Virus record (IMG/VR): IMGVR_UViG_3300032331_002826
Location: 1-64,000 of that record
From: a virus
Direction: 5' to 3' (one strand)
DNA: 64,000 bases
In this document: positions 1-64,000 of the stretch, in pieces
How positions within the stretch are numbered: the stretch's first letter is position 1
Layout: each line of letters opens with the position of its first letter
Made by a program: the position numbers and the translations under genes
The notes under the pieces: model-generated
Databases searched by the model: none
Seen by the model: the letters and a program-made list of their open reading frames with translations, nothing else
Told to the model about the DNA's origin: nothing

Positions 1-510
1 CCACTTGATCCACTTGAACCACTTGTTCCTGCACTTCCACTTGATCCACTTGAACCACTTGTTCCTGCACTTCCACTTGATCCACTTGAACCACTTGTTC
101 CTGCACTTCCACTTGATCCGCTTGATCCAGCAGTTCCACTTGATCCGCTTGATCCAGCAGTTCCACTTGATCCGCTTGATCCAGCACTTCCACTTGAACC
201 CGATGTGCCACTTGATCCGCTTGATCCGCTTGTACCAGCACTTCCGCTTGTTCCAGCTGCACCCGGATCTCCTTGCACACCACTTGTACCAGCACTTCCA
301 CTTGATCCACTTGATCCACTTGTACCAGCAGTTCCACTTGAACCACTTGTACCAGAACTTCCACTTGTACCACTTGATCCGCTTGTACCAGCACTTCCAC
401 TTGAACCACTTGTTCCAGCACTACCACTTGATCCACTTGATCCTGATGTTCCACTTGAACCGCTTGTACCAGCACTTCCACTTGATCCGCTATTGCCTGA
501 TGTGCCACTA
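1..510 (-). repeat. 9-bp-period coding tandem repeat (ccacttgat/ccacttgaa/ccacttgtt variants) encoding G-S-S/G-T-S/G-S-A triplets
   Basis: Directly visible imperfect 9-nt periodicity with 45-nt higher-order units. Confidence 0.95.
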
Positions 511-737
511 GCATTGAACACTGTCCAATTGATTAGATCGTTATCGAGTGTATATGCGAGAGCAGTTGTGGTCACAAAAACCATCATACCTGTAATACGA
601 CGGTCGGTTGTGATAGCATCTCTTTCAACGATGGTATCTACTTGTTGGTATCCACCTTTACCCAAATTTGAAAAATGTGTTGGGTATGTATCGGTTGGTG
701 CCGTTGTAGAGATATAATCTGTTACTGGAATTGGCAT
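1..737 (-). CDS. Collagen-like (Gly-Ser-Ser/Gly-Thr-Ser triplet) fibre/virion protein, 3'-truncated by window edge
   Basis: Missing from the ORF track because its stop lies outside the window. ATG at 737 reads MPIPVTDYISTTAPTDTYPTHFSNLGKGGYQQVDTIVERDAITTDRRITGMMVFV..., then a long G-X-Y run (GTSGSSGSSGSAG...) to position 1. Lies directly downstream of the 747..1718 gene. Confidence 0.85.
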   Translation of the reverse strand, partial: MPIPVTDYISTTAPTDTYPTHFSNLGKGGYQQVDTIVERDAITTDRRITGMMVFVTTTALAYTLDNDLINWTVFNASGTSGNSGSSGSAGTSGSSGTSGSSGSSGSAGTSGSSGSAGTSGSSGTSGSSGTSGSSGTAGTSGSSGSSGSAGTSGVQGDPGAAGTSGSAGTSGSSGSSGTSGSSGSAGSSGSSGTAGSSGSSGTAGSSGSSGSAGTSGSSGSSGSAGTSGSSGSSGSAGTSGSSGSS

Positions 738-746
738 AAAAATGGT

Positions 747-1718
747 TTAAGATGCTTGAATATTAATTGCTCCGCCTAATTTATTTAATGATCTATGTAC
801 GTTATAATTAGTAACAACGCCATAATAATTTGTAACTGATACGACGGTCATTGGCGACATAGCAACGTTCAACAATGTAGCTGTATCTTTAAATGTTGTT
901 AATGTTCCAAACGATGACGGATATGTGATATATTTGTATTTTTGGATATCAGCAATAAAAGCATAAGTATGTGCAGCGGTATTTGACAAGTCTGATGCTC
1001 TTAAAGAAGATATATCTGTATCTGTTAGTGAACCGGATACATGTTCACCGTAGTAGATTCTCCAATACCAATCCACCGTATATGTTTTTGACAATGATCC
1101 GGTGTGAGTATCTTGAGCATATATAGACCATATATGTGAAGAATCTGTAAGATACTGTATGGATGAGATTGAAATATTTTCGGATCCGTCGTTTGCAAGA
1201 CCTGTAGCAAGAATGATTGAATCGGTAGAATCTTCTATAGATACAGAATTTGGAACGATGTTTGATGAATTTGTAGTAGTCCAAGTAAATGTTTTAGACC
1301 CGGCGGAAATTGTATATCCAACTTCTACTGGAGATGATTCATTTAGACTAAAAGATGAAAAGGATGGTACTTGATAAGGATACAGCAATGCGTCAAACAT
1401 TGCAGTAAGAGGTACGTTATTAAACGTTGTACCCGCTTGAATTCCCCCAAGGGTTTGAGGTACAGGTGTTGGATTGGTGTAAAATCCTACTCCAACAGGG
1501 CCAGGAACGCTTCTGAACGATCCACTTTCAAATACTATAACATCGTAAGTGCTAGTTACAGCAGGAGTCTGAAACAACGATGACGTTACAACTCCTGTTG
1601 CGTCGGTGTGAATTAACAGCGACGATCCAGATATTTCAACCACTTCGTAGAATTCTTGAACATTCTGACGAAACTGCTTGAATATAAACGAGTTTATTTG
1701 TGGATCATAGCTTCCCAT
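747..1718 (-). CDS. Ser/Thr-rich putative tail/virion structural protein
   Basis: 323 aa, S/T-rich and beta-rich composition; late-type motif at 1740; upstream of the collagen-like gene. Confidence 0.55.
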   Translation of the reverse strand: MGSYDPQINSFIFKQFRQNVQEFYEVVEISGSSLLIHTDATGVVTSSLFQTPAVTSTYDVIVFESGSFRSVPGPVGVGFYTNPTPVPQTLGGIQAGTTFNNVPLTAMFDALLYPYQVPSFSSFSLNESSPVEVGYTISAGSKTFTWTTTNSSNIVPNSVSIEDSTDSIILATGLANDGSENISISSIQYLTDSSHIWSIYAQDTHTGSLSKTYTVDWYWRIYYGEHVSGSLTDTDISSLRASDLSNTAAHTYAFIADIQKYKYITYPSSFGTLTTFKDTATLLNVAMSPMTVVSVTNYYGVVTNYNVHRSLNKLGGAINIQAS

Positions 1719-1739
1719 AATGGATCATTTGACTATTGG

Positions 1740-1748
1740 TATAAATAT
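1740..1748 (-). promoter_or_regulatory. Putative late promoter motif ATATTTATA
   Basis: Same motif recurs just upstream of many structural genes (see findings). Confidence 0.6.
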
Positions 1749-1765
1749 AGGATCAATACCAAAGA

Positions 1766-1799
1766 AAATAAAAAACCGCTGATATTACCGTATCAGCGG
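1766..1799 (-). terminator. Rho-independent terminator
   Basis: Hairpin ccgctgata...tatcagcgg followed by a T-run on the minus strand, downstream of 1830..2102. Confidence 0.7.
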
Positions 1800-1829
1800 C
1801 GATTATTTAAAAATCTAAATTATATGAGG

Positions 1830-2102
1830 TTAAGATGGACTAAATGTACCATCTCTGATATTCAGAGAACCGTTGCCGTATTTCTTGGTCAACTTGTTCA
1901 TCAACTCTTCTTCGGTTTGTTGAAGTTGAATATATTCGGTTCTATGTTTTTCTTGTTCCTTCTTTAAAAGGTCAAGTCTTTCTTGCAATTCAATGGTTTC
2001 AAGATGAATTTGTCCAAATTTGACCAACTTGTCTTGAAACTTACCTTGAATATATCGTAGATCTTTTACTTCTTCGTCTGTGAATTTGATTGGTTCTGGC
2101 AT
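1830..2102 (-). CDS. Small coiled-coil hypothetical protein
   Basis: 90-aa ORF, heptad-rich, with its own upstream motif and downstream terminator. Confidence 0.7.
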   Translation of the reverse strand: MPEPIKFTDEEVKDLRYIQGKFQDKLVKFGQIHLETIELQERLDLLKKEQEKHRTEYIQLQQTEEELMNKLTKKYGNGSLNIRDGTFSPS

Positions 2103-2154
2103 AACAATATAATGTGTTCATTGATACATAGGAGATCAATCAACTAATTAACTG

Positions 2155-3123
2155 TTATAAATTAGTGACTGGTGGATAAACTACAGGTGCATCTTTAGCA
2201 TCAATAACTGGAAGGACTAAATTATCTCCATCTTGTTTTAATGGATTGATATAAGAATAAGGATATGGTTTGTGATATGACGTTTTAGTCAAATCAGCAT
2301 TGACTTTATCAAGGGTTTGTCCATCAACTATTTCACCCGTGACAATAACTTTTCTAGGTGTGAAGCTCTTGGTTGTGGTGAGTTTTTTATTTTCAAATGA
2401 ATCATTCAACAAATATGCTTGTACCGTCATGTTAAATGTGGTACGAACCATACGATCTTTTCCTGACTGTACCTCAGTATTGTTGCTATAATCGTTGATA
2501 TAGACTCTAAACTTAAATCTTGTTGGATCGCCCCAATATTCTTCTGTTGCCCAATTGATTTTTTCAATCAACGAGTTCATTTGTTCGACGTACTCCGTCC
2601 ACAACATAAACTCATAAGTGAGTGTTACGTGATCGGGCAGAGTAACATTCATTACTTGTGATGTAGGAGCGGTCTTCTTTGTGAGAATGGAAAATCTATC
2701 GTATACGTTCTTTTGATCGTATTTTCTCAACACTTGAACATTCAAATGACGATTAAACGTTGCAAGACTTTCATTTTTTGCAACCGTATTTCGTTTGAAC
2801 ATTATGGCTGGAAGTTGTAATTTTCCATTGTTATCACGAATACCACCATCATATTGAATAGCTTTCCATCTTTCAGGATTTCCGTAAAGGATTGGTACTT
2901 TGATATTGTCTCCGTTATCAACCACTGTAGGATTGATAGTGTTGTCCAAATGATCTACAATTGCAGAGTCAATATCAAGAAGAGTAACCGTGAAATTTTT
3001 CAAGTCATCGGTGTCTCTGCGAACCTGAAACTCCCTATGCACATCAGTTTTCTTATCAGCGACATGATCGCTGTTATTTTGCTGATTTGGAGCTGGATTA
3101 TTTGGATTACCTTTCCATGCCAT
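2155..3123 (-). CDS. Tail completion / tail-sheath terminator protein (T4 gp15-like)
   Basis: KVPILYGNPERW...LPAI motif; follows the gp13/gp14-like neck genes as in T4-like phages. Confidence 0.6.
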   Translation of the reverse strand: MAWKGNPNNPAPNQQNNSDHVADKKTDVHREFQVRRDTDDLKNFTVTLLDIDSAIVDHLDNTINPTVVDNGDNIKVPILYGNPERWKAIQYDGGIRDNNGKLQLPAIMFKRNTVAKNESLATFNRHLNVQVLRKYDQKNVYDRFSILTKKTAPTSQVMNVTLPDHVTLTYEFMLWTEYVEQMNSLIEKINWATEEYWGDPTRFKFRVYINDYSNNTEVQSGKDRMVRTTFNMTVQAYLLNDSFENKKLTTTKSFTPRKVIVTGEIVDGQTLDKVNADLTKTSYHKPYPYSYINPLKQDGDNLVLPVIDAKDAPVVYPPVTNL

Positions 3124-3132
3124 AGGTTGTAA

Positions 3133-3600
3133 TTATCGTTGAAAAATGTTAAGCTTGGATAGACGAGAGTAGTGAGTGTTACAGATAAAGCTGTGACTCT
3201 TTGTATCTTGTCCGCCCAAAAATTGTTCTTGAACCACATTGTCAATTTCGTGATAACGATCATTGAAAAAAACAATGTCTCCGATTTGAGGAAAGAAGTT
3301 CACTTGTTGACACATCTTTTCTCTGAATTTGAATACCACCGATTGATCACGATCAGGACCAAATCCTTCGTCTTCCCCTGTAATATCACCACGATCAATA
3401 AGTGCGCTCAAGTCAATGCCGGGATAAAAGGTCTTACCTTCAGTAGGAGCAGATTCTCCATACATGTTTACTCTCGTTTCCGATGCAGCGATCTTAAACA
3501 CAGTCACAAGCGTTTCAATGATATCACCCATCAATTCAGCATTGATAGAATTGATCAGACGAATATCACGTTCACTAAAATATCTTCCTCTTAATCCCAT
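3133..3600 (-). CDS. Neck / head-closure protein (gp14-like)
   Basis: NMYGE...FG.D...PQIGDIV...YHEIDNV pattern; synteny between the gp13-like and gp15-like genes. Confidence 0.6.
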   Translation of the reverse strand: MGLRGRYFSERDIRLINSINAELMGDIIETLVTVFKIAASETRVNMYGESAPTEGKTFYPGIDLSALIDRGDITGEDEGFGPDRDQSVVFKFREKMCQQVNFFPQIGDIVFFNDRYHEIDNVVQEQFLGGQDTKSHSFICNTHYSRLSKLNIFQR

Positions 3601-3603
3601 AAA

Positions 3604-4773
3604 TTATCCTATGTAAATAAACATTGGAACTTTGCGAAGAATTTCCTGATTCTTTTCCGCTTTATTGGCTTGTTGTTCGATGAGATTAGCACCGAGAGTT
3701 GCCTCCAACATCTCTCTCAATTGTGACATTAAGGCTTCTTTTTCTGCTGATGCTTCACTTCTTAGTTCAGCACCATCAAGAGTAACCTCTCCGCCTGGAA
3801 TTGGAATCGTACTATATTTTTGACGAATTGCTCCAAGCACTTCCTTACAAAGTGCCAAGAAATATTTTCGTATCCATTGACGTCCAGGTCCATTGATCGT
3901 ATTGTACCTCAAGTTATCATATGGAACATTACTATAGTCAGAGACTTTATCATAATTATCCCCCGGCGTAAAAATATCTGCTTGTTTATCACTATCCAAA
4001 CTGTATTCAAAATACACTTTGTAATTACTATTAGGAATAGGAAACAACCTCAATTTGTTGTTGACTAGTTCAAACGAATATGCACTCTTACGAACCATAT
4101 CATTAAACTCAATTGCTTGACCACGAAGCAAATCTTCAAAAATTGGAGTCATCAAAAATTGAACAGCAGGACTATATCCAGCAAATCCCATTTCGTTCAA
4201 TACGTTGCTGTAACTCATACCCGTCATACTGAATGGATCATAGATACGGGCCATTGCCGGAGATTGATAGTGGAATACTCTTTTTACTTCCAATCGATTT
4301 CCAGATCCCGATGCTTGATCATAAAGACATTGTAGATCGTAATTTTGTTGACCTGCAATGACATCAACGTGACCTTTCTTCCAATCAACATTTCCACCAA
4401 CACCAACTTCTGAACCATATGCTCTTGAAAGATTTATTACATATGGCAGAGGACTACCCGTTACTGCTTTTCCTGAAGCATCTTTGTTTGCAGGAGTTCC
4501 CAACAAATTCAACATGTTATTACGAATGTTGAATTGATTAACTTGAGAACTATATTCGTTTACTGCTTCTTCAAAAGCAGCATAAAAATTAAGGTCGATG
4601 AGTTCAATATCTTCGATTGGATAACCAAGACGAATAGCTGCCCATACAGCACTGCTGCTACAATCCGATGTGAACTTTTTATCATCATCGTAAAACCCAA
4701 ATGGGGTTCTGCCTGGAACTGCACTGCCGCTTCCAGGCCATCTCACTCTGTCTTGATCAAGATTTGCACTCAT
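3604..4773 (-). CDS. Neck / head-tail adaptor protein (gp13-like)
   Basis: RLGYPIEDIEL near the N-terminus; C-terminal WIRKYFLALCKEVLGAIRQKYSTIPIPGGEVTLDGAEL typical of gp13-like neck proteins. Confidence 0.75.
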   Translation of the reverse strand: MSANLDQDRVRWPGSGSAVPGRTPFGFYDDDKKFTSDCSSSAVWAAIRLGYPIEDIELIDLNFYAAFEEAVNEYSSQVNQFNIRNNMLNLLGTPANKDASGKAVTGSPLPYVINLSRAYGSEVGVGGNVDWKKGHVDVIAGQQNYDLQCLYDQASGSGNRLEVKRVFHYQSPAMARIYDPFSMTGMSYSNVLNEMGFAGYSPAVQFLMTPIFEDLLRGQAIEFNDMVRKSAYSFELVNNKLRLFPIPNSNYKVYFEYSLDSDKQADIFTPGDNYDKVSDYSNVPYDNLRYNTINGPGRQWIRKYFLALCKEVLGAIRQKYSTIPIPGGEVTLDGAELRSEASAEKEALMSQLREMLEATLGANLIEQQANKAEKNQEILRKVPMFIYIG

Positions 4774-4785
4774 GGTTTATAAATA

Positions 4786-5058
4786 TCACGTCGATTTGGT
4801 TATCTTCACTATAAGTTTGTCATTGCCTTTTATAATCCTATGGTATGTCTCTTTAGGAACAAAGAAACTGCCTGTCATTACAACAGGCAGTTCGTTGTCC
4901 ATTTGAAATTCCCAACCGTCGTTTTGAAGGACTTCAACTATACGATCTTCACGATCTTTGTGCCATTCTAACTCATGACTATCAACCGTTTTATCAAATT
5001 CTCGTATATATTTGTTTCCTCCAAGATGTTTTTCTTCAAAAGGAAATGACATAACCAT
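4786..5058 (-). CDS. Small cupin-like protein
   Basis: WHKDRE...GWEFQ...VPKETYHRI cupin His motifs. Confidence 0.6.
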   Translation of the reverse strand: MVMSFPFEEKHLGGNKYIREFDKTVDSHELEWHKDREDRIVEVLQNDGWEFQMDNELPVVMTGSFFVPKETYHRIIKGNDKLIVKITKST

Positions 5059-5063
5059 ATTTT

Positions 5064-6197
5064 TCAGTGGAATGTCAAGAAGTTGTATCTGACATCCTTT
5101 CGTTGAGCTGGTCTATCACTGTCACCGCCTGGCAACGTAATAATAGAAAACTCGCCTGGATTTCCTTCTACAGATGGAAGTTCGTCGGTATACTTCAACG
5201 AATCAAACGTGAGAGCATCAAATTCAGAATCAGTATGATACTTGTCATAGATTCTCTTCTTCAATTCATTTCTGCCATTCACAGGATCAGCAAACTTTGA
5301 CTTGCCGGATTCATCTTTTTCGTATCCACGTCCTTTGGTTGGTCTGAATATACCAGCAAACACTTCCTTTGGAACAATTACCGATTTCTTTTTTGCATCA
5401 GGCAAAGATTGAGTTCCACCTACAGAGTGAGTAACAACAAATCCAAGAAGTTCAGCAATATTTACAATACCTGACATTTTGGTGTAAAAATATGAGTTTA
5501 CTTTGTATCCGTTCTCCCATAGTTTTTTAGTAACTTTAACCGCAGAGTCAAAATATCGTTGAGCAAAAAAGTCGCCAGCATCATTCCAACGAATACTCAA
5601 TATGTTATCTTCTCTCTTTGCTTTGAAAGCATACAATTCAGCTTCTGAATATGCTTGTTTGACATATGAGTCTGGATCTTGAAGTATTTGTTGAAGACGT
5701 TGTGCCAACTTGATATTCTTTCCATCATTCATGATGTAGAAGCCTTGTAGAGCGTAACAATCCAACGCACACGATCCTGCTGCTGGACATGTGTTAACCA
5801 CCTTGAATGGTTTTTCAGCATCATCCTTGTCATAAACAAATCCACGAAGAGCAGGAATGCCTGTATTGATTGTCAAAATTCCCTGACCCGATGAGTGTTT
5901 TGATTTTTCTCCTTCGTCAAAAATAGTTTTAGGCGGAGTGGTCAACAACTTGGCAAATGCTGGAATATCAATTTCACTTGTACCAAGTTTCAATTTGATG
6001 TTTCCTTTGGAAATGCGTGGCATTCCGAGAGATGCTTTTCCCCCAACAGAAACTCTTTTTAGTTCACTGTTGAAAAAACCTACTACCTGATCCATCGTCA
6101 TACATCTAGTAATTTTTGCATCACCTAGATCGGGAGATGACCAGTCGATTTCGTTAATCACTTCTTTGATTAGACTTTTTAATTCTGTGAGCTTCAT
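5064..6197 (-). CDS. Gp88-like Cys-motif protein (radical-SAM-like)
   Basis: TCPAAGSCALDCYA (Cx5Cx3C) plus IRWNDAGDF and YFYTK, characteristic of the Gene product 88 family. Confidence 0.7.
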   Translation of the reverse strand: MKLTELKSLIKEVINEIDWSSPDLGDAKITRCMTMDQVVGFFNSELKRVSVGGKASLGMPRISKGNIKLKLGTSEIDIPAFAKLLTTPPKTIFDEGEKSKHSSGQGILTINTGIPALRGFVYDKDDAEKPFKVVNTCPAAGSCALDCYALQGFYIMNDGKNIKLAQRLQQILQDPDSYVKQAYSEAELYAFKAKREDNILSIRWNDAGDFFAQRYFDSAVKVTKKLWENGYKVNSYFYTKMSGIVNIAELLGFVVTHSVGGTQSLPDAKKKSVIVPKEVFAGIFRPTKGRGYEKDESGKSKFADPVNGRNELKKRIYDKYHTDSEFDALTFDSLKYTDELPSVEGNPGEFSIITLPGGDSDRPAQRKDVRYNFLTFH

Positions 6198-6201
6198 AGT
6201 T

Positions 6202-6714
6202 TTAGAAATTTACGTAAAATGAACATTGTGGACCGCTATATTTGAATCCTGTAATAGGAACTTTGATTTTTAATCCTTCACGAATATGTGAAAAACTTCC
6301 CTTCTTAACATAAGCAAGAGTCATGTGGGGATGATAGTCTGGATACGAATCCTCATTTGGATACTTATCACATCTATTTCGAATCTCCATAAGTTGATCA
6401 TTCTTTTCAACGTCGAATTTTACCACGTCATATTTTTCGTTGTTGAATTGAGTCAATGATTTTAACACCACCTCAAATGGTTTCATGTGTTTCAAAATGC
6501 GTGCAACATCTCGCTTCTGTAAGTCAGGAATAAATCCATACTTAAGAGTAACATGAGGTTCTTCGCTGTATCCATATGTAGGATCTTCTGGATCCGTGTA
6601 AAGTATCTCAGGGGGAATTACCGTTTTTCCCAATTTGACAATATGGGGTCCGTAAGTAGGACTCACTCTGGCCATCAGACATCCCTTTTCTACAAATCTA
6701 TTTTCGGTCAACAT
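6202..6714 (-). CDS. 2H phosphodiesterase, T4 gp57B/Acb1-like (candidate anti-CBASS nuclease)
   Basis: Two HxT motifs (PHVTLKYG, YHPHMTLAY) about 75 aa apart in a 170-aa standalone phage protein. Confidence 0.75.
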   Translation of the reverse strand: MLTENRFVEKGCLMARVSPTYGPHIVKLGKTVIPPEILYTDPEDPTYGYSEEPHVTLKYGFIPDLQKRDVARILKHMKPFEVVLKSLTQFNNEKYDVVKFDVEKNDQLMEIRNRCDKYPNEDSYPDYHPHMTLAYVKKGSFSHIREGLKIKVPITGFKYSGPQCSFYVNF

Positions 6715-6715
6715 A

Positions 6716-7324
6716 TTACCAATATCTCCCCTTGCTGTGTGTACCTAAACTTTTAATTCGATGACTTCTACAACTCCAATATCCTGCAGTTGTGCGATCT
6801 TTTTTCTGACTACATTTGTGTCTAGCTCTAAAACTCTTTCTACGAGCAGCACTGCTAGCACGGATCCTCATTTTAGGATCTCCAAACGATACCTTCTTTA
6901 TAGTACCCTTCTTGGTTTTAACATATACAGCAAACTTCTTTGCTCCGCCCGAAGTCCTAAAAGGACGATTTAGATGTACGGTACGACCTCGATGTTTGAC
7001 TTCATGGAGATGATCTTCATCTTCTTCCAATGGCGCATCCAAAAATACTTCTCTACCTTCGTATATCGCAGTTTGACCTATGTCACTTTCAATCAAATCA
7101 AGATCATCATCGTTGATTTCGATCAAATCCTTTTCATACAAATCACGAACTTCACTGATAAGTTCAAAATACTTCTCTGAATAAGCACGAAAAACATTTT
7201 CAGTCAAAGACAATCCTTTATCCAAATGAAATTTAAGATCGTTTGAAACAACCGTTGTGACAGTTAATTTCATAGGACTTACGACGTAATCGTCCCCAGC
7301 TAGTAAATTTGCCAGTTTTATCAT
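6716..7324 (-). CDS. Conserved T4-like phage hypothetical protein, acidic N-half and basic C-half
   Basis: KKFAVYVK...KKVSFGDP...RRKSFRARHKC...AGYWSC motif. Confidence 0.65.
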   Translation of the reverse strand: MIKLANLLAGDDYVVSPMKLTVTTVVSNDLKFHLDKGLSLTENVFRAYSEKYFELISEVRDLYEKDLIEINDDDLDLIESDIGQTAIYEGREVFLDAPLEEDEDHLHEVKHRGRTVHLNRPFRTSGGAKKFAVYVKTKKGTIKKVSFGDPKMRIRASSAARRKSFRARHKCSQKKDRTTAGYWSCRSHRIKSLGTHSKGRYW

Positions 7325-7363
7325 GTACTATACATATTAAAAATACTAGCAAACCGTTCACAT

Positions 7364-7918
7364 TTAAGTTTGTCTGTACAAAATTCCAAGTCCGTAACCA
7401 TCTTTTATGTTGAAATAGTTCATATTGAACTTTGCTGAAATGTCTATACAAACTTTATCTATATTTTCACACGAATATGTGTTGGGAAGAATAACCACGT
7501 TAGAATGTTGCACCGACCACTCAGTACACTCATATACATCAGTAGGATGATCTCCCAGATCTACGTGAATCAAATCAAACATTCTAGTTTCAGATTTGAT
7601 ATACTCAATGTAAGATTTTCTTACCAAATCAACATTGGTATTATTGAACTTTTTACATGCAGTTTCGTAAATCATGTATTTTTGTTCTTGACTAATTCTA
7701 TCACTGATATACGAATCCACACCAACAACATGGTTGAATAACTTTGATAAAACATCTGTGCTATATCCTGACCCCACTCCGAATTCCAATGCCGAATTTC
7801 TTGTTACTTTGAATACATCGACTATTGAAAGCATGTAATTCTCAAATCCTCTCCAATCGGATACAACCTCTTTTATTTTGTATGGCCATTTTCTAATAGG
7901 CAAATAGATCTTATTCAT
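7364..7918 (-). CDS. Class I SAM-dependent methyltransferase (Methyltransf_24-like)
   Basis: LEFGVGSGYST motif I, VGVD, FDLIHVD; ATG at 7918 preferred to the TTG start in the track. Confidence 0.75.
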   Translation of the reverse strand: MNKIYLPIRKWPYKIKEVVSDWRGFENYMLSIVDVFKVTRNSALEFGVGSGYSTDVLSKLFNHVVGVDSYISDRISQEQKYMIYETACKKFNNTNVDLVRKSYIEYIKSETRMFDLIHVDLGDHPTDVYECTEWSVQHSNVVILPNTYSCENIDKVCIDISAKFNMNYFNIKDGYGLGILYRQT

Positions 7919-7953
7919 GATATAACACTTTGTCAAATAAGTAGTATTGCCAC

Positions 7954-7985
7954 AAACAAAAACCCCGCTCCGAAGAGCGGGGTTT
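7954..7985 (-). terminator. Rho-independent terminator after major capsid gene
   Basis: AAACCCCGCTC-TTCG-GAGCGGGGTTTTT (UUCG tetraloop). Confidence 0.9.
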
Positions 7986-8020
7986 GATTTAATCGGTTGA
8001 TCCGACTACAACAATCAAGA

Positions 8021-9643
8021 TTAGACCTGATCGAGATCGCCGACAAGAATCTTGCCGTAGAACTCAGGGCGGACCATCTTCTTTGCGTAGCGAGTCATCA
8101 CACCACGACGTGGAGTGAAGTTCACTGGATCATAGACCAATGGAGTTTGGACTAGTGGGATGTATGGAGCATACACTGCACCGGTTTCGAGGAAGTTGTT
8201 TCCACGGAAACCAACCAAGATGGTGTTTTCAACCATGTATGGATTCTTGTAAACTTGGAAGCGACTTGCGAAGCTACCAACCTTACTTACACCCATTGCG
8301 AACTTAGCACTGTCACCATCGGTGTTGACAACGAAACCTGGAATTGACTCCAAGATTGTTGCAACGTCTGGTGAGCAGACAAGGAAGTTAGCACCACCAC
8401 GGAGTGTCAACTGGTGAATCTTGTTCGAGACCTTTTGGATCTTGTTACCAAGTGTTTGGAACCAAGTTGACTTGGTGTAATATCCACCTGTACCAGCAGT
8501 AGTGGTGTCAGTGATGACGCCGCTGTCGCTGATTTCACGGTTGATCTTAGCACTCCAACGTGCAGTGGTTACTGCTGGTGCGTTGGTGATCAACATGTCT
8601 AGGATTTCCAAGTCGATTTCCATCGAAACGTACTCAGACAACAAAGCAGTCAATTCTGCTTCTGCGTCAATGCTGTGGTAAGCATTCAAGTCTTGAGCGA
8701 GTTCTGGGGTCCAGACTGCCTTCAACTTACGAGTCTTAGCAACGATTGGCTCGCTCTTCAACTCTAGGTTGACTTCTGGAATACCGATAGAAGGAGCACT
8801 GGTTCCGTCACCGGTTGTGTCTTCGAAGTCACCACGGTTACTGTCCTTAGGTTGGACACTGTAGTTAACGGTCAAACTTGCCGAAGCAGGGTTTGAACCA
8901 GAAACAACGAATGTTACTTCAGAACCGTTGATCTCGGTGAATTGTGGGAAGTATGTAGTAATACCACTACCTGCGATGGTGAAGGAGCGAACTCCGTTTG
9001 CATCGAACACGTTACCTGCAGCACTAGAAGCACTGTAGAAGTTGGTTGTGGTCAAGGTGTAAACCTTACCAGAAGCAACTGAAGCACTGTAGTTTGCATC
9101 GAAGTTAACACCCTCCAATGTACTTACAGCAGCACGTGAAGCACTTACAATTGTGGATTGGTCATTGACCGAGTAACCGAAACGACCAGGACCATAGAGA
9201 CCGCCAGTAGCGGAATCGGTTGAACCTAGCTTGGTTCCAGTACCACCGAACAACGAACTGTAGTTGTTGCTGGTGTCCTTGGTGAACACACCGTTGTTGG
9301 TTCCATACTTGAAATCAAGATAGAAGATAAGACCGCTTGGGAGGTTCATTGGTTGAACCGAAACGAACTCCTTAGCTGCGATTTCTGCGAACACACGGCG
9401 AACGAGTGGGAGAGCAACGCCTGCCCATTGTTCACTGTTTGCTGAAGTACCTGTTGAGGTTGCTTCATCAAGCAATTGCTTTGCTTGGTTTTCAAGCAAG
9501 ATACTCATGTTTGCCTTCTCAACGCCCTTTAGGCCTTCAAGCAAACCTGTGTTTTCCCACTTTGATGTCAATCCACGGGTCTTGGCCATAAGCTCTGCCT
9601 GTGGATTCATATTTGTTGTCAATAGCGACTTCATATCACTCAT
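8021..9643 (-). CDS. gp23: Major capsid protein (T4 gp23-like)
   Basis: ILLENQ, PLVRRVF, VQPMNLPSGLIF, KTRKLKAVWTPELAQDL, YAPYIPL, FTPRRGVMTRY; strong codon bias. Confidence 0.97.
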   Translation of the reverse strand: MSDMKSLLTTNMNPQAELMAKTRGLTSKWENTGLLEGLKGVEKANMSILLENQAKQLLDEATSTGTSANSEQWAGVALPLVRRVFAEIAAKEFVSVQPMNLPSGLIFYLDFKYGTNNGVFTKDTSNNYSSLFGGTGTKLGSTDSATGGLYGPGRFGYSVNDQSTIVSASRAAVSTLEGVNFDANYSASVASGKVYTLTTTNFYSASSAAGNVFDANGVRSFTIAGSGITTYFPQFTEINGSEVTFVVSGSNPASASLTVNYSVQPKDSNRGDFEDTTGDGTSAPSIGIPEVNLELKSEPIVAKTRKLKAVWTPELAQDLNAYHSIDAEAELTALLSEYVSMEIDLEILDMLITNAPAVTTARWSAKINREISDSGVITDTTTAGTGGYYTKSTWFQTLGNKIQKVSNKIHQLTLRGGANFLVCSPDVATILESIPGFVVNTDGDSAKFAMGVSKVGSFASRFQVYKNPYMVENTILVGFRGNNFLETGAVYAPYIPLVQTPLVYDPVNFTPRRGVMTRYAKKMVRPEFYGKILVGDLDQV

Positions 9644-9682
9644 ATTATTTATCCTTGTTTAATTTGTTGTTAAGACGTTAGA

Positions 9683-10792
9683 TTACTTATTGATACCAGC
9701 GAGTGTCTTAAATCTCTCTGCCATCTTGTTACCACCAGACACAATTTCTTGTGATGGCTTTGTACTTGCAACTGCCTTACTTGCCAAACCTTCGGTGATA
9801 GTAGTTGCAGTTGTATTCTTTTTCTTGACAACTGATCCACCCAAATTAAACGATTCGGCCATAATTGCGTATGTCAACTTGACTTCACGTACATTCGTAG
9901 TGAGGTCAAAATTCTCTACAACCTTCATCTTCTGTTCAGCGTTCAAACTATATTGCTTGAACAACTTGTTAGTATAAAGCAACTTAGCGTTTAGCAAGTT
10001 AACTTCATTGATTTGGTTGCGCAAAATTTGCACTGTCTTCATTGCTTCGTCACGTTCTGCGGTGACTTCTTGAAGTTGTTCTTCCCATGCACTTTCATCG
10101 ACGTGCATTTCACCCTCGGAACCTTCTTTACCTTCTTCTCCGTCGAGTTCAGCAAGAAGTTCATCGAGGTTGATTTCTTCCATTTCCTCTTCAGCAACAG
10201 GTGCCACAGGAGCAACAGCAGTAGGATCTGCTGGAGCAACAGGTGCGGCTGGAGCGATAGTAGGATCACATGGTACAGCAGCGGTTGGATCTGCTGGAAC
10301 GGCAGGTGCTACAGGAGCAACTGCGGTTGGATCTGCTGGAACGGCAGGTGCTACAGGAGCAACTGCGGTTGGATCTGCGGGAGCAACTTCACCCTCTTCA
10401 TCGAGTCCACCTTCCTTCTCCAACTCAGCAATAATTTCTGCCAAATCAGCATCGGTGATTTCCTCTACTCCCTCTTCTTCCATCGAACCAGCGACGTGAC
10501 CAGCAGAGTGGCCTGGATCTTCGGTCTGATGACCTTCTTCTTCAAGATGACCATCAAAATGTTGTGAACCCTTTTCCGTCTTTGGTTCTTGAACTGGCTT
10601 CTTGTTGTCACCATGACCGATTGCGGATGGAACAACGTTTTCTTCTTCAGCGACTTCATTCTTGAGTCGTTCTGCAAACATAGCTTGAATGCGTTCACCG
10701 AAAGCTTCTTCAAGTGCTACTTTTGCGTTAGCAAGAGCAGTAGCACGAACAGCTTTAGCGTCCGCAAGCGCTTCTTTCAATAGATCTGACAT
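9683..10792 (-). CDS. Prohead core scaffolding protein (gp22-like)
   Basis: Acidic coiled-coil protein directly upstream of the capsid gene; EVNLLNAKLLY motif; C-terminal MAERFKTLAGI. Confidence 0.8.
   Translation of the reverse strand: MSDLLKEALADAKAVRATALANAKVALEEAFGERIQAMFAERLKNEVAEEENVVPSAIGHGDNKKPVQEPKTEKGSQHFDGHLEEEGHQTEDPGHSAGHVAGSMEEEGVEEITDADLAEIIAELEKEGGLDEEGEVAPADPTAVAPVAPAVPADPTAVAPVAPAVPADPTAAVPCDPTIAPAAPVAPADPTAVAPVAPVAEEEMEEINLDELLAELDGEEGKEGSEGEMHVDESAWEEQLQEVTAERDEAMKTVQILRNQINEVNLLNAKLLYTNKLFKQYSLNAEQKMKVVENFDLTTNVREVKLTYAIMAESFNLGGSVVKKKNTTATTITEGLASKAVASTKPSQEIVSGGNKMAERFKTLAGINK
10199..10388 (-). repeat. 42-bp coding repeat (PADPTAVAPVAPAV) in scaffold
   Basis: About four imperfect copies visible in DNA and protein. 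Confidence 0.9.
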
Positions 10793-10966
10793 AATTGTGA
10801 TTTCCTTTAGTTCTGAAGTTATTGGGGAGGAACTTCAATGAGAATTGGTATTCGTCTGGCAACAAAGAGGTTGTTGCATTTTGAAATAAATATATACAAA
10901 AATTCGAAACGAATAAAAATGTTGAGATTTGTATGTATTAGTGTCTATTTATACATTACGAGTATT

Positions 10967-11683
10967 ATGCCATCAAAAACACCAGCACAACAACGTCTGA
11001 TGGGACTTGCCCTATCCATTAAAAGGGGCAAAAAAAGCATTTCTAGTCTTCCAAAAGGACTACAATCAAAAGTGCGTCCTCTTCTACACATGACGGATGA
11101 CCAACTATCTGATTTTGCTAAAACCAGATTCAAAGAAATAGTTGCTGACATTGTAAATGAAATCTTGAATGAAAACGATGATAGCAATATTTCGGATAGC
11201 AAAGACATTGAAGTTGCAAACTTTGAAAACTATTTGAAACTGCCAGAAAACATTGGTATCTCATTTACTCAGAAAGAAAAAGATGCAACACTAATTCCAA
11301 ATCTCCCCGCTCCTTTTGCTAAAAGCATATTTGAAATACGTTACAAGAGCGTCGAAGGGGTGATGTCAGATGGATCAGAAGTAAAAACCAATAAAACTAC
11401 GGTCATTAAAAAGATTCGTGTTGGTGAAACAATGATGTACAAATCGTTTACATTGTTAGAGCCAGCAGAGGAACCAAAAAAGGACGGATCAGGAGATGAG
11501 TTAAAAGAAGCCGATGTTCCTCCTACAGGTCAACAACCAAAACCGACTGCTCCTCAACCAACACCCGAACAAAAGAAACAAAAAGTGATAGAAAAAACAT
11601 CACAGAGTTTCACTACCACACAGGGAGATGTTGAACTTTTTATCAACTTCCTAAAAGACGTAAACGAAGATATAAGATTGTAA
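10967..11683 (+). CDS. Hypothetical head-associated protein with DUF3008-like N-terminus
   Basis: ATG at 10967 (MPSKTPAQQRLMGLALSIKRG...LSDFAKT), 13 nt after the CTATTTATA motif; track start 10838 is probably too far upstream. Confidence 0.65.
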   Translation: MPSKTPAQQRLMGLALSIKRGKKSISSLPKGLQSKVRPLLHMTDDQLSDFAKTRFKEIVADIVNEILNENDDSNISDSKDIEVANFENYLKLPENIGISFTQKEKDATLIPNLPAPFAKSIFEIRYKSVEGVMSDGSEVKTNKTTVIKKIRVGETMMYKSFTLLEPAEEPKKDGSGDELKEADVPPTGQQPKPTAPQPTPEQKKQKVIEKTSQSFTTTQGDVELFINFLKDVNEDIRL

Positions 11684-11686
11684 CAT

Positions 11687-12619
11687 ATGGATACCGCAAC
11701 ACATATTATTAATCTCCACAACCCAAATAAGGAAGGAAAACATCCACATCTTATTCAAAAAGGTGGTGGTAGAACAACAACTCATACAAACAAAACGTTT
11801 GAGGAAAAACAACCACATCCAACATTGGTTGCACTAAAAGACTGGAAAATCAATGACATTGAGTTGTTTGCAAGCATGGGTTTCTCGGCCGAGAAACATG
11901 GTGAAGATGGATATTATATGGAAGAAGATATTCTTCCTATTGGAGACGGAGAACCACAAAACTTTGTTCGTCGTATTTCAAGAACCAAAGACCATAAATG
12001 GATACTAGAAAAGAAATCAAGAGAAAACGTTCAAGATGATTTCAAGTTAGAAAAAACATTTAACCAATTGATGGGTACAGAAAGTAATCCCGGCCTCTTG
12101 GATTATTTTGATACTTTAACCGATAAATTGACTGAAAGACTATATTTATACAAGCATATGAAACTCAAAACCATTCTCGAAAACCTACCACCAGCAGCGC
12201 CACTGTCTCCATTGAAACAAGACGTGACACAAGTAAGCAAACACGGTCAAGCAGAAGAAGCTGTAATCAATCGTGGATTGTCAAAAGAACAAAAGAAAAT
12301 GCTCCAAGAATTGGTAATGGAATATAACCGTTACAACGAAGTATTGGAAGCACGTAAAAAACTTATGGAAGTTGCCACAAAAATGGCCAATATCGGAGAT
12401 CTTGCCGAAGCATATCTGACCGAAAAACTTCACGAAGGTAACAACGACGAAAACGCATGGTTTGAAGAAAAGACCATTCGTAGAAACACCTCAGAAATCA
12501 AGAAATTTGCAGCAGAGTTCAAGAAGTCAGCAACAGACTGTGACCAACAAATGAAGGGTATGCAAACCATGTACAAAGAATGTGGTATGTTGCTAGAACG
12601 TTATTTCAATATGGAGTAA
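11687..12619 (+). CDS. Hypothetical protein, probably with an internal second start at 12158
   Basis: 310-aa ORF; internal TATATTTATA motif followed by in-frame ATG (MKLKTILE...). Confidence 0.7.
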   Translation: MDTATHIINLHNPNKEGKHPHLIQKGGGRTTTHTNKTFEEKQPHPTLVALKDWKINDIELFASMGFSAEKHGEDGYYMEEDILPIGDGEPQNFVRRISRTKDHKWILEKKSRENVQDDFKLEKTFNQLMGTESNPGLLDYFDTLTDKLTERLYLYKHMKLKTILENLPPAAPLSPLKQDVTQVSKHGQAEEAVINRGLSKEQKKMLQELVMEYNRYNEVLEARKKLMEVATKMANIGDLAEAYLTEKLHEGNNDENAWFEEKTIRRNTSEIKKFAAEFKKSATDCDQQMKGMQTMYKECGMLLERYFNME

Positions 12620-12639
12620 GTTGAGTTTCATATAAAAAG

Positions 12640-12671
12640 AAAACCCACCGATTTGTTTCGGTGGGTTTTTT
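12640..12671. terminator. Bidirectional terminator between convergent genes
   Basis: aaaacccaccga-tttgtt-tcggtgggtttttt. Confidence 0.85.
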
Positions 12672-12709
12672 CGTGCGTGGATGTCGTTGTTCAACGACTC
12701 ATGTTATTA

Positions 12710-15700
12710 TTACTTGTAGAACTCTCTATAGATCTCAGGTGAAATGAACTCTTCCTTAAGATTCTTGAAAGCAGGAGACTGATCAAACGTCTTGTCAGAG
12801 TAACTCAACTTCAATACATCATCGGTATCATCACGGCCCGATTTAGCAAGAGAATTAAGCTTGTCAATATAATTCTTACCTTTTTCAGGATCAATTGCCT
12901 GTGATCCATTCTTAGATACGTAATTCCATTCTCCATTGTAATATTGATACATAGAGTTTGGTGTCAACGGTTTTTCTTCTGCCTTTGCTCTAATAATAGT
13001 CTTTTCTTTTGGTTTGAATGAATCAGAAGTCTTCTCAGCTTCTTTGCCAGCATCAGCAGTCTTTGCTGCATCCGTACCACCGAGAATATCGATTCCTTGG
13101 AATGCACTGTCAATTGTCTTATCGACCTTGCCTAGACCCTTCTTGCCGCTTGTACCAACGATCATGTCGTTTATATCCAATACCACTGAGATGATGGGTT
13201 TCAACGATGCCTTGGTTGCTTTTATAGGATCAAATGATTTGAGCAAAGTAGAAAGATCGATCAATCGTGACAAGAACAATTTTACTTGTTTGATATCACT
13301 TGCATCAATCTCAGTGCCAGTCGAAGACGCAGCAACAGCGGATTCATCTTCTTTAACAACATTAGGATTCTTCTTATTCACCATTTGACGAAGTTCAAAT
13401 GTCAATCCGATGATGTTTGGAAGAAGAGTGTTAACCTCTTTTGTAAATGCAACTATGTCAGCACTCGTCATAGTTTCAGCCAACATTGATTTTCTGAGAG
13501 CGTTAACATTACCGCCGAGTTTCTTCATCACTTCAGCTTTGTACTTTGGATTTTCCAAAGCATTCTTGATTGCGATCACCAATGATTTTACATACTTTGC
13601 ATTCTTAGGATCATTTTGATCTCCCTTCAAAAGTTTTTGAATTCTCGATTGTAGACCACCCGAAAGTAAAGGACTACCTTTCAATGCCGTCAAATATGTA
13701 GTAAATCCGTTAGATACACCAGCAGGAGTTGTACCATCACCGGGAGTTGTTCCGCCCGGAGTTGTTCCACCACCACCTCCGCCTCCGCCTGGGGTTGTTC
13801 CGCCTGGGGTTGTTCCACCACCACCTCCGCCTCCGCCTGGGGTTGTTCCGCCTGGGGTTGTTCCACCACCACCTCCGCCTCCGCCTCCGCCTGGGGTTGT
13901 TCCGCCTGGGGTTGTTCCACCACCACCTCCGCCTGGGGTTGTTCCGCCTGGGGTTGTTCCACCGCCGCCGTCTGGTGTTGCTGGTGTAGGTGGAGTGGAT
14001 GCTTCTTTATCATCTACAACGACATCTTTTGGAAACTCCAATTTATACTTTGGAAACTCTCCAAGAATACTATCAATAATTTCAACAGCAGATTTTGCCT
14101 TTGGTTCTTTTCTTAATCCGTCTAACAATTCAGTTGTAGTTTTACCTTTTATTTTAAAGGTCTTTGCAACATCCTTGATGTATCCACGGATTTCTTTATC
14201 AATATTCTTCTTTAAATTTGCAACTGCGTCTTGTTGATTTCCAGATAACTTGTCTGGATTCACAGGAGGGTTGCCTGGAAGAACAGGAGGAACTGCGCCT
14301 GGAGCAGCTGCTTCAGCTTCAGACATTACTGATTTAACAATATCAGAAAGTTTAAATGATTCTTTGATAACTGGGGGTTTTCCGGATGCACCAACTGATG
14401 CACCTGCACCAATTGCACCACCAGCTGCACCTGCAACACCACTTGCAGCACCCTGTGTTACTCCCAAGTAAATATCATTAAATGCTTTTGTTGCGGCTTG
14501 TGCATCATTATTTGCTGCCATAACAGCGTCATAATTTTTAAATGCATTTACAAGCTTGGTATTGTTAGGGTCGTTTGCAATTTGACTAATTACCTTTTTG
14601 ATTTCAGATAATTGTTGTGGAATTTTATTTATAATTGTTTCTGCACCAGCTTGATCCCCTGATCTAAACACATTCCAAGCATCGTCACTCAACTTATTAA
14701 TATTATCCGACATGGATTTAATATAAGCAGCATTCTCTGGAGTTGTTACTATATCCATATCAATACTTTGACCGGATGAAAAACTTTTACCGCTGAATCC
14801 CTGAAATATGGTTCCTTTATTTGTAACGCCTCCAACCATATGTTGTTGATAGTTGGTATACAACTTCAACTTTTCATGTACCCATCCTTTGCCAGTTGCA
14901 TCAGTAACTTTATTAATGACATCTGGTTGAAGTATTGCTGGTTGTGGCACTTTGATCATATTATCAAAGATTGGACCAACCACGGTACTGATAAGTTTTC
15001 CTGTAATCCAACCAACAGCTGCTGCTTTCAACGCACCACCAACTGCTGTTGATGCACTTTCACCTTTCAACAATCCCAAACCGGTTCTCAAGAAGAATGC
15101 AACTGCACTAGTAAGAATTGGCAATTGAGTTGCAGTAAGAATACCAAGTCCCAATGTACCCGCACTCAAACCGATAGTAGTCGTCATCAATGCAATAATA
15201 ACACCAGATTTGCCTGGATTCTTTTTTGCATATTCTGCCAATGCATCAACTGATTGTAAAATCTTTGAAGTTTCTTTACCCTCTTTGTCTGTTTTTGACA
15301 ACTTATTACGTAAAGATTGTTTCTTTTCTTCAAACAAACGATCAAAGTCTTGAACAGGTTGTGTATTTTGAATTTTCTTCCATTGAGCATCAAACACTTC
15401 ATTGAGTTTGTTGGTCAATTGTTGTACACCATTTGCACCAGCAAATGCGGTTCCGATAAGTGCAGCACCTGGCAAACCTACTCCAGCTAATGCCAAACTA
15501 CTACCACCTTTCAAAACTTGTCCACCTTTTTGAGCAATACCTTTCAACCATCCACTTTTCTGTACAGGAACCAAACCAATTTTATCTGGTATAGTATTGT
15601 CAAATGTTTTTAGTTGACCGAGATAATCACCCAAACTTCTTGTGAAATTCTTATTTCTGGCGTTAATATATGCTACACTACCATCTTTATCTACATTAAT

Positions 15701-16033
15701 ATCTAACTTGTTTTGTGCCCAATTACCAAGTTTACCGCCTAATCCTGCTCCGGTAGCAAGTTTTCCAACAAGAGTTGTTGCCTTTGAACCAAGACCCGCT
15801 ACTCTCGCAGCAAACTGATCACCAAACTTCTCTTGAAGAATCTTCTCACTAATTTCGACACACTCTAATGCAAGAATCAATTCTTTCTGGACATTCAGTC
15901 CGTCACGATAATATTCAAAAAATTCTTGAGTACGATCACCCAGCAAAGAACTATATTGTTCGTTGAATGCAACTTCTTCGTTGAGAAGTTGTTTAAAATA
16001 CAAATTTTCGATGATAAGTGTTGTATCAGTCAT
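12710..16033 (-). CDS. Large putative internal head / ejection protein with hydrophobic helices and Gly-Thr-Pro linker
   Basis: 1107 aa between protease and scaffold genes; hydrophobic segments at about aa 175-205 and 275-350; GGTTP repeats. Confidence 0.55.
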   Translation of the reverse strand: MTDTTLIIENLYFKQLLNEEVAFNEQYSSLLGDRTQEFFEYYRDGLNVQKELILALECVEISEKILQEKFGDQFAARVAGLGSKATTLVGKLATGAGLGGKLGNWAQNKLDINVDKDGSVAYINARNKNFTRSLGDYLGQLKTFDNTIPDKIGLVPVQKSGWLKGIAQKGGQVLKGGSSLALAGVGLPGAALIGTAFAGANGVQQLTNKLNEVFDAQWKKIQNTQPVQDFDRLFEEKKQSLRNKLSKTDKEGKETSKILQSVDALAEYAKKNPGKSGVIIALMTTTIGLSAGTLGLGILTATQLPILTSAVAFFLRTGLGLLKGESASTAVGGALKAAAVGWITGKLISTVVGPIFDNMIKVPQPAILQPDVINKVTDATGKGWVHEKLKLYTNYQQHMVGGVTNKGTIFQGFSGKSFSSGQSIDMDIVTTPENAAYIKSMSDNINKLSDDAWNVFRSGDQAGAETIINKIPQQLSEIKKVISQIANDPNNTKLVNAFKNYDAVMAANNDAQAATKAFNDIYLGVTQGAASGVAGAAGGAIGAGASVGASGKPPVIKESFKLSDIVKSVMSEAEAAAPGAVPPVLPGNPPVNPDKLSGNQQDAVANLKKNIDKEIRGYIKDVAKTFKIKGKTTTELLDGLRKEPKAKSAVEIIDSILGEFPKYKLEFPKDVVVDDKEASTPPTPATPDGGGGTTPGGTTPGGGGGGTTPGGTTPGGGGGGGGGGTTPGGTTPGGGGGGGGTTPGGTTPGGGGGGGGTTPGGTTPGDGTTPAGVSNGFTTYLTALKGSPLLSGGLQSRIQKLLKGDQNDPKNAKYVKSLVIAIKNALENPKYKAEVMKKLGGNVNALRKSMLAETMTSADIVAFTKEVNTLLPNIIGLTFELRQMVNKKNPNVVKEDESAVAASSTGTEIDASDIKQVKLFLSRLIDLSTLLKSFDPIKATKASLKPIISVVLDINDMIVGTSGKKGLGKVDKTIDSAFQGIDILGGTDAAKTADAGKEAEKTSDSFKPKEKTIIRAKAEEKPLTPNSMYQYYNGEWNYVSKNGSQAIDPEKGKNYIDKLNSLAKSGRDDTDDVLKLSYSDKTFDQSPAFKNLKEEFISPEIYREFYK
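13730..13970 (-). repeat. GGTTPGGTTPGGGGG coding repeat
   Basis: Repeated ggggttgttccgcct/ccaccacctccgcct units with a local GC spike. Confidence 0.95.
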
Positions 16034-16037
16034 AAAA

Positions 16038-16670
16038 TTACTTAATTTCAGATATAATGTCTCGAATCAAACTCTCTACCTTTTCATATCTGTTTGCAAT
16101 CTGACGTTCTACAGATTCTTTTAGTTGTTCCGCTGGAAACAAAAAAGCACCTCTAGTCGAAGGATTGCTTACAAAATCAAACGCGATTAGTTCAAAATCG
16201 TCTTGAACTTCATCTGCGTTTTCTCTTACGTTCTTGCGAACACTTCCGAGTCCACGGCTACTAATACCGAGTTTAATTCCTGCCTTAAAAAGTTGTTTGA
16301 GAATGTTACCATTTGGAGTTGGAAGAAGTTCTACCTTGCCAACCAAATCATCACCATTCCACATCATTTCCACCACGTTGTGACTTACGTTTTGTAGATT
16401 TACTACACTGCTATCTGGATGATCCAACTCACCCAACGCACGACGTTCTTTCACAAAGTTTTGATCGTATTTTTGAACTTCACGTTGCAAAATATCTTTT
16501 GGGTAAACACGACCGTTTTGATTTTTTACGTTAGCTCTTTGCAAAACACCTTGAACGATCACCGTAGAATCGGGATCATCAAATGATTCATTCAAATTGC
16601 CTTTAGCTGGTTCAAACCAGATGCAATTTACCAACAAATCATTGGTTGTTTTAGAAATTATGTTTTCCAT
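16038..16670 (-). CDS. gp21: Prohead core protease (T4 gp21-like)
   Basis: NQNGRVYP, ALGELDHP, VSH, LGISSRGLGS, FDFVSNPS. Confidence 0.95.
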   Translation of the reverse strand: MENIISKTTNDLLVNCIWFEPAKGNLNESFDDPDSTVIVQGVLQRANVKNQNGRVYPKDILQREVQKYDQNFVKERRALGELDHPDSSVVNLQNVSHNVVEMMWNGDDLVGKVELLPTPNGNILKQLFKAGIKLGISSRGLGSVRKNVRENADEVQDDFELIAFDFVSNPSTRGAFLFPAEQLKESVERQIANRYEKVESLIRDIISEIK

Positions 16671-16671
16671 A

Positions 16672-17193
16672 TTATTTTGGGTTTTGTTGTGTAGGCACTA
16701 CAGGAGGTTGTTTTGGAGCAGCAGGAACTCCTGGAGGAGTGCCTGGCGGCTTAACAGAGGGTTCAGTTGATACCTTAGGTTTCTTTTCCCTCTTTGGTTT
16801 TAACGGTTCTCCTTGACCAAGAATTGTAATCTTGAAACCAGTTTTCAGAAAATACTCCTTGTCATGTTCGTCGCGAAAAATGACAACATAACGGTCATAG
16901 AAATAATCCAAACTTGTGCCTGTAACAGAAATAACATAGTCTCGAATTGGTTGACCGTATCCTTTTGATGCCTGAATGGATACTTTCTTTCCCAGAACTC
17001 GAGCGTTCAAATTACGAAGAAATGCTGCTTTTGATTGTTCGGTAGCATTAGCAATTTTGCTTTCAAAATCCGAAAAATCAGCACTAACATTATAGTCAAT
17101 AGCACCAGAGGGCATAGGTTGTCCGCCAGCAGTAGATGGTGCTGGGGCAACGACTGGTTCTTGTTCCATGATCAATTTGACTAGAGAAATCAT
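16672..17193 (-). CDS. Hypothetical head-module protein, Pro-rich tail
   Basis: ATG at 17193 (MISLVKLIME) abuts the upstream stop codon. Confidence 0.65.
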   Translation of the reverse strand: MISLVKLIMEQEPVVAPAPSTAGGQPMPSGAIDYNVSADFSDFESKIANATEQSKAAFLRNLNARVLGKKVSIQASKGYGQPIRDYVISVTGTSLDYFYDRYVVIFRDEHDKEYFLKTGFKITILGQGEPLKPKREKKPKVSTEPSVKPPGTPPGVPAAPKQPPVVPTQQNPK

Positions 17194-17194
17194 A

Positions 17195-17875
17195 TTATCG
17201 GTGAAATGTTTTGAGTCTTGATTCAAGCGACTTTAGACGACTACGAATTTCAGCAATACGTACCTCAGTACGCTTCCACAAATCGTCCTTTGGAATATTT
17301 AGTTCAGTCTTAAGTTTTTCGTTGACAGTCATCAAAAAATCCACTTCTCTCAACATTTTGGTGATTTCTTGTACCACCATAGAAATCTTGGATCTGTCCT
17401 TCATCGGATGAGTCTTGAAACGATTATAACGAGAAACTGCTTCGTCCAACTTTTCAAGGTCATCAAGATGTTTTTTGATTTTCTTTACCGCATCCTTCTT
17501 TCCAGTCTTTTTTGACACATCCAAACGTCGTCTCAACAAATACTCATCTGAATCTGTTGCTGGTATTCCATCATTGTCAACATCGTCATCTTCTTTACCC
17601 ACTGGATCCAACTTTGACTTCTTTCCGACCTTCTTTCCGACTTTCTTTTCGTCGATTTCTTTAGCAACAGTAAAACCCATACTCGTCATTGCGTCGGTTG
17701 CTTTCTTTCCATGAGACTGACCTTTCTCTGAAAATGCTGCTGGTCCAGTTACAGCACCAATTGCGCTCGTGCCGGTCATTTCTTCCAATTCTTTACGAAT
17801 GATCGACTTGATAAGTTCTTTCAATTTATCTTCGCCGGTGATCAATTTTGCGGTTTTATGTTTTTGTTCACTCAT
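17195..17875 (-). CDS. Hypothetical prohead core protein
   Basis: LDPVGKEDDDVDNDG...SDEYL motif recognised from T4-like head/core proteins. Confidence 0.6.
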   Translation of the reverse strand: MSEQKHKTAKLITGEDKLKELIKSIIRKELEEMTGTSAIGAVTGPAAFSEKGQSHGKKATDAMTSMGFTVAKEIDEKKVGKKVGKKSKLDPVGKEDDDVDNDGIPATDSDEYLLRRRLDVSKKTGKKDAVKKIKKHLDDLEKLDEAVSRYNRFKTHPMKDRSKISMVVQEITKMLREVDFLMTVNEKLKTELNIPKDDLWKRTEVRIAEIRSRLKSLESRLKTFHR

Positions 17876-17876
17876 A

Positions 17877-18740
17877 TTACTTCAAATTGCTTAGTTCTTT
17901 GATAAGTTCGTAAGACAACATCAGTGTCATAACATGACTGTCTTTAACAACTGTGGACGGTTTGATACGACTCAAAACCTTGGAAATTTCATTGAGTTTA
18001 ATCTTGACAACATCGTTGTCATTGATATTTGACGCAAATACAGACAGTTGTGACTTAATCTTCTCAACCTCTTCACAAACAAATTTTGAAAGAGCATTGG
18101 TATTTGAAACGTTGAGAATATACTCTCTCAAAAGTTTCTTTTGATTTTCGTCGAAATCTTTATACTTGTTATTGATACCTTCCAACAAAATCTTGTATGC
18201 GATTAATCTAATATCTTCGCTTTGTTGTTTATAGTATTCAACCAACTTTTCCTCAGCGTCACTCTTGCGAGAAAGTTTGTTTACCAAAGAATCGGTAACG
18301 GATTCTCTTGCTTTAACAATATCATTGACATCGGTTCTGGCAGACGAACGATTTTCAAGTATCTTGTATACAGATGCCAACACTCTATAGTTTTTGATAT
18401 TACCCTTCAAGAAACTTTCAATTGGATACACACCTTTGATCTCTTTAATTAGATCATATTTTTGTTGAGCCAACTTTCTATCATCCAATTTTGCGCGAGA
18501 TTCCAACACCACATTTACGATCCTATCGGCGTGTGTCACGTCCCTTGCCTTTTCGTTCAACAGAAAATTGTAAAGTTGATACTCCCTGCCCAGTTCAGTA
18601 TTTTCTGTAAAATACTTGAAAAGAATTTGTTTTGCAGCTGAATGATCGTTACCAGCAAGAATATCGGCCGTGATCTGTCTGGTAAGCAGCTCAAACAAAA
18701 TTCCCGTATTTTTGAACTTTGAATGCTTAGATTTATGCAT
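17877..18740 (-). CDS. Conserved head-module hypothetical protein
   Basis: KHSKFKNTGILFELL N-terminus; follows the portal gene; late motif at 18757. Confidence 0.65.
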   Translation of the reverse strand: MHKSKHSKFKNTGILFELLTRQITADILAGNDHSAAKQILFKYFTENTELGREYQLYNFLLNEKARDVTHADRIVNVVLESRAKLDDRKLAQQKYDLIKEIKGVYPIESFLKGNIKNYRVLASVYKILENRSSARTDVNDIVKARESVTDSLVNKLSRKSDAEEKLVEYYKQQSEDIRLIAYKILLEGINNKYKDFDENQKKLLREYILNVSNTNALSKFVCEEVEKIKSQLSVFASNINDNDVVKIKLNEISKVLSRIKPSTVVKDSHVMTLMLSYELIKELSNLK

Positions 18741-18794
18741 ACTGTTAGTTATAAGTTATAAATATATCAATGTTTATTGAAACTCCCATATTTG

Positions 18795-20687
18795 TTATTC
18801 CAATATGTTGGTTTCATCCATAATGGATTTTTGTTGATTTTCAGAGATTAGTTCTTTCTTTTCCTGCTTGACAGTTTTGAGATACGAGTCCAATTTCATT
18901 AGATCTTTGTCAGGAAGAACAGCTTCAAGACTAAAAGGTGAACCTCCAGCATATGCGTGTGATATAGGATTTGATCTAGATTTACTATTGTTTTCCAAAT
19001 TACCCAAAGGATCTTCTCCAAATGGATAGTTAGATGCTTTTTTCAATCCAACTTGGGACGGTCTTTCATATTCATCTTTCTTTTCCTTCAACGGAGGAGA
19101 TCCTGCATCTGAAGGTTCTTTTCCACCACTTGGTTCTGGTTCTGGTTCACCTCCACCACTTTCCCCTGATTTAGCCGTCGATCCATCCTTATTTACCTTT
19201 TGGAATGATTTTGCTGGATCATTACCTTCTTCTTCAATTTGCTTGAATCGATATGCTTGTTTTGCGTCATCAATAATATCGTTCTTTAGTGCATCAGCAT
19301 CATCTTCCGACATGTTAAATACTTCGTGATATACCCACTTTTTACTGAAAAGTTTGTTTTCGATCATGTCTTTTGCGACACTGACCTTATCAGTCCAAAT
19401 TGCAACTTTTTCCTTTTCATACACAGTAGATGGATTTGTAAGTTCAAGACTAAACTCCACCAGACTTTCATCTCTATATCCTTGTGAATACAAGTGGACG
19501 ATACCAATCTTAGTCAATTCACTGATGATGATTTGTTGAATACGTTGAATGGTACGAGAAAAACGAACGTCCTCTTGAGCCAATGTAGCTTTACCAGATA
19601 GTGATTCATCGTATCCCAAGAATGCCTTTGGAATTTTCAATGCACTCATCATCTTGTTTCTTAGATACTCAATGTCATCGGTTCCTGTGAATTCCATTCC
19701 ACTCAATGTATCAATAGATGTACCACTATCACCACCACGAACGGGCAAGTAAAAGTCTTCAACCATGTTCTGAAGGTTGAATTTAAGATTGTAATCACCC
19801 GTTCTCTCATCAATGTATGGAACCTTCTTCATCTTACTGATGGCTTTTTCCATGTAACTATCGATTTCATTGGGAGGAATATTACCAACGTCAATTTTAA
19901 AGATACGCTTTTCAGGCGCTCTCATAATACGATGGATCAACATTGCGTCTTCCATCAATGAAAGTTGTTTCCAAACACGTCTTGCTCCTTCAAACATACT
20001 CTTACCATATGGCAAGAAGTTGCTGTCGCTCAACAAACGAAAATGTGCAATTTGATAGTTTTCCAAATCTTCCACTTTACCACCGTCTGGCAAATTAACT
20101 TGGAACTTAACATAGTTCTTGTTATATAGATCACTATTTTCAACACGGGTAACGTTATAAGCACTAATTGGTTCCACCATGTAAACACCGTATTCTGGTG
20201 AAATGTACAATCGAAGATAAAAATCACCGTATTTGCACATGTTACGAGTGTAACTCCAAAGGTTAAACTCGATATTCATGATGTCGTAATACAAATTACG
20301 AAGAATCTGTTTGATATTATCATTCGGACTCTTAATGATCAACATGTCACCCAATTCATTACGGGTCAGACATTCATCCGCATAAATGTCTAGAGCAGAA
20401 CTTAGAATTGGATCCATGTCCATAGTATCATAATCTCTAAAGAGTTCGATACGTGCTGCTTGATAACTGAGTGTAAAATCTCTGCTGTATTGATTATATG
20501 CAGATGTACGAATACGATTGAAACGGTCACGAAGAGTGTTTCTATCAGTCGCGTATGCAACCTCATCGGTATCTACAACCTTTAGCTTTTTACCACCAAT
20601 GTTACGAACAATAACGTCTGTGGAAAATAGACGCTTTAGTCTTGCAAATAATGATCTGCTTTTTAAATCTGTAGGTAGTTCTGCCAT
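18795..20687 (-). CDS. gp20: Portal protein (T4 gp20-like)
   Basis: LMEDAMLIHRIMRAPEKRIFKIDVGNIP, MVEDFYLPVRG, GTSIDTLSG, ALKIP. Confidence 0.95.
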   Translation of the reverse strand: MAELPTDLKSRSLFARLKRLFSTDVIVRNIGGKKLKVVDTDEVAYATDRNTLRDRFNRIRTSAYNQYSRDFTLSYQAARIELFRDYDTMDMDPILSSALDIYADECLTRNELGDMLIIKSPNDNIKQILRNLYYDIMNIEFNLWSYTRNMCKYGDFYLRLYISPEYGVYMVEPISAYNVTRVENSDLYNKNYVKFQVNLPDGGKVEDLENYQIAHFRLLSDSNFLPYGKSMFEGARRVWKQLSLMEDAMLIHRIMRAPEKRIFKIDVGNIPPNEIDSYMEKAISKMKKVPYIDERTGDYNLKFNLQNMVEDFYLPVRGGDSGTSIDTLSGMEFTGTDDIEYLRNKMMSALKIPKAFLGYDESLSGKATLAQEDVRFSRTIQRIQQIIISELTKIGIVHLYSQGYRDESLVEFSLELTNPSTVYEKEKVAIWTDKVSVAKDMIENKLFSKKWVYHEVFNMSEDDADALKNDIIDDAKQAYRFKQIEEEGNDPAKSFQKVNKDGSTAKSGESGGGEPEPEPSGGKEPSDAGSPPLKEKKDEYERPSQVGLKKASNYPFGEDPLGNLENNSKSRSNPISHAYAGGSPFSLEAVLPDKDLMKLDSYLKTVKQEKKELISENQQKSIMDETNILE

Positions 20688-20715
20688 ATTTCGTTAAATA
20701 AATAGTGTGTCTTCC

Positions 20716-22320
20716 TTATAATAACCAAGTTAGAGACTCTTTTTGGTCCATTGTCCCTGCAACACCCGTCGGCATCTCCCATGAATGTTTACCCATAGCA
20801 GTCTTTGTTGTATAAACCGGACCGCCATCCGACTTTGATACATTTATGTGTGATAACATACTTTTTGTAAGCTCAGTTGCTTGTGAACGCAACTTCAAAG
20901 CAGTATCTCTAACCCAAAATCCGATTCCCAGCGACATTACCAAGTCGTCGTTATAATTCTTCATTGCCTCAGGTCTACCGTTATTCCAAATAAACGTGTA
21001 AAACTCATCAATAGTTCTAACCGACTGAATATTCACTTCTTTCTCTCTCATGTAACTTTCCAATCGAGAAATGATCAGCTGTCGAGTAAGAGATGTGGTA
21101 GTAAATCCAGGCGTAAGCTTCTTCTCTTGTGCGTTGATTTTGTTGGACATTTGATTTTCAACATCCACATATTTCAAATCAGAACTGCTGTAAAATAGAT
21201 TAGGATATTTACGATCTATGACCTGTTGAATTGCACCCCACCCGACATTCATATTTTCTACCACCAACAACGCAGTATTATATTCAGTAGAAATGTTTAC
21301 CAACAGATTTCCATAGTCCTTTGTAGATATCAGACCCTTGTATTCAGCCACTTGCGTCATGGTATCAATATCCAACACGTGAAATGCGCTAAAGTCTCCA
21401 CCATCACCACGGGCAACGTCCGCACAAACAAGATACGACCGAGTATAATCAGGATACTCCCAAATCCACAGTGACTTGTCTATGCCTCTTGTTTCTACAG
21501 GGTTACGAACTTTGCTGTGTTTATAGAAATCAAGAACCGGAACTTCAATGACCGTATTACCTGATGTAGCAAAGTCACAATCGCATTCTTGTGCTGCCAT
21601 CTTTGGTCCGAGAAGTTTTGTTTGTTCATCTCTCCAAACTTGATCTCGTTCTGGATGAAGAGACCATGGCAATCTAATCGTATGAAATTTGTTCTTTTTA
21701 GCGTCAGCTTCAACCCATGTTCTATGGAAAAAGTTACCCACACCGTTTGGTGTTGATAGAACAATAGCTTTACCTCCCGTTGATAGAGTGGATTGTGCAG
21801 ATGTCCAAATATCATCGATGTTATCAATAAATGCAGCTTCGTCAATAATCAACATTGACAGAGCAGACGAACGACCGGCGGTTCCAGAAGATGAAACTGC
21901 TTTGATTTGAGATCCATTTTTGAGACGAAGACTCAAACGATTATCTTCTACACATTCCACTTTCAACCAACTTGGAAGGTTGTCGTTAGCAAACCTAACA
22001 CGTGTAACAATTTCTTTTGAGGTCTCTTGAGTAATACTAATACACAGAATGTTTTTGTCACTATGGAAAATCATCAACCACAAACTATATGCAGAACTCA
22101 ATGTGGTGATACCCAACTGACGACTTTTCAGAATGATGTTGTAGTCATTGTCGATCAAATCCTGCAAAGCCGATTCCTGAAAAGGATACAGCTCAAACGG
22201 AATCGTACCTCTTTTTGGATGTTGAATTTTGACGTATTTCTTCATGAAATACATCGGATTCTCAAGACACTTTTTGTACTCAGCCTTGATTATATCTCGT
22301 AATGACCTATCATTCGACAT
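20716..22320 (-). CDS. gp17: Terminase large subunit (gp17-like)
   Basis: FELYPFQ Q-motif, KSRQLGIT Walker A, IIDEAAF Walker B, STPNG, DVARGDGGD nuclease motif, DDLVM. Confidence 0.95.
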   Translation of the reverse strand: MSNDRSLRDIIKAEYKKCLENPMYFMKKYVKIQHPKRGTIPFELYPFQESALQDLIDNDYNIILKSRQLGITTLSSAYSLWLMIFHSDKNILCISITQETSKEIVTRVRFANDNLPSWLKVECVEDNRLSLRLKNGSQIKAVSSSGTAGRSSALSMLIIDEAAFIDNIDDIWTSAQSTLSTGGKAIVLSTPNGVGNFFHRTWVEADAKKNKFHTIRLPWSLHPERDQVWRDEQTKLLGPKMAAQECDCDFATSGNTVIEVPVLDFYKHSKVRNPVETRGIDKSLWIWEYPDYTRSYLVCADVARGDGGDFSAFHVLDIDTMTQVAEYKGLISTKDYGNLLVNISTEYNTALLVVENMNVGWGAIQQVIDRKYPNLFYSSSDLKYVDVENQMSNKINAQEKKLTPGFTTTSLTRQLIISRLESYMREKEVNIQSVRTIDEFYTFIWNNGRPEAMKNYNDDLVMSLGIGFWVRDTALKLRSQATELTKSMLSHINVSKSDGGPVYTTKTAMGKHSWEMPTGVAGTMDQKESLTWLL

Positions 22321-22918
22321 GACTCAAACCTTTCAGTGACTTCTCAAGAGTAGCAATACTTTTATTGATTTTCTTCAGATCTTTTTTTAGATCCTTAATG
22401 ATCAAATCACGTCTCTCAATTGTCCACTCATCCGATGTTCCATCTCCGTTTGGAAATGAAATCTTCTTGTTGTTTTCAATAAATGAAATACTTTCATCGA
22501 TCTTGGTTTTCAATTCTCTAGAAATACTCAGTTGATTGCTAAAATACTTCTTTTGTTCATAGTCCTCGAACTTACCTTGAAGTCTGAGTTTCGATTCATA
22601 TTTAGCAACACACTCCTGACATCTGCCTGTCTTATTGAAAAATATCTGATCGTATCTATTACCCCATTTTATTTCCATGGAACAATCTTTACAGACCTGT
22701 TTAGTAGCATCTACAGTTGCTGCATTAACACTGTTGATGGCCTTCTTGAATCCATTTTTCTTGATCCACCTTTTACCGTTTACGTCGGTCCAAATTTCAC
22801 CGTTTTTTCTAGCAGCAACATCCGAATCAGATGTATAACCTACTTGAACAAATGGTCTATTACCATCAAGGTAATCTTTTACGATTGACAAATTACTTTT
22901 TCCAGATGCATGTTTCAT
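22310..22918 (-). CDS. Hypothetical protein with CxxC...CxxC zinc ribbon and coiled coil
   Basis: CKDC...CQEC; overlaps the terminase start. Confidence 0.65.
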   Translation of the reverse strand: MKHASGKSNLSIVKDYLDGNRPFVQVGYTSDSDVAARKNGEIWTDVNGKRWIKKNGFKKAINSVNAATVDATKQVCKDCSMEIKWGNRYDQIFFNKTGRCQECVAKYESKLRLQGKFEDYEQKKYFSNQLSISRELKTKIDESISFIENNKKISFPNGDGTSDEWTIERRDLIIKDLKKDLKKINKSIATLEKSLKGLSHVE

Positions 22919-22983
22919 ATAACTTAACTATTCCTTTATTGTTTCAACGTGTTTTTATATTACCAAATTACAGTGTCAGTATG

Positions 22984-25104
22984 TTATGTTGCCTTGTATG
23001 CGGGAACCTTGTATCCAGCAACGTCTAACCAAGCGTCTGGCGGAGTTGCGCCGGCCACATTAGGAGGTCGAAGAGGAACTCCCGATGTCCAACTTATTGC
23101 GTTTATAGTGACAGTTCCTACAGGAGAAGATTGATCCATAGTAAGAGGATAGTCCGTTCCAGAAATAGTAACTTTTCCGGTTGGAGTAAACGGAGTTATT
23201 GATATTATCCCCGTTGGAGTCACAACATCGGTAGTAACAGGAGTGGTTATACCACCAGATGATACTGTCGCTGTACCAATGCTTGCCCCATCCGGATCAA
23301 AAGCAGCAATGGTAGTAAGATTCGAATACACCAATTTATGATCGATATCAAATAATTCCGATTTGAATTTGAACTGTTGATTTTTCTCAGAAACGGGACA
23401 TGGAATTGTAGAAACAAATATGGATGGAGAAAAAGAAACATCCGTATAATTTTTCAATGTGATCTGTGAAACAGTAGCATTACAATTTTTTGTATAAATC
23501 ACGACCGTTCCAGCAAAATCATTAGCAAATTGACTGTAAAATGAAATGGGATTGTCTACTTGATATAACGATGAAGTACCCGACCCAAGAACTAGTTCTC
23601 CCAACCTTATCCCTTTTTGTGGATCAAAGTCTAAATCCGCAGAGATTTTATCATATTGAGACGATGTAAAGTAAAACCCAATAGACGCATCTTTTGTTAG
23701 ATCGACGGAGTTCTTAGTAACAATAGCTTTGAAAGACAACTCATATGGAATGTTTGCGGAACATGAAATGAAATTACTGTCATACGATTGTGCATCTGTA
23801 GGAAATGTATACGCATGATACTCTCCATTTTTTATATGAAGTGGATCGGTATCAGTATCATTTTTTACTATGACATATCCCTCGTCAGTAGGTCCACCGG
23901 AATTAACAATAGACATACCATCCATCAATTTGGTTCCATCTCTGGATATAGTAATTGATGTAGGTTTAGTAAACCAATAATGATTAACGAATTCATTTGC
24001 AGAATTAAATCCTCTAGGAAAACTTCCCAATGAACTAAAATAAGAATTGGTAGAAACGGTATCTGATAGAATATCGACCGGCGTTACAAGAGCATCCGCA
24101 ATCAATTGATAGTCTCCGGACGAAACCAAACTCTTTCTATATAGTTTGTGTCTATAGACATTTCCGCTAAATGTGTCTATGTTTGAATACGTTACTACCG
24201 CCAAAGATTGTGAATATGACGTAGTAGCAGTAGCATCATAGGGAATATCAGCAACAGTAGCAGAAAAAGTTCCGGCAGTAACATCAGCTATAATCTTTCT
24301 ATTTCTACTGTCATATGTGTATATTGGATATTTCAATCTTACGGTAGTATCGTTTAATACCTCTGAAATGATGTTTTTTGAAGTCATAGAAACTGTTCCG
24401 ACATCATTTAACTGAGTTATTGTTAACACTATTTCAGACTCAACCATAGACGACACATTGAGATTGCCATTGATTCCGCCTGAGTTAATTGTAAGAACGG
24501 CTCTGTAATCAACGTTTTGTTTTGATGGATCAAATTGACCGTAATCGTCGCCTTTTCTTGGAGTGACAGCAAAAGATTTAAAGTCGCCCGATACGGTTTT
24601 TATGATGGTAGCAATTGAAGACTTTGAATTGCCTGCTGGACTCACCAATGAATCAATTTTCAATGTCGGCGGTTTGTAAAACACCACGGATGAATGATTC
24701 TCAAGTGTAGGGTATATCTGAATGTTAGCTGTCCATCTTACTTTTTTTCCTGTAGGGGTAGTACCAACAAGATATAACTTACCTATTCCTTGACGTGTGG
24801 TACTATAAACATGAACTGCAACTCTCAATGCTCCGCCTTCAGTATATGATATACTGTTTGATCGTGCCACCTCTACATACAAAGAATTGTTGCTAGAGTC
24901 AAGAACCTCAATTTGAACGGGTGAATTTATTGATAAGTTTGGAGATCCGTTTATTAGAAACGTGTTTTTTCCACCAGAGAACTTTGGTTCAAATTCAGAC
25001 AACACAAAGTAGTTAGATAGATATCCATTGTCTTCAATGTCTACCGCCAATCTACCCAAATTAAGTACCTGACCCCGTTTTCGTATATTAGAGATTATAG
25101 CCAT
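22984..25104 (-). CDS. Putative virion structural protein (beta-rich)
   Basis: 706 aa, S/T-rich; late-type motif upstream. Confidence 0.55.
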   Translation of the reverse strand: MAIISNIRKRGQVLNLGRLAVDIEDNGYLSNYFVLSEFEPKFSGGKNTFLINGSPNLSINSPVQIEVLDSSNNSLYVEVARSNSISYTEGGALRVAVHVYSTTRQGIGKLYLVGTTPTGKKVRWTANIQIYPTLENHSSVVFYKPPTLKIDSLVSPAGNSKSSIATIIKTVSGDFKSFAVTPRKGDDYGQFDPSKQNVDYRAVLTINSGGINGNLNVSSMVESEIVLTITQLNDVGTVSMTSKNIISEVLNDTTVRLKYPIYTYDSRNRKIIADVTAGTFSATVADIPYDATATTSYSQSLAVVTYSNIDTFSGNVYRHKLYRKSLVSSGDYQLIADALVTPVDILSDTVSTNSYFSSLGSFPRGFNSANEFVNHYWFTKPTSITISRDGTKLMDGMSIVNSGGPTDEGYVIVKNDTDTDPLHIKNGEYHAYTFPTDAQSYDSNFISCSANIPYELSFKAIVTKNSVDLTKDASIGFYFTSSQYDKISADLDFDPQKGIRLGELVLGSGTSSLYQVDNPISFYSQFANDFAGTVVIYTKNCNATVSQITLKNYTDVSFSPSIFVSTIPCPVSEKNQQFKFKSELFDIDHKLVYSNLTTIAAFDPDGASIGTATVSSGGITTPVTTDVVTPTGIISITPFTPTGKVTISGTDYPLTMDQSSPVGTVTINAISWTSGVPLRPPNVAGATPPDAWLDVAGYKVPAYKAT

Positions 25105-25138
25105 ATGTGTACTGACCTAACAGTACATACATATAGAT

Positions 25139-28100
25139 TTATTCGTAATTTATCCTTGAAAACCCTCCATCCTTATGGATTTCGACTCGACTGTCCACCA
25201 TATCTTTCATTGCATCCAAGTGACTGATGATCCAAATAAAGTCAAAATTAGACTTCAAAAAGGAGAACAATACACTCATTACAGCAAGATTATCAGCGTC
25301 AGCACATCCAAATCCTTCGTCGATTGCAATGAAATTTGGACGAGGTAGATTCGATATATTGATTAAAGCCACCCTTATTGCCAAAGAACTCACAAACTGT
25401 TCCAATCCACTTGCCAGTTCGAGTTTCCACTTTTTATCTTCATAGACAATAAAAGTAGATACGTTTTTACCATCAGTTTGAAGTGAAACCGTAAATTCCA
25501 CAATCTGACTTAAAATGGTATTTACCTCTCGTTCAATCTCAGGAATAGCTTTGGATATGATGTTATACTGCAATCCGTCTCTTGATACTGCTTCGGTATA
25601 CATGCTATATGACGCATTTACCTTCTCAATCGTCTTTATCTCCTTGAGTGTGTCTTCGACCTTGCTCTTCTGAAATGTCCATGTATTGACCCGCCCGGAC
25701 ATATCAGCGATGGTCTTATTGCATTGTGTGATCTCAAACTCAAGATTCCTTACTGTTTGCTTGATCTTATCAATCGTGGTTTGAACAACTTTGTTGGTTT
25801 CGATTGCATCTTTTGAATCATAGTAATCTTTGATTTGAGTCTTTATTGTGTCTAGAGCATTTGTTTCTTTTTCAATTTGAGTCTCTCGTTTTGCAACACG
25901 AATGCTTACAGTAGAAATGTTTCCATTCAACTTATCGATGTTAGATACCAAAGTCTTGTATTCCTGATGCAACGTAACATTTGGTTCAAGATCCAAAATT
26001 TGTTTCTTCAATTCGTTTTGTTTGTTAAACAGTGCAGCAACTTCAACTTTATCATTTTGAAGATCCGCTTTGGTATTGATAGCATCTTTTACAAACACAT
26101 TGTTTACACAATACTCGCAGTTAGGATCATACTTGTGGTCCTCAAGTTTCTTCAACTTTTCAAGCTTATTGTTAACCACCATTTTCTTTTTGTCGATATC
26201 ACGTTCAACCAGCAACAACTCTGATTTCAATTTGGTGTAATCATTAACCTTGGATTCCAGATCTTGATCTTTGAACGTCTCCACCTTTTCAACAAGAGGA
26301 ACAGACTGACGTTTTAGATCTTCGATGGTCGTATTATCAGTTTGGTTTTGTAATGTGTAAGTTTTGATGTTTTCTTCAAAAGAAATTCGATTGCGTTCCA
26401 TGGAAGCAATGTCAACCGAAGTATTTGAAATTTTCATCAACTTCTTTGTTTCTTCAATGAGAGAATCGTTGGTATCATTTTTATCCGATGTCAACTTATC
26501 TACATTCTTGGTTGTGACTGCAATCACAGATTCGGCATTAGAAATGTTCTGAGTAAGAGACGCTAGTTCCGATGCGTGGTCAGTCTTCAACAGATTTTTC
26601 AACAACACCGATGTTTCTTTTGTCTTTTCGTTTGCCAGTTCGTGGAGTTTGTCAAATACCGTCAACCCCATAAACTGCGCCAATAGATCCTTACGTTCGG
26701 TCTGACCTAAATTGATGAATGATCCTGTTTTTCCGTTTTGAATACTCAACACGGTCAAAATAAAGTCATCATAAGTTCCGAGATAATCTCTAATAAGGTC
26801 GTTGGTGTTTCTGCGTGCCTCTCCGTTGAGTTCAATAACTTGTCCATTTTCTTCCTTCCAAAACTTAACATCCACTTTTACGTTTCCCTTTTTATCAGCG
26901 GATCCTTTTCGTTCAATGAAATAGTCAATCTTGTTAATTTCAAAATTGAACTTGCATCTAAACGACTGTTTTTGACTATTCATGACCTCCGCTGCTTTGA
27001 AAGTTCGTTCACATTTATCAAATATACAAAATGACAATGCTGACAATACGGTGGATTTTCCACTAGCATTTGGGGCAAACAATCCCATGACTCCTGTCAT
27101 TTTTGAAAAATCAACAACGTTTCCTTCACCATAACTAAACATGTTGTCGAACTCTAATTTCTTAGGCTTCCAACGAATACTCTTGACACTTGAATCTTTT
27201 TCAATTGATGAGTTTAAAGTTTGGTTGATTTTAGATACCGCCTTCAAAACATCTTCCGTAACAGTAGGATGCTTCTCTTTGATGTAGTTGGCGATCAATT
27301 CATTCTGATAATCAACATCCGTTATGCTGTTGATTTTGAAATCAGATGAGTTTACAATAGCATTTTTAGTCGATTTCGGACTATCGACTCGCATATAACT
27401 TACATCAATAACCTCGGTTTGTTTTTTGATTTCGTCTATAATAGATTTTGTGTCAGATGCCAACGTCTCAAAACAACGATATCTAAGACGAGTCTTCTTA
27501 GGTATATCCTTGGTATCCGTTTCCAGAACACCGTTATTGATGTCAATAGTATAAAACCCGTAGTCGTTTGGAACTTCAATATGTTTGTATGCTTTGTTGG
27601 CAAGGTTCCAATAAACAAATCCGTGACCTTTTAGAGTTTCTCCGTGATTCTGTTGAATTAAAGAACCAGAATAAACAATAGCAGGCAAACTTTGAGAATT
27701 GTCATATTGTTGAAGAATCTGATATTTGTGAATATCACCCAACAACGCAATATGATGACCATCAAACAAAGAGTTTGCAATCGCACGATTCGTAATTCTG
27801 AATCCTACGTCTGTTACAGCATCGTTTACACCTCCGTGATACAACGCCACAACATGGTTGGCGTTTCTCACATAGATCTTAGGAATATCTGCAAACTTAA
27901 CATATTTTTCAGGACTGTGTTCGTCAAACACAGAGAACGTGTTAAACAATATATCTCCCAAAATATAGATGCCAGTATCCCGCAAATAAAACAGATTGTC
28001 ATGTTGAAGAGCATTAACGATTGGACTCAAACAATCCATTCGGTTTTTGTTTGCTAGAGTAGCATCATGATTTCCAGCAATCAAAACTGTTGGGCGACGA

Positions 28101-28345
28101 TCTGCCAGATTCTTTAGAAAGTTGGACCCAATTTCCACACATTCGGGGCTAAGATCGCTTTTGTTGTGAAACACATCACCCAATACACAAACCACTGTGG
28201 TTTTGGGTGTTTTATCAACGGCGTCATACAAACGGTTAAACACATCAACATATTCATCGTGACGTTTTGTCAATCGAATATGAATGTCTGCAACATGCAG
28301 AATGTTGGTGAAGTTAGTGACGGAACATTTTAGTTGTGTAGCCAT
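25139..28345 (-). CDS. Fused SbcD/Mre11 nuclease - SbcC/Rad50 ATPase (gp47-gp46 fusion)
   Basis: ADIH, LGDVFH and GNHD phosphoesterase motifs; APNASGKS Walker A; coiled coil with CEYC zinc hook; ASGLE signature; IDEGFG Walker B; ISH H-loop. Confidence 0.92.
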   Translation of the reverse strand: MATQLKCSVTNFTNILHVADIHIRLTKRHDEYVDVFNRLYDAVDKTPKTTVVCVLGDVFHNKSDLSPECVEIGSNFLKNLADRRPTVLIAGNHDATLANKNRMDCLSPIVNALQHDNLFYLRDTGIYILGDILFNTFSVFDEHSPEKYVKFADIPKIYVRNANHVVALYHGGVNDAVTDVGFRITNRAIANSLFDGHHIALLGDIHKYQILQQYDNSQSLPAIVYSGSLIQQNHGETLKGHGFVYWNLANKAYKHIEVPNDYGFYTIDINNGVLETDTKDIPKKTRLRYRCFETLASDTKSIIDEIKKQTEVIDVSYMRVDSPKSTKNAIVNSSDFKINSITDVDYQNELIANYIKEKHPTVTEDVLKAVSKINQTLNSSIEKDSSVKSIRWKPKKLEFDNMFSYGEGNVVDFSKMTGVMGLFAPNASGKSTVLSALSFCIFDKCERTFKAAEVMNSQKQSFRCKFNFEINKIDYFIERKGSADKKGNVKVDVKFWKEENGQVIELNGEARRNTNDLIRDYLGTYDDFILTVLSIQNGKTGSFINLGQTERKDLLAQFMGLTVFDKLHELANEKTKETSVLLKNLLKTDHASELASLTQNISNAESVIAVTTKNVDKLTSDKNDTNDSLIEETKKLMKISNTSVDIASMERNRISFEENIKTYTLQNQTDNTTIEDLKRQSVPLVEKVETFKDQDLESKVNDYTKLKSELLLVERDIDKKKMVVNNKLEKLKKLEDHKYDPNCEYCVNNVFVKDAINTKADLQNDKVEVAALFNKQNELKKQILDLEPNVTLHQEYKTLVSNIDKLNGNISTVSIRVAKRETQIEKETNALDTIKTQIKDYYDSKDAIETNKVVQTTIDKIKQTVRNLEFEITQCNKTIADMSGRVNTWTFQKSKVEDTLKEIKTIEKVNASYSMYTEAVSRDGLQYNIISKAIPEIEREVNTILSQIVEFTVSLQTDGKNVSTFIVYEDKKWKLELASGLEQFVSSLAIRVALINISNLPRPNFIAIDEGFGCADADNLAVMSVLFSFLKSNFDFIWIISHLDAMKDMVDSRVEIHKDGGFSRINYE

Positions 28346-28346
28346 A

Positions 28347-29309
28347 TTATACTGTTAGTTTAAATTTGAATAGTGATTCGAAATCCAACACGTCGGATGA
28401 ATTAATCATATCCCATGTTTTTTCAAATCCAATATCAGATGGATCTTTACCATCTAGTTGTACTAGTTTTGTTTCAATGTGGTTTTTAGCCAAGAATTCA
28501 CAGATTCTAATTGAATCTCTCATAGCATCGTTGTCAAGAACCACATTTACTTTCTTTACTTGATGTGTGATAAAAGCGGATTTTAGTTTATGTGAAAGTG
28601 TTTTTCCAAACAATGGAACCGCATTATTTCGCACTGCGATAGCATCAAATGCACCTTCAACCAATGTGATTGGCTGATTGTAATCTAAGAACATTTCAAA
28701 GCCAATAATGTCTTTCGACACCATCGAATTTACATACTTTATCTTTGCGTTCTCATAAATACTTCTTGTTGAAAAGAAGTTCAAGTTTCCATTTTCGTCG
28801 TATGATGGAACTAGAATTCGATCTTTATATTGACCGGATTCACAATATCCAATGTTGTATCTTAAAATGTCGTATTTTGTTATACCTCGCCGTTTTAGAT
28901 AGTTCAGCGCATGTTTTCCAAACAAGGTTATGTCATCTTCAAAAAACGACCGACATTCACTTGGCAGAAAAAGTTGAGGTTTAGGTTCTTCCGTTTCAAC
29001 GGTAAACAGTTTGACAACCAAATCCAAATCAGGACGAGGAAGTTTTTTTAACGACTGCGTGTTTCTCTGAACTTGTGTTAGAAGTTCCGATGACAATCCG
29101 AGTTTCTTAAATAACGTTTTTAATGACGTGCCAGACAAACCGCATACCCAACAATGATATTTTCCCGTAACGGTATTTATCTCCAACTTGCGTTTGTAAT
29201 GTTTGCAGTTAGGACAATGATAAACAGCATCAGTGCCCTTACGAATACGGGCTGACTGATTCAACGCTTTGTTTAGAATTGTCACCACCTCTGTCTGATA
29301 CAACAACAT
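28347..29309 (-). CDS. DNA primase (DnaG/gp61-like)
   Basis: CPNC...HCWVC zinc domain, YLKRRGI, KYVN, TOPRIM VEGAFDA and LDND. Confidence 0.9.
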   Translation of the reverse strand: MLLYQTEVVTILNKALNQSARIRKGTDAVYHCPNCKHYKRKLEINTVTGKYHCWVCGLSGTSLKTLFKKLGLSSELLTQVQRNTQSLKKLPRPDLDLVVKLFTVETEEPKPQLFLPSECRSFFEDDITLFGKHALNYLKRRGITKYDILRYNIGYCESGQYKDRILVPSYDENGNLNFFSTRSIYENAKIKYVNSMVSKDIIGFEMFLDYNQPITLVEGAFDAIAVRNNAVPLFGKTLSHKLKSAFITHQVKKVNVVLDNDAMRDSIRICEFLAKNHIETKLVQLDGKDPSDIGFEKTWDMINSSDVLDFESLFKFKLTV

Positions 29310-29315
29310 ATCAAC

Positions 29316-29343
29316 AGTGTACCATACATCTCAATGAAATCAA
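29316..29343 (-). promoter_or_regulatory. Sigma70-type promoter TTGATT-N16-TACACT
   Basis: Consensus-like boxes; ATG 6 nt after the -10 box. Confidence 0.55.
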
Positions 29344-29349
29344 CTTTTT

Positions 29350-30282
29350 CTATCGTGTAAGAAAAACTGTTCCAAGGGAACTCGTAAGAGATGAAGAATA
29401 AGCAACGGTAAACCCTATCGATGTGAATCGATCAATAACTGTTTGAACGTTAGTTCCGTTGTTATAATGAAATTCAAACAGAATAGTGTGGGTATCAGAA
29501 AAAAATTCATCTGACGTACTGGATAACACATCGTATTCTCCTCCTTCGATATCAATTTTGAAAAATGTAGGTTTCTTTAAATTGTTGACGTGTACAAACT
29601 TTTCCAAGTTAATTCCATCAACCTTATATTCTCCGGTGTCTTTTATAGAACCACCCACTGATCCGCCGCCTCCAAAAGACAGTTGTTTGAAATCGTTGAA
29701 CACTGCTTTTTCAAAACAGGTCACATTTTTACCATATCGATCACAGTTCTGTTTGAGATATTTAAAATTCTCTGGTTGTGGTTCAAATGCATATATAGCT
29801 TTCACGTCATAATTTGAACACATCAACGAAAACACGCCAACATTAGCACCCAAATCATACACAACATCTCCATCACGAACTTTAACGTTGTCTATGAACT
29901 CTTTTTCATAGAAAAGAGAATAATACGGATTGTACGTAATTTCAGCAATATTAGACTTTAAATCCAAATAGACTGATCTTTTGTTTTTGTGAAATGATTT
30001 TTCGTGTAAAAGAGTTTTGAATGTCTTATCGTACACTTCAATTTTAAATCCGGGATGATCCTTCTCTTTAAACACAAATACATTGAAATTATACGTCCAA
30101 TAATTGTGCTCTGATGCACAATCGTGATAACACACGTCTGTGGTCAAATTACAATCCAAACTCTTTATTACAACAATGAACTCTTTACGTTTTCCAAATT
30201 CGGACCCCACCTGAAAAGTGCCGTCCTCGTTGAAATGAAACTCGATTTTGCCAAACTCTCCGATATCAGTGGAATATAACAT
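29350..30282 (-). CDS. FkbM-family methyltransferase
   Basis: YDLGANVGVFS, YAFEP, FKIDIEGGE, FEFH. Confidence 0.9.
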   Translation of the reverse strand: MLYSTDIGEFGKIEFHFNEDGTFQVGSEFGKRKEFIVVIKSLDCNLTTDVCYHDCASEHNYWTYNFNVFVFKEKDHPGFKIEVYDKTFKTLLHEKSFHKNKRSVYLDLKSNIAEITYNPYYSLFYEKEFIDNVKVRDGDVVYDLGANVGVFSLMCSNYDVKAIYAFEPQPENFKYLKQNCDRYGKNVTCFEKAVFNDFKQLSFGGGGSVGGSIKDTGEYKVDGINLEKFVHVNNLKKPTFFKIDIEGGEYDVLSSTSDEFFSDTHTILFEFHYNNGTNVQTVIDRFTSIGFTVAYSSSLTSSLGTVFLTR

Positions 30283-30283
30283 A

Positions 30284-30787
30284 TTATGGTTGATACAATG
30301 CGCAAACTATTGCGTCATACATATCACCATTTCGTTCATCCCACCCACCTTTGGGTCGTTTTTTGTCGTATTTGGATACGTCAATATGAACACCAATGTT
30401 CATCTTCACATAATCCTTAGGCTTTATACCTTTAACACGACTCTTGCCAAACAATTGCTTTCGCATCGTATTGACATTGCAGAGATTTACTTTCAGTCCC
30501 GTTTCTTCTGAGATGATGTATTCAAACAAAGCATTGAATCGTGCAAGTTTGATAATCACTTGTTGACTGGTTCTACCACCAGCAAAACCACTCAAGGCAG
30601 CCTCTAGGTTGACCTCAGTGACGTGTTTTAGATGTGCAGTGGATCGAATATGATCCAGAACAAAAAGAGCCTTTTCCTTGTTGGTTTCTTTTTTTGAAAT
30701 ATCAAGAAAACCAGCATCAACGATTTTACCGTTGTCAGAAAAGGCCCAACCTACCGTAGACGTACTAGCGTCTAACCCTAATATCAT
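30284..30787 (-). CDS. RuvC-like Holliday junction resolvase
   Basis: ILGLDASTSTVGWA, conserved Glu, C-terminal DMYDA. Confidence 0.8.
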   Translation of the reverse strand: MILGLDASTSTVGWAFSDNGKIVDAGFLDISKKETNKEKALFVLDHIRSTAHLKHVTEVNLEAALSGFAGGRTSQQVIIKLARFNALFEYIISEETGLKVNLCNVNTMRKQLFGKSRVKGIKPKDYVKMNIGVHIDVSKYDKKRPKGGWDERNGDMYDAIVCALYQP

Positions 30788-30804
30788 AACTTATTATTTG
30801 ATTG

Positions 30805-31113
30805 TTACTTCTTGTACCTATTGTTGTTAAATCCATTCAAACCGATTGTTGCAGATCCACCGATTCTACCAGAGAGATTAGAATTACCCTTTTTTACGTC
30901 TTTGAAATCACTAATCGTGAGTTGGTTTTTTTTATCAAGAACGAATCCTGTCGCAGCATCATTTGCAAAGTTATCAACTGGATTGTTCTGTCCACCTTTA
31001 ACACCTGCTGCACGGGCATCATAGGCTCCACCAACGTTTTGTGTAGCATAACGTGTAGCCAAGTCCTTTGTTAAGGATTCACGGTCGATGATTTTGTCCC
31101 AAGGTTGTGTCAT
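30805..31113 (-). CDS. Hypothetical late protein
   Basis: 102-aa ORF with ATATTTATA motif at 31131. Confidence 0.6.
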   Translation of the reverse strand: MTQPWDKIIDRESLTKDLATRYATQNVGGAYDARAAGVKGGQNNPVDNFANDAATGFVLDKKNQLTISDFKDVKKGNSNLSGRIGGSATIGLNGFNNNRYKK

Positions 31114-31141
31114 ATGATTTTAGGTTTGATTATAAATATTG

Positions 31142-33493
31142 TCACACGTCCCATTTAATCAAAAAATTTAGAGGGTATTCACCGCTGTTCTTCACCGGAG
31201 ATGAAAGTTTAGCCACAGCAACCAAGTCTGTACCCGAATACAAACCAATTGTAGTAACATACGGTGCCAAATAAGATCCAGTCACATCAAGCGAGGAACT
31301 ATATCCATATTCAGAAAATACACTCTTTTGAGTAGGAACCCCATCAGTATTAGCATATTTGGATGTCAATGTAGTCAAATATGCAACGCCATCAGATAGT
31401 GTCTTTCTAGTAGAAAATGGATTGATTAATCTCTGATAACTATCTGTATCAAGCCCCGCCACAAAGTATTTCCAAAGTATTTTGGCATCATTGATCGTAA
31501 TTTTTCCATCGCCATCAAAATCGAATTTCGATTCAAGAGAACGTAGAACGGAGATATACTGTTGATACTCAACCTTCAAAGTGAATCTACCGTAATCATA
31601 TCTATTTTTGTAATACTCAAACAAACTTCTCTCAGTTTGAGTTTCAATTACATATTCGTCCCAAAAAGTATCGTCAGTAGCAAAGTTTGGACTTCCAGGT
31701 GTATTGATATCCACGATGTACAAAAGAATCAAATTGATGTCTCTGAATGTAAATTCTCCGCTTCCGTGTAAATCAAAGATAGGATCTACAAGATCCAATG
31801 CAGTATAGTTTGTACTTACATTGAACTCGCCAGGACTAACCGTACAGATTATTGATTTTTCATTTAACGTATAATATCCACGATAGTTCAAGTCATACTT
31901 GAACTCTTGAGTATCATTCGTTTTTAACATGTTAGTAAATTGAGATCCCGTGTTAGAAAACACAATCTCGCCATTTCTATAAAACACATTACCAGCGTGA
32001 TAATCAGTTCTAATAGAATCAAGTGAAGAAATGTATACGTGACCTTTTACGTTAACCAAATCTGATTGTTGAATAGGAAGAGTAAAAGTGTTACTAGAGG
32101 TTGCGTCAGTCAATATAAACGGCGCACCCATCAATATGGCTTTCTCACTAATAGCAACATCATATCCATATGTCAAATACGGATATCTATACTGTTTTTT
32201 CTTGTTGTCGTAAGTTACCGTATTAACTAAAGATCCGGATCTCTCAAAATACACGAATTGACCAAGGACCACGGGAAAATCATCATATGATTCATTCAAC
32301 GAAGACGAGATACTAGATGTAGTATATCCATAACTGGAAGAAATACATCCAGCAATAATCTTTCCGTCATATACACCAACCGAACACCCTAGTTGATTTC
32401 CTTTGATCGAATTTTCATCTCCAATATATTTTTCTTCGAGATCCCAATAGGATTCTGAAATATCGTTGTAAACACTAGAAGTTGTGTTTGTTGTAAATGT
32501 GTAATCAGATGGACAATCTGTTCTTCCGTAAATGTACACAGCACCCTTTGAATATTGTGTTGACGATCCAGAATATTCGTAGTACGAAGAATCAAGAGGA
32601 GCACCAATTACAATTGTCCGACCATCAATCGATATGCTTTTTCCAAATTGGTCGTAGGGATTTTTGACATAATTGTATGATTCAAACTGATCAAATGGTA
32701 CATTTTTTGAGCCTGTAATTGATGAAAATACATGCGTTTTGTTCCACCCACCAGATGAACTTTCATAGAGATATACATTTGGATTCTCCAAAGAAGAACT
32801 TTCTGCAATCAATATGTTATTCGTCCCAGAATGATCAATTTTTACTTGGGAACCAAAAAACTTACCAGCGGTATCTCCAAGAATATGTTGTACCAGAGAA
32901 TAAGAAAATACCGATCCAGTTGTATAACTGTAAATGTAAATTCCTCCCTCTTGAGATCCACCTTCCTCATTTGCACCTACTACAATGTACTTGTTATTAA
33001 CAGAAACCGATGTACCGAAAGAATTTTTTGACGTTGATATAGGAGAATTGATCTTGCGAACCGAATACATGGTCTGTCCTAGCGTGGATGACACAGAAGA
33101 GGTTTCATTCAGAACATACACATCTACAAGACTCTTGTGAGAATATGGATTTCCATCATAACTTCCTGAGAAAAATGGATCGCCGACAATGAAAATGTTG
33201 TTGTGTAAAGCAAATGACAAACCATATGAATCCGCAACCACCGTTGCACTGCTTCCCGCTGTTCCTGCCGTTCCATTTCCCGACGTTCCACTCGATCCAT
33301 TTGCTTTGATCGATTGTGATGTTCCGTAATAAGAATATGCTCCTTTAGACGCATCATAACGATACACATCAATACTACCAGATCCGTGTTGATTCTGATA
33401 TTGTCTATTTGGATTACCTACCGCAGCAAACTTTCCGTGAGCTTCTACCTTGTACCCAAATAGTGTATTTGATCCTATAGTTCCTGTGGGCAT
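31142..33493 (-). CDS. Baseplate/tail protein with FG-GAP-like propeller repeats, dockerin/EF-hand-like pair and tail-collar-like C-terminus
   Basis: FGTSVSV...IVVGA and FGKSISI...IVIGAP repeats; DLHGSGEFTFRD and DFDGDGKITIND; YVTTIGLY...LVAVAKL. Confidence 0.65.
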   Translation of the reverse strand: MPTGTIGSNTLFGYKVEAHGKFAAVGNPNRQYQNQHGSGSIDVYRYDASKGAYSYYGTSQSIKANGSSGTSGNGTAGTAGSSATVVADSYGLSFALHNNIFIVGDPFFSGSYDGNPYSHKSLVDVYVLNETSSVSSTLGQTMYSVRKINSPISTSKNSFGTSVSVNNKYIVVGANEEGGSQEGGIYIYSYTTGSVFSYSLVQHILGDTAGKFFGSQVKIDHSGTNNILIAESSSLENPNVYLYESSSGGWNKTHVFSSITGSKNVPFDQFESYNYVKNPYDQFGKSISIDGRTIVIGAPLDSSYYEYSGSSTQYSKGAVYIYGRTDCPSDYTFTTNTTSSVYNDISESYWDLEEKYIGDENSIKGNQLGCSVGVYDGKIIAGCISSSYGYTTSSISSSLNESYDDFPVVLGQFVYFERSGSLVNTVTYDNKKKQYRYPYLTYGYDVAISEKAILMGAPFILTDATSSNTFTLPIQQSDLVNVKGHVYISSLDSIRTDYHAGNVFYRNGEIVFSNTGSQFTNMLKTNDTQEFKYDLNYRGYYTLNEKSIICTVSPGEFNVSTNYTALDLVDPIFDLHGSGEFTFRDINLILLYIVDINTPGSPNFATDDTFWDEYVIETQTERSLFEYYKNRYDYGRFTLKVEYQQYISVLRSLESKFDFDGDGKITINDAKILWKYFVAGLDTDSYQRLINPFSTRKTLSDGVAYLTTLTSKYANTDGVPTQKSVFSEYGYSSSLDVTGSYLAPYVTTIGLYSGTDLVAVAKLSSPVKNSGEYPLNFLIKWDV

Positions 33494-33496
33494 AGT

Positions 33497-33985
33497 TTAT
33501 AACGATGAAGTAATTTCTGTGTAGTTTATGAAATGGGTTCCTTCAACTTGAAGGTTTCCATATGCATCATCAACAATGGTATAAGGTTTGTCTTTGGAGA
33601 AGTCGTCGATTTGAACAGAATCAGGTTGAATCTTTTCTCCAAAATATGTTCTTGGAACTATGATTCTTACAAGCGACGGTTGCAAAATCTTGATAACCTT
33701 ATCAATATCAAGTGTTTCCAAACCAAATGCTTTAACCACGTCATTTACATAATATGCGTTCTTTACGACGTTATATACAAGTCGTTTGTATGAACCATCA
33801 GCGTTTTGTGGTTCAACTGGAAACCCATAGGTATAACTCGACGCAGAATCGTAAAAGTTGAAACTGCTGCTTACAAAATAGCCCTCTTCAACCGTTTGAA
33901 CCGATGAACTTGAACTTAATGTCCAAGATTTATTTGATAGAAACGGTGTGTTGAAGATCTCATCCGATTGGATAGGCTTGATCAT
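33497..33985 (-). CDS. Baseplate-module protein
   Basis: FGEKIQPDS...IVDDAYGNL motif; tightly packed in the structural operon. Confidence 0.55.
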   Translation of the reverse strand: MIKPIQSDEIFNTPFLSNKSWTLSSSSSVQTVEEGYFVSSSFNFYDSASSYTYGFPVEPQNADGSYKRLVYNVVKNAYYVNDVVKAFGLETLDIDKVIKILQPSLVRIIVPRTYFGEKIQPDSVQIDDFSKDKPYTIVDDAYGNLQVEGTHFINYTEITSSL

Positions 33986-33989
33986 TGAA

Positions 33990-35276
33990 TTAGAAGTCTA
34001 GTCGTACTTTGACCAACAATTCGTTAGTGAAGGTCTTTTGTGCCGGATTGCTCAATTTGGCCACAGCAACCAACTCATTGTTGCTGTTGTAAAGTCCGAC
34101 ACTGGTTGGATACACCTTAGGTTCCGTCAAAAAGTCAGTCTGAATGATATCACCTTTTTGATGGAAATTTCCACTTGTATCGGTTGTAGCCGTCTGATAT
34201 GAGAATGTAGGATTGTTTGTATAATTAAACTCTCTGTTTTTTACACGTACAAAATAGTGACGAGATGGAACATATTCAGATCTGCGAATTCTCAACTTTT
34301 CTCCAGCAACACAGTCAGTAGAAATTAGCATTTGGTATACCGCTGTTTTTATATTATTATTTTTATTGATTAAAGCGTCGGCGGTAGGATCATATGCTCT
34401 ATAATTTCCGGAACCGGCACCTACTGCATCTGATAGTATGGGAATCGCAATCCCTACAGGCCCACTATTAGAAATCACACTCAAAAAATCAACATTGAAT
34501 ATAACCACACCCGATTTTGGATAAAATAGTCCGATTCCGCCAGAGTAAGATCCTACTGCCGGATAATACTGAGCTTGAGACGATGTTCCTACGTAGTGTT
34601 GTGCAGATGTCAATCCGCCGTTCGTTGTTCCCGGACCGGATGCACTTGAAGACCAATATGTAGCTGTTCCATTTGAATCATATTCACCCAATACCAAATT
34701 GTATACATCAGATGATCCGCTTTGTGGAGTCAAGGTGGAATCATCAATGATTCTCCAAAGTTTAGGTGTACCTCCGGATCCACTAGTTTGAAGAGTCAAC
34801 TGAAATTGACCCGCGTCAAGAGTATCTTTGGTTTTTTGCGAATTGAAAGATAGGGCAACAAAATCTGTACTCAGCGATACAGAAGATACAGTTCCATTTA
34901 CAGAAGATTGAGATTTAACCGAAAAAGACTGTCCTCCGTTCAATTCGTTTACATACTGTCTCCAAACTGCCTGAGTAGGATGAACTTGAACATTTGTATA
35001 TTCATCTGCACTGGTACCATATCCATTTACGTTTCCATATGCGATGCTGAAAATTTGATCAGCGGAAGTAGTGTCGGCTGAATCTGGAAACACATCCAAA
35101 TAGTAATATCCATTATAGATGTCGAATCTATTTGATCCTGATATTGTCTCTTGGGTACTGCTAGATACAAACGAACTTTGCAACGTAGTCAATGCGCCGT
35201 CAGCAAAGAATCCGGTAGATACCTTTGTTGCTCTTCCCGATACAATGTCGGCCTGTTCAAATGCTTTGTAAATCAT
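33990..35276 (-). CDS. Baseplate/tail-fibre anchoring protein
   Basis: YFVRVKNREFNYTNNPT; C-terminal VGLYNSNNELVAVAKLSNP shared with 31142..33493. Confidence 0.6.
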   Translation of the reverse strand: MIYKAFEQADIVSGRATKVSTGFFADGALTTLQSSFVSSSTQETISGSNRFDIYNGYYYLDVFPDSADTTSADQIFSIAYGNVNGYGTSADEYTNVQVHPTQAVWRQYVNELNGGQSFSVKSQSSVNGTVSSVSLSTDFVALSFNSQKTKDTLDAGQFQLTLQTSGSGGTPKLWRIIDDSTLTPQSGSSDVYNLVLGEYDSNGTATYWSSSASGPGTTNGGLTSAQHYVGTSSQAQYYPAVGSYSGGIGLFYPKSGVVIFNVDFLSVISNSGPVGIAIPILSDAVGAGSGNYRAYDPTADALINKNNNIKTAVYQMLISTDCVAGEKLRIRRSEYVPSRHYFVRVKNREFNYTNNPTFSYQTATTDTSGNFHQKGDIIQTDFLTEPKVYPTSVGLYNSNNELVAVAKLSNPAQKTFTNELLVKVRLDF

Positions 35277-35280
35277 ACGT

Positions 35281-35913
35281 TTAAGAAATTCTTACTGTGA
35301 TTGGGATAGTGATAGATCCGCCGCTTTCATTTCCTACAATTGTCAATGAAGTAGAAGTTGTCACAGTTAGTGATGCGTTTGGAACAAATCTGAATCTATT
35401 TACTACAACCACCTGTGAAGTGGTAGAAATCAAATCTCCTGCAAATGATGGAACTGTGCTGTTAGAGCTGTTCACTGCATTTGCCTGATCAACAATCAAA
35501 GTTCCAACCTTTTTGTTACCCAAAATAGCGGTATATCCAAGAGTTAGATTGTAAGCTGGATTTGTGGTTGGAGAAATAATGAAATCTGACTTGTTGTCTT
35601 TTTGAGTGTCAATAGAAGACAACGAAAGACTAATGACAGGAATAGAAGTGATTCCTTGAGCCAAGGTAATCAATTTGTATTTCAATGACTGTGTTTCATC
35701 GGAGAGAGGTTGAAACACCGGAGTATTACGAATGGAGATATCGTAATATGCACTTCCCTGTGGGTGGTTTGGATTGTAAAGTGAGTAATCCACCTCGTCG
35801 TCTGCCAACGCAAATGAAGTGATATTCAAGTTCCCCGTTTGAGCGAGAAGTTCACGACCTCTCTTTGTCAGAACCGCGTCAACGGTAATAGTCTTGTTGT
35901 CAATATATGCCAT
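35281..35913 (-). CDS. Baseplate wedge / tail-collar-like protein
   Basis: AVLTKRGRELLA...ITSFALADDEVDY resembles the N-terminus of tail-collar domains. Confidence 0.6.
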   Translation of the reverse strand: MAYIDNKTITVDAVLTKRGRELLAQTGNLNITSFALADDEVDYSLYNPNHPQGSAYYDISIRNTPVFQPLSDETQSLKYKLITLAQGITSIPVISLSLSSIDTQKDNKSDFIISPTTNPAYNLTLGYTAILGNKKVGTLIVDQANAVNSSNSTVPSFAGDLISTTSQVVVVNRFRFVPNASLTVTTSTSLTIVGNESGGSITIPITVRIS

Positions 35914-35963
35914 AAGTCTTGTCTATAAGTATTGGTTTAGAACTCTTTTTTCTTTATTTTTTG

Positions 35964-38900
35964 TTAACGTACCGTCAAAACACCATTGTTGTTTGTAACG
36001 ATAGAAGTGTTGGTCACAATAGTGCTTACAATCGGACTTGTTTTATCTGGATCTCCACAGTGATCCACCGTGTAATCGCTGGTCTGACCATTTCTCTTGA
36101 ACACACCATAATGAGTGCCGTCTCCCGACAAAATTTTCACCGAATCAGATGTAAATACATTGTTTCTATGACCCAAATAGTTTTTTGTACAGCCAGGGTT
36201 AGGCGTTCCAATAGAAGCGTATGTTGAATATGCACTTATTGGCGTAGCAATGATCTTTTGAAAAGTTTTATAGTAATGATGAACTTGATCGTCAACATCA
36301 TATGATTCAACCGATGCGCTATATGGTATGCTCCAAATATAGTATGGAAGTGAACGTGTATTGTTGATATAATTTTGCGATGGATCAGTTACTTTAAAAT
36401 CCAAATATGTAATGTACAATCCAGAGCCATTGTTTTCTCCACACAAAATCAACTCTTGATCGGTACTAACATCTGAAATGTAATTTCCACCAAAATTGTT
36501 GTTTAGACCAATTGTGTCAGAATATGGGTTTGCCTGAATTCCAGGTTTATCCACAAACTTGTCAAGGGTTCCTACGACATCAGGATTGTAATACTGATCA
36601 TTACGCCAAATGGATATGTTCTCTGCGTCGTTGGTATTTACTATATCAGAATAAGTGACATCGGTTTCTACCAATTCCATATTGATTGGTTTCAACGGAA
36701 ACTTGGTTCTCTCCAAAATCGTTGGTTCAATCAAAATACCTGTCAACAATTTGTTTCTGGCAGCAATAACATTTCGGATAGATTCGAAAATGCTAGAATC
36801 AAAATAGACTTTGTATATCGTTGTAAACTCTTGATAAAGCAATCGTCCTGTACTTGGAGGATCTCCTGCTTCATAGTATGTACTTCTATACAAATCAAGT
36901 GGAGAATAACTTTGAGAAAATTCTAGTCTTGGATCTCCCAATTCGTTGATGATTGTCTTATCACCAAAAAATTGAAGTATGTCTGCATTTTTGCTAGACA
37001 CGGGCGATGCAAACACACCTACCAAATTGGAATCCACGTTTTTATTGTATGGTGTGGATTTTTGAAATGGAGTTATAGATGTAACATCAGATTTTTCTTT
37101 TACTGAAATCTTGTTGTTCCACAATAGATTTGGCCCGTAGTTAGAAATTCTGTACGCTTGATTTACCGTGTATTCCAAGAAATTGTATGGGAACTGTGAA
37201 GGAACTTCTCCCAAACAAAGACTTGAATATGGATACAACGAACTTGTATCATAGGTTCCACCATATGTTTTACGAGCCTCTATTGTATCTTGATAAAGGT
37301 AAGGATTATCCGTGACTGCATTATTCGTTATACTAGAATCGGTTGACACCGATTGTATATTGTACAAATGTGCAGTTCCGCTCGAGCCGTATGTGAACGA
37401 TTCATCGACGGTGTTCAGTGGTCTTGGATAATCATATGCCAATCGGAAGAACAAATTGTTTCTTATGTTGGCGTAGTCATCTTGATAATATGAATCAAAA
37501 TTGTTAGTATGTTCGACGAAATTATCATCGGACAATGGAATTGTCCATACATTGATTTTGTCAATTGATCCACTAAACTGATTTGATCCGAACTTCAAAT
37601 AAGAGTCTACATCATCGGCAAAAAGATCATTCTGATCCGAACCGAACAATCCAGATGTTTTAGAATGTAGACGTGATTGTCCTTCCTCAGTAATATCAAC
37701 TAGAAGATCGTATTGAGTTGGAACTAGGTTTTCGTCAATGTTTGATGTGTATAGTGAAGATGGAGTATTTTTTCTGATCATCACGCTGTACACACTACCG
37801 TCAAACAAAGGCAACATTTTCGATGAGATGTACTGATCTCCTATTTGGAAAATGATTTTACCGTTGTTGTTTAACGACTGTTTATACGCGTAAACTCGAT
37901 AATCCAAACTTGACGTATGTGAATATTTCTCAAGCAGATTGATCTCAGCTTGGAGATTATACGATTTGCTGTATAGGTTACTAAACGCAATTTTGAACTC
38001 TACTGTATTAACTGACGATGTGTATGGCATCGTGATATATGAACTTTGATTCATACTCAATAGATGCAATGTTTTATCGAAGGTGTAGAGAGATTGAGAC
38101 ACATCAGAGTAAGATCCAAACTCTCTTACAGTCAAAATGTTTTCTGGTACACCGTAACATGAAAGAATTAGCTTGACCGATTCAATTGTTCCTTTTGATT
38201 TCAATATCGCAGGAAGCGTATTCAAAATACGATTATTGATTATGTTAGCTTTATCTGATATTGACGATACGGCGGTGGAGTTAATGTAGTTAGCAGACAA
38301 TGTTGTATCATTAACCAAAGACTGCATGTTCCAACCAAACGATGACAACATACCATCAAGAATGTTGTTTGGAATAAGTTTTTCCAATCCACCCGAATTG
38401 TAAGTCAATAGAGGGAACTTATCAATGTACACATAAATGTTGTCGAAATGATGTCCAATCATTGACAAAAAAATCAAAAACTCGTCGTTAGCTGAATCAA
38501 CAAGAATATATTCAGGCAAATTGTTGATCAAACTGTCTCTGTTGTTTGAATCGTATTCCCCCGCTTCATCTTCATATGATTTTGGAAATATTTCGAGGTT
38601 ATTGTAAAAGTCATTGGTGTACAAGTAATACTCATATCCATCAAATGACAACAAGATATCATTAATTTCAGATTGAAGACTATTGGATTTACTAACCGTG
38701 TATACGTCTGAGTATGACACGGAATCTATTTGAGCTTTTGCTGCAAGCTTAGAATTCAAGGAATTAAGCTTGTTCTTGTAAATTGTAATACGCGTCTTTG
38801 CAGATGAGTACACAACAAAATTTTCAAACTTAGTATAATCAACATTGATTGTTGAAAATCTCTTTTTCAATACCACATCGACACTTGATGAATCATCGAT

Positions 38901-40211
38901 ATCACTTGTGTCGTTTAGATTAACAGTAGAAGATGTTCTTTTATCATTAACCTTAAGATTGAAATTTGCGTTTTTGATGTTGAACGTATTGTATGTAGGC
39001 AACGACTCCAATACGACATCCTGTACCACCGGCGCAAGTGATGTATTTGTTATCCAAAATGTGTTATTTACACCAAATGTGTTTGGTAACTGATTTTGAA
39101 GTTTGATAACCAAACTTCCATCGGAAAATTTCTTACTTGATAGGATCTTGAAAAATGTATTGTCGCCAAAATTGATCGAATTTTTCAACGGACCAACGTA
39201 TTTGGTGGAGTAATCATAATTCACCGCATTCAGGTATCCCTGAATTTGACTGTTGAAAACACTGAACAAATACGTGTTGCAAACTTCGCTGTCGGTGTTT
39301 TGAATGTCGTGAATAGACTTCAATCGAAGATTAATGGTCTCCGATACAATTGACTCCAATATTTTAGAATATTCTTCGTAGCTAAAACAATTATTGTAGT
39401 TTTCATACAACATCAACATGATGTGTGATGAAATACCAATGAAAGTTTGGTTTTTAGAAACACCATTTTCAGAACTTGCAACCAATTGATATCCATTAAA
39501 AATACCATTGAAAAGTTCATACAAAGCATCAGATCCCGTAACAGAATATCCTTTGCTGAACGACTGTTTTACGTTATCCGGAATGACGTTTACAAAATTA
39601 AGGATGTACGTTTGTTTTAGATATGACTCGAAATCTGGCAGAATATCTCTAGACTCAATTTTTCCACTGACAAAGCAATCAAACTCACTTTGAAGGTTTG
39701 CTTTATCTACATTGGTGAAATTCTCTTTATCAAGCAATAGCGTTGCTTTTATTTCTCTTCTCGATGGTGATACTTGTTTAATGAGAAAGCATTGCTTGTC
39801 ATATGATCCAACAATGTTGGATTGGAAATTGTACACCAATCTATAACTTCCGCCGGATAGACCTAAATTTTGAAGGTCCGTTTTTGGATCCAACAAAATC
39901 TTACTGTTTTCATACAACGTGAAACTAGGAACAAATTCACGATACGTAACCGTGTTCGTATTATTTTTAGAGTCCTGATATTGAACTTGACGATCTTTAT
40001 ATGTTGGTAGTTGTACAATTGGAACCCACTTGTTCAAATTGTCTTGACTGTCAAATATGGATAATTCAATGTAGTCGTCTTCCTGCGATCCAAAAAACTT
40101 CTCGGACGAAACCGGAGTCTTCTTCATCAACGATGAAATATCCGTTGGAAGATACGAAGCATAATTAACACGGTTCGTGTAATTTGTTACCGTTGGAAAT
40201 GGAATTGCCAT
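35964..40211 (-). CDS. Large baseplate wedge protein (gp7-like)
   Basis: 1415 aa; MIGHHFDNIY and LKSKGTIESV...YGVP motifs typical of wedge proteins. Confidence 0.6.
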   Translation of the reverse strand: MAIPFPTVTNYTNRVNYASYLPTDISSLMKKTPVSSEKFFGSQEDDYIELSIFDSQDNLNKWVPIVQLPTYKDRQVQYQDSKNNTNTVTYREFVPSFTLYENSKILLDPKTDLQNLGLSGGSYRLVYNFQSNIVGSYDKQCFLIKQVSPSRREIKATLLLDKENFTNVDKANLQSEFDCFVSGKIESRDILPDFESYLKQTYILNFVNVIPDNVKQSFSKGYSVTGSDALYELFNGIFNGYQLVASSENGVSKNQTFIGISSHIMLMLYENYNNCFSYEEYSKILESIVSETINLRLKSIHDIQNTDSEVCNTYLFSVFNSQIQGYLNAVNYDYSTKYVGPLKNSINFGDNTFFKILSSKKFSDGSLVIKLQNQLPNTFGVNNTFWITNTSLAPVVQDVVLESLPTYNTFNIKNANFNLKVNDKRTSSTVNLNDTSDIDDSSSVDVVLKKRFSTINVDYTKFENFVVYSSAKTRITIYKNKLNSLNSKLAAKAQIDSVSYSDVYTVSKSNSLQSEINDILLSFDGYEYYLYTNDFYNNLEIFPKSYEDEAGEYDSNNRDSLINNLPEYILVDSANDEFLIFLSMIGHHFDNIYVYIDKFPLLTYNSGGLEKLIPNNILDGMLSSFGWNMQSLVNDTTLSANYINSTAVSSISDKANIINNRILNTLPAILKSKGTIESVKLILSCYGVPENILTVREFGSYSDVSQSLYTFDKTLHLLSMNQSSYITMPYTSSVNTVEFKIAFSNLYSKSYNLQAEINLLEKYSHTSSLDYRVYAYKQSLNNNGKIIFQIGDQYISSKMLPLFDGSVYSVMIRKNTPSSLYTSNIDENLVPTQYDLLVDITEEGQSRLHSKTSGLFGSDQNDLFADDVDSYLKFGSNQFSGSIDKINVWTIPLSDDNFVEHTNNFDSYYQDDYANIRNNLFFRLAYDYPRPLNTVDESFTYGSSGTAHLYNIQSVSTDSSITNNAVTDNPYLYQDTIEARKTYGGTYDTSSLYPYSSLCLGEVPSQFPYNFLEYTVNQAYRISNYGPNLLWNNKISVKEKSDVTSITPFQKSTPYNKNVDSNLVGVFASPVSSKNADILQFFGDKTIINELGDPRLEFSQSYSPLDLYRSTYYEAGDPPSTGRLLYQEFTTIYKVYFDSSIFESIRNVIAARNKLLTGILIEPTILERTKFPLKPINMELVETDVTYSDIVNTNDAENISIWRNDQYYNPDVVGTLDKFVDKPGIQANPYSDTIGLNNNFGGNYISDVSTDQELILCGENNGSGLYITYLDFKVTDPSQNYINNTRSLPYYIWSIPYSASVESYDVDDQVHHYYKTFQKIIATPISAYSTYASIGTPNPGCTKNYLGHRNNVFTSDSVKILSGDGTHYGVFKRNGQTSDYTVDHCGDPDKTSPIVSTIVTNTSIVTNNNGVLTVR

Positions 40212-40214
40212 ATG

Positions 40215-42287
40215 TTAAAATTTCTTTGCGAGGAACGATTGATTTCTGTTTATTGCATTGTGTCCGATGATATTCGTACCCATCACATATCTTTGGTTAT
40301 CAACATTCATGTGCATATATTGATCATCACGTAGATAATTAACGCTATTGACCTTTACATTTGTTCCTTCTGTGGTTTTAACAAAGTCTCCTGCCTTGAT
40401 ATCTGTAACTTTGACCCATTGGTCATTTCCCAGATACCATTTATGGGAATGGTCAACATCAAACACTTGTCCGTCAATGTCCACTCTATAAATAGGTGCC
40501 ACATCAATATAAGCGACGTTAACTCTATTCCAAACGCCAGGAACCGAGTCTCTTAAATGCATTCCTACCGTTATATGTCTCGCTTCTACTACTCCCAGTT
40601 CTTTAGTTTCCATCAATTGCCATACAGCAGGACACCCACCTCCGCCTTCACCCGTTGTGGTTGGAACAGAAGAAACAGGACATTTCAACTGGTATAGTTC
40701 AAATGAGTAACTGCCCTCACCACCTTTTGAATCGAATATGTCAACGATTGCGGTGTAATCGTTGGATACACTTGGTTGTTGTGAAAGGGTAACACTTGAA
40801 CGCCCTTGCAATATCTTCAATGTCAATTGAGGGTTAATTTGATCCAACCCATCATTAAAGAACAGAGATTTCTTTTGAATGTCGCCGTGATTTTTTTCAT
40901 TACTATACGAAGCTGACTGGCCTTTTATTGTGATTTTCAACGTATGATCAATATTTCCTACGAAACTATAAACCTTGGTAGGCACAGGATTATCACATCC
41001 TTGTTTAGGTGAAACAGTCGGTGAAACCGGTTGTGCAGCATACGATGTCATTGACAAATTACCACTACACTCTTGATAGTCTTTAGCGTTATAAGCCATT
41101 CTCGAATTCCATACAACTCGTCCATTATAAATGATGGAAGCAGCGACGGAATGTGGACCACCCCAATTTTTATAGAATAGATTGACGTTCTTCCAACCAG
41201 CTGTGAGAGTTTTGGTCGTAGCATGATCACCCAAATATGCCTCTACTTGACTTGCATATGGAGAAGAACTATTTATGTCAGACAAATCAATCAGTTTAAC
41301 ACCATCCATGTCGATGTATCCAGCATTATCAGCAGAGAACTTAATAGTGTAACTTCCATCTGTTGGAATGTATACCTGATACGGGAGGGTATCTGAGGTT
41401 TCCCGTTCATACGTTTCAGATACCTTTTCACTATACACGCCGTAGGTATTAATCATTGGACTAGTCTGTAGACCAAGACTTTCCCACACGCCTTTATACT
41501 TTCCATACTTGTAAAACAGTTCTTTACAAGAGGTCTGTGGCGCAGCTACAGCAGCAACAGCCATTTGATGTATTGGTAATTGAACGGGAGCCGGAGGAGG
41601 AGTAACAATAGTTATCGGAGTAGGAAAAACTGGAACCGGACCTTTAATAACAAGATCGGTTGGTGGTATAATTTGAAGATCTTGTTGTACGGGACAAATA
41701 TCTCCCTGTACTAATGTCTGTGTCACTGATGTTCCCACTTTTGCGGTAGAAGACATGGACGTATCTGATGTTGACTGATTTACATTAGTTGAAGATGATG
41801 TTGTCTGCGTCGATGGTGTTGTCTGTTGAGTGGGCGACGAATTGATTCCTGATGAATCTGATGCTTTTGCAGCAGCAGAGAATAGAGGGAGATATGGAAA
41901 TGCAGTATTAAAATCAGACGGAATAGATCCTTCTCCTGCTTTTATTCTTAGAGATACAATAACATTTCTACTAGCATTGATAAGAGTATCTTTTTCAGAC
42001 GGATTTACAGATTGTAAACGTGTAGTTAAATCTGAAATTTGTTTTTGAAGATTTGTCTTTTCAGATTCAAGCGATGCCACTTTTTGGTTCGGTGCAGATG
42101 ATACTTCTTTAAACTCCTCTATCTCAATGTTGTACACCGATGACAACGACTGTTGTTCATACACTTCTGGATTTAAAATAACCGAAAGATATTTGTCTGA
42201 ACCTTCAACTATTATCAAGTTGCCAAATTCATCAAACTCATTCGTATATTCACCTGTACTTGTAAAATTGCTTTGGGTGGCATTCAT
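40215..42287 (-). CDS. Virion protein with PA14-like domain and C-terminal Hint (BIL/intein-like) domain
   Basis: YIPTDGSYTIKFSADNAGYIDMDG (PA14-like); GGGG-CPAVW...DHSH...WVKVTDIKAGDFV...IIGHN-A. Confidence 0.75.
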   Translation of the reverse strand: MNATQSNFTSTGEYTNEFDEFGNLIIVEGSDKYLSVILNPEVYEQQSLSSVYNIEIEEFKEVSSAPNQKVASLESEKTNLQKQISDLTTRLQSVNPSEKDTLINASRNVIVSLRIKAGEGSIPSDFNTAFPYLPLFSAAAKASDSSGINSSPTQQTTPSTQTTSSSTNVNQSTSDTSMSSTAKVGTSVTQTLVQGDICPVQQDLQIIPPTDLVIKGPVPVFPTPITIVTPPPAPVQLPIHQMAVAAVAAPQTSCKELFYKYGKYKGVWESLGLQTSPMINTYGVYSEKVSETYERETSDTLPYQVYIPTDGSYTIKFSADNAGYIDMDGVKLIDLSDINSSSPYASQVEAYLGDHATTKTLTAGWKNVNLFYKNWGGPHSVAASIIYNGRVVWNSRMAYNAKDYQECSGNLSMTSYAAQPVSPTVSPKQGCDNPVPTKVYSFVGNIDHTLKITIKGQSASYSNEKNHGDIQKKSLFFNDGLDQINPQLTLKILQGRSSVTLSQQPSVSNDYTAIVDIFDSKGGEGSYSFELYQLKCPVSSVPTTTGEGGGGCPAVWQLMETKELGVVEARHITVGMHLRDSVPGVWNRVNVAYIDVAPIYRVDIDGQVFDVDHSHKWYLGNDQWVKVTDIKAGDFVKTTEGTNVKVNSVNYLRDDQYMHMNVDNQRYVMGTNIIGHNAINRNQSFLAKKF

Positions 42288-44740
42288 TATCGAACTACTT
42301 TGAAATAAGTATTGTTGTCAATCACCTCGACAGCTCCATCTATCTCGGTTTTAATGAGAATCTTGAAATATCTTTCTTGTGGAAGACCCGTCATATCCAA
42401 CATAAAGTAGTTACCATTTGAATCACAACTCAATTTTGTTCCTTCATCAAAGTCAATTACAACTTCTTCGGTTTCGGTGTCTTTTATCGAATAGTAAGTT
42501 TCAACAGGAAGATATTTTGGAGTCAATTGTGATGTCTGCTGTGTTGCTTTAGTAAAATTCTTCAGCGGAAACTTTTCTCTAGCAAAAACATTCACTCTAA
42601 CAATACTGTTGTGTTTATATTCCTTCTTTATGTTTTTCAAAGTAACAATAAACGGAATATTACCATCAATCGGTTCCAAAGAATCGGTGACAAATTCTGA
42701 GTCATCCCATGTTATATCCAAACATGGAGTATAAATTGTATTTGTCTCTTTACTATAGAATCCCAATGCACCATTAGAAAGTGTACTCAACTCCTCTGAA
42801 GTCAATAGAATAATTCCCTCATTAGGAATACATCCGCTTATCCAAGATTTTACAATTGGAGTCACGTCCATTTTAATATCAGATGACTCATATGAAAAAC
42901 TTTGTGACATTATCAACGAACTTCCTGTGATCAATGTGTCATAAAATGGAGAATCAAACGACTGTGTTAGACTACCCGATACACTAGATGATGTTTCTGC
43001 CTTTACAACTTCAATTTGTTGATTGATGTAATACAACAAACTTGAAGAGAAATCGTTGGTAGCGCTAGATGTAAACTGAGCGGTCATCAATGACAAAGAA
43101 CTTGTCAACAATGACGGCGACATACTTGCACTTACATAGATCAAATATGGATCTGTAGTACCGAGAGCCTCAGACAAACTAGAAGAGAAATCGGTGTATA
43201 CCGTATTTACATTGATAGCATACAAACTAGCAGATGTGGCGTTCGCAGACCAATCATTCAAAATCGAATATACCTCATCAAATGTAGTCGGATTCAATCC
43301 ATACATACTACTCGAAAGATATACATCATAAGCGTAGGCATTATCAGAATAATAAGCAGCTGAGGATGAATCATTCAGGATCGTCTGAATACTAGAACTC
43401 AAGTGGTTAACAAACAACGTACTTGAACTGTATTCACTTTGGTACAACGAACAAGAACTACATGCAAGTGATGAGGTAGTATTGATTGTTGACAAATAAT
43501 CAGCAATGCTACCCGATGTATTTTCGTATGTAGGTACTGCGATTGATCTCAATAGATCGTTAGCCGCATCAGCATTTTGTTGTGATATAGTCGAGTCGGC
43601 CAACACTGACGCCAAACTTGAAGACAAAATACTGTCAAAACTGGAACTTAAGTTGGAATCTAGACTTGACGAATATTGTTGATCGAATGTAGGAATTGAA
43701 ATCTCTCTAGTATAAAAAGGAGTTTGAACACTAGATGTAGGATTGATAAACGATGATGGAACACTATAACACCATGTTCCTCCGCCATTACGAAACGCTG
43801 TAGATTTGTTTGACTCATTGGTCAAATAGTCAGATAATTGAGTAGTCGGATTGTAAGGATACCACACCTCACCTCCATTTTCATCACGATAGTTCCAACT
43901 TGCACCCAAATCAGTTCCATCATCTGCAAATCTTCCGTCACCCATAGACCAACTTTGACTGATTGGGTAAGCATAGATCGTATAATCAAACGGCAATTCC
44001 GATTGACGCAACACTTTCACTGAAAGAGTAAACTTTGGATCGACGACTTCACCTTTGCTGATCGAACTCGAAATTGAGGTTATATCAAATTTAATCATTG
44101 ATCTCGTCAACACCTGTGAAGAACTCAATGTAAAATGCGGTTCGTAATATTCGTAACTTCCAGATATAGACCCCAACAAAGTTCCCGATACTCCGTTCAA
44201 ACTTCCAGAAAAATTGAATAATAGACCCGTCACACTTCCTGATATTTCTCCTGTTACGGCTGATCCGGACACGCTTCCTGAAAGATGTGTAACACTTCCG
44301 CTTGAATTAGGATCAGATACTACAATCTCATCCGAGTAAGACACTCCGTTAATAGTAGCATCGTAAACATATCCGTTCAAACTTCCTGTAAAGTCTCCGG
44401 TAAAATCTGATGTGACGAAGTTTGAACAACTCATTTCGGCTGGATTAACATACCCAACTACGTTTCCGTTTACAACAGTAACATCTGATGAAGGGTCAGA
44501 TACGATAACGTTTATTGTACTTCCAGAAAAGTAGGCATCACATTGACCTTGAAAGTTTACAACGTTTTCTACAAATACGTTTGATGAACTGACATTGCTA
44601 GACTGATAATATGACACCTTTTGAACGGTGTTAGTCTGTGAAGCGACAGTCAGTATTTCATCAATACCAAAGTTCTTGTTCTCCAAGGTCTTTAGATTGG
44701 TAATATACGTGTCTTTAGATGGAAATAGAAAATGGTGCAT
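42287..44740 (-). CDS. Ser-rich baseplate-module structural protein
   Basis: 817 aa; KDTYI...NFGIDEIL, RSMIKFD, SWSMGDG, FYSKETNTIYTP; SSS/SGS-rich insertions. Confidence 0.6.
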   Translation of the reverse strand: MHHFLFPSKDTYITNLKTLENKNFGIDEILTVASQTNTVQKVSYYQSSNVSSSNVFVENVVNFQGQCDAYFSGSTINVIVSDPSSDVTVVNGNVVGYVNPAEMSCSNFVTSDFTGDFTGSLNGYVYDATINGVSYSDEIVVSDPNSSGSVTHLSGSVSGSAVTGEISGSVTGLLFNFSGSLNGVSGTLLGSISGSYEYYEPHFTLSSSQVLTRSMIKFDITSISSSISKGEVVDPKFTLSVKVLRQSELPFDYTIYAYPISQSWSMGDGRFADDGTDLGASWNYRDENGGEVWYPYNPTTQLSDYLTNESNKSTAFRNGGGTWCYSVPSSFINPTSSVQTPFYTREISIPTFDQQYSSSLDSNLSSSFDSILSSSLASVLADSTISQQNADAANDLLRSIAVPTYENTSGSIADYLSTINTTSSLACSSCSLYQSEYSSSTLFVNHLSSSIQTILNDSSSAAYYSDNAYAYDVYLSSSMYGLNPTTFDEVYSILNDWSANATSASLYAINVNTVYTDFSSSLSEALGTTDPYLIYVSASMSPSLLTSSLSLMTAQFTSSATNDFSSSLLYYINQQIEVVKAETSSSVSGSLTQSFDSPFYDTLITGSSLIMSQSFSYESSDIKMDVTPIVKSWISGCIPNEGIILLTSEELSTLSNGALGFYSKETNTIYTPCLDITWDDSEFVTDSLEPIDGNIPFIVTLKNIKKEYKHNSIVRVNVFAREKFPLKNFTKATQQTSQLTPKYLPVETYYSIKDTETEEVVIDFDEGTKLSCDSNGNYFMLDMTGLPQERYFKILIKTEIDGAVEVIDNNTYFKVVR

Positions 44741-44741
44741 A

Positions 44742-46697
44742 TTATACTGCTGTTGCTTTGATATCCGTTTCTGGGTTTTTCAATTCAAACACACATGGAT
44801 CCAATGAAGGATACACAATTTTGTTCACCGTGGCTGCATCAATGTTGTATTCAATTGGAGAATACGATCCATCTTTGCTTGTCAAATTTGTTAACTTGAG
44901 TGAAGCAACCGATTGAACTCCCTCCACCTTAGCAATTTCCAACTCCAATTGGCTCAAATTGATTGGTTGAGAGAATCCCCAAATGTCAATATTGAAAAAT
45001 GATTTAACTGCATTTACGCAATTTACTAACACTTCTTTTTTGTTGAAATTGTTGTATGTGACAATTTTGAATTCAACTCCAATGTTCACCACATATCCGT
45101 CGATCAAATTGATGCCATCCGTCATCATACGATACTGGTTCAAATACTGTCTGATGTTGTGGAATAGAGCAGGATTAGGTTTTACCAAGTTTTTGTTTTC
45201 ATCGTATGACAACAAAAACACATTGATTGAAAATGGATTTTTCAAATTTCCACTGATGTTGCGATTAGACAATACTTCGCTTTCTTGTGTCAATGATCCA
45301 TTTACAATCGAATTTGCGTTTAGATTGTTATCCGAAGTTACCGTTGCCTTCGCAATAGATCCAAACTTAGCGGGCAGCGCGTAGATACGAGCAATATAAT
45401 CATCTGCGGTAACAACACGATTTTGTGCAGCGAAGAATGCTGTGGCATTCTGTTTGATTTCATCAATCGACTCAGGTCCATCTCCACCAACTGCTGGTAT
45501 GTTATTTTCCACCGCAAGCGAATTCTTTACCACCTGGAAGAGGTTTTGTTCAGGAGTTGTAAGAAGAGTAAGATCGTTCTCAAACTCAACGCCTACGATG
45601 CTTTTAATGTCACCCGTCTGACTGTTTGATTCAACCCCACCACCAACAAGATAACGAACGGTAAATTGAGTTCCCTTCTTTGGATATATACCAAACGCAT
45701 CCGAATTGATGATGTTGGTAGGATCGAGAGATACATTAAGGGTTCTAAGATTGCTCAGACTAACACCTAGTATTTCAGCAGATGGTACTATAATTTCATC
45801 GTTGACACCTTCATTACCCGGACCGAACTCAAGATATGTTAGATCATCTGAGTTTATGTTGGACGTAAACTTTCGTTGGGTTCTAAGCAACTTCAAAATA
45901 TTTGGCACCGAAGATTGGTACTGAATATAACGATCATCATTCAACGAAGAGTTTTCATATGATGTGATAACAACATCCTGTGCGAGATAATCAACTTCAT
46001 ACCATTTTATGTTGTCTTGGTCTCTAACATCCAATATATCCAAAACATTGTTTTCATCCAAATACAGTTTGTAAAAGGATTGATTCTCATTGACCGTGAA
46101 AATCTTTTGAACTATTTTACCCGATATACCATTTACCGTTTTCTTCAATAGGAAAAATTGAGGAATTCCATAGTCATCTCTCGAACTCACAGATACTTCT
46201 CTTGGAGACTCGGAACTATCCAACGAAAAATCAATCAAATCAGTAGTTACAAAATATACGCCAGCACTATTGACCAACTGCATACCTTCTTTGATGCGAA
46301 GACAATACTTGTTGTCAGGAACATAGGATCCAGTGGAATCTTTTACCGATGGAACTACTTGATACACATCGAAATTTGTAAGTGACGGCCTAGAAACTTT
46401 TGGTTTGTATCCCAAAAACTTTGAAAGAGCAAGGACATTCTTTTTTTCCTCTGTATATGGAAAGATACTCTCCTTAAATTGTTGATCCAAGTAAAATGAC
46501 AGAACATCACCAACATATGATGCCATTTCAATAAATATCGTGCCAGGAGATGAGTCGGAAAAATCCTGATAGTTCTTTGGAAAATATGACTTGGTATAAT
46601 CAATTAGATTCTTCTTGAACTGAGAAAAATCTCTGTTCAAATACGAAACATCCTTGTTAGTCAAGGGTTTGAACGTTTTCTGTATAGTTGATGCCAT
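44742..46697 (-). CDS. gp6: Baseplate wedge subunit (gp6-like)
   Basis: RDFSQFKKNL, DFSDSSPG...EMASYVGDVLSFYLD, LGYKP, GGDGPESIDEIK, QNRVVTADDY. Confidence 0.88.
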   Translation of the reverse strand: MASTIQKTFKPLTNKDVSYLNRDFSQFKKNLIDYTKSYFPKNYQDFSDSSPGTIFIEMASYVGDVLSFYLDQQFKESIFPYTEEKKNVLALSKFLGYKPKVSRPSLTNFDVYQVVPSVKDSTGSYVPDNKYCLRIKEGMQLVNSAGVYFVTTDLIDFSLDSSESPREVSVSSRDDYGIPQFFLLKKTVNGISGKIVQKIFTVNENQSFYKLYLDENNVLDILDVRDQDNIKWYEVDYLAQDVVITSYENSSLNDDRYIQYQSSVPNILKLLRTQRKFTSNINSDDLTYLEFGPGNEGVNDEIIVPSAEILGVSLSNLRTLNVSLDPTNIINSDAFGIYPKKGTQFTVRYLVGGGVESNSQTGDIKSIVGVEFENDLTLLTTPEQNLFQVVKNSLAVENNIPAVGGDGPESIDEIKQNATAFFAAQNRVVTADDYIARIYALPAKFGSIAKATVTSDNNLNANSIVNGSLTQESEVLSNRNISGNLKNPFSINVFLLSYDENKNLVKPNPALFHNIRQYLNQYRMMTDGINLIDGYVVNIGVEFKIVTYNNFNKKEVLVNCVNAVKSFFNIDIWGFSQPINLSQLELEIAKVEGVQSVASLKLTNLTSKDGSYSPIEYNIDAATVNKIVYPSLDPCVFELKNPETDIKATAV

Positions 46698-46699
46698 AG

Positions 46700-47089
46700 T
46701 TAGTTGTTTTCCAGAAACATCTCAATCGAAGTAGTATCGTTATTAACGGAAATCGTAAGATTGATGTATAGTCTATAAATATCTACATCTTCCTTTTTTA
46801 GGACTTTAATGTCGATATTGTCAATGTTGGCAATGGGAACCCAATAGTTTATATCCTGAGTCAACGATTGTTTGATTCTTTGAGGAAGAGTAGCGTCGTT
46901 TTGATCAAATACAAATTTGTTAAGAGAATGACCAAACGTGGGCTGCATACGACGTTCGCCCTTTCTGGTATTCAACAAATTAACAATGTTAGTCTTTGTC
47001 TGTTCCAACGTATATATGGTTTGAGCAAAAAAACCACCCTCTCCGTTTTTAATAGGCAAAGTTAACCCGATGGGATATAGGGTAGCCAT
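46700..47089 (-). CDS. gp25: Baseplate gp25-like protein
   Basis: NIVNLLNTRKGERRMQPTFG...WVP. Confidence 0.9.
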   Translation of the reverse strand: MATLYPIGLTLPIKNGEGGFFAQTIYTLEQTKTNIVNLLNTRKGERRMQPTFGHSLNKFVFDQNDATLPQRIKQSLTQDINYWVPIANIDNIDIKVLKKEDVDIYRLYINLTISVNNDTTSIEMFLENN

Positions 47090-47090
47090 A

Positions 47091-47531
47091 TTACATCATT
47101 GATACATTAGAACTTGATGATCCTCCGGACTTTTTCTTATTATCAATAGCCTTCATCAAAGAAGAATAGTTCTTTGTAAGAGCTGTCGCAATAGGAGCGG
47201 GAACACTTTCAATATGGTCCAATACAGAGTTGGCAGATGGTCCCATATTAGATGAAACCAACGATCCTTCTTGTGGTACACCACCAACCGTCTCATTAAG
47301 AACCTTATTCAGTGCCTCATTTTTTGTGAATATCTTGTATTCCTTTTTTGGTTGAGGAGCAACGACCGATTTAGTTGTGCGTTCTATGGTTTTTTTAACA
47401 GGTTCAGATTGGTGTACAACCTTTGAAGAGAAAACCTCAGCCATGATCTGAGGCAAAAGAGATGGCAGAGTCTCTCTAACTTCTTGTTGCACCATCTCCT
47501 TGATTAGTTGTTTGAGTGAATCTTTTGTCAT
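47091..47531 (-). CDS. Conserved hypothetical protein
   Basis: LKQLIKEMVQQEVRE N-terminus; KNEALNKVLNET. Confidence 0.65.
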   Translation of the reverse strand: MTKDSLKQLIKEMVQQEVRETLPSLLPQIMAEVFSSKVVHQSEPVKKTIERTTKSVVAPQPKKEYKIFTKNEALNKVLNETVGGVPQEGSLVSSNMGPSANSVLDHIESVPAPIATALTKNYSSLMKAIDNKKKSGGSSSSNVSMM

Positions 47532-47573
47532 AGTATAATTAAATATCAGAGTTTTGTTTGTAAAGTGACACTA

Positions 47574-49256
47574 TTATTCAGGACGTTCACGTCTTATTTT
47601 ACCACGGAATCCGCCTGGAACTCCGTCTCCATTGTACGTATTAACACTAACAGGTTGTGATCCATCTGTTATATTTTCTCCGTCTTGACCCGGAGCATAT
47701 CCTCCGCCCGTCAAAAACACTCTACGGCTCATCAAATTGTAGAGTCGTTGTTCAAGATCAAGCAAAGGATTTAATTGAACACGTTCTTGGGTTTGATTAG
47801 GATCCGCTCCGCCAGCATCTGGATGACTGTGATCATACCAATGGGTATGAATTCTAAGCCACTCACATAGATCATACAACCAATCGACCGTTGTTTGACC
47901 TAACAATGCTGGTTCGTTTGTTTCATCGTACTGACCAAGATATATCACAGGAGCGTTGATGACTGCTTTTTTATGAGTAGTTAAAACAACCTGATCATGA
48001 GCATCAACAGTAAACTCGTTATCAGTGATAATACCATATCGTTTTTTAGAGAAGTGAAAAGTCTCTCCAAATCGGCTACTTAAAATGATACGATCAGTAT
48101 TTAGAATCAACTGATCTTTGTTTAGTACCGGCCAAGTAAAGTTGGTGGCACCATCAGGACAAAAAGCATCAACTTCTTCACGGGTATCATTTGAAAATAT
48201 CTTTTTGTAACAAGTTGTCACAAACTTAGATATTGTACAACCAGATGTTATGTGGATCGATGTACCATCGTTATTTATATCTTCCAACATGAACCCACCA
48301 ACATTTCTCTCAGGATGTCCATGATCATCCAACTCGATCTTTTCAATGATAGGAAGAAGATCGTGCAATTGAATGTCTCGATCTTTTTTTAAAGGTCTTT
48401 GTCTGTTACGAATAAGGACCATTGGATTTCCACCACCAACCTCCGGTTCGTCTTTGAAAAATGTATTCTTTTTACCCTCTCCTATAGCATAATCATCATA
48501 ACCCCAAAAATTATCAAAGGGATTAAGACTATATCCTTTATCGTTTGATCGATCATCGTCATACGCACCAAACCTAATTGATGATCCAAATCTACTTTCA
48601 AAAACCGTATCTCCTTCAAATCGTTTCAATGAACGAATATTTGGGTTGTTCAAAAAATATCTACCCAATGCACCTTCAAATCCATATCCGCCTTGAGCTC
48701 GTAGTTTACTAACCGGCCCTTTGTAGTCAACAAATTGAGGATCGTTTTGATCGGTCAATTCTTCACGGTTTCCCATTCCACCGCCGTATGTCAACTCAAA
48801 CGCAATATCAGCATTGTTGTTGATGAAGTTTTTGTAGTTGATTTTACGGGTATAGTAAAGGTTGCCGTGGTGTTCTACCACACCCACGATTTCATTAACA
48901 AGAGGATATTCTGATATGTTGTTCTCCAATGGAAGTGCCCATGGAAGACCTTCTTTTGGAACGCTAGTATGAGATCTAAGAAGTCGAAGTTTGACTCGTC
49001 CTATCCAAGTGTAATCTACATCGGAAAAATCTGTAGGTTTCCCGACATAATTTTCAGGCCACTGTGTCGAGTCAACGTAGTGTCCATTATTTGCCAACTC
49101 AGGATGTGTCTCATCCAATATGATATCCAAAACAACGGCAGGTTCGACTTGAATTGTGTCGGACCTATCCATTGAAAGGAATTTGATGTCTCGTTTGGTC
49201 GCCAAAAGATTTGTATCTTTTGACATATCCATTGGAAGAGGATTGTTACTTGTCAT
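47574..49256 (-). CDS. Baseplate hub/spike protein (gp5-like)
   Basis: GRVKLR, WALPL...YPLVNEIV OB-fold-like N-terminus; EGDTVFESRFGSSIRF; C-terminal HTH/HSH spike-tip His motifs. Confidence 0.65.
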   Translation of the reverse strand: MTSNNPLPMDMSKDTNLLATKRDIKFLSMDRSDTIQVEPAVVLDIILDETHPELANNGHYVDSTQWPENYVGKPTDFSDVDYTWIGRVKLRLLRSHTSVPKEGLPWALPLENNISEYPLVNEIVGVVEHHGNLYYTRKINYKNFINNNADIAFELTYGGGMGNREELTDQNDPQFVDYKGPVSKLRAQGGYGFEGALGRYFLNNPNIRSLKRFEGDTVFESRFGSSIRFGAYDDDRSNDKGYSLNPFDNFWGYDDYAIGEGKKNTFFKDEPEVGGGNPMVLIRNRQRPLKKDRDIQLHDLLPIIEKIELDDHGHPERNVGGFMLEDINNDGTSIHITSGCTISKFVTTCYKKIFSNDTREEVDAFCPDGATNFTWPVLNKDQLILNTDRIILSSRFGETFHFSKKRYGIITDNEFTVDAHDQVVLTTHKKAVINAPVIYLGQYDETNEPALLGQTTVDWLYDLCEWLRIHTHWYDHSHPDAGGADPNQTQERVQLNPLLDLEQRLYNLMSRRVFLTGGGYAPGQDGENITDGSQPVSVNTYNGDGVPGGFRGKIRRERPE

Positions 49257-49632
49257 TTTTAATAGAAGGTACTTTGATTGGTTTTTTTAGAGTTGCGTCA
49301 ATATCATCAATTTCTTTCATCAACTGACGCTTTTCTTCTTCGGTCAACATAAACGCTCCACCTGAACCTTCAGGTCCAGCATTTCCTCTCGACATGATAC
49401 GCTGTACTACAGCTGCAAGTTTAACCAACTGTTCATCATTTTTAACCCGTACATCAAAATAGTCTCTGATCAAAGGAACAATCAATAGCGCGTCATTTGC
49501 TGTTTTGACCAACGATCTCAGGTCGCTAATAAGGATATCAATTTGATCACGATTACTTTCCGAGTTACTTACAATGTCCTTACATAGATCTGAAAACTTC
49601 TTGTTTTTATATATCTCAATGTCGTTATCCAT
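49246..49632 (-). CDS. Conserved helical protein (possible terminase small subunit)
   Basis: 128 aa, all-helical; late motif at 49648; function is a guess. Confidence 0.45.
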   Translation of the reverse strand: MDNDIEIYKNKKFSDLCKDIVSNSESNRDQIDILISDLRSLVKTANDALLIVPLIRDYFDVRVKNDEQLVKLAAVVQRIMSRGNAGPEGSGGAFMLTEEEKRQLMKEIDDIDATLKKPIKVPSIKNDK

Positions 49633-49656
49633 ACCAGTATATCAGTGTATAAATAG

Positions 49657-49683
49657 AAAAACCACCCCAAACGGAGTGGTTTT
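49657..49683 (-). terminator. Rho-independent terminator
   Basis: aaaaccacccc-aaac-ggagtggtttt. Confidence 0.7.
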
Positions 49684-49706
49684 CCTTATTTTATTTTAGA
49701 GTCTAA

Positions 49707-50597
49707 TTACAACGCTCCTGCATCAGAATAGGATTTGGCTATCGTGGTTTGATAGTTTTTCATCCTATTGATGACCTTTGTTATTTGTTGGGTTTTACAA
49801 GATGAAATCTCACGGATGTACAAATACAATGCTTTTTTATTGAAAGCATCGATTCTATCACTATTTCTAAACAGTTCAATTACCGCATTAGCAATGTTAA
49901 TATCTCTCTGTTTGGTGAAGATCTTATTGATGTTCTTCTCCCAATAATCCACCATCAAACCAATGAACTCACGGTTTTCTTTTTCTCTGTAATGCGTATC
50001 TTCTTGCTGTAGTTTACATGTACCCTCACCATTGTCCTCACTAATTTCAACGTGTTGATTGAAACGTTTGTAGTTGGTGTTGTTTTGAAAAATAAGATAA
50101 TTCTTGGCGATGATACTAAAGTATCCAAATGCTTTACCTTTGCATTTGTCAAACTTGTGCATATTTGCTACCAAATGAGCTACTGTTTCTTTTTGTACTT
50201 CAAGTGGACCCGTCTCAAAATAACAGAATTTGAAAGTGTTAAATACGTTTTCTACCAATTTTTCAAACGGATACTTAATGTGAGTATTATAGATGTCATC
50301 TCTAGTGTCCTGATCATCCGTCGTGTTGTAAGTGATGATTGCGTCTTCTGTATTAGAGGTGAAATACATTTTGTCTTTAGAAGACTTTTTCTTCTTAGAA
50401 GACTCTGATGCAACATCAATATCAACTTCAGCGTCTACAACAATTTCTTCAATTGGCATTTCAACAGAACTAGTCTCTGTTTTTGAAGTCTTTTTTAGAA
50501 CCTTTTTATTTACGGACTTTTTCTTATTAACAGCGGGTTCTGTGCGACTTTTCTGTTTCTTAAGAACTTTGGTTATTTTCTTTTTGGTTTTTGACAT
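49707..50597 (-). CDS. Late sigma factor-like protein (gp55-like) with Lys-rich N-terminal extension
   Basis: HKFDKCKGKAFGYFSIIAKNYLI resembles sigma region 2 of gp55-type factors. Confidence 0.6.
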   Translation of the reverse strand: MSKTKKKITKVLKKQKSRTEPAVNKKKSVNKKVLKKTSKTETSSVEMPIEEIVVDAEVDIDVASESSKKKKSSKDKMYFTSNTEDAIITYNTTDDQDTRDDIYNTHIKYPFEKLVENVFNTFKFCYFETGPLEVQKETVAHLVANMHKFDKCKGKAFGYFSIIAKNYLIFQNNTNYKRFNQHVEISEDNGEGTCKLQQEDTHYREKENREFIGLMVDYWEKNINKIFTKQRDINIANAVIELFRNSDRIDAFNKKALYLYIREISSCKTQQITKVINRMKNYQTTIAKSYSDAGAL

Positions 50598-50859
50598 CAG
50601 ATTCAATCCTTGTATTTAATTTTTCGATTATTGTAACAATGTCCAAAAATATCACGCCGACCTCATCATCTTTTTGGAAAATCTGTTTATCGTCCAGTTG
50701 TTGGAGTTGGGTATAGACATTATTGACATCAGTCCTAAACTCTAACACCCACTGTTCATATATGTCAATTTTTTTCTGTCCTATATAAACAAGATAACCC
50801 AGTATCACAGAAGCTGTCACCGACACTATAACCAATATAACTAGTAAAGCTATTAACAT
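50560..50859 (-). CDS. Small membrane-anchored protein
   Basis: N-terminal hydrophobic helix; FQKDDEVG motif. Confidence 0.7.
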   Translation of the reverse strand: MLIALLVILVIVSVTASVILGYLVYIGQKKIDIYEQWVLEFRTDVNNVYTQLQQLDDKQIFQKDDEVGVIFLDIVTIIEKLNTRIESDVKNQKENNQSS

Positions 50860-50862
50860 ATT

Positions 50863-51003
50863 TTAGTCGTTGTCTTCATTTTCACCGTAGTCATGACAAT
50901 AATCTTTGATATACATCAAAGCATCGTCAACTATTGTCCAATCTTTAGATTCAATAGCGTCGTTCAAAATTTCAACGAGTTCACAAATTTCTTGTTGATT
51001 CAT
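50863..51003 (-). CDS. Small acidic hypothetical protein (46 aa)
   Basis: MNQQEICELVEILNDAIESKDWTIVDDALMYIKDYCHDYGENEDND; below the ORF-track cutoff, packed against the next gene. Confidence 0.55.
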   Translation of the reverse strand: MNQQEICELVEILNDAIESKDWTIVDDALMYIKDYCHDYGENEDND

Positions 51004-51099
51004 AGTAGAAATATCAGATTAATTATTTACAATACTCTGACTTGATAACGCCATGAGCAAAGTTAAATAGTGTAACGTCAGTAAAACTATCAGATATTT

Positions 51100-52116
51100 T
51101 CACCTATGTGCAAAATAACGCTTGAAAAAGTCATCTTGTCCTGACTTTTTTGCAGGATCGGGTTTTTCACTGGTCACAGTAATCGTTGGTTCTAGTACAC
51201 TCGATTCGGAAATATTGTTGGACGGTTCAGTTACAATTTCTTTTTCTTCAACCACATCTGATTTTGGTTGAATAACAGGTTCCGGCTTTGGTTGTGGGAT
51301 AGATTCTGGTGCAGTAGCATAAATTGCATATTCTCTGTTGATCGCAACGTTATATGCTAAAACCAATGCCACTGCGAGGGGATCGAATACACATATCAAT
51401 ATCAATATGAACCACTTTGCAACAGTGTTAATACTAACACCGGCAGACTCGGCAACAAATTTGAAGGTCTGAATATCTTTTGCTGAAGATGATGTAAGTT
51501 TAAGTTCGGTAATTTTCTTGTCTACATTATCTATATCAGTAGAATATGATTGAGATTTATCATTTTCCGATTTGATATTTTTGTCTGTTTGATCAATAAG
51601 TTCCATCGTCTGTTCCTGTACCTGACGAAATTGAATTGGATTTCTTGCCAACAGTGAGTTTGTATTAACCTGACTCAATCGATCCTCTTGACTCTTTCTT
51701 AGAGAGGTCAACGACTCAATACGTTTTTTTACATCATCGATCTTTACAAGAGACAATTTCTTCTGATTCTCCAATGACGTAACTTGTTCTTGCATCATTG
51801 TATATTGTATCGAAGACTGTTGATACGCACTTGTCAAGTATCCAAAAACACCTAAAGATGTAATACCCATCAAAACGATGACAGCAATACAAAGGTATGA
51901 TTTTAGTAGAAATTGAGATTTTTTCCAAAATCGATATAGAAATGAGGTAGCAACAAGTTTGCCTAACTCAAGTGAAGATGCCATCACCATTGCAGCAATT
52001 GATGCTCCAGAGAATAATAACCCAATGCCCCATATGGAGAAGAATGCAGCACACCCAGCAATGAATAGTGCTGAAAATCCCAATAGGTTATTGAAATTAA
52101 GAAAGTTCTTGTTCAT
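51100..52116 (-). CDS. Membrane protein, 3 TM + coiled coil + TM
   Basis: AAFFSIWGIGLLFSGA...LELGKLV; ITSLGVFGYL; VFDPLAVALV. Confidence 0.75.
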   Translation of the reverse strand: MNKNFLNFNNLLGFSALFIAGCAAFFSIWGIGLLFSGASIAAMVMASSLELGKLVATSFLYRFWKKSQFLLKSYLCIAVIVLMGITSLGVFGYLTSAYQQSSIQYTMMQEQVTSLENQKKLSLVKIDDVKKRIESLTSLRKSQEDRLSQVNTNSLLARNPIQFRQVQEQTMELIDQTDKNIKSENDKSQSYSTDIDNVDKKITELKLTSSSAKDIQTFKFVAESAGVSINTVAKWFILILICVFDPLAVALVLAYNVAINREYAIYATAPESIPQPKPEPVIQPKSDVVEEKEIVTEPSNNISESSVLEPTITVTSEKPDPAKKSGQDDFFKRYFAHR

Positions 52117-52172
52117 AAGATATAAATATCACCAAAAACAAAAAACCCCACCTAAATGGTGAGGGTAGTGTA

Positions 52173-53471
52173 TCAAACGTCAACGTTCAACTTGTTTTTA
52201 TACGAACCAAGTTCTCTTCCCATTATGTCATACGATTTGACTTCATAATGTAGGTTTTTGTTATCCGCAAGTAGTTGCAAATGAACGTTAAACGAAACTT
52301 TGTCGGGGCGATTCTGCCAGAATCCTATAATTTCCGGACCAAATGTATTCACCTGAATCAATCTATTTCTATCATCATATACAGAAACGGTTAATTTATT
52401 GACCGATTTGTTATTCAATATAGACGGATTCAAATCTATACTTGGAGAAACAGAAATGATGCTTAAAGTGATGGGATCGTGTCCGTCAACATAGTTTTCA
52501 TTGTATGGAGTTGGAGCTAACTTACCTGACAAAGTGTAAATACACACTTCTTTGGTGGAGAATTTAACACCAGCATATCTCTCATATTCACTTAAAGTAC
52601 GAACCTTTCCAAAGTTATATTTGTCAGATATGACAATTGCGTCATCTTGTTCCATTCCAAACAAAACTCGATTTCTCTTTTGTGACTTGATATCACGTTC
52701 CCACCAAGATTGTTTGATTCCTTTGATGTCTTGTTTAGTGAGATCATGATCGTCCCAATGCTTAAACCTGGCAGATCTAGTATATTCATGCCAACACACG
52801 ACTTTGTGTGGATGATACAAATCGTATCCGTGGGTAAATGCTCTTACCGCAATACTGATCTCTTCACCGTAGAAATAAAACTCAGGATCGTGCGGAACCT
52901 CTTCACAGAATTTACCATCAGCAAACGCAAAATGAGCAGAGTAAAATCTCGACGGAACAGGTGTTGTGCAAAACTCATAATCGTTTATTGGAGACGGCAC
53001 AAAGAAAATGGGACCGTCTGAAAGAAACTTATGAAAGTCCATTTTCCACGGAATCAGTTCATATGTACTTTTATCCGCAAATGGATCGAAAGCCGGAATA
53101 TAGGCAGTGATTAAGGGTTTTTCACTGCCCATATTTTGACACTGATTATACATCGTCTTTAGTTCTGTATCCCACCCCTGAACAAATCGATGATGTGAAT
53201 CCAACTGCATCGTATAACGTTGTCCGTTATACCTACGTTGAATTTGATTTCTTGCCCAACACGCGCCTTTACTTTCGTAATATGGAATGTCAATAATTTC
53301 GATATTTGGATACGACTTTAATACATCTAAATTTTCAGAGTCGTCGTGTTGCCAACATATACAAACATGCAACGCTTCGGGATTGTGAGCATTTTCGTAC
53401 ATATCCAAAATGGTTGGCACCAATTCTGGATCTCTGTACGATGCAATTTGTACAAATATCGATTCGTCCAT
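52173..53471 (-). CDS. GT60-like UDP-GlcNAc:polypeptide (Skp1-type) GlcNAc transferase
   Basis: IFVQIASYRDPEL, GACWAR, QLDSHHRF...WD, FYGEEI...RAFTHGYD. Confidence 0.8.
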   Translation of the reverse strand: MDESIFVQIASYRDPELVPTILDMYENAHNPEALHVCICWQHDDSENLDVLKSYPNIEIIDIPYYESKGACWARNQIQRRYNGQRYTMQLDSHHRFVQGWDTELKTMYNQCQNMGSEKPLITAYIPAFDPFADKSTYELIPWKMDFHKFLSDGPIFFVPSPINDYEFCTTPVPSRFYSAHFAFADGKFCEEVPHDPEFYFYGEEISIAVRAFTHGYDLYHPHKVVCWHEYTRSARFKHWDDHDLTKQDIKGIKQSWWERDIKSQKRNRVLFGMEQDDAIVISDKYNFGKVRTLSEYERYAGVKFSTKEVCIYTLSGKLAPTPYNENYVDGHDPITLSIISVSPSIDLNPSILNNKSVNKLTVSVYDDRNRLIQVNTFGPEIIGFWQNRPDKVSFNVHLQLLADNKNLHYEVKSYDIMGRELGSYKNKLNVDV

Positions 53472-53474
53472 AAC

Positions 53475-54143
53475 TTAGTCGTTTTCTTGTCTCCACATAT
53501 CATATTCACACCGACAACTAAGATAGTCAGCAACGTGAACGATTCTCGGAAGGTTGGTTTTCAACTCATGATCCGGGTTGTATGATTTTAAATATGAAGT
53601 ATTAGCCTCATGATACAATCCGTCAGAAAGTTTAATTGCTAATGTCTCCTTCCAATTACACACAATTCCATATTGCTGTAAAATAAACAGAGCACGATCT
53701 GTTACATCCATATATTGAAGATTTGCGTTGAACTTGTAAATCTCCGACTTGTTCTTTCGATGCCACTCACTATCCTGTGGAAGGTAATAGTCTCCCTGTT
53801 CCTTATCACCCAACTTTCCAAGATCGTGATGAATTGTGGCAAACGCTAGTTCCTCGTCGGTAAAATCAACTGTACCACCACGCATTTCGTACAACTTTTT
53901 AACACCAAATGAAGTTGTCAATACGTTGGTAATATGATCAATGTATCCGCCAGGATACGCGTTGTGATAGTGTTCTTTAGCACTAGCAGGAGCCAGTGTC
54001 AATCTATAACCATACTCATCTTCACTATAAAGATGATTGAGTTTCTTTAACCTTTCACCGGAAAAATATTTCGGCAAAAGTTCCATGAATTTTTCATAAT
54101 TAGCAGCAAGTTGTTTTTCAGTGTATGTCTTTGTCATAGACAT
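53475..54143 (-). CDS. HD-domain hydrolase (YhaM-like)
   Basis: APAS...HNAYPGGYIDH, HHDLGK, VHVADY. Confidence 0.8.
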   Translation of the reverse strand: MSMTKTYTEKQLAANYEKFMELLPKYFSGERLKKLNHLYSEDEYGYRLTLAPASAKEHYHNAYPGGYIDHITNVLTTSFGVKKLYEMRGGTVDFTDEELAFATIHHDLGKLGDKEQGDYYLPQDSEWHRKNKSEIYKFNANLQYMDVTDRALFILQQYGIVCNWKETLAIKLSDGLYHEANTSYLKSYNPDHELKTNLPRIVHVADYLSCRCEYDMWRQEND

Positions 54144-54145
54144 CA

Positions 54146-54173
54146 ATACTACACCAAAACCCAACAATGTCAA
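54146..54173 (-). promoter_or_regulatory. Sigma70-type promoter TTGACA-N16-TAGTAT
   Basis: Perfect -35 box, 16-bp spacer. Confidence 0.7.
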
Positions 54174-54179
54174 TTATGT

Positions 54180-54671
54180 TTAAACCGTGAATTCGACCGA
54201 TCCGTTTGGAGTTGTAAGTTTTATTGATGTGACTATATCTCCATCCTTCTTATTGAAACCACAAGAAAAAGGAGAGTAAACCGATGCAGGAATTGTATCT
54301 GAACTTCCGTTGTAAGAAATGATGGTATCACTATAAACAAATCCGTCACCGTCAATGTACACCCAATTATACTCAACTACCGGATGAACTTCAATAGATG
54401 TAACGGTAGGTGGAATTGCAGGTGTAGCTACAGTAAACACATCAGAACTAGTACATTCTCCTTCTGATGTGACTACACGTATTGTGAACTCACTTGATAC
54501 TCCTTCGGGAATAGCAAATGCAATTTGAGTAGAGTCGTAATACTGAACGGTATTACACTTGACACCACCAACATATGCGATGGTGTCGTTATCTATGAAT
54601 CCTGTTCCATAAACATACGTCCATTGACCAACTGGGCCCGTATGTGGAAGAAAATCTGTAATTATAGGCAT
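54180..54671 (-). CDS. Tandem IPT/TIG (Ig-like) domain protein
   Basis: PIITDFLPHTGPVGQWTYVYGTGF and second copy PTVTSI...VYIDGDGF...TTPNGS. Confidence 0.75.
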   Translation of the reverse strand: MPIITDFLPHTGPVGQWTYVYGTGFIDNDTIAYVGGVKCNTVQYYDSTQIAFAIPEGVSSEFTIRVVTSEGECTSSDVFTVATPAIPPTVTSIEVHPVVEYNWVYIDGDGFVYSDTIISYNGSSDTIPASVYSPFSCGFNKKDGDIVTSIKLTTPNGSVEFTV

Positions 54672-54686
54672 ATCACCCTATAAATA

Positions 54687-55412
54687 TCATCGAACCGATA
54701 TTTGTTTCAATCGAGTCACAATAAATTTTACCAATGCACTTCTTACAATATCATTCTCATCAAATTCAAACACGTGAATTCCATTTTCTTTACTCTCATC
54801 ATCACGAAATTGTTCAGTGAGTTTTATGAATCCGCTTTTTGACCCAATATCACTTTGTTCTGGATCACCAAGAATAAACACTTTACTGAATTCACCAACG
54901 CGTGTAACCAAAGTGACCAACTCTTTATGAGTCATGTTCTGTGCTTCATCAGCAATGATGCAACGAGCGTTCCAGTTCAATCCACGGAGAAATCCAATAG
55001 GAATACTGTCTACGTGTTTTTCTTTTTGCAACCAATCAACTGTTGACTTATTCAAAAATTCAGACAACTTCTCAACTAGAGGTTGAATATATGGTGCCAT
55101 TTTTTCCTCAGCTTCTCCTGGCAAAAAACCGATCTTACTATCAGAGCTTTCCACTGCGCTTCGTAGATAAAGAAGATCACTAACTCGTTTCTGATTCATC
55201 AATTTTAGTGCTGTCAACACAGCCAAATATGTCTTTGATGATCCGGCCGGGCCGCTTACAAATACTAGTTTTGTGTTTTTATCTAACGCTATATTAAGAA
55301 ATTCTTTTTGTTTTTCCGTCAACTCTCTGTGAGATATGTCCATCTCAGTTTTAATTTTGTGTTTTTGTGGAACAGTAGGACTAGTATCTGGAAGTTTCTT
55401 GTGTTTTTTCAT
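54687..55412 (-). CDS. phoH: PhoH-family ATPase
   Basis: GPAGSSKT, IGFLPG...EKMAPY, FLRG, DEAQN, LGDPEQSD, DIVRS. Confidence 0.93.
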   Translation of the reverse strand: MKKHKKLPDTSPTVPQKHKIKTEMDISHRELTEKQKEFLNIALDKNTKLVFVSGPAGSSKTYLAVLTALKLMNQKRVSDLLYLRSAVESSDSKIGFLPGEAEEKMAPYIQPLVEKLSEFLNKSTVDWLQKEKHVDSIPIGFLRGLNWNARCIIADEAQNMTHKELVTLVTRVGEFSKVFILGDPEQSDIGSKSGFIKLTEQFRDDESKENGIHVFEFDENDIVRSALVKFIVTRLKQISVR

Positions 55413-55726
55413 TAGATTTTAGTTTTGGTATCCAATAACAATTCTAGTTTTTTCACTCGGGCGCACAATTCATACTTCTCCTCTTTTATGTAAAAGTTGT
55501 ATATGTGGCTGACATTTTCACGAAACTCAGTTTGTGAAACCGTAATGACGAAATCTGAATTTTTAAAAGCGAAAACCTCCACCATAGGTAGGTTTTTTTC
55601 AACGGCGAACTCAATTGAAGAGATGACTTTTTCCGTCAAGTCTATTTTATTAGACTCAACGTATGATTCTAACTCAGTAAAGTTAGAAGGCAATACAAAC
55701 GGTTTGTACTTTGCTTTTTTTGTCAT
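55412..55726 (-). CDS. Hypothetical protein with UvrB/C-like C-terminal motif
   Basis: EEKYELCARV; ATG at 55726 after a late motif. Confidence 0.6.
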   Translation of the reverse strand: MTKKAKYKPFVLPSNFTELESYVESNKIDLTEKVISSIEFAVEKNLPMVEVFAFKNSDFVITVSQTEFRENVSHIYNFYIKEEKYELCARVKKLELLLDTKTKI

Positions 55727-55775
55727 ATCAATAACAGTTGACAATAAATATCTTCAACGTTGTTGATAAACAAAT

Positions 55776-55802
55776 AAAAAACGCCATCCGAAGATGACGT
55801 TT
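55776..55802 (-). terminator. Rho-independent terminator
   Basis: aaaacgccatc-cgaa-gatgacgtttt (UUCG loop on the minus strand). Confidence 0.75.
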
Positions 55803-55829
55803 ACAGTAGATCAAAATGTATCAAACAGG

Positions 55830-56048
55830 TTAATTTTTCTTCTTTGAAGACTTCTTCACAGGGGATGTTTTAGAAGGAGCGGTTTGTTCGGAATCCTGAG
55901 TGCTCAGTTCAATGATTCGATTCTTGGCGGTAGAGTTCCAAGAATTCTTTGTTCTATCAGATGCGAACCCATATGACTTGCCACCAGCAAGTAACTGAGA
56001 CACTTCCGCTTCTGATCCTGCGTTTTTAATTTGCTCTCTTAGTCCCAT
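55830..56048 (-). CDS. Hypothetical protein
   Basis: 72-aa ORF in operon. Confidence 0.6.
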   Translation of the reverse strand: MGLREQIKNAGSEAEVSQLLAGGKSYGFASDRTKNSWNSTAKNRIIELSTQDSEQTAPSKTSPVKKSSKKKN

Positions 56049-56054
56049 AATAGT

Positions 56055-56243
56055 TTACCAAATACGATGCTTTTTTTCATCCTTCTCAACAACTTCAATG
56101 GTCGAACCATCCGGCCATCGTTGAATAAGTGACTTCCAATGTTGCACTTCAGTGTTCGCTTCGACCGGAGTATCATACTCCTGATCAGAAACACGAAGTC
56201 CGCTACGGACAACTACATACTTTTTAGTTTTAGTATCAGACAT
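56055..56243 (-). CDS. Hypothetical protein
   Basis: 62-aa ORF downstream of a sigma70 promoter. Confidence 0.6.
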   Translation of the reverse strand: MSDTKTKKYVVVRSGLRVSDQEYDTPVEANTEVQHWKSLIQRWPDGSTIEVVEKDEKKHRIW

Positions 56244-56293
56244 AACTGTACTCTTTGTTTATTGTTGTTTACACACTTCGATCTACATTTTCA

Positions 56294-56321
56294 AGTATAT
56301 CACATCGACATATGATGTCAA
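56294..56321 (-). promoter_or_regulatory. Sigma70-type promoter TTGACA-N16-TATACT
   Basis: Near-consensus boxes with TG extension. Confidence 0.75.
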
Positions 56322-56329
56322 TGGTTTAT

Positions 56330-56656
56330 TCACCAAAATCTGTGGTTTTCTCTTATGACTTCAAATCCCGCCGTTTCAGACAAATGCCAATGTCTAACTC
56401 TATGTCCGTTCTCATCTACGGATTCAAGAGTATCTGGAACTTCAACAACACGCAAATCTGCTGTATCACCATTAGCTCGTTCCTGAAGAAATTCAATGAC
56501 TTCAATTAGCTTTTGGTTTGTGCGTTCTTCTTGATTGTAGAAACTATATGGCTCTGTTACACCAAGCATATCACATGCTTCTTTTGAAAGTTTGTATCCA
56601 CATTTACTATCTCTATTTTCTTTAGTACCTTTTGATCGATTTACTACAATTTTCAT
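56330..56656 (-). CDS. Hypothetical phage protein
   Basis: KIVVNR...GYKLS...RT...LIEVIE.L...ANG...LRVVEVP...E.HR.W pattern seen in phage hypotheticals. Confidence 0.7.
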   Translation of the reverse strand: MKIVVNRSKGTKENRDSKCGYKLSKEACDMLGVTEPYSFYNQEERTNQKLIEVIEFLQERANGDTADLRVVEVPDTLESVDENGHRVRHWHLSETAGFEVIRENHRFW

Positions 56657-56666
56657 ATATCTATAA

Positions 56667-56942
56667 TTAGTCTGAATTCAATTGTTCTTGTACAAATTTG
56701 CAAAGATCTTTGGCTTTTTCATCTGTAATGATTACTGTGTCTGCCCAAAGATGACCATGTATAAGTATATGTTTTATCCACCTAAATCTCTCTTTCCAAT
56801 TCATAACCCTCTGATGTCCCTCACGTGCCCATATGGTTAAGTTAAATCCTTTATCCACATTGTCGTACTTGTATCTTTCAATCTCAAGGGTATGACAACT
56901 ACATTCACATTTTGTGTAATAAGATATTTCAGTGGGTTTCAT
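56667..56942 (-). CDS. Hypothetical protein
   Basis: 91-aa ORF with CECSCH motif. Confidence 0.6.
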   Translation of the reverse strand: MKPTEISYYTKCECSCHTLEIERYKYDNVDKGFNLTIWAREGHQRVMNWKERFRWIKHILIHGHLWADTVIITDEKAKDLCKFVQEQLNSD

Positions 56943-57367
56943 ATGTCTGTAAATCTATAAGATCCTCCTTCTGGATGAACAACAACGCTTTCATAGTGAA
57001 AACACTGCATCATTTCATACACCGTATTGTATATTGTAACTCCTCCATTTGGAAAGCATGGGTCTCCAACTCTATGAGTTTTGTACAAGTATAGTTTGTA
57101 AAAGTCTGGGTATTTTGCGACCAACACACGTGTGCCTTTTGGAGTGATTTCGTTTACTACGTTGGTTTTGTCAACATTAATAAACACCTCAAAAATGGTT
57201 CCATTTGTACCAATGATCTTAGGTATACTTTTGTAATACCTATTTGATTCATCTGACTCAGTAATCTTCTTCGATTTCTTCTTTACTTTTTTGGCGTCGT
57301 CCGCCGGATCAATAATCTTGGCTTTGATATCATCCAGACGTTCTTTTTGTTTTTTGATTTTTTTCAT
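56939..57367 (-). CDS. Hypothetical protein
   Basis: 142-aa ORF overlapping its neighbours by 4 bp. Confidence 0.6.
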   Translation of the reverse strand: MKKIKKQKERLDDIKAKIIDPADDAKKVKKKSKKITESDESNRYYKSIPKIIGTNGTIFEVFINVDKTNVVNEITPKGTRVLVAKYPDFYKLYLYKTHRVGDPCFPNGGVTIYNTVYEMMQCFHYESVVVHPEGGSYRFTDI

Positions 57368-58683
57368 TTAACTGTTAGCTCGCACAACTTGTTATAGTCA
57401 CTGTTTATCTGATCGAGCATATTCGCAGGAATCAAATCTACACTATCTAACAATCGACGACAAGATTTTTTTGATTCATCATATTTTTTCAAATACATAG
57501 CTGATGTATAATGATAATACAAAGGTTCATAGTTTGTGTCGGGATATGCACATTTGTTTAAGAAAAACTCTCGTTGTTTTTCAACATCAACATGATTGTT
57601 TTGTATGGACAACAATGAGTATAAATACGTCATTTTATGATCCTGTTTTTCAACGTAATATCTACATAAACACAAAAGTCCTTCGTTTCTGGTGTGGTCA
57701 ATCCGATAACTATTTATCAAATATTGAATTCCGTCTTTCTTATCGTCGTAACATCTAAGTATAAGTTCACCCATGTAACAAAAAGCAACATACGCCATTT
57801 CGTTTGTGTATCCCAAAGTTGTGGGAATAGATTCATACATTATTGATAAGTTGGTATCATCTCTTATTCCCATTGTTAATTCTAAATATTTTCTGTAGTA
57901 GAAAATGCTTCTGCGTGCTATTTCTTTTATGTGATCGTCGCCAAACATCATTTTCATATTGGCAAATTTGTGGTCCGATGATCGGTAGTTTTCGAGAAAG
58001 TCATAATAAGACTTTGCAAGATACCAAACATAATAAGCATCATAGGAAAAGTCAGGGTCGTTTCTATCTTTGATAGGAGTTAGAATCAATTGATGTTCAA
58101 GTTCTTTAGCGTCCACATAGAACTTCAAAGGATTAGTAGAACTATGACTTCCTTCTACCATGATGATTCTTAGATTTTTTGACAGATATCCAAGTTTCCA
58201 CTTCTCTCTAGATTTACGTCGAATCAATTCATGTGCTCTGCTTGGAACAAACTCCCAGTCAATTTTAGCATTCAAAATCCAAGGTCTATATACAGATGTG
58301 TCACCAAAACTCGTTTTTGAATGAACATACCATTCATCACAATTAAACAGTTGGTCCCAATCAAAATCGTCGTCCACTTCAAGTCGTTCATCAGCATCAA
58401 CTCGGAGAATATAATCACATCCATGATCCGATTTCAAACACGTTTGAGTTGCATCGTTTCTATTGTGACCATGGCTAACCCACGGAGTATAATACAGAAA
58501 CCCAGGAATGTTCTTCTCTTTGAAAAAACTAGTAATCAACTGTTGAGTTCCATCTGTAGATCCGTTGTCTTGAATAACCCAATAGTCAATGTATTTGTAC
58601 ACGGTTTCAAGCATAGGAATAATGACTTTGGCTTCATTCTTCACCATGATGTTAAATACGATTTTGATTTTATTTTTGGGCAT
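57364..58683 (-). CDS. GT2-family glycosyltransferase with TPR-like C-terminus
   Basis: IMVKNE, DNGSTDGT, GHNRN, VDADE, HE; helical YYVWYLAKSY repeats; ATG at 58683. Confidence 0.85.
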   Translation of the reverse strand: MPKNKIKIVFNIMVKNEAKVIIPMLETVYKYIDYWVIQDNGSTDGTQQLITSFFKEKNIPGFLYYTPWVSHGHNRNDATQTCLKSDHGCDYILRVDADERLEVDDDFDWDQLFNCDEWYVHSKTSFGDTSVYRPWILNAKIDWEFVPSRAHELIRRKSREKWKLGYLSKNLRIIMVEGSHSSTNPLKFYVDAKELEHQLILTPIKDRNDPDFSYDAYYVWYLAKSYYDFLENYRSSDHKFANMKMMFGDDHIKEIARRSIFYYRKYLELTMGIRDDTNLSIMYESIPTTLGYTNEMAYVAFCYMGELILRCYDDKKDGIQYLINSYRIDHTRNEGLLCLCRYYVEKQDHKMTYLYSLLSIQNNHVDVEKQREFFLNKCAYPDTNYEPLYYHYTSAMYLKKYDESKKSCRRLLDSVDLIPANMLDQINSDYNKLCELTVK

Positions 58684-58715
58684 AACGATGTTACAGTTAA
58701 CTATATCAGCGCAAA

Positions 58716-58744
58716 GAAAAACCACAAACTTTCATTTGTGGTTT
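58716..58744 (-). terminator. Rho-independent terminator
   Basis: aaaaaccacaaa-ctttca-tttgtggttt. Confidence 0.65.
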
Positions 58745-58749
58745 AACTT

Positions 58750-58910
58750 ACAGACTACTCCTCACTTCTATTCTGAGGGGAAGTTAACCCCAAGTCTACC
58801 TCACGGCGTAGACCGCCTTACTCAAGTTTCGAAACAATTCAAGTTTCTACTTTTATGTCGAGTGCGCCCATGTATCCATACTAAGGGCAATTTATTGAGT
58901 CATCGTCTGT
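58750..58910 (-). ncRNA. Unassigned multi-stem structured RNA (about 160 nt)
   Basis: Closing helix ACAGAC/GUCUGU; internal ACUCAA/UUGAGU, GCCC/GGGC, GAAAC/GUUUC, GUCUAC/GUAGAC and CCUCA/UGAGG; lies between a stop codon and a terminator. Confidence 0.5.
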
Positions 58911-59116
58911 CAAACATCTTCTTCTTCAACTGGATTTTTGATGGTTGGAGAAATTGCTTCAGCTTCTTCTACAACTGCTTTAATCTCATTCTCCAAATCT
59001 TTTATCTTCTCTTTATATCCAGCGGAGATATCCTTAAAATCTTTCTTAGTGAAGATCAACTTTTCAGTAAGTTCGTAAACTTTCTTTTCTGCTTCTGATT
59101 TAGATATTGTAACCAT
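58910..59116 (-). CDS. Small coiled-coil hypothetical protein
   Basis: 68-aa ORF. Confidence 0.6.
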   Translation of the reverse strand: MVTISKSEAEKKVYELTEKLIFTKKDFKDISAGYKEKIKDLENEIKAVVEEAEAISPTIKNPVEEEDV

Positions 59117-59180
59117 TTTAATGTATAACCTTTCTATGTAATAACTATTGGTATGTGTAACTAAACTGTCGGAAAAAAAT

Positions 59181-59571
59181 TGGTGGACGTGGCGGGATTC
59201 GAACCCGCGTCTTCAAAAATATATTCTACATCAGACTACACGCTTATGAATTTTTTGACCGCACAACAACCATAATCTAAAATCCCAAACTTATGATTGT
59301 TTATGTTTGTAAGTTTCAACAACATATCCAAACTATATGTCATCAAGCCTGATAGAGTACACCCAACACAATTATCAGACATCGTTGTATTGGATGTGCA
59401 GCAACTTAAGCTGCGAGTAGTGCAACGTCTTCTCTCTTAGAAGTGAAGTCGTAGCTGATTACTTTGCTTTTCTTAGCATTTATTTTTTGAACAGATGATT
59501 AAAGAGGCCGACCGTTCATCCTCTGCGTGCCTAACATGAACTAATCTTTGAATCGAGACCAGTACACGCCC
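59181..59571 (-). ncRNA. ssrA: tmRNA
   Basis: 5' GGGCGUG pairs with 3' CACGUCC-A-CCA with G3:U70; T-arm GCGGG-UUCGAAU-CCCGC; resume context AUAAAU-GCU; tag AKKSKVISYDFTSKREDVALLAA-stop (59477..59406). Confidence 0.93.
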
Positions 59572-59597
59572 AAATTTTGAAAGAACAACTATAAGTA

Positions 59598-60227
59598 TCA
59601 GATCGATTTAGGATCGTATCCGAATTTCATAAATGCATCATGATAGAAATGAGCAACAATGTCAATCTCTTTTTGAGTATAATAACTCTGCCAATCACTT
59701 AACGTTGGATTGTTTTTATTCCTTCTCAGAATAAACTCGGGTCCAGAACCTCCACTTTCAGTGTAACTATTTTGAACAAGTTGATTTTGAATTATAGATT
59801 GAACATTCGGATCTTTTAAATCCACAAAAGGAATTTTGGCAAGATCTTCCATATAATTTTCAATCCTAACATAGATGTCTGGTTGTTTTTTGTATGTTAG
59901 AATTGGAGAAAATTCACCCATTCCTGTCATACCTGATACCCATTCTGGAAAAGTCTGACGTATGATGATATTATTGTTTTCATCGATGTCAAAATTCCTC
60001 CAATGCCAAACAGATAAAACGTGTGAATATGGATTACGTACATTACATATCACCAAATAATCGTCACACCCCGCCGGTATTCCTATCTCATGAGTTCCTT
60101 GCTCTTTGATGTGACATTGACTTGCAGCGTTGTAAAAATCGTAGTATTCCAAAATGTAAGACATCGATCTACTGGCTGTACGAGGCGGCAACCACCACAC
60201 CGCTTTATGTTTATGATTTACAAGCAT
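59598..60227 (-). CDS. Sulfotransferase family 2-like protein
   Basis: WLPPRTASRS (5'-PSB-like), VRNPYS..LS (3'-PB), RIEN, YHDAFMKFGY. Confidence 0.75.
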   Translation of the reverse strand: MLVNHKHKAVWWLPPRTASRSMSYILEYYDFYNAASQCHIKEQGTHEIGIPAGCDDYLVICNVRNPYSHVLSVWHWRNFDIDENNNIIIRQTFPEWVSGMTGMGEFSPILTYKKQPDIYVRIENYMEDLAKIPFVDLKDPNVQSIIQNQLVQNSYTESGGSGPEFILRRNKNNPTLSDWQSYYTQKEIDIVAHFYHDAFMKFGYDPKSI

Positions 60228-60308
60228 ATTATGTATCCTATATCGAATACATATGTTTATGTTGAGTAATATTCAGAAAGAAATGTCTGAATTAATATCT
60301 AACAAATT

Positions 60309-60382
60309 TGGAGCGGGTAGTGGGAATCGAACCCACACATCAACCTTGGCAAGGTCGAAGGCTACCACTACATCATACCCGC
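60309..60382 (-). tRNA. tRNA-Gly(GCC)
   Basis: Cloverleaf, anticodon loop UU-GCC-AA, U73-CCA. Confidence 0.93.
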
Positions 60383-60394
60383 ATTATTAAAATT

Positions 60395-60470
<76 letters not shown>

Positions 60471-60500
60471 ATTTAATATCACCAATACATAGTGATAAAA

Positions 60501-60603
60501 AATTGAAAAAAACACAAACCGTGCTATTATACGCTAAAAAGCAATGCGGCACATGCGCCCAAACCCTTACGGAATCCTCCTATCGGGTGTTTGTGTTTTC
60601 AAT
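60501..60603 (-). ncRNA. Unassigned structured RNA (about 100 nt, three-way junction)
   Basis: Closing helix AAAACACAAAC/GUUUGUGUUUU; inner CCCGA..GUAA-loop..UUGGG and GUGC/GCAC arms. Confidence 0.45.
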
Positions 60604-60759
60604 TGGATGACCGTGACTTGCGAATATATGGGGATTTCACGAAAAACGTTCCTAGTATTGAACAGGACATGATCCACTGTTCACCAGTCTATCCCACCAA
60701 CTTCAGTCTCTTATACCCTCCCACGGGTATCGTGCATTAATTCTATACACCAACGATCA
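60604..60759 (-). ncRNA. tRNA-like RNA with about 85-nt structured insertion in place of the T-loop
   Basis: 7-bp acceptor UGAUCGU/ACGGUCA + U-CCA; D-arm GUGUA/UGCAC; AUACCC-GUGGGA-GGGUAU arm; GACU/AGUC stem enclosing nested hairpins. Confidence 0.6.
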
Positions 60760-60764
60760 AATTT

Positions 60765-61121
60765 TTAATCTCCTTTTTGGAGTCGAATACTATCTTCATC
60801 AAAATGTTGTGTACTGAATTCAAACAACTCAGTGTCTTCAATTGCATACATTTGATGTTTCAGTCCAATTGGAATATGAAAATGGTCACCCTTGTTTAAT
60901 GCAACAGATGTAGACTTATTAATATCATCGTGCCAACCATAATACAATATAATCTTTCCACTTTGGACATAAAATGTTTCATCCTTAATTTTGTGATAGT
61001 GCCAACTACACTTTCGATCCTTCACAAGATAAAGAATCTTGCCACAATACTTTTCATTGTTGACAATCCACTTTTCAAATCCCCATCCCTTCGGTACAAT
61101 ATGTAATCTTTGGTAATCCAT
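60765..61121 (-). CDS. Cupin (mannose-6-phosphate isomerase type II C-terminal-like)
   Basis: PKGWGFEKWI, SWHYHKIKDETFYV, IPIGLKH, EFST. Confidence 0.8.
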   Translation of the reverse strand: MDYQRLHIVPKGWGFEKWIVNNEKYCGKILYLVKDRKCSWHYHKIKDETFYVQSGKIILYYGWHDDINKSTSVALNKGDHFHIPIGLKHQMYAIEDTELFEFSTQHFDEDSIRLQKGD

Positions 61122-61128
61122 AAATTAA

Positions 61129-61416
61129 TTTGACACAGCCGTAGCCGATGTTCTGTTCTATTCCTACATTTATCTCAATATCTCTATTGGTCATCCATTA
61201 AAGATGACTGCTCCAACCTTGTCCTGATAACGTGCAGCACTACACTCGGACACTTTAGGATTACTGCTAATTTGTGGTGTTAACGAGGGGGACTATCACA
61301 ATGAAGTGGTCTTAGCCGATTTGGACTCGGTTTACAATGCCCTCTCCCAATCATCTGCTGTGCAGCATCGAACTTCCTCTAGGATATTATCCCAGCGTAG
61401 GATCGCTTATGTCAAA
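61129..61416 (-). ncRNA. rnpB: RNase P RNA (short, type A-like)
   Basis: P1 UUUGACAUA-A-GC/GCUGUGUCAAA; P2 UCCUAC/GUAGGA; P3 CUGGGAU/AUCCUAG; CR-I GAGGAAGUUCGAUG pairs (P4, bulged U) with CR-V ACAGAACAUCGGCUA; CR-IV AGAUAAAUG; GAGA-capped P18. Confidence 0.85.
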
Positions 61417-61438
61417 ATTTCAGTCAGTGTTTGATAAA

Positions 61439-61657
61439 CTATTGCTTTGCAAACAAATGCAGATTCTCTGCTTTCAACGTATCCATTTGTTTTTCTATGA
61501 CTTTGCGTTTTGTAACGTCATTTGTTTTCTCCCATTTTACCACAAGCGAACTGTATTGCTTGCGATACTTTTCAATGGTGAGTTTTTTGGTTACGTTGTC
61601 TGCGCCAAATGCATTCAATGCAAGTGTCAATACGATTGTTGCTAGAATTGTTTTCAT
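61439..61657 (-). CDS. Small secreted protein (signal peptide)
   Basis: MKTILATIVLTLALNAFG-AD...; the longer track start overlaps tRNA-Pro. Confidence 0.65.
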   Translation of the reverse strand: MKTILATIVLTLALNAFGADNVTKKLTIEKYRKQYSSLVVKWEKTNDVTKRKVIEKQMDTLKAENLHLFAKQ

Positions 61658-61684
61658 ATGTTCAACAATACATATTGATGAAAG

Positions 61685-61760
61685 TGGTCGGAGTGGAGAA
61701 TTTCGCAATCTCAACCTCCTGTCTCCAAAACAGGCCGTCTACTTTTGACATTACACTCCG
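61685..61760 (-). tRNA. tRNA-Pro(TGG), atypical (A18, G55, A37)
   Basis: CGGAGUG/CACUCCG-A-CCA; CCUGU-UUUGGAG-ACAGG; T-loop UGCGAAA. Confidence 0.85.
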
Positions 61761-61768
61761 ATAAAAAT

Positions 61769-61842
61769 TGGCAGGGGATAAGGGAATCGAACCCCTACAA
61801 AGGGCTTCAAAGGCCCCCGCACTACCATTATGCAAATCCCCA
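61769..61842 (-). tRNA. tRNA-Gln(TTG)
   Basis: Cloverleaf, CU-UUG-AA, U1-U72 mismatch, G73-CCA. Confidence 0.92.
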
Positions 61843-61851
61843 GTTCTAAAT

Positions 61852-61942
61852 TGGCGGTGAGGGAGGGATTCGAACCCTCGGTGGTTTTTTAGTCCACAAC
61901 AGTTTAGCAAACTGTCTCTTTAGACCACTCAGACACCTCACC
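61852..61942 (-). tRNA. tRNA-Ser(GCT)
   Basis: Long variable arm, UU-GCU-AA, G73-CCA. Confidence 0.95.
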
Positions 61943-62024
61943 GTAAAATATTTGACATCTCCGATTTCTTCAAGGGACGATTTTATCAGTCCTCGGCTCT
62001 AAGTCAAGTAGAGTTGTATTAAAT

Positions 62025-62112
62025 TGGAGGAGAGAGAGGGATTCGAACCCCCGGAGGCTTTCACCCCTACGGTTTTCAAGACCGTCGCCTTAGACCACTC
62101 AGCCACCTCTCC
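62025..62112 (-). tRNA. tRNA-Ser(TGA)
   Basis: Long variable arm, CU-UGA-AA, CCA. Confidence 0.95.
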
Positions 62113-62132
62113 ATTTTGAAAGAACTATATGT

Positions 62133-62160
62133 AGTATAAACACAAACGTGTTGATGTCAA
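62133..62160 (-). promoter_or_regulatory. Sigma70-type promoter TTGACA-N16-TATACT
   Basis: Near-consensus boxes upstream of tRNA-Ser. Confidence 0.75.
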
Positions 62161-62176
62161 CTACAAACTAAATTTT

Positions 62177-62274
62177 CTACCGTTTAAAGCCGTCTTACCA
62201 TTCAAATAAATTTGAATGCGTCTAAGCAGGGTTTTCGCCCCTCGTTCACCATATGGTGAATACGTCTAAACTAG
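62177..62274 (-). ncRNA. Unassigned four-way-junction structured RNA (about 98 nt)
   Basis: Closing GUUUAGA..CGU/ACG..UUUAAAC; hairpins UUCACC-AUAU-GGUGAA, AGGG..CCCU and CAUUCAAA/UUUGAAUG. Confidence 0.5.
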
Positions 62275-62280
62275 CAAAAT

Positions 62281-62356
62281 TGGTGGACCAGGTGAGAATC
62301 GAACTCACAACAGATTGCTTGCAAAGCAGTCTCGCTCCCTTAGAACATGCCAGCCC
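62281..62356 (-). tRNA. tRNA-Ala(TGC), divergent second copy
   Basis: G3:U70, UU-UGC-AA, CCA; irregular D-arm. Confidence 0.85.
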
Positions 62357-62364
62357 GTAAAATT

Positions 62365-62451
62365 TGGTGGGTGTAGAGGGACTTGCACCCCCATGCCTTT
62401 CGGCAGCTCGTTTTAAGTGAGCCGTGTATACTAATTCCAAACCATACACCC
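62365..62451 (-). tRNA. tRNA-Leu(TAA), A18/G55
   Basis: CU-UAA-AA; variable arm UGCC-GAAA-GGCA; T-loop UGCAAGU. Confidence 0.88.
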
Positions 62452-62463
62452 GTTATCTAAACT

Positions 62464-62541
62464 TGGTAGCTACGACTGGATTCGAACCAGCACTATTCTA
62501 TTTTTGAGATAGACGACTCCTCCCAATTGGTCTACGTAGCC
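62464..62541 (-). tRNA. tRNA-Leu(CAA), short variable loop
   Basis: UCUAU-CUCAAAA-AUAGA; 5-nt variable loop; A73-CCA. Confidence 0.88.
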
Positions 62542-62551
62542 ATTAAAAATT

Positions 62552-62635
62552 TGGTCGGCATGATAGGACTTGCACCTACACCCCTTTCGGGACGAGCTTC
62601 TAAGACTCGCATGGCTTCTATTACATCACATGCCG
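62552..62635 (-). tRNA. tRNA-Leu(TAG), A18/G55
   Basis: CU-UAG-AA; variable arm UCCC-GAAA-GGGG; T-loop UGCAAGU. Confidence 0.88.
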
Positions 62636-62638
62636 ATT

Positions 62639-62716
62639 TGGTGGCGACGACAGGATTCGAACCTGCACTACCGGAGTTCTCAACCCCGTGACTCCTTCCA
62701 GTTGGTCTACGTCACC
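62639..62716 (-). tRNA. tRNA-Leu(GAG), short variable loop
   Basis: CGGGG-UUGAGAA-CUCCG; 5-nt variable loop; A73-CCA. Confidence 0.88.
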
Positions 62717-62734
62717 ATATCAAAGATCAAAAAT

Positions 62735-62808
62735 TGGTCGGCCACGTCAGAATTGAACTGACTCTCTATGCTCCCAAAGCACACGTGCTACCGTAACACT
62801 TGTGACCG
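62735..62808 (-). tRNA. tRNA-Pro(TGG), second copy
   Basis: UGUGC-UUUGGGA-GCAUA; C1-G72; A73-CCA. Confidence 0.88.
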
Positions 62809-62815
62809 ATTAAAA

Positions 62816-62893
62816 TGGTCGGAGTGACAGGATTTGAACCTGCAACTTCTTGCTCCCAAAGCAAGCGCTCTAGCCAAGTTGAGCTACACTCCG
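62816..62893 (-). tRNA. tRNA-Pro(TGG), canonical third copy
   Basis: CUUGC-UUUGGGA-GCAAG; canonical arms; CCA. Confidence 0.95.
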
Positions 62894-62902
62894 ATAATAC
62901 TG

Positions 62903-63082
62903 TTACTCTACATTCAACAACTTCAAATACTTATTCTCAGGTTCAGGGAAGATACTGTCAGCAACCTTCTTGATTGCCATGTAGTAACTATACGTTGGAA
63001 ACCTCTCCAACATCATCCTGTTTCTAAGGTACTCGAACTGTACCTCGTTGTCAACATCATTCTTCAAGTTGTAATCAGACAT
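62903..63082 (-). CDS. Small hypothetical protein (59 aa) inside tRNA array
   Basis: MSDYNLKNDVDNEVQFEYLRNRMMLERFPTYSYYMAIKKVADSIFPEPENKYLKLLNVE; fills the gap between two tRNAs. Confidence 0.55.
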   Translation of the reverse strand: MSDYNLKNDVDNEVQFEYLRNRMMLERFPTYSYYMAIKKVADSIFPEPENKYLKLLNVE

Positions 63083-63100
63083 ATTTTCTTTTGTTAAAAA

Positions 63101-63176
63101 TGGTACGTGGGGAGGGACTCGAACCCCCGATAGGCACGGTGTAAACGTGCTACTTTGGCCACTAAGCTACCCACGC
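63101..63176 (-). tRNA. tRNA-Val(TAC)
   Basis: GCACG-UUUACAC-CGUGC; A73-CCA. Confidence 0.93.
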
Positions 63177-63193
63177 ATCTCAGTTGTTCATAC

Positions 63194-63221
63194 ATACTAA
63201 CACCAAATTTCAAATTGTCAA
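63194..63221 (-). promoter_or_regulatory. Sigma70-type promoter TTGACA-N16-TAGTAT driving the tRNA array
   Basis: Perfect -35 box, TGn-extended -10 box. Confidence 0.7.
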
Positions 63222-63230
63222 GGAACTATG

Positions 63231-63268
63231 AAAAAGAAAAAACCGTTGGTTTTTAGACCAACGGTTTT
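63231..63268 (-). terminator. Rho-independent terminator
   Basis: aaaaccgttggt-ttttag-accaacggtttt followed by a U-tract on the minus strand. Confidence 0.85.
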
Positions 63269-63284
63269 GAAACTTACCTTCAAC

Positions 63285-63354
63285 CGTCGATCCGTCTAGC
63301 CGAGGCTAGGTTGTGGGGCAGCACTTAGAAGTGCTGAGACCAAACTGGATGACG
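63285..63354. ncRNA. Unassigned GC-rich structured RNA (about 70 nt)
   Basis: CGTC-G-ATCC/GGAT-GACG closing; CTAGC/GCTAG and CAGCACT/AGTGCTG hairpins; lies between a late-type motif (near 63377) and a terminator. Confidence 0.45.
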
Positions 63355-63393
63355 ACAACTGAATGTTCATACGACAATACATATCACGAAAAA

Positions 63394-64000
63394 TTAAAAA
63401 CGTACATTATTTTTGAACCAACTATATGTTTTTTCAAGACCGTCCTTCAAATTTGTTTTTGGCTTCCATCCCATAGAACAAATTCTGGACGAGTCCATTA
63501 GCTTACGAGGAGTTCCATCTGGCTTTGCTGTATCCCACACAACTTCACCTTCATATCCCACCACGTCTTTGACCAAATAAACTGCTTCTCGTATAGACAA
63601 ATCAGATCCATACCCAACATTGATGTGAAGTGAACCATCATAGTTGTTCATTAAAAACAAACAAGCATCTGCCAAATCATCCACGTAAAGAAACTCTCTC
63701 AACGGAGATCCAGTTCCCCAACAAACCACCTCCGGTTTGTTGTTTATTTTAGCTTCATGAAACTTACGAATCAATGCTGGCAACACATGTGAACTCGTCA
63801 AATCAAAGTTGTCGTTGTCACCGTACAAATTACAAGGCATGGCAGAAATGTAGTTGCTTCCATACTGATGTTTGTATGACTGACACATCTTGATGCCTGC
63901 GATCTTTGCGATGGCATAGGCATCGTTTGTTGGTTCAAGCAGTCCTGTGAGTAGATGTTCCTCTTTAATCGGCTGTGGAGCGAATTTAGGATAGATACAA
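63394..64000 (-). CDS. fcl: GDP-L-fucose synthase (5'-truncated by window edge)
   Basis: [14 protein letters not shown]...[15 protein letters not shown] (YxxxK), [49 protein letters not shown]. Confidence 0.95.

Follow-up and report, generated by a model that had tools for sequence, protein, structure and literature searches.

A conserved tRNA-shaped RNA with a folded domain in place of the T-loop, encoded in phage tRNA arrays

Results

Some phage tRNA arrays encode, among their ordinary tRNAs, a tRNA-shaped RNA in which a conserved folded domain stands where the T-loop should be. We read one such gene, for an RNA of 156 nt, on the minus strand at positions 60604-60759 of a 64,000-nucleotide stretch of viral DNA (the window; IMG/VR record IMGVR_UViG_3300032331_002826, positions 1 to 64,000), and it occurs as a single copy in the 74-kb record. 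The RNA is a member of a family that is real, conserved and undescribed. Very probably the family consists of non-decoding RNAs that are derived from tRNA and processed like tRNA. The explanation we favour, and regard as reasonably probable, is that the product is a stable tRNA mimic, processed by RNase P, which acts through its acceptor end and a rebuilt elbow together with a tRNA-handling partner.

Architecture of the RNA

The features of the window copy are collected in Table 1. In addition to these, U8 is present, the variable region is 4 nt long, and the D-loop, which has no GG, reads AUAGAAUUANN. The element is followed by the trailer AAUUG, like the adjacent tRNAs. The GACU and AGUC strands, between which a tRNA has a 7-nt T-loop, are separated by 86 nt in the window copy, and these comprise a conserved domain of ~50 nt and a variable hairpin of 34 nt. 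Across the family, the domain enclosed by the 4-bp T-like stem measures about 50-110 nt.

Much of this outline had been proposed in a preliminary description made from the window sequence. The acceptor stem UGAUCGU/ACGGUCA with its U-CCA, the neighbour-type trailer and the D arm are all present on the minus strand. The 6-bp stem with the 6-nt loop GUGGGA, which had been called non-decoding, was confirmed, and loops of 5-9 nt were observed in the family. The GACU/AGUC T-stem is likewise present, and it covaries in the 70 homologues described below. Two helices of the proposed nested hairpin, CUGGU/ACUAG and UGAACAG/CUGUUCA, stood; the third, GGGAU/AUCCC, was one position off, the relatives supporting GUGGG/CCCAU. 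A structured insertion of ~85 nt in place of the T-loop had also been proposed. The replacement of the T-loop is borne out, and the idea of a single insert is not, the variable hairpin being absent or replaced in relatives.

Table 1. Features of the tRNA-shaped RNA in the window. The RNA position p equals 60760 minus the window coordinate.
Feature	Window positions	Strand	Pairing or evidence
Whole tRNA-shaped RNA	60604..60759	-	R1: 123 bits, E 1.5e-24, full model length
Acceptor stem, 5' strand UGAUCGU (p1-7)	60753..60759	-	pairs with 60608-60614
Acceptor stem, 3' strand ACGGUCA (p146-152)	60608..60614	-	sequence and covariation
Discriminator U73 and encoded CCA	60604..60607	-	sequence and tails of 67 distinct variants
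D arm: GUGU/GCAC (10-13/22-25), 11-nt loop with invariant AGAAU, without GG	60732..60750	-	
Anticodon-position hairpin AUACCC-GUGGGA-GGGUAU, 6-bp stem, 6-nt loop, non-decoding	60713..60730	-	
T-like stem, 5' strand GACU (p52-55)	60705..60708	-	pairs with 60615-60618
T-like stem, 3' strand AGUC (p142-145), abuts acceptor 3' strand	60615..60618	-	
Conserved 5' junction GAAGUUG	60698..60704	-	near-invariant in alignments A2 and A4
P3 helix, 5' strand GUGGG (p63-67)	60693..60697	-	pairs with 60628-60632
P3 helix, 3' strand CCCAU (p128-132)	60628..60632	-	covariation
Conserved junction AUAGAC	60687..60692	-	AGA invariant in A2
Variable hairpin Pv (UGGU-GAACAG...CUGUUC-ACUA), 34 nt in window	60653..60686	-	
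Pentamer 1 AGGAA, putatively T-loop-like	60649..60653	-	family counts
Pentamer 2 UGAAA, putatively T-loop-like, inside conserved GUGAAAUC	60635..60639	-	
Conserved 3' junction AUAUUCGCA	60619..60627	-	AUUCG invariant in A2

A family of homologues

Exact patterns drawn from the conserved blocks were scanned against IMG/VR, JGI metagenomes and the GTDB genome set, and the loci fetched were then searched with our own covariance model, R1. This yielded 70 distinct homologues, each the only one at its locus, which measure 122-177 nt and score 100-146 bits with R1; ordinary tRNAs of odd appearance score ~19 bits against the same model. Members were mostly found in freshwater or lake samples, with a few from marine ones. 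In the genome collection, two small contigs carry the RNA, one binned with a Flavobacterium MAG and the other belonging to a gammaproteobacterial assembly; we do not take them as evidence for a host.

The window phage, uncultured and T4-like, has a T4-type major capsid protein, for which the nearest named relatives, at ~55% identity, are those of Microcystis phage Mel-JY01 and the Flavobacterium 'immuto' phages. Among cultured or complete relatives chosen by similarity of this protein, Microcystis phage Mel-JY01, Rhodothermus phage RM378 and Flavobacterium phage immuto gave no R1 match, and the uncultured 484-kb phage LR756508 gave only a 16.8-bit match in which the D-loop is absent and which looks like chance. 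A nucleotide search of a phage collection returned only a 39-nt match, to the flank of the element. When a 453-aa glycosyltransferase was used as an anchor, one near-identical contig was found and nothing else.

Neither Rfam 15 (gathering threshold, E<=10) nor ARAGORN made a call at the position of the element, and ARAGORN recognised 0/67 intact members as tRNA. No literature description and no Rfam family was found for these RNAs, and the literature on phage RNase P RNA yielded nothing relevant. The lack of a clean call had been anticipated in the preliminary description, and its view of an undescribed, non-decoding tRNA mimic agrees with a conserved family that has covarying stems, no Rfam 15 match and no describing paper found.

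Comparative support for the helices

The single-sequence fold of the window RNA was not better than that of shuffled sequences (z = -0.92), and the structural case therefore rests on comparison. In the alignment of the 70 distinct homologues, which was fitted to the model, standard pairs occupy 95.6% of pair cells, as against 88.9 +/- 0.3% after shuffling (0/500 as high) and 22-55% in slid controls. Cells changed on both sides numbered 122 in that alignment, compared with 27 +/- 3.8 in shuffles (0/500), and compensatory change was seen in 11 of the 27 pairs, spread over five helices. From a MAFFT alignment of 24 short members, made independently of the model, RNAalifold recovered four helices: acceptor, anticodon-position, T-like (with 3 bp) and P3.

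The acceptor stem is paired in 99.4% of its cells among the 70 members. Pairs 5:68 (C-G/U-G/U-A) and 6:67 (A-U/G-C) change in a compensatory manner, while one-sided changes at 4:69 and 7:66 keep the pairing. Four of the five modelled pairs of the anticodon-position stem covary, as do pairs 50:64 (A-U/G-C) and 51:63 (C-G/G-C/U-G) of the T-like stem. P3 is paired in 100% of cells, with covariation in two pairs (C-G/U-A and A-U/G-C); the relatives have ACGAG/CUCGU, ACGGG/CCCGU or GCGAG/CUCGU for the GUGGG/CCCAU of the window. Among hairpins of the window type, the base of Pv covaries between the window copy and two other loci (L008 and L079). The D stem is the least secure of the helices. Its pair 12:23 changes in a compensatory manner, being G-C in 45 members and A-U in 5, but is unpaired in the remaining 20, members of a clade with GUGA...AAAC; in these 20 of 70, G.A and A.A replace two pairs, and RNAalifold favours another pairing there.

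Two further candidate pairings were rejected. A mini-hairpin between the two pentamers is paired in 78.6% of cells and shows zero compensatory change. The GAA/UUC junction pairing of the single-sequence fold is contradicted by the uncompensated variants GACGUUG and CUAAAG. The GAAGUUG junction itself shows one-sided changes (GACGUUG, GAAAUUG) without compensation, and Watson-Crick pairing of this segment is therefore unlikely.

Conserved and variable parts

Conservation was observed to be concentrated at the acceptor end and at the elbow. U1:A72, G2:C71, A3:U70, U73 and the D-loop AGAAU are near-invariant, as are the junctions GAAGUUG, UAGAC, (U/A)GGAAC, GUGAAAUC and UAUAUUCG. The elbow domain is more conserved than the remainder of the RNA, and within its core of roughly 50 nt about 36 conserved nucleotides are not Watson-Crick paired in the model, which suggests that the core is compactly folded in three dimensions or offers a surface for binding. 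The first pentamer is UGGAA in 56 variants, AGGAA in 6, AAGAA in 4 and CGGAA in 1; the second is near-invariably UGAAA, with UGAGA in one locus only (L023), and the two lie 5-10 nt apart. The AUUC of the 3' junction UAUAUUCG is complementary to the GAAU of the D-loop, with which it may pair; both sides are almost without variation.

Since members were recruited through patterns in conserved blocks, recruitment bias was checked. A search whose pattern lay mainly in the 5' half of the domain, and which fixed only GUGA.AU of the 3' block, recovered just two further members. Their 3' block is almost unchanged, with UUCA for UUCG in one (L171) and one G-U pair in the other. The block is thus kept in independently found members, so that its invariance is not only an artefact of recruitment.

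The least conserved part of the RNA is the anticodon-position hairpin, of which ~28 versions occur; the stem ranges from 3 to 6 bp and the loop from 5 to 9 nt. Only 10 of 65 distinct variants combine 5 bp in the stem with 7 nt in the loop, and these resemble the loops of Leu-UAG or Pro-UGG tRNAs. With such stems and loops, and with no conserved anticodon, the family does not decode; codon reading is moreover precluded by the strongly conserved folded domain that takes the place of the T-loop. A second variable site lies between UAGAC and GGAAC, where members have either a linker of 3-7 nt or unrelated hairpins of 12, 28, 34 or ~60 nt.

Setting in the tRNA array, ends and transcripts

The RNA island of the window lies on the minus strand and comprises 13 tRNAs and a tmRNA by ARAGORN, one further tRNA detected by Rfam only, and an RNase P-like RNA. 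Searches of the phage record with RF00230 (T-box) and RF00010 (RNase P) gave no match. In all loci with enough flank, the element lies in a tRNA array and on the tRNA strand. The commonest upstream neighbour is tRNA-Gln: in about 9 loci a tRNA, usually Gln-UUG, ends 3-4 nt upstream, and in many a tRNA-Ala follows 8-54 nt downstream. A tmRNA was also frequently seen near the element in the homologue loci.

In 65 of 67 members a U stands at position -1. Past the CCA, the trailers (AUUUU, AUUUA or AUUUG) are like those of the neighbouring tRNAs. The tails of the 67 distinct variants are UCCA (56), UUUA (8), UACA (2) and UCCG (1). An encoded CCA is thus lost in 11 of 67, though most adjacent tRNAs keep theirs, and beside CCA-ending members it is encoded by 275 of 294 tRNAs; no clear co-variation was seen between the CCA of the element and that of its neighbours. 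The 11 variants without an encoded CCA weaken the case for an essential 3'-end chemistry.

Contigs of two metatranscriptome studies cover 60613-60829 and 60697-60965 and are continuous with the upstream cupin gene; they indicate presence only and could include DNA. Such contigs give no RNA ends or levels, and stretches they do not cover (e.g. 59606-60211 and 61424-61827) were not interpreted. Clustering of the ORFs within 3 kb of the loci revealed no conserved protein partner, and no transferase or synthetase gene as a conserved neighbour. The largest clusters consisted of ORFs resembling homing endonucleases or of spurious frames that run across conserved RNA genes. When the conserved single-stranded segments were compared with the other RNAs of the island, only isolated complementary 7-8-mers were found.

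Discussion

Alternative explanations

Could the element be a cis-acting processing module and nothing else? It would then be tRNA-shaped punctuation for RNase P and the 3' nucleases, freeing for example the 3' end of the RNase P-like RNA, and the RNA released would be functionless. The tRNA-like leaders and trailers are in keeping with this. Several relatives have the RNase P-like RNA directly upstream of the element; in two loci (L013 and L099) it ends 10-12 nt upstream, and 29 of 67 loci have, within 3 kb, a conserved stretch that overlaps the RNase P-like region. In many other loci, however, the element merely lies between two tRNAs. An ordinary tRNA, or an acceptor/T minihelix, would do the same job, and a pure processing signal is for this reason unlikely; it would also leave the ~36 near-invariant unpaired nucleotides of the elbow and the invariant AGAAU of the D-loop unexplained.

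The acceptor end invites a second explanation, a non-ribosomal aminoacyl carrier, which would be charged at its CCA, kept off EF-Tu and the ribosome by the rebuilt T region, and able to pass its amino acid on to a transferase. Without the normal T-loop, the RNA would be expected to stay out of translation. The invariant U1:A72, G2:C71 and A3:U70, the U73 found in all variants read, and the CCA encoded in 56 of 67 variants would suit such a carrier. We could nevertheless recognise no identity set that would suit an anticodon-independent synthetase: the G3:U70 of AlaRS is missing, as is the purine at position 73 expected of a Ser- or Leu-type tRNA. The tRNAs with U73 (Gly and Cys) also need their anticodons, and these are absent from the element. 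Taken together with the loss of the encoded CCA in the other 11 variants and the lack of a transferase or synthetase gene as a conserved neighbour, this makes the carrier quite improbable.

Among the roles suggested in the preliminary description, beside that of an aminoacylated adaptor, was a decoy for anticodon nucleases. More broadly, the RNA might serve as decoy or sponge against a tRNA-attacking defence factor of the host, either an anticodon nuclease or an enzyme that acts on the acceptor end. Phage tRNA arrays are a plausible site for counter-defence RNAs. The fast-varying loop at the anticodon position can be read as the trace of an arms race, and one clade has a loop (AUUAGGA or AUUGGGA) like that of tRNA-Leu(UAG) or tRNA-Pro(UGG). 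In most members, however, the hairpin, with its stem of 3-6 bp and its 5-9 nt loop, imitates no real anticodon arm. Conservation resides in the elbow domain and the acceptor end and not in the supposed bait; the bait being the variable part, an anticodon-nuclease decoy is disfavoured. Factors that check the elbow would not be fooled either, since the elbow is no longer tRNA-like. We therefore consider a decoy of any of these kinds a poor candidate.

An oversized decoding tRNA, either with the domain spliced out as an intron or used intact (for example as Leu-UAG or Pro-UGG in the 177-nt clade), is very improbable for the family and essentially excluded for the window copy: 10 of 65 variants do combine a 5-bp stem and a 7-nt loop with U33 and G37, and Lak megaphages have been reported to carry tRNA genes with unexplained introns (PMC6784885), but in 7 members, each subjected to 195 in-silico excisions around the domain, ARAGORN called none of the products and no ordinary tRNA was restored, Rfam showed neither a group I nor any other intron family at the element, the loop has the wrong size in the window copy and in most members, the D-loop lacks GG, there is no T-loop, and the domain is conserved above the rest of the RNA, which is the opposite of what is expected of an intron.

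A tRNA mimic with a rebuilt elbow

We return to the favoured explanation, a stable tRNA mimic. RNase P would cut its 5' end out of a polycistronic precursor, and the tRNA 3'-end machinery would trim the other side to U73-CCA. The RNA would then fold into an L whose corner has been rebuilt, with (U/A)GGAA, UGAAA and the UUCG-containing junction facing the D-loop AGAAU in place of the normal D-loop/T-loop corner. It may thus play the part of a tRNA look-alike by means of its conserved acceptor end and rebuilt corner, and not by codon reading; such an RNA would be expected to bind a tRNA-handling partner, be it a phage or host protein or an RNA, and to stay outside translation. This particular mode of action, through acceptor end and elbow, is put forward tentatively, and we hold it for possible at best. 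The conserved unpaired core, the T-loop-like pentamers and the complementarity of GAAU and AUUC together suggest, at the level of motifs, a rebuilt elbow on an L-shaped body, and in such an elbow the pentamers may be T-loops.

With regard to origin, the D stem GUGU/GCAC, the run from U8 to A14 (UGGUGUA) and the pairs U1:A72 and G2:C71 recur in one type of tRNA-Gln(UUG) of these phage arrays. It would be reasonable to propose, as far as sequence likeness allows, that the element arose from a duplicated tRNA-Gln of which the T-loop was replaced.

In a bolder version, the tRNA body would carry a genuine double T-loop platform at its corner, and the element would belong to a phage-private circuit of tRNA processing, along with the phage's own reduced RNase P-like RNA and its many tRNAs with odd elbows. 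We consider this combination improbable. Were the double T-loop reading true, the element might bind elbows in trans, act as a specificity partner, or serve as a substrate or regulator adapted to an enzyme of the phage and not of the host.

Significance

Ever since species 1 and 2 of T4, phage tRNA clusters have been known to hold extra RNAs that are tRNA-like. What the present family adds is a new architecture, in which the T-loop of a tRNA has been exchanged for a near-invariant folded domain. The family is carried by abundant lake phages, and its gene is at present overlooked by annotation pipelines. An island with an RNase P-like RNA, a tmRNA and 13-14 tRNAs suggests phages that come equipped with a complete set of RNA-based tools for handling tRNAs. 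With 70 natural variants, clear covariation and a minimal form of 122 nt, the RNA is tractable for structural and biochemical work; the anticodon-position hairpin and the variable-hairpin site tolerate many sequences, which should make them useful for probes and tagged versions.

Comparison with known systems

The first standard of comparison is the canonical tRNA (RF00005), for instance the tRNA-Gln(UUG) of the same arrays. The element shares with it the 7-bp acceptor stem, U8, the 4-bp GUGU/GCAC D stem, an anticodon-position hairpin, a further stem that stacks on the acceptor, and N73-CCA; leader and trailer are the same in both. Unlike a canonical tRNA, it has no T-loop (UUCRANY with G53-C61), no G18G19 and no conserved 7-nt anticodon loop, and it carries a domain of roughly 50 nt at the elbow.

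RNase P, T-boxes and the ribosomal L1 stalk grip the elbows of tRNAs with a double T-loop platform. The consensus for such modules consists of pentamers with conserved AG..A and UG..A (PMC3664808). Like these modules, the element has two close, purine-rich pentamers on one strand with a short hairpin or linker between them (AGGAA and UGAAA in the window), a likeness at the level of motifs only. As against the consensus, most members have UGGAA as the first pentamer, and the four with AAGAA are without the conserved G; the covariation gives no sign that the two pentamers interdigitate. Known double T-loop modules moreover bind the elbow of another RNA, whereas that of the element would sit at its own.

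As in tmRNA (RF00023), a tRNA-like acceptor end is combined with an expanded body, and both RNAs occur in the same island, where the genuine tmRNA lies at 59181-59571. The element, for its part, lacks the tag reading frame, the G3:U70 pair and the ring of pseudoknots. Its pair 3:70 is A-U in 70 of 70 members, and neither ARAGORN nor Rfam called a tmRNA at the element, in line with the preliminary description, which had set it apart from tmRNA for want of a tag frame and of G3:U70. The same description had distinguished it from the YrlA-type Y RNAs (RF02553), and this also holds. Those RNAs are non-decoding, have a tRNA-like module and occur in phages too (PMC4201824). The element resembles them in being non-decoding and in having such a module. 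In YrlA, however, the ends of the RNA form the Ro-binding stem and the T arm is kept, whereas in the element the ends form the acceptor stem. RF02553 gave no match on the element at E<=10, and the sole YrlA match in the region falls on the neighbouring tRNA-Ala. The 'enigmatic tRNA introns' of Lak megaphages (PMC6784885) are a further case of oversized phage tRNA genes; they are described as introns in otherwise recognisable tRNAs, unlike the element.

Two RNA genes of phage T4, rnaC (species 1, 139 nt) and rnaD (species 2, 119 nt), are annotated beside the T4 tRNA genes in AF158101. No sequence similarity to the element was seen when they were compared by eye. Like them, the element is an extra small RNA gene in a T4-type tRNA cluster, on the tRNA strand, tRNA-related and non-decoding, and tRNA-like ends are found here as in RNAs of the rnaC/rnaD kind. 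The rebuilding has gone in opposite directions: T4 rnaC keeps a canonical T arm (GGGUUCGAAUCCC) and has its D and anticodon region rebuilt, whereas the element keeps the D and anticodon-position arms and has its T-loop rebuilt. The T4 rnaC and rnaD RNAs are thus the closest known kind and belong to a different family.

RNA genes and reading frames around the tRNA-shaped RNA

The features accompanying the tRNA-shaped RNA, in the window and in the loci of relatives that carry its homologues (L-numbers, each with local coordinates), are collected in the table below.

Features of the window and of related loci
Feature	Location	Strand	Description
RNase P-like RNA	window 61129-61416	minus	upstream of the tRNA-shaped RNA; motifs GAGGAAGUUCGAUG and ACAGAACAUCGGCU
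Cupin-domain ORF	window 60765-61121	minus	118 aa; Pfam Cupin_2
Stretch of ~130 nt	window 60471-60603	minus	directly 3' of the tRNA-shaped RNA
tRNA-Pro(UGG)-like gene	window 61688-61760	minus	Rfam 36.8 bits
Conserved non-coding block GUGAGGGACACGAUACACCCCUGUAUGUCUGACCCGGACGAAUCUGAUCCAGAUAGGAUAGGGUUGAA	L002:900-1125		homologous stretch in L004, L023, L073 and L086
Long forms of the tRNA-shaped RNA	L039:10696-10869 and related		171-176 nt; variable hairpin ~60 nt
tRNA-sized sequences, CCA-ended	L020:620-693; L115:134-207		odd T-loops AGCAUUA, AGCGUUA
ORFs of ~290-370 aa	L041:5731-6834; L021:1386-2261; L074:873-1787		Cys-rich motifs at the N-terminus

The two motifs of the RNase P-like RNA are able to pair into a P4-like helix that contains a U bulge, and the Rfam model RF00010 made no call on this RNA. 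A strong promoter-like site was observed at 61415-61386 (TTGACA and GATAAT, 18 nt apart), and positions 61143-61360 are covered by metatranscriptome contigs. In the window the cupin ORF lies between this RNA and the tRNA-shaped RNA, an order shared with L079 and L109, and contigs from RNA libraries run continuously from the ORF into the tRNA-shaped RNA. In other relatives the RNase P-like RNA adjoins the tRNA-shaped RNA, the end of the one and the start of the other being 10-12 nt apart in L013 and L099. In one clade (L002, L004, L023, L073 and L086) the conserved non-coding block was found directly upstream of the tRNA-shaped RNA.

On the 3' side, the ~130-nt stretch is closed by a long-range stem (AAAACACAAAC / GUUUGUGUUUU) with a U run after it, and its first part, ACACAAACACCCG, was also found behind the tRNA-shaped RNA in L013, L020, L023 and L061. 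This stretch may be a terminator or an additional structured RNA. The Cys-rich ORFs are repeatedly located within tRNA arrays, and look like putative homing endonucleases.

Unusual T-loops

In the clade with the long forms of the tRNA-shaped RNA, a T-loop-like sequence, GUUCGAAAG, is conserved at the tip of the variable hairpin. The tRNA-Pro(UGG)-like gene, on which ARAGORN made no call, has the T-loop UGCGAAA in place of UUC... Neither of the two tRNA-sized sequences was called by ARAGORN, and each scored ~19 bits against R1, our covariance model of the tRNA-shaped RNA family (members of which score 100-146 bits). Several tRNAs of these phages apparently have non-standard elbows.

Follow-up and report, generated by a model that had tools for sequence, protein, structure and literature searches.

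RNase P RNA counts as a ribozyme common to all cells. It removes the 5' leaders of new tRNAs in association with a protein subunit (RnpA in bacteria) and is about 377 nt long in E. coli. The translation-related genes known from huge phages comprise tRNAs, tmRNA, synthetases, and ribosomal proteins. In bacterial type A RNase P RNA (E. coli M1 RNA, encoded by rnpB; Rfam RF00010) the catalytic domain (C-domain) is active by experiment without the specificity domain (S-domain) (PMC5839562). Natural loss of nearly the whole S-domain with retention of the C-domain is described for archaeal type T RNAs of Thermoproteaceae (Pyrobaculum, RF02357; PMC3579882, PMC13462272). These work with archaeal proteins (Rpp30, Pop5, L7Ae) and do not have the bacterial P6/P15-P17/L15-GGU arrangement. 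Outside subscription journals, the literature gave no account of an RNase P RNA encoded by a virus.

The RNA described here lies in a 64,000-nt stretch (the window) comprising positions 1 to 64,000 of the viral record IMGVR_UViG_3300032331_002826. It is 288 nt long and occupies positions 61129-61416 on the minus strand, from the outer P1 5' end to the outer P1 3' end. Comparative sequence evidence establishes its homology to RNase P RNA. It is probably the RNA subunit of a phage RNase P of bacterial type A descent (probability roughly 0.78), with catalytic activity presumed.

A phage RNA gene among tRNA genes

The ends and the length of the RNA were recovered by an independent computed search for the P1 and P2 strands, in exact agreement with where a sequence-only reading of the DNA had placed them. 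The conservation limits found by blastn were 61127-61419, and two half models of the RNA (R1 and R2, see below) jointly span 61142-61416. The carrier contig belongs to a tailed phage, as it encodes a portal protein (E 3.9e-61) together with head and baseplate proteins. The carrier is a large, uncultured phage of freshwater type.

Thirteen tRNA genes and one tmRNA gene surround the RNA on the same strand. CCA is encoded in all 13 of these tRNA genes and in the tmRNA gene, and in 96% of the 209 tRNAs adjoining related RNAs. At the loci of relatives that were examined, the RNA gene always stands amid CCA-encoding tRNA genes. The family is restricted to viral-type contigs and is embedded among its presumed substrates.

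Short contigs from the metatranscriptome libraries of four studies carry the window RNA or close relatives. One of them, 218 nt long, falls entirely within the window RNA with 3 differences. DNA carry-over is possible in such libraries, and these contigs give a weak hint of expression, namely presence in RNA libraries only. The sole strong sigma-70-like promoter match (TTGACA-18-GATAAT) overlaps P1-P3 of the RNA itself and is gone in relatives with another P1; it was dismissed as a coincidence. Transcript ends could likewise not be read from empty flanks or from pieces starting at 61138, since differing gene neighbours in relatives and contig limits explain both.

Catalytic domain and specificity-domain remnant

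Structural support was drawn from 32-37 distinct homologues on viral and metagenomic contigs, aligned with Infernal. A CR-V pattern served to retrieve them and CR-I to filter them, so that these two motifs are shared by construction. Two half models (R1 and R2) were used, and long-range pairs were merged in Python. Counted on these structure-fitted alignments of mutually related sequences, 94.8% of cells were paired in the helices of the 3' half (shuffled: 59.0%; slid controls: 31-45%), with changes on both sides in 23 of 24 pairs. The corresponding values for the 5' half were 95.3% (shuffled: 69.4%; slid controls: 30-55%) and 19 of 22 pairs. Covariation in homologues had been proposed as a check on the sequence-only reading, and it supports every C-domain helix and both pseudoknots. 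At the level of sequence comparison, the window RNA is thus shown to exist as a conserved RNA under strong structural selection.

Single-sequence folding was uninformative, with an MFE z-score of -0.74 for the RNA strand and +0.18 for the opposite strand. The structural support therefore comes from homologue comparison and not from thermodynamics. A local CUGC-ACA-GCAG hairpin chosen by MFE folding was rejected: a homologue with CUCC..GCAG cannot pair in this way, whereas P5 covaries.

All features given below lie on the minus strand. The P1 5' strand (UUUGACAUA-A-GC, 61405-61416, with a bulged A) pairs with the 3' strand (61129-61139) in a computed contiguous run of 9 bp, and covarying versions are found in relatives (GAC/GUC to GUC/GAC, ACA/UGU to UCG/CGA). 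P2 (UCCUAC, 61397-61402, with GUAGGA, 61162-61167) is complementary at 6/6 positions. Among the homologues it occurs in at least 14 sequence versions, with 97.4% of cells paired against 68.2% after shuffling. The P3 hairpin (61379-61395; alignment A7, helix 1) has 7 bp and a 3-nt loop; six of its seven pairs changed on both sides, 95.7% of cells are paired, and some relatives have insertions there.

The CR-I segment, which includes the P4 5' strand with its bulged U (61366-61379, GAGGAAGUUCGAUG), shows conservation of at least 95% in 32 distinct sequences, and where the string recurs in relatives, Rfam places it on CR-I of RF00010. The CR-V segment, which includes the P4 3' strand (61141-61161), reads AUAGAACAGAAC-AUCGGCU-AC. 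Together, ACAGAACAUCGGCUAC of CR-V and GAGGAAGUUCGAUG of CR-I form the long-range helix P4 with the bulged U. P4 had been proposed to be under selection for structure, and the comparison bears this out: 98.8% of 247 cells are paired (shuffled: 85.1%), and complementarity at its variable dinucleotide holds in 42 of 43 loci, with 9 combinations among them.

P5 (CUGC, 61362-61365, with GCAG, 61264-61267) is found in ten complementary 4-mer versions; all 4 pairs changed on both sides and 98.4% of cells are paired (alignment A7, helix 2). The P6 pseudoknot joins CAGCA (61356-61360) to UGCUG in the P17 loop (61235-61239) and has at least 10 complementary versions across the family, with 95.8% of cells paired in the aligned rows. 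The mean complementary run of P6 is 4.90 with a member's own arm and 3.95 with the arms of other members. The J5/15 segment is UAA (61261-61263), the counterpart of canonical CAA. Its two As are at least 95% conserved, and (C/U)AA stands directly 3' of the P5 3' strand in every member where P5 was located.

The P15-P16-P17 arm (61212-61260) covaries in alignment A5 (helices 1-3, 86-98% paired) and contains the L15 GGU (61216-61218), which is at least 95% conserved. Between P15 and P18 there is an extra hairpin outside the canonical type A structure (GUCAUC/GAUGAC, 61190-61208; A5, helix 4), in which 6/6 pairs changed on both sides and 97.8% of cells are paired. P18 (CAAUA-GAGA-UAUUG, 61176-61189; A5, helix 5) has a GNRA loop, with loop G and A at least 95% conserved, and 5/5 of its pairs changed on both sides. 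The P18 site carries large insertions in relatives, and P18 is missing from the smallest of them, for example L016. An open reading frame inside P18 of another relative (L048) has no Pfam match at E <= 0.01 and, by eye, an HNH-like motif.

The CR-IV/J18-2 segment (61168-61175) reads AGAUAAAU followed by G (AGAUAAAUG) and stands 5' of the P2 3' strand. Its conserved AGA..AAUG agrees with the RF00010 consensus AGAugAAUG. Over 32-36 distinct sequences, conservation of at least 95% is found in CR-I, the J5/15 AA, the L15 GGU, CR-IV, CR-V, and the P18 GNRA loop. The sequence-only reading had stated that all catalytic-domain landmarks fold, and P1-P6, P15-P18, and CR-I, CR-IV, and CR-V were indeed located on this strand. 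The landmarks it named stand, and the extra hairpin between P15 and P18 had escaped it.

The P5 strands lie 94 nt apart, more than the 85 nt or so first estimated. The span between them contains the S-domain remnant (61268-61355), which consists of a two-part P7-like helix (GAU/AUU, UGG/CCA), a variable-length hairpin (61285-61344), and a conserved 7-nt junction GUUAACA (61278-61284; GUUAAYA in the family). Its helices covary (A7, helices 3-5). The variable hairpin can be as short as 5 bp or exceed 130 nt, and even close relatives have unrelated sequences in it. P8, P9, P13, P14, CR-II, and CR-III are not present between the P5 strands of the window RNA. The absence of CR-II and CR-III had been noticed from the sequence, and nothing beyond the P7-like helix, one hairpin, and the junction was found. 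The window RNA does not have the full S-domain of bacterial type A, with P7-P14 and the CR-II/CR-III T-loop modules. In relatives, insertions are confined to helix tips (the P3 loop, the variable stem, and P18).

Homologues and database recognition

Absence of a significant covariance-model match had been named in the sequence-only reading as evidence against RNase P, and for the window copy no match is what was found. No Rfam RNase P model matched the window RNA at the gathering threshold, nor at E <= 10 in searches of 801 nt and of 296 nt, and a search of the whole viral record gave no RF00010 match. Relatives of the window RNA were recognised by Rfam to various degrees. RF00010 (RNaseP_bact_a), for which the gathering threshold is 100 bits, matched L021 over its full length with 191.1 bits (E 2.8e-60), and further L094 (69 bits), L026 (63.5), L116 (60.2), L032 (58.6), and L144 (42). 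In LR756508.1, a published huge-phage genome, the match was 49 bits (E 7.9e-15). RF00373 (RNaseP_arch) matched L016 with 46.8 bits (E 4.4e-10) and L045, from the window's own subgroup, with 25.3 bits (E 0.0025).

The members recognised by Rfam share the CR-I and CR-V signature of the window RNA, and the models, built from the window subgroup only, land on the same sites: R1 in L026 (47.5 bits) and L144 (40.3 bits), R2 in L032 (32.1 bits) and L116 (29.9 bits). In the two alignments inspected, L116 and L032, Rfam passes over the S-domain region via local ends. P7-P12 are retained by L021 only. The relatives thus form a graded series, from the near-canonical L021 down to minimal forms of about 200 nt (L016, 203 nt).

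In five bacterial genomes, models R1, R2, and R3 all missed rnpB. When the filters were off and the rnpB loci were scored directly, they reached 9-13 bits, compared with 16-25 bits from the 18-nt retrieval pattern alone; the background loci contain this pattern and are a poor control. There is thus no direct profile link to cellular rnpB, and the link to canonical RNase P runs only through the intermediates and the shared architecture. Of 120 matches in cellular genomes, not one is a member of the phage RNA family. In the GenBank phage collection, blastn found no match to the window RNA or the L021 RNA, and the two nearest cultured phages, Microcystis phage Mel-JY01 and Flavobacterium phage immuto, had no R1 or RF00010 match. 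The identity first proposed, a phage RNase P RNA with a reduced S-domain, is upheld: covariation, motifs conserved at 95% or more, the chain of homologues, the phage contig, and the gene array outweigh the missing Rfam match.

Proposed role and comparison with known RNase P RNAs

The window RNA would be co-transcribed with the minus-strand tRNA/tmRNA array and would fold into a complete catalytic domain, with the P1-P4 core, the bulged-U active-site helix P4, P5, P6, P15-P17, P18, and CR-I, CR-IV, and CR-V. In this form it may cleave the 5' leaders of the phage's own pre-tRNAs and pre-tmRNA. The S-domain, which normally stacks on the T/D-loop elbow, is cut to a stub, and the substrate would therefore be held mainly by other contacts, probably the acceptor stem, pairing of the L15 GGU with the 3'-CCA, and a protein cofactor. 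Both sides of the GGU/CCA contact are present and their pairing is predicted. RnpA (PF00825) had no match in the window's record, which is about 28% complete, so that this phage may still encode one. There was none in four related viral records either, and two of the four are complete genomes of phages that carry such RNAs. This is consistent with borrowing of host RnpA, which would thus be the most likely cofactor. A discrete transcript, its catalytic activity, its substrates, and its protein partner are what we infer from these features, and the same holds for processing of the phage RNA array with borrowed host RnpA.

A more specific form of this proposal is tentative and rather doubtful. 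It describes a private, CCA-anchored tRNA maturation system, in which elbow recognition was dropped in favour of the L15-GGU/CCA contact, with host RnpA, an unknown phage protein, or no protein at all. Such a system would have co-evolved with the CCA-encoding tRNA genes, and at least 30 tRNAs and the tmRNA would mature independently of the state of host RNase P. A relation between odd T-loops and S-domain loss found no support: their share was 16.3% (34/209) near reduced RNAs and 19.2% (5/26) near L021, in small control sets. If the specific form is true, the members of about 200 nt would rank with the smallest RNase P ribozymes in nature and would be the first to come from a virus.

Could the RNA instead be what is left of a captured host rnpB, without function and in decay? 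The missing S-domain, the blindness of Rfam to the window RNA, and large insertions at three sites in relatives all fit decay. However, at least 32 distinct sequences keep all C-domain pairings by compensatory changes, with the motifs conserved at 95% or more, the insertions are limited to the helix tips, and no cellular match falls within the family. The compensated pairings, the tip-only insertions, and the lack of cellular members point to purifying selection on the structure and not to decay, which makes a remnant scarcely credible. Another alternative is an RNase P mimic acting as a sponge or hijacker, which would bind host RnpA or pre-tRNAs unproductively and, during infection, divert host tRNA maturation or slow it down. 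With no RnpA in the phage records, this RNA and host M1 RNA would be rivals for the host's protein; the canonical RnpA-binding region (CR-IV, CR-V, P3) is conserved, and S-domain loss reduces the catalytic efficiency of engineered RNAs (PMC5839562). A sponge needs no catalytic or positioning parts, yet the bulged-U P4, the J5/15 As, the L15 GGU, and P6 are kept with compensation across very diverged lineages, and the constant placement amid CCA-encoding tRNA genes fits an enzyme beside its substrates. A sponge is therefore very unlikely.

An active ribozyme of RNase P type may also have main substrates other than ordinary tRNAs, such as the tmRNA precursor, tRNA-like elements, or the large structured RNAs found with these arrays (GOLLD, for example), and the S-domain would then have been lost because the elbow is irrelevant. 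The RNA has a tmRNA gene nearby in the window and likewise in L021, L024, L094, and L016, and a GOLLD RNA with an internal tRNA match (L016:10957-11028) adjoins the small RNase P RNA of L016. Against this, tRNA genes are by far the commonest neighbours, with 209 distinct tRNAs beside reduced members, and the conserved GGU and the universally encoded CCA fit tRNA-type acceptor ends. We regard such substrates as unlikely to be the main ones, with the remark that this possibility overlaps with the preferred reading of an RNase P serving the phage array and does not exclude it.

A virus-borne RNase P lineage would add a core piece of tRNA maturation to the translation genes of huge phages. The graded family is a natural experiment on which parts of bacterial RNase P RNA are dispensable, and it makes two matters testable: function of the C-domain without the S-domain, and the docking partner of the P18 loop once P8 is gone. 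Standard pipelines miss these genes for want of an Rfam match, and huge-phage genomes are under-annotated as a result. Compact and possibly orthogonal RNase P/tRNA pairs are of potential use in tRNA expression systems.

A further member is found in LR756508.1 (484 kb), where a 226-nt RNA (76010-76235) of the same architecture is directly followed by tRNA-Ser and is unannotated. RF00010 and R1 match it at the same place. It belongs to another sub-lineage, with CR-I GAGGAAGCUC and P4 UCUAGA/UCUAGG, and is shorter than the window RNA. RNase P is not mentioned in the huge-phage paper examined.

The phage RNA has the helix order and topology of bacterial type A (P1-P6, P15-P17, and a GNRA-capped P18). 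CR-I, CR-IV, and CR-V are near the type A consensus, and the J5/15 AA and the CCA-pairing L15 GGU are common to both. Small differences exist within these motifs: the phage CR-I has one A fewer and GUUCG where type A has GUCCG, and CR-V ends in GGCUA and not GGCUUA. Unlike type A, the phage RNA has no P8-P14 or CR-II/CR-III, has the extra P15/P18 hairpin, and is encoded by a virus. Archaeal type T RNAs, with their likewise natural S-domain loss, are similar in overall size to the smallest phage members (L016). In permissive scans, no RF02357 match was listed for the window RNA or its relatives. The phage RNA is of bacterial type A descent and its S-domain loss is independent of that in type T.

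The engineered E. coli C-domain ('CP RPR', PMC5839562) is a type A RNA without the S-domain; it is active in vitro with or without C5 and depends on a P6-like contact. P6 is likewise kept in the phage RNAs, where it covaries. They also keep the junction GG-GA...GUUAAYA-CCA and the P18 GNRA loop, although P8, the usual partner of P18, is missing. In the engineered C-domain P18 is immaterial, in contrast to its conservation in the phage RNAs. 'CP RPR' is a laboratory deletion with reduced efficiency, whereas the phage RNAs are natural and under selection.

Anatomy and genomic setting of the RNA

The RNA at 61129-61416 on the minus strand of the window (288 nt) is classified here as a virus-encoded RNase P RNA of bacterial type-A descent, with the specificity domain (S-domain) nearly absent. 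Searching computationally for the P2 and P1 strands, independently of the sequence-only reading, gave the same ends, and every catalytic-domain (C-domain) landmark listed in that reading is readable on this strand. P1 carries a bulged A, P2 is UCCUAC/GUAGGA, P3 has 7 bp and P5 is CUGC/GCAG. P4, with its bulged U, is formed by CR-I (GAGGAAGUUCGAUG, 5' partner) and CR-V (ACAGAACAUCGGCUAC, 3' partner). The loop of the P15-P16-P17 arm can pair with the strand directly 3' of P5, forming P6; P18 is capped by GAGA and CR-IV is AGAUAAAUG. Folded alone, the sequence has an unremarkable energy (z = -0.74), and the Rfam covariance models, proposed earlier as a check, gave no RNase P match to this RNA under any setting used. 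The evidence therefore had to come from relatives.

The RNA lies in a gap between a cupin-domain ORF (PF07883, 60765-61121) and a 91-aa ORF (61439-61714). Around it are 13 tRNA genes and a tmRNA gene (59181-59571, 133 bits, tag peptide AKKSKVISYDFTSKREDVALLAA), all on the minus strand as well. The 3'-CCA is encoded by all 14 of these genes, and by 96% of the 209 distinct tRNAs adjoining related RNAs. Among the large ORFs of the source record (74,203 bp, IMG/VR; completeness ~28% by CheckV) are those for a portal resembling T4 gp20 (phrog_213, E 3.9e-61), a major head protein, baseplate wedge proteins and SbcCD, and the record therefore belongs to a large tailed phage. Judged by the portal protein, the closest known relatives are Flavobacterium phage immuto (53% identity), Microcystis phage Mel-JY01 (52%) and an uncultured huge phage of 484 kb.

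The array has peculiarities of its own. Two different genes each are present for tRNA-Ala(UGC) (60395-60470 and 62281-62356) and tRNA-Pro(UGG) (62735-62808 and 62816-62893), and in both cases the D-arm of the second copy is unusual in sequence; ARAGORN alone detected the second tRNA-Ala, which Rfam missed at the gathering threshold. The T-loop of tRNA-Leu(UAA) (62365-62451) and tRNA-Leu(UAG) (62552-62635), both on the minus strand, is UGCAAGU rather than UUCRANY. This variant occurs five more times among tRNAs of related loci, where ~16% of 209 tRNAs have non-canonical T-loops. In X9, a metatranscriptome contig of a relative, only 13 nt separate the counterpart of non-coding 60519-60597 from the 3' end of the RNase P-like RNA. 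The cupin ORF is skipped there and is thus an insertion into an otherwise contiguous block of RNA genes.

Parts of the stretch were detected in 24 metatranscriptome runs, drawn from 21 freshwater, riverine and aquaculture studies, and contigs from four runs were aligned to the window. One contig of 218 nt falls wholly within the RNA with 3 differences, and 140 nt of a 167-nt contig align to 61181-61320 with 1 difference; the other two contigs are longer and represent relatives whose neighbouring genes differ. These contigs show presence in RNA libraries, short of a discrete transcript. A near-consensus sigma-70-like promoter match (TTGACA, 18-nt spacer, TG-GATAAT; 11/12) lies inside the RNA at 61386-61415 on the minus strand, across P1-P3. 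Relatives with other P1 sequences do not have it, so it is probably coincidental and was rejected as a promoter.

Relatives, covariation and descent

Relatives were gathered by scanning public collections with three short patterns from CR-I and CR-V. Family members made up 19 of 27 viral-contig matches to the CR-V pattern, 24 of the 120 metagenome matches listed and none of the 120 cellular-genome matches listed. Requiring an upstream CR-I left 43 loci; these hold 32 distinct RNAs, between about 200 and 574 nt long. Eight related loci were scanned whole, and in each the RNA sits within a tRNA array; a tmRNA gene is also present at L021, L024, L094 and L016. Alignments alternate between invariant blocks and helices changing by compensatory substitutions, which is typical structured-RNA anatomy, and length varies only at three helix tips (P3 loop, one mid hairpin, P18).

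Several of these loci carry other RNA elements. The RNase P-like RNA at L048:5198-5771 has a P18 insertion of more than 300 nt holding a minus-strand ORF (L048:5230-5556) with an HNH-like motif by eye (C..C...DFDH.....CANCH) and no Pfam match at E <= 0.01; the ORF resembles a gene of the homing-endonuclease type that has inserted into a ribozyme helix. In L016 a GOLLD RNA (RF02032, 198 bits, above cut-off; 10629-11095), with a tRNA match inside it (RF00005, 58.8 bits; 10957-11028), lies ~100 nt upstream of a 203-nt mini RNase P RNA; a second stretch, L016:12532-12733, was noted together with this one, and the array also includes a tmRNA and a group I intron (64.9 bits). Permuted, two-piece type tmRNAs (RF04321, both above cut-off) accompany reduced RNase P RNAs at L024:6669-6934 (127 bits) and L094:4527-4781 (85 bits).

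For covariation, models of the 3' half (R1) and 5' half (R2) were built from the window RNA's own subgroup and all loci were re-aligned with Infernal; P2 and P4 were scored by merging both halves. The counts come from alignments fitted to the structure and from mutually related sequences. In P15, P16, P17, an extra hairpin and P18, 94.8% of cells were paired (shuffled 59.0%, slid 31-45%), with changes on both sides in 23 of 24 pairs. For P3, P5, the two-part P7 and the base of the variable hairpin the figures were 95.3% (69.4%, 30-55%) and 19 of 22. P2 reached 97.4% (shuffled 68.2%) and P4 98.8% (85.1%). The covariation that the sequence-only reading proposed to look for in homologues is present, as are the compensatory changes it saw in P4, whose two variable positions are complementary in 42/43 loci in nine combinations. 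P5 appears as ten complementary 4-mers, always followed by (C/U)AA. P6, proposed only as a possibility, is nearly invariant inside the subgroup and has at least ten complementary versions family-wide (among them CAGCA/UGCUG, AAGCA/UGCUU, CAGAA/UUCUG, AAACC/GGUUU and GAACAG/CUGUUC).

Positions kept in at least 95% of 32-36 distinct sequences are CR-I and CR-V (which served for retrieval and so are shared by selection), two J5/15 adenosines, GGU on the 3' side of the P15 internal loop, the GC after P15, AGA..AAUG of CR-IV, and the G and A of the P18 GNRA loop. These are the positions that matter in bacterial RNase P. The family is marked by GAGGAAGUUCG instead of GAGGAAAGUCCGG, and by GGCUA instead of GGCUUA.

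No profile links this RNA directly to canonical RNase P, from either side: Rfam does not reach the window RNA, and the phage-only models did not recover rnpB from five bacterial genomes, genuine rnpB loci scoring 9-13 bits, below the 16-25 bits given by the retrieval pattern alone. The connection is made by intermediates. L021, whose source is a complete phage genome of 168 kb that has terminal repeats, aligns end to end with the bacterial type-A model RF00010 (191 bits, E 2.8e-60; cut-off 100 bits). The same model matches L094 (69 bits, E 6.8e-19), L026 (63.5 bits, E 5e-17), L116 (60.2 bits, E 6.8e-16), L032 (58.6 bits, E 2.3e-15) and L144 (42 bits, E 1e-9). The archaeal model RF00373 matches L016 over exactly its P1-P1 span (46.8 bits, E 4.4e-10) and, at full length, L045 (25.3 bits, E 0.0025), a member of the window's own subgroup (R1: 126 bits). 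R1 and R2 match the intermediates at the same coordinates as Rfam. LR756508.1, a published 484-kb huge phage with an unannotated record, was reached through portal similarity, without the retrieval pattern; at 76010-76235 (L273:1501-1726) it holds a 226-nt reduced RNA (RF00010 49 bits, E 7.9e-15; also matched by R1) with a tRNA-Ser directly downstream. Because of this chain, the pattern-free case and an architecture and motifs that correspond one to one, the descent of the family from RNase P RNA of bacterial type A is regarded as established (probability about 0.95).

The reduced specificity domain

The span between the P5 strands is small, as had been claimed, although it measures 94 nt and not ~85. 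It contains the P6 strand, a two-part P7-like helix, two unpaired purines, one hairpin and a conserved GUUAAYA junction. P8, P9, P13, P14 and the CR-II/CR-III modules are absent from it, in agreement with the earlier failure to find CR-II/CR-III, and the S-domain is reduced to helix, hairpin and junction. The P7-like helix (GAU/AUU + UGG/CCA) covaries, with GCC/GGU, CGG/CCG and AGG/CCU among relatives. The hairpin ranges from a 5-bp stem (L009) to more than 130 nt (L004, L012, L014) and is unrelated in sequence even where RNA cores are 83-95% identical; it therefore cannot be a conserved substrate-reading module.

Only L021 keeps P7-P12, and in L032 and L116 Rfam aligns the C-domain alone, jumping the S-domain region. 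The family therefore records a stepwise loss. The P18 GNRA loop is kept despite the missing usual receptor, P8, which is a puzzle; the S-domain junction is a candidate receptor. A link between S-domain loss and unusual tRNA T-loops found no support (16% for reduced RNAs vs 19% for the near-canonical L021).

Proposed function, alternatives and known systems

The RNA would be made together with the tRNA array, fold into a complete catalytic domain and cut 5' leaders off phage pre-tRNAs and pre-tmRNA. As the tRNA elbow would not be read, binding probably depends on the acceptor stem, GGU-CCA pairing and a protein. No RnpA homologue was found in the window's record (~28% complete) or in four related viral records (two complete, one 89%), so host RnpA is the simplest candidate partner; a new phage protein or protein-free action are possible alternatives.

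A protein sponge or RNase P mimic would have no need of catalytic and substrate-positioning elements, yet these are kept, and such a role is unlikely. Decay into a relic is contradicted by the compensatory changes and is the least probable explanation. An RNA specialised for substrates other than tRNA (tmRNA, tRNA-like elements, GOLLD) is a possible reading, which overlaps with RNase P activity on the array.

Full-text searches of literature outside subscription journals found no report of a virus-encoded RNase P RNA gene, and none is mentioned in the main surveys of huge and jumbo phages or for two tools that find rnpB. Archaeal type T is a parallel case of S-domain loss; the loss in the phage family arose independently, from a bacterial ancestor. 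Experiments in PMC5839562 have shown that an engineered type-A C-domain on its own is active whether or not C5 protein is present, and that it depends on a P6-like contact; the phage RNAs retain P6.

Follow-up and report, generated by a model that had tools for sequence, protein, structure and literature searches.

G18 and pseudouridine-55 are textbook invariant features of tRNA. The tRNA array of an uncultured lake phage raises the question of whether the corner of a tRNA can be built without either of them. The source contig is 74 kb long, and the stretch analyzed here (the window) comprises 64,000 nt of the IMG/VR record IMGVR_UViG_3300032331_002826. An initial annotation of the window had reported T-loops starting with UGC together with AG in the D-loop in tRNA-Pro, Leu-TAA and Leu-TAG, and had read the double change as a compensated alternative elbow. 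In the canonical elbow, as described in the accessible part of PMC4810234, G18 lies between T-loop bases 57 and 58 and is bonded to pseudouridine-55, and elbow readers such as the RNase P S-domain and T-box RNAs stack on the outer face of the G19-C56 pair.

Results

Three tRNAs of the window combine A18 with G55

tRNA genes were called with ARAGORN and scored with the Rfam tRNA covariance model RF00005 (Infernal, threshold of 29 bits). The reported UGC T-loops and AG D-loops were recovered in all three genes, which lie on the minus strand, and their positions were confirmed. None of the three has the canonical G18 G19 with U54 U55 C56; all carry A18 G19 with U54 G55 C56 (hereafter the swap).

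The class II tRNA-Leu(UAG) gene (62552-62635, minus strand) was called by ARAGORN and scored 42.2 bits, despite which it was lost to the fast filters of the whole-window Rfam gathering scan. Its D-loop is UAAUAGAAGC, in which the Infernal alignment places A (62619) under G18 and G (62618) under G19. The T-loop UGCAAGU (62568-62574, ARAGORN) has G at 62573, aligned under U55, and the acceptor, anticodon, variable and T arms are all present in the minimum-energy fold.

The class II tRNA-Leu(UAA) gene (62365-62451, minus strand; ARAGORN, 34.2 bits) was numbered against the class II Leu alignment, in which its AAUUAGUA corresponds to AAUUGGUA of canonical Leu tRNAs and thus gives A18 (62432) and G19 (62431). 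The GG within its D region sits at the junction of the stem and position 13, not at 18-19. Rfam alignment and ARAGORN agree on the T-loop UGCAAGU (62381-62387), with G55 at 62386. The D-stem is irregular (a 2-nt bulge or mismatch), the anticodon stem has an A.C mismatch at 31:39, and the cloverleaf has a competing hairpin, the minimum-energy fold being non-cloverleaf.

The third gene, tRNA-Pro(UGG)-like and here called ProX (61685-61760, minus strand), was not called by ARAGORN and gave no Rfam tRNA match even at E ≤ 10; it was read by hand as a 76-nt cloverleaf. By this reading, the 7-nt D-loop AAAAGUA contains A18 (61743) and G19 (61742), and the T-loop UGCGAAA (61701-61707) contains G55 (61706) and C56 (61705). 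The acceptor stem has 7 bp, a 3-nt spacer precedes the D-stem, and a 5-bp anticodon stem closes the loop UUUGGAG, in which position 37 is A vs G in the canonical Pro tRNAs of the window. The T-stem consists of 4 bp plus a U53.U61 mismatch in the place of the G53-C61 pair, and CCA is encoded (3' end ACCA). A 7-bp acceptor, an anticodon loop with U33, a T-arm and a 3' end were thus found in both Leu genes by ARAGORN and in ProX by hand. Leu-UAG looks sound; ProX and Leu-UAA have additional irregularities.

The swap extends beyond the window

The initial annotation had counted three swapped tRNAs. All three stand, but the number was too low, as four more (Thr-UGU, Gln-CUG, Thr-GGU and Ile-GAU, all called by ARAGORN) lie past base 64000. 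The contig total is therefore 7/32, made up of six ARAGORN-called genes and ProX, and the other 25 are GG/U55. An A occupies aligned position 18 in all six called G55 tRNAs and in ProX, and all but one of the six called genes lack GG in the D region; GG is present in 25/25 of the U55 tRNAs. Within the window, the remaining tRNAs had been described as GG/UUC, and this held for 11/11 of the other ARAGORN-called genes. By our own arithmetic, the chance of such a partition is 1/364 for the window (3/3 vs 0/11) and about 3 × 10⁻⁷ for the contig (7/7 vs 0/25).

Leu-UAG, Leu-UAA, Gln-CUG, both Thr and Ile-GAU are the sole genes for their anticodons in the 74-kb contig, and ProX is accompanied by two additional Pro(UGG) genes. 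CCA is encoded by all the swapped tRNAs of the phage but the Thr gene inside GOLLD. The T-arms of Leu-UAG and Gln-CUG have 16/17 bases in common.

Positions 18 and 55 co-vary across viral and bacterial tRNAs

An independent sample was obtained by scanning IMG/VR with a T-arm-only pattern, which returned 116 loci and 487 unique tRNAs; the samples are seeded on T-arm patterns and depend on ARAGORN calls. D-loop GG was found in 357/365 tRNAs with U55-C56, and the 101 tRNAs with G55-C56 comprised 89 with AG and no GG, 8 with GG and 4 with neither. Over all samples, members combining AG with G55 occur in all 20 amino-acid classes.

Since a D-loop of 7 nt allows positions to be numbered independently of base identity, the strict comparison was restricted to such loops (n = 231; own, viral and genome sets). 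A18 with G55 was found in 78, A18 without G55 in none, G55 without A18 in 15 and neither in 138 (Fisher, 1 × 10⁻⁴⁶). An A is therefore at the predicted inserting position in 78/93 of the G55 tRNAs of this set, the 15 exceptions having C18, G18 and others. Judged from co-varying bases, the 18/55 register is fixed by second-site changes: both sampled tRNAs with a T-loop starting UGGAA, which has G56 for C56, and a third starting UGGAC have AC in the D-loop, and UUU T-loops are paired with GA in 3/3 seven-nt D-loops.

The same coupling appears in close homologues of Leu-UAG, which have an identical anticodon arm and are AG/UGC in the window and in the related loci L041 and L051 and GG/UUC in L076 and L081; in the aligned genes, positions 18 and 55 switch together. 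Leu-UAA is missing at the syntenic site of L051. ProX has an identical copy in L051 and a 96%-identical copy in L041, the latter with two compensatory acceptor pairs (4:69 and 5:68), and a related Pro family in L014, L076 and L081 has the 3-nt spacer and G55 in common with it. Tabulating positions 18 and 55 across phage tRNAs, as the initial annotation had proposed, thus gave almost perfect co-variation in hundreds of tRNAs; independent variation, which would have spoken against a compensated elbow, was not seen, and joint switching in homologues lends that elbow further support.

Swapped T-loops resemble those of riboswitches

According to the accessible part of bioRxiv 10.1101/2022.12.26.521914, UGNRA accounts for 88.7% and CGNRA for 10.9% of T-loops outside tRNA, the inserted base is A in 99.96%, and tRNA T-loops differ from them by U at position 2. 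The pentamers of the three window tRNAs, UGCGA in ProX and UGCAA in Leu-UAA and Leu-UAG, all follow Y-G-N-R-A, and UGCAA or UGCGA was found in 217/252 G55 T-loops over all samples. In this pentamer, the swapped tRNAs are like the T-loops of FMN and cobalamin riboswitches and of other large RNAs. In those T-loops, an A intercalates between positions 4 and 5, where the swapped tRNAs would also place an A, and variants starting with CGC occur among the swapped tRNAs as CGNRA does among the others. Position 57 is likewise shifted toward A, with UGCAA in 143 vs UGCGA in 74 of the G55 tRNAs and UUCGA in 417 vs UUCAA in 115 of the U55 tRNAs, in line with the bias toward UGNAA in T-loops outside tRNA. 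Unlike its riboswitch counterparts, the swapped T-loop lies within a tRNA, and its D-loop partner also supplies the Watson-Crick pair 19:56; its geometry is predicted from sequence.

Relative to the canonical elbow, the swapped tRNAs retain the cloverleaf, the 7-nt T-loop, G19-C56 and U54-A58, and both Leu genes pass the RF00005 cut-off; they differ by A18, G55 and the preference for A at 57.

The swap occurs in a small bacterial genome and in tRNA arrays

AG/UGC was found in 5/44 tRNAs, on three contigs, of a 0.7-Mb Saccharibacteria assembly; the swapped set includes the sole Phe and Tyr tRNAs identified there, and a sixth swapped tRNA is Thr-GGU. No TruB_N match was found in this assembly, and TruB_N was present in two Verrucomicrobia assemblies and in 14/14 control genomes; this is only a lead, because it concerns one, possibly incomplete, genome.

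The share of G55 in Verrucomicrobia-binned arrays was 16/16, 10/10, 8/8, 6/6, 6/6 and 14/15, and other arrays had none. The 16/16 G55 array of an Opitutus assembly is on a different contig from the dispersed tRNAs that were sampled, namely the 23 lowest-scoring, all of which have U55 (22 GG/UUC and one GA/UUU).

Among the isolate matches examined, no cultured phage with the swap was found. Leu-UAG matched only 2 records, and the swapped array of L044 matched 3 records that covered about 1% of it. For a swapped tRNA-Met, the isolates that matched best were Caulobacter phage CcrBL9 and Ochrobactrum phage POI1126, and all five tRNAs called in the two stretches examined have U55 with GG. Among uncalled pattern matches in IMG/VR, 26/67 have a 7/7 acceptor stem and at least 4/5 T-stem pairs, for which about 3% would be expected by chance.

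Expression and gene neighborhood

In the assembled contigs of four metatranscriptome runs, the majority of pieces match only briefly, in conserved segments of tRNAs from other organisms. In run X15, an RNA-library contig of 447 nt spans the Leu-UAG of a relative, and run X16 has a depth of 5861 in the bin 61613-61713 without a listed piece. RNA-library contigs cover parts of the region; such contigs alone cannot prove transcription. Of the 30 ORFs in 40-64 kb with a length of 100 aa or more, ten were scanned against Pfam; they include PhoH, glycosyltransferases, a cupin and unknowns, and no tRNA enzyme was found among them.

Discussion

We estimate a probability of about 0.72 that the swapped genes are working tRNAs built on an alternative, structurally equivalent elbow. 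The fit of the variant T-loops to the YGNRA consensus with its intercalating A makes a compensated elbow the best reading. A18 would be the base inserted into the T-loop, opposite G at position 55 in a UGCAA or UGCGA pentamer, and the three-dimensional geometry would be that of the YGNRA T-loops. Because the L-shape would be preserved along with the 54-58 pair and the outer pair G19-C56, aminoacylation, RNase P processing and the ribosome contacts made by stacking on the elbow could continue, and ProX, Leu-UAA and Leu-UAG would themselves decode. On chemical grounds, A18 and G55 should make both Gm18 (TrmH) and pseudouridine-55 (TruB) impossible in these tRNAs. The swap may be an isostere, nearly neutral or of slight advantage, which spreads where tRNAs no longer depend on the host modification network. 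In yeast SUP4oc, G18A was reportedly rescued by U20G only (accessible part of PMC4117946), so some contexts may not tolerate the swap freely. No description of an A18-G55 pair was found in a literature search that covered few subscription journals and no supplements, and the tRNA-array survey PMC4758250 has nothing on loops. The labels 'A18' and 'G55' in the GOLLD preprint are unrelated to the elbow pair.

The strongest competitor, which we nevertheless consider unlikely, is that the swap was selected as a 'non-self' corner that hides tRNAs of phages and mobile elements from a host reader of U54-U55-C56 or G18, be it a T-loop-directed tRNase, a quality control dependent on modification (pseudouridine-55), or TruB/TrmH. 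Whole arrays, as in the 16/16 case, would be driven to convert while the host set stays canonical, which would parallel, at the elbow, the escape through the anticodon loop that has been proposed for phage tRNAs. The strong clumping by element fits such selection, with near-total conversion in Verrucomicrobia-binned arrays and none in others, as does the Opitutus array set against its dispersed U55 tRNAs; so does the low background of 8/490 in phage tRNAs adjoining canonical seeds vs 7/32 in the contig. That phage tRNAs neutralize tRNA-cutting defences is established for other sites in the accessible part of PMC10264068, and likewise in the portions available of the PARIS and retron papers. 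The escape tRNAs of van den Berg et al. 2023 (PMC10264068, as accessible) also differ systematically from those of the host at conserved positions, but they concern the anticodon loop, no nuclease is linked to position 55, and the text mentions neither T-loop nor D-loop nor elbow. The cuts described in the literature, as far as accessible, are in the anticodon and the variable loop, and the same literature yielded no defence nuclease with the T-loop as its cutting or reading site. Moreover, only 22% of the tRNAs of the phage are swapped, a bacterium carries the swap in housekeeping tRNAs, and the clumping could also be explained by shared array ancestry or by copying of D-loop and T-arm modules.

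Decay is improbable as an explanation. The three genes would be degenerating tRNA pseudogenes in which AG/UGC is incidental, which would suit a ProX unrecognized by ARAGORN and Rfam, with its U53.U61 mismatch and two other Pro(UGG) genes beside it, and a Leu-UAA that scores 34.2 bits only, has stem defects and is absent from L051. Degeneration would hardly produce the same double change, near-perfectly coupled, in hundreds of tRNAs; in addition, L041 and L051 have kept ProX with compensatory changes in its stem, six of the swapped genes are the only ones for their anticodons, and CCA is encoded in all but one.

The initial annotation had further suggested that the swapped elbow may escape reading by the RNase P S-domain or T-box RNAs and may be matched to the phage's own RNase P. 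Neither proposal gained support: the outer G19-C56 is kept in all three tRNAs, 25 canonical tRNAs lie in the same array, and a bacterial genome carries the swap as well. It is very improbable that the swap marks substrates of a slimmed phage RNase P RNA that no longer reads the normal elbow. A putative RNase-P-like RNA does lie 270 nt from ProX and has been conserved, together with ProX and swapped Leu-UAG, in L041 and L051, but Rfam gave no RNase P in the window at the gathering threshold and none at E ≤ 10 in 60380-61780 or 58500-59250, and the face on which RNase P stacks is unaltered in the swapped tRNAs. The putative RNA was found in no other swapped-tRNA locus by BLAST or nhmmer, which is weak evidence because the loci are pieces of only about 10 kb.

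Equally hard to credit is that the swapped tRNAs are kept off the ribosome like the staphylococcal cell-wall tRNA-Gly: the non-proteogenic tRNA-Gly(UCC) of S. aureus is, in the accessible parts of PMC13443448 and PMC4574755, a natural bacterial tRNA that likewise does without D-loop G18-G19 and U55, but with U18U19 or C18U19 it has lost both elbow contacts, is excluded from translation and forms one class, whereas the swapped tRNAs keep G19-C56, are Pro and Leu in the window, span 20 amino-acid classes and include the only Phe and Tyr tRNAs of one bacterial assembly.

A shape-preserving alternative elbow is thus the reading we favor. If it is at work in functional tRNAs, a strictly coupled natural alternative to G18 and pseudouridine-55 would challenge their taught invariance; the tRNA corner would be buildable in the manner of the T-loops of riboswitches and ribosomal RNA, and a class of tRNAs necessarily without pseudouridine-55 and Gm18 would be defined. 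The swap would explain why many phage tRNAs, ProX among them, are missed by standard finders. It would also serve as a simple marker of foreign tRNA arrays in bacterial assemblies and offer a ready-made scaffold for orthogonal tRNAs. The A18-G55 combination, which is found again and again among phages and also in at least one tiny bacterium, would then be an alternative elbow with its shape preserved, as predicted.

Swapped D-loop and T-loop residues in the phage tRNA array

The virus record comprises 74,203 bases, the window being its first 64 kb, and its completeness was estimated at ~28% by CheckV. Its gene content, with GDP-fucose synthase and cupin matches, PhoH and glycosyltransferases, resembles that of T4-like cyanophages, and the contig was present in DNA runs of lake and freshwater metagenomes. 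ARAGORN detected a tmRNA and 31 tRNAs on the minus strand from ~59 kb to the contig end. A18 with G55, mostly as AG/UGC replacing the canonical GG/UUC, was found in 7/32 contig tRNA genes, and all 25 genes with U55 have GG. The initial annotation had read AG and UGC in a Pro-like gene, Leu-UAA and Leu-UAG, and GG/UUC in the other window tRNAs. The former was confirmed by ARAGORN and Infernal for Leu-UAG, class II alignment for Leu-UAA and hand reading for the Pro-like gene, and the latter in 11/11 remaining tRNAs. Four further A18/G55 tRNAs (Thr-UGU, Gln-CUG, Thr-GGU and Ile-GAU) lie past base 64000.

Ile-GAU (contig 73363-73436; T-loop AGCGUUA) combines A18/G55 with swapped positions 54/58. 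Lys-UUU (contig 73721-73795; T-loop AUCGUUA) serves as a natural control, since it carries the 54/58 swap while U55 and GG stay. The reverse-Hoogsteen U54-A58 is replaced by A54-U58 in both, a combination found in 21/828 tRNAs of all samples analyzed here.

Other unusual genes were also observed. Two tRNA-Leu genes with anticodons CAA and GAG (62464-62541 and 62639-62716, minus strand, 78 nt each) have a short variable loop of class I shape and share their D-arm. Locus L051, a close relative, has four class-I-shaped Leu genes (UAA, CAA, CAG and GAG), similar short Leu tRNAs with G55 fill Verrucomicrobia arrays, and type I tRNA-Leu was reported in Streptomyces (PMC6614811). A second tRNA-Ala(UGC) (62281-62356, minus strand), whose spacer is 3 nt and D-loop 5 nt long, was not detected by the Rfam tRNA model at gathering level and matched only the tmRNA model, weakly (16 bits). 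L041, the other close relative, encodes at 10182-10256 a tRNA with the amber-reading anticodon CUA (labeled Pyl by ARAGORN) and a canonical elbow.

The three swapped tRNAs of the window

Leu-UAG (62552-62635, minus strand) was called by ARAGORN and scored 42.2 bits with the Rfam tRNA model, above the cut-off. Infernal placed A at the G18 column, G at the G19 column and G at the U55 column. Judged from its sequence, it appears to be an intact class II tRNA, with a predicted cloverleaf fold, conservation and the sole UAG anticodon of the contig. Its anticodon arm is identical across the window, L041 and L051, all AG/UGC, and two further loci (L076 and L081) with GG/UUC, indicating that 18 and 55 changed jointly within one gene lineage. 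Gln-CUG (contig 71609-71683) matches Leu-UAG at 16/17 T-arm positions and over a 9-base stretch of the D-loop but differs in the other arms, a likeness that hints at copying of elbow modules between unrelated tRNA genes. Metatranscriptome contigs that overlap this region, among them one covering a relative's Leu-UAG, do not demonstrate transcription.

Leu-UAA (62365-62451, minus strand; ARAGORN call, Rfam tRNA 34.2 bits, above the cut-off) has the T-loop UGCAAGU, as in Leu-UAG. Its D region reads GGAAUUAGUAU, and alignment with 37 other class II Leu tRNAs placed its AAUUAGUA onto the canonical AAUUGGUA, indicating that the leading GG is the stem/position-13 junction and that positions 18-19 are AG. 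The tRNA may be impaired: its D-stem is irregular, its anticodon stem contains an A.C pair and a hairpin competes with its fold. The gene is an insertion relative to L051, in which Ala and Leu-CAA have no class II Leu-UAA between them. A 447-nt RNA-library contig of run X15 joins 62278 to 62546 with 80 different letters replacing 267; together with L051, this junction shows gene gain and loss in the tRNA array among close strains.

The Pro(UGG)-like gene (61685-61760, minus strand), hereafter ProX, was called neither by ARAGORN nor by Rfam, even at E ≤ 10. By hand reading it is a 76-nt cloverleaf whose acceptor stem is that of the canonical Pro(UGG) at 62816-62893. Its D-stem is preceded by three bases where two are usual, its D-loop (AAAAGUA) has 7 nt, its T-loop reads UGCGAAA and its anticodon UGG is followed by A37; it also has a U53.U61 mismatch and an encoded ACCA. 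Of the close relatives L051 and L041 (75-95% identity in RNA genes), the former has an identical copy, and the copy of the latter carries a G57-to-A change along with compensatory changes in two acceptor pairs. The Pro genes of L014, L076 and L081, a more distantly related family, have the 3-nt spacer and G55 as well, but a normal G53-C61; they also carry C33. At position 37 the ProX family has A, and the window's two canonical Pro(UGG) genes have G. The modification m1G37, important for reading-frame maintenance, is impossible in a Pro tRNA lacking G37. The role of ProX as a decoder is uncertain: a conserved family with compensatory changes stands against the U.U mismatch at 53:61, A37 and the presence of two canonical paralogues. 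In metatranscriptome run X16, a summed contig depth of 5861 was recorded in the bin 61613-61713, which spans the 3' portion of ProX and the spacer at lower coordinates, with no contig piece listed there.

Positions 18 and 55 co-vary

An IMG/VR scan seeded on the T-arm motif alone, leaving the D-loop unconstrained, returned at least 116 loci, in which ARAGORN identified, among the matches listed, at least 504 tRNAs (at least 487 unique). Among these listed matches, the D-loop has GG in 357/365 tRNAs with U55-C56, and the 101 with G55-C56 divide into 89 with AG and no GG, 8 with GG and 4 with neither; most of the 8 have AGGAG-type loops in which the aligned pair is still AG. Because numbering of 18/19 usually depends on the bases themselves, circularity was avoided by using only 7-nt D-loops, where numbering is fixed. 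In this set of our own, viral and genome tRNAs (n = 231), A18 occurred with G55 in 78 tRNAs and with another base in 0; the tRNAs lacking A18 had G55 in 15 cases and another base in 138 (Fisher's test, P = 1e-46). These counts and the joint switch in the Leu-UAG homologues support the compensated elbow that had been proposed, and positions 18 and 55 did not vary independently in homologues.

Matching second-site changes confirmed the register: three T-loops with G56 (two starting UGGAA and one UGGAC) all have the D-loop AC, and UUU T-loops occur together with GA. Position 57 is A in 143 and G in 74 tRNAs with G55, versus G in 417 and A in 115 with U55. AG/G55 members were found in all 20 amino-acid classes, which differ in their other features, suggesting many separate origins or loop-module copying.

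Frequency and distribution of the swap

A control scan of phage tRNAs seeded on the canonical T-arm, seed tRNAs excluded, found G55 in 8/490 unique tRNAs (7/74 loci), 7/8 having AG without GG. The background is thus roughly 1-2% of ARAGORN-detectable phage tRNAs versus 22% in the contig. Detection is biased against the swapped elbow: among the matches listed, 51 of 118 IMG/VR T-arm pattern matches fell inside called tRNAs and 67 outside, and 26/67 of the latter combine at least 4/5 T-stem pairs with a fully paired 7-bp acceptor stem at the spacing of a tRNA (shuffles, ~3%).

The pattern was also found in GTDB genomes (120 loci, 325 tRNAs), where G55 tRNAs lie mostly within dense arrays. In elements binned with Verrucomicrobia, G55 is present in 16/16, 10/10, 8/8, 6/6, 6/6 and 14/15 tRNAs, and in other arrays in 0 to 30%. 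The 23 lowest-scoring dispersed tRNAs of an Opitutus assembly, a metagenome bin that could contain a phage contig, all have U55 (22 GG/UUC and one GA/UUU), indicating that its all-G55 array is not styled on the host's tRNAs.

Possible reasons for the swap in phages

Selection for a non-host-like elbow that evades a host factor would account for the strong clumping of the swap by element and for the Opitutus assembly, in which the mobile array is fully swapped and the sampled host tRNAs are canonical at 55. Both observations also fit shared ancestry of related arrays, or loop-module copying between tRNA genes of the kind that Leu-UAG and Gln-CUG hint at. Since no published nuclease or sensor reading position 55 was found in the literature searched, we consider evasion unlikely. 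The suggested match to the phage RNase-P-like RNA is more doubtful still and was not supported, as Rfam does not recognize this RNA, canonical tRNAs make up most of the array and the G19-C56 face contacted by RNase P is unaltered.

The swap as a proposed change of T-loop type

Residue 18 of a canonical elbow is intercalated between T-loop positions 4 and 5 (57 and 58), where it forms a single hydrogen bond with pseudouridine-55. G19 pairs with C56, and the outer side of this pair is the stacking surface for the ribosome, RNase P and T-box RNAs (PMC4810234). Natural T-loop sequences of FMN and cobalamin riboswitches are 88.7% UGNRA and 10.9% CGNRA (~80% UGNAA), with A as the inserted base in 99.96%, and tRNA T-loops are set apart by U at position 2 (bioRxiv 10.1101/2022.12.26.521914). 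Like these riboswitch loops, the variant tRNAs favor A at T-loop position 4 and have A at the inserting position, and 217/252 variant T-loops are UGCAA or UGCGA, with a few loops that start CGC. Given this fit to Y-G-N-R-A, we read the swap as a change of T-loop flavor, in which the tRNA-type contact (U2 with inserted G) would become the general contact (G2 with inserted A), leaving the remaining elbow untouched. On chemical grounds, two consequences are predicted: G55 would not be open to isomerization to pseudouridine, and A18 would not be convertible to Gm18. Partners stacking on G19-C56 should bind as before. Against easy interchange, a yeast screen reported U20G as the sole rescue of G18A (PMC4117946).

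In the literature searched, which included few subscription journals, no account of A18 paired with G55 in tRNA was found. The nearest natural precedent is the staphylococcal non-proteogenic tRNA-Gly, which also lacks G18-G19 and U55 but has U18U19 or C18U19 and is barred from translation, unlike the A18 G19 here (PMC13443448, PMC4574755).

Swapped tRNAs in a Saccharibacteria assembly

AG/UGC was found on three contigs of a 0.7-Mb Saccharibacteria assembly (G001, loci L239-L252) in 5/44 tRNAs: Leu-UAG, one Met, Thr-UGU and the only Phe and only Tyr found. A sixth, Thr-GGU, came from the GTDB T-arm scan, and three other tRNAs have C55 with GG. TruB_N had no match in this one, possibly incomplete, genome and matched in two other assemblies and 14 control genomes; as a single-genome lead, TruB loss may relax U55. 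From its tRNA sequences, this assembly offers the best evidence that swapped tRNAs work in ribosomal translation.
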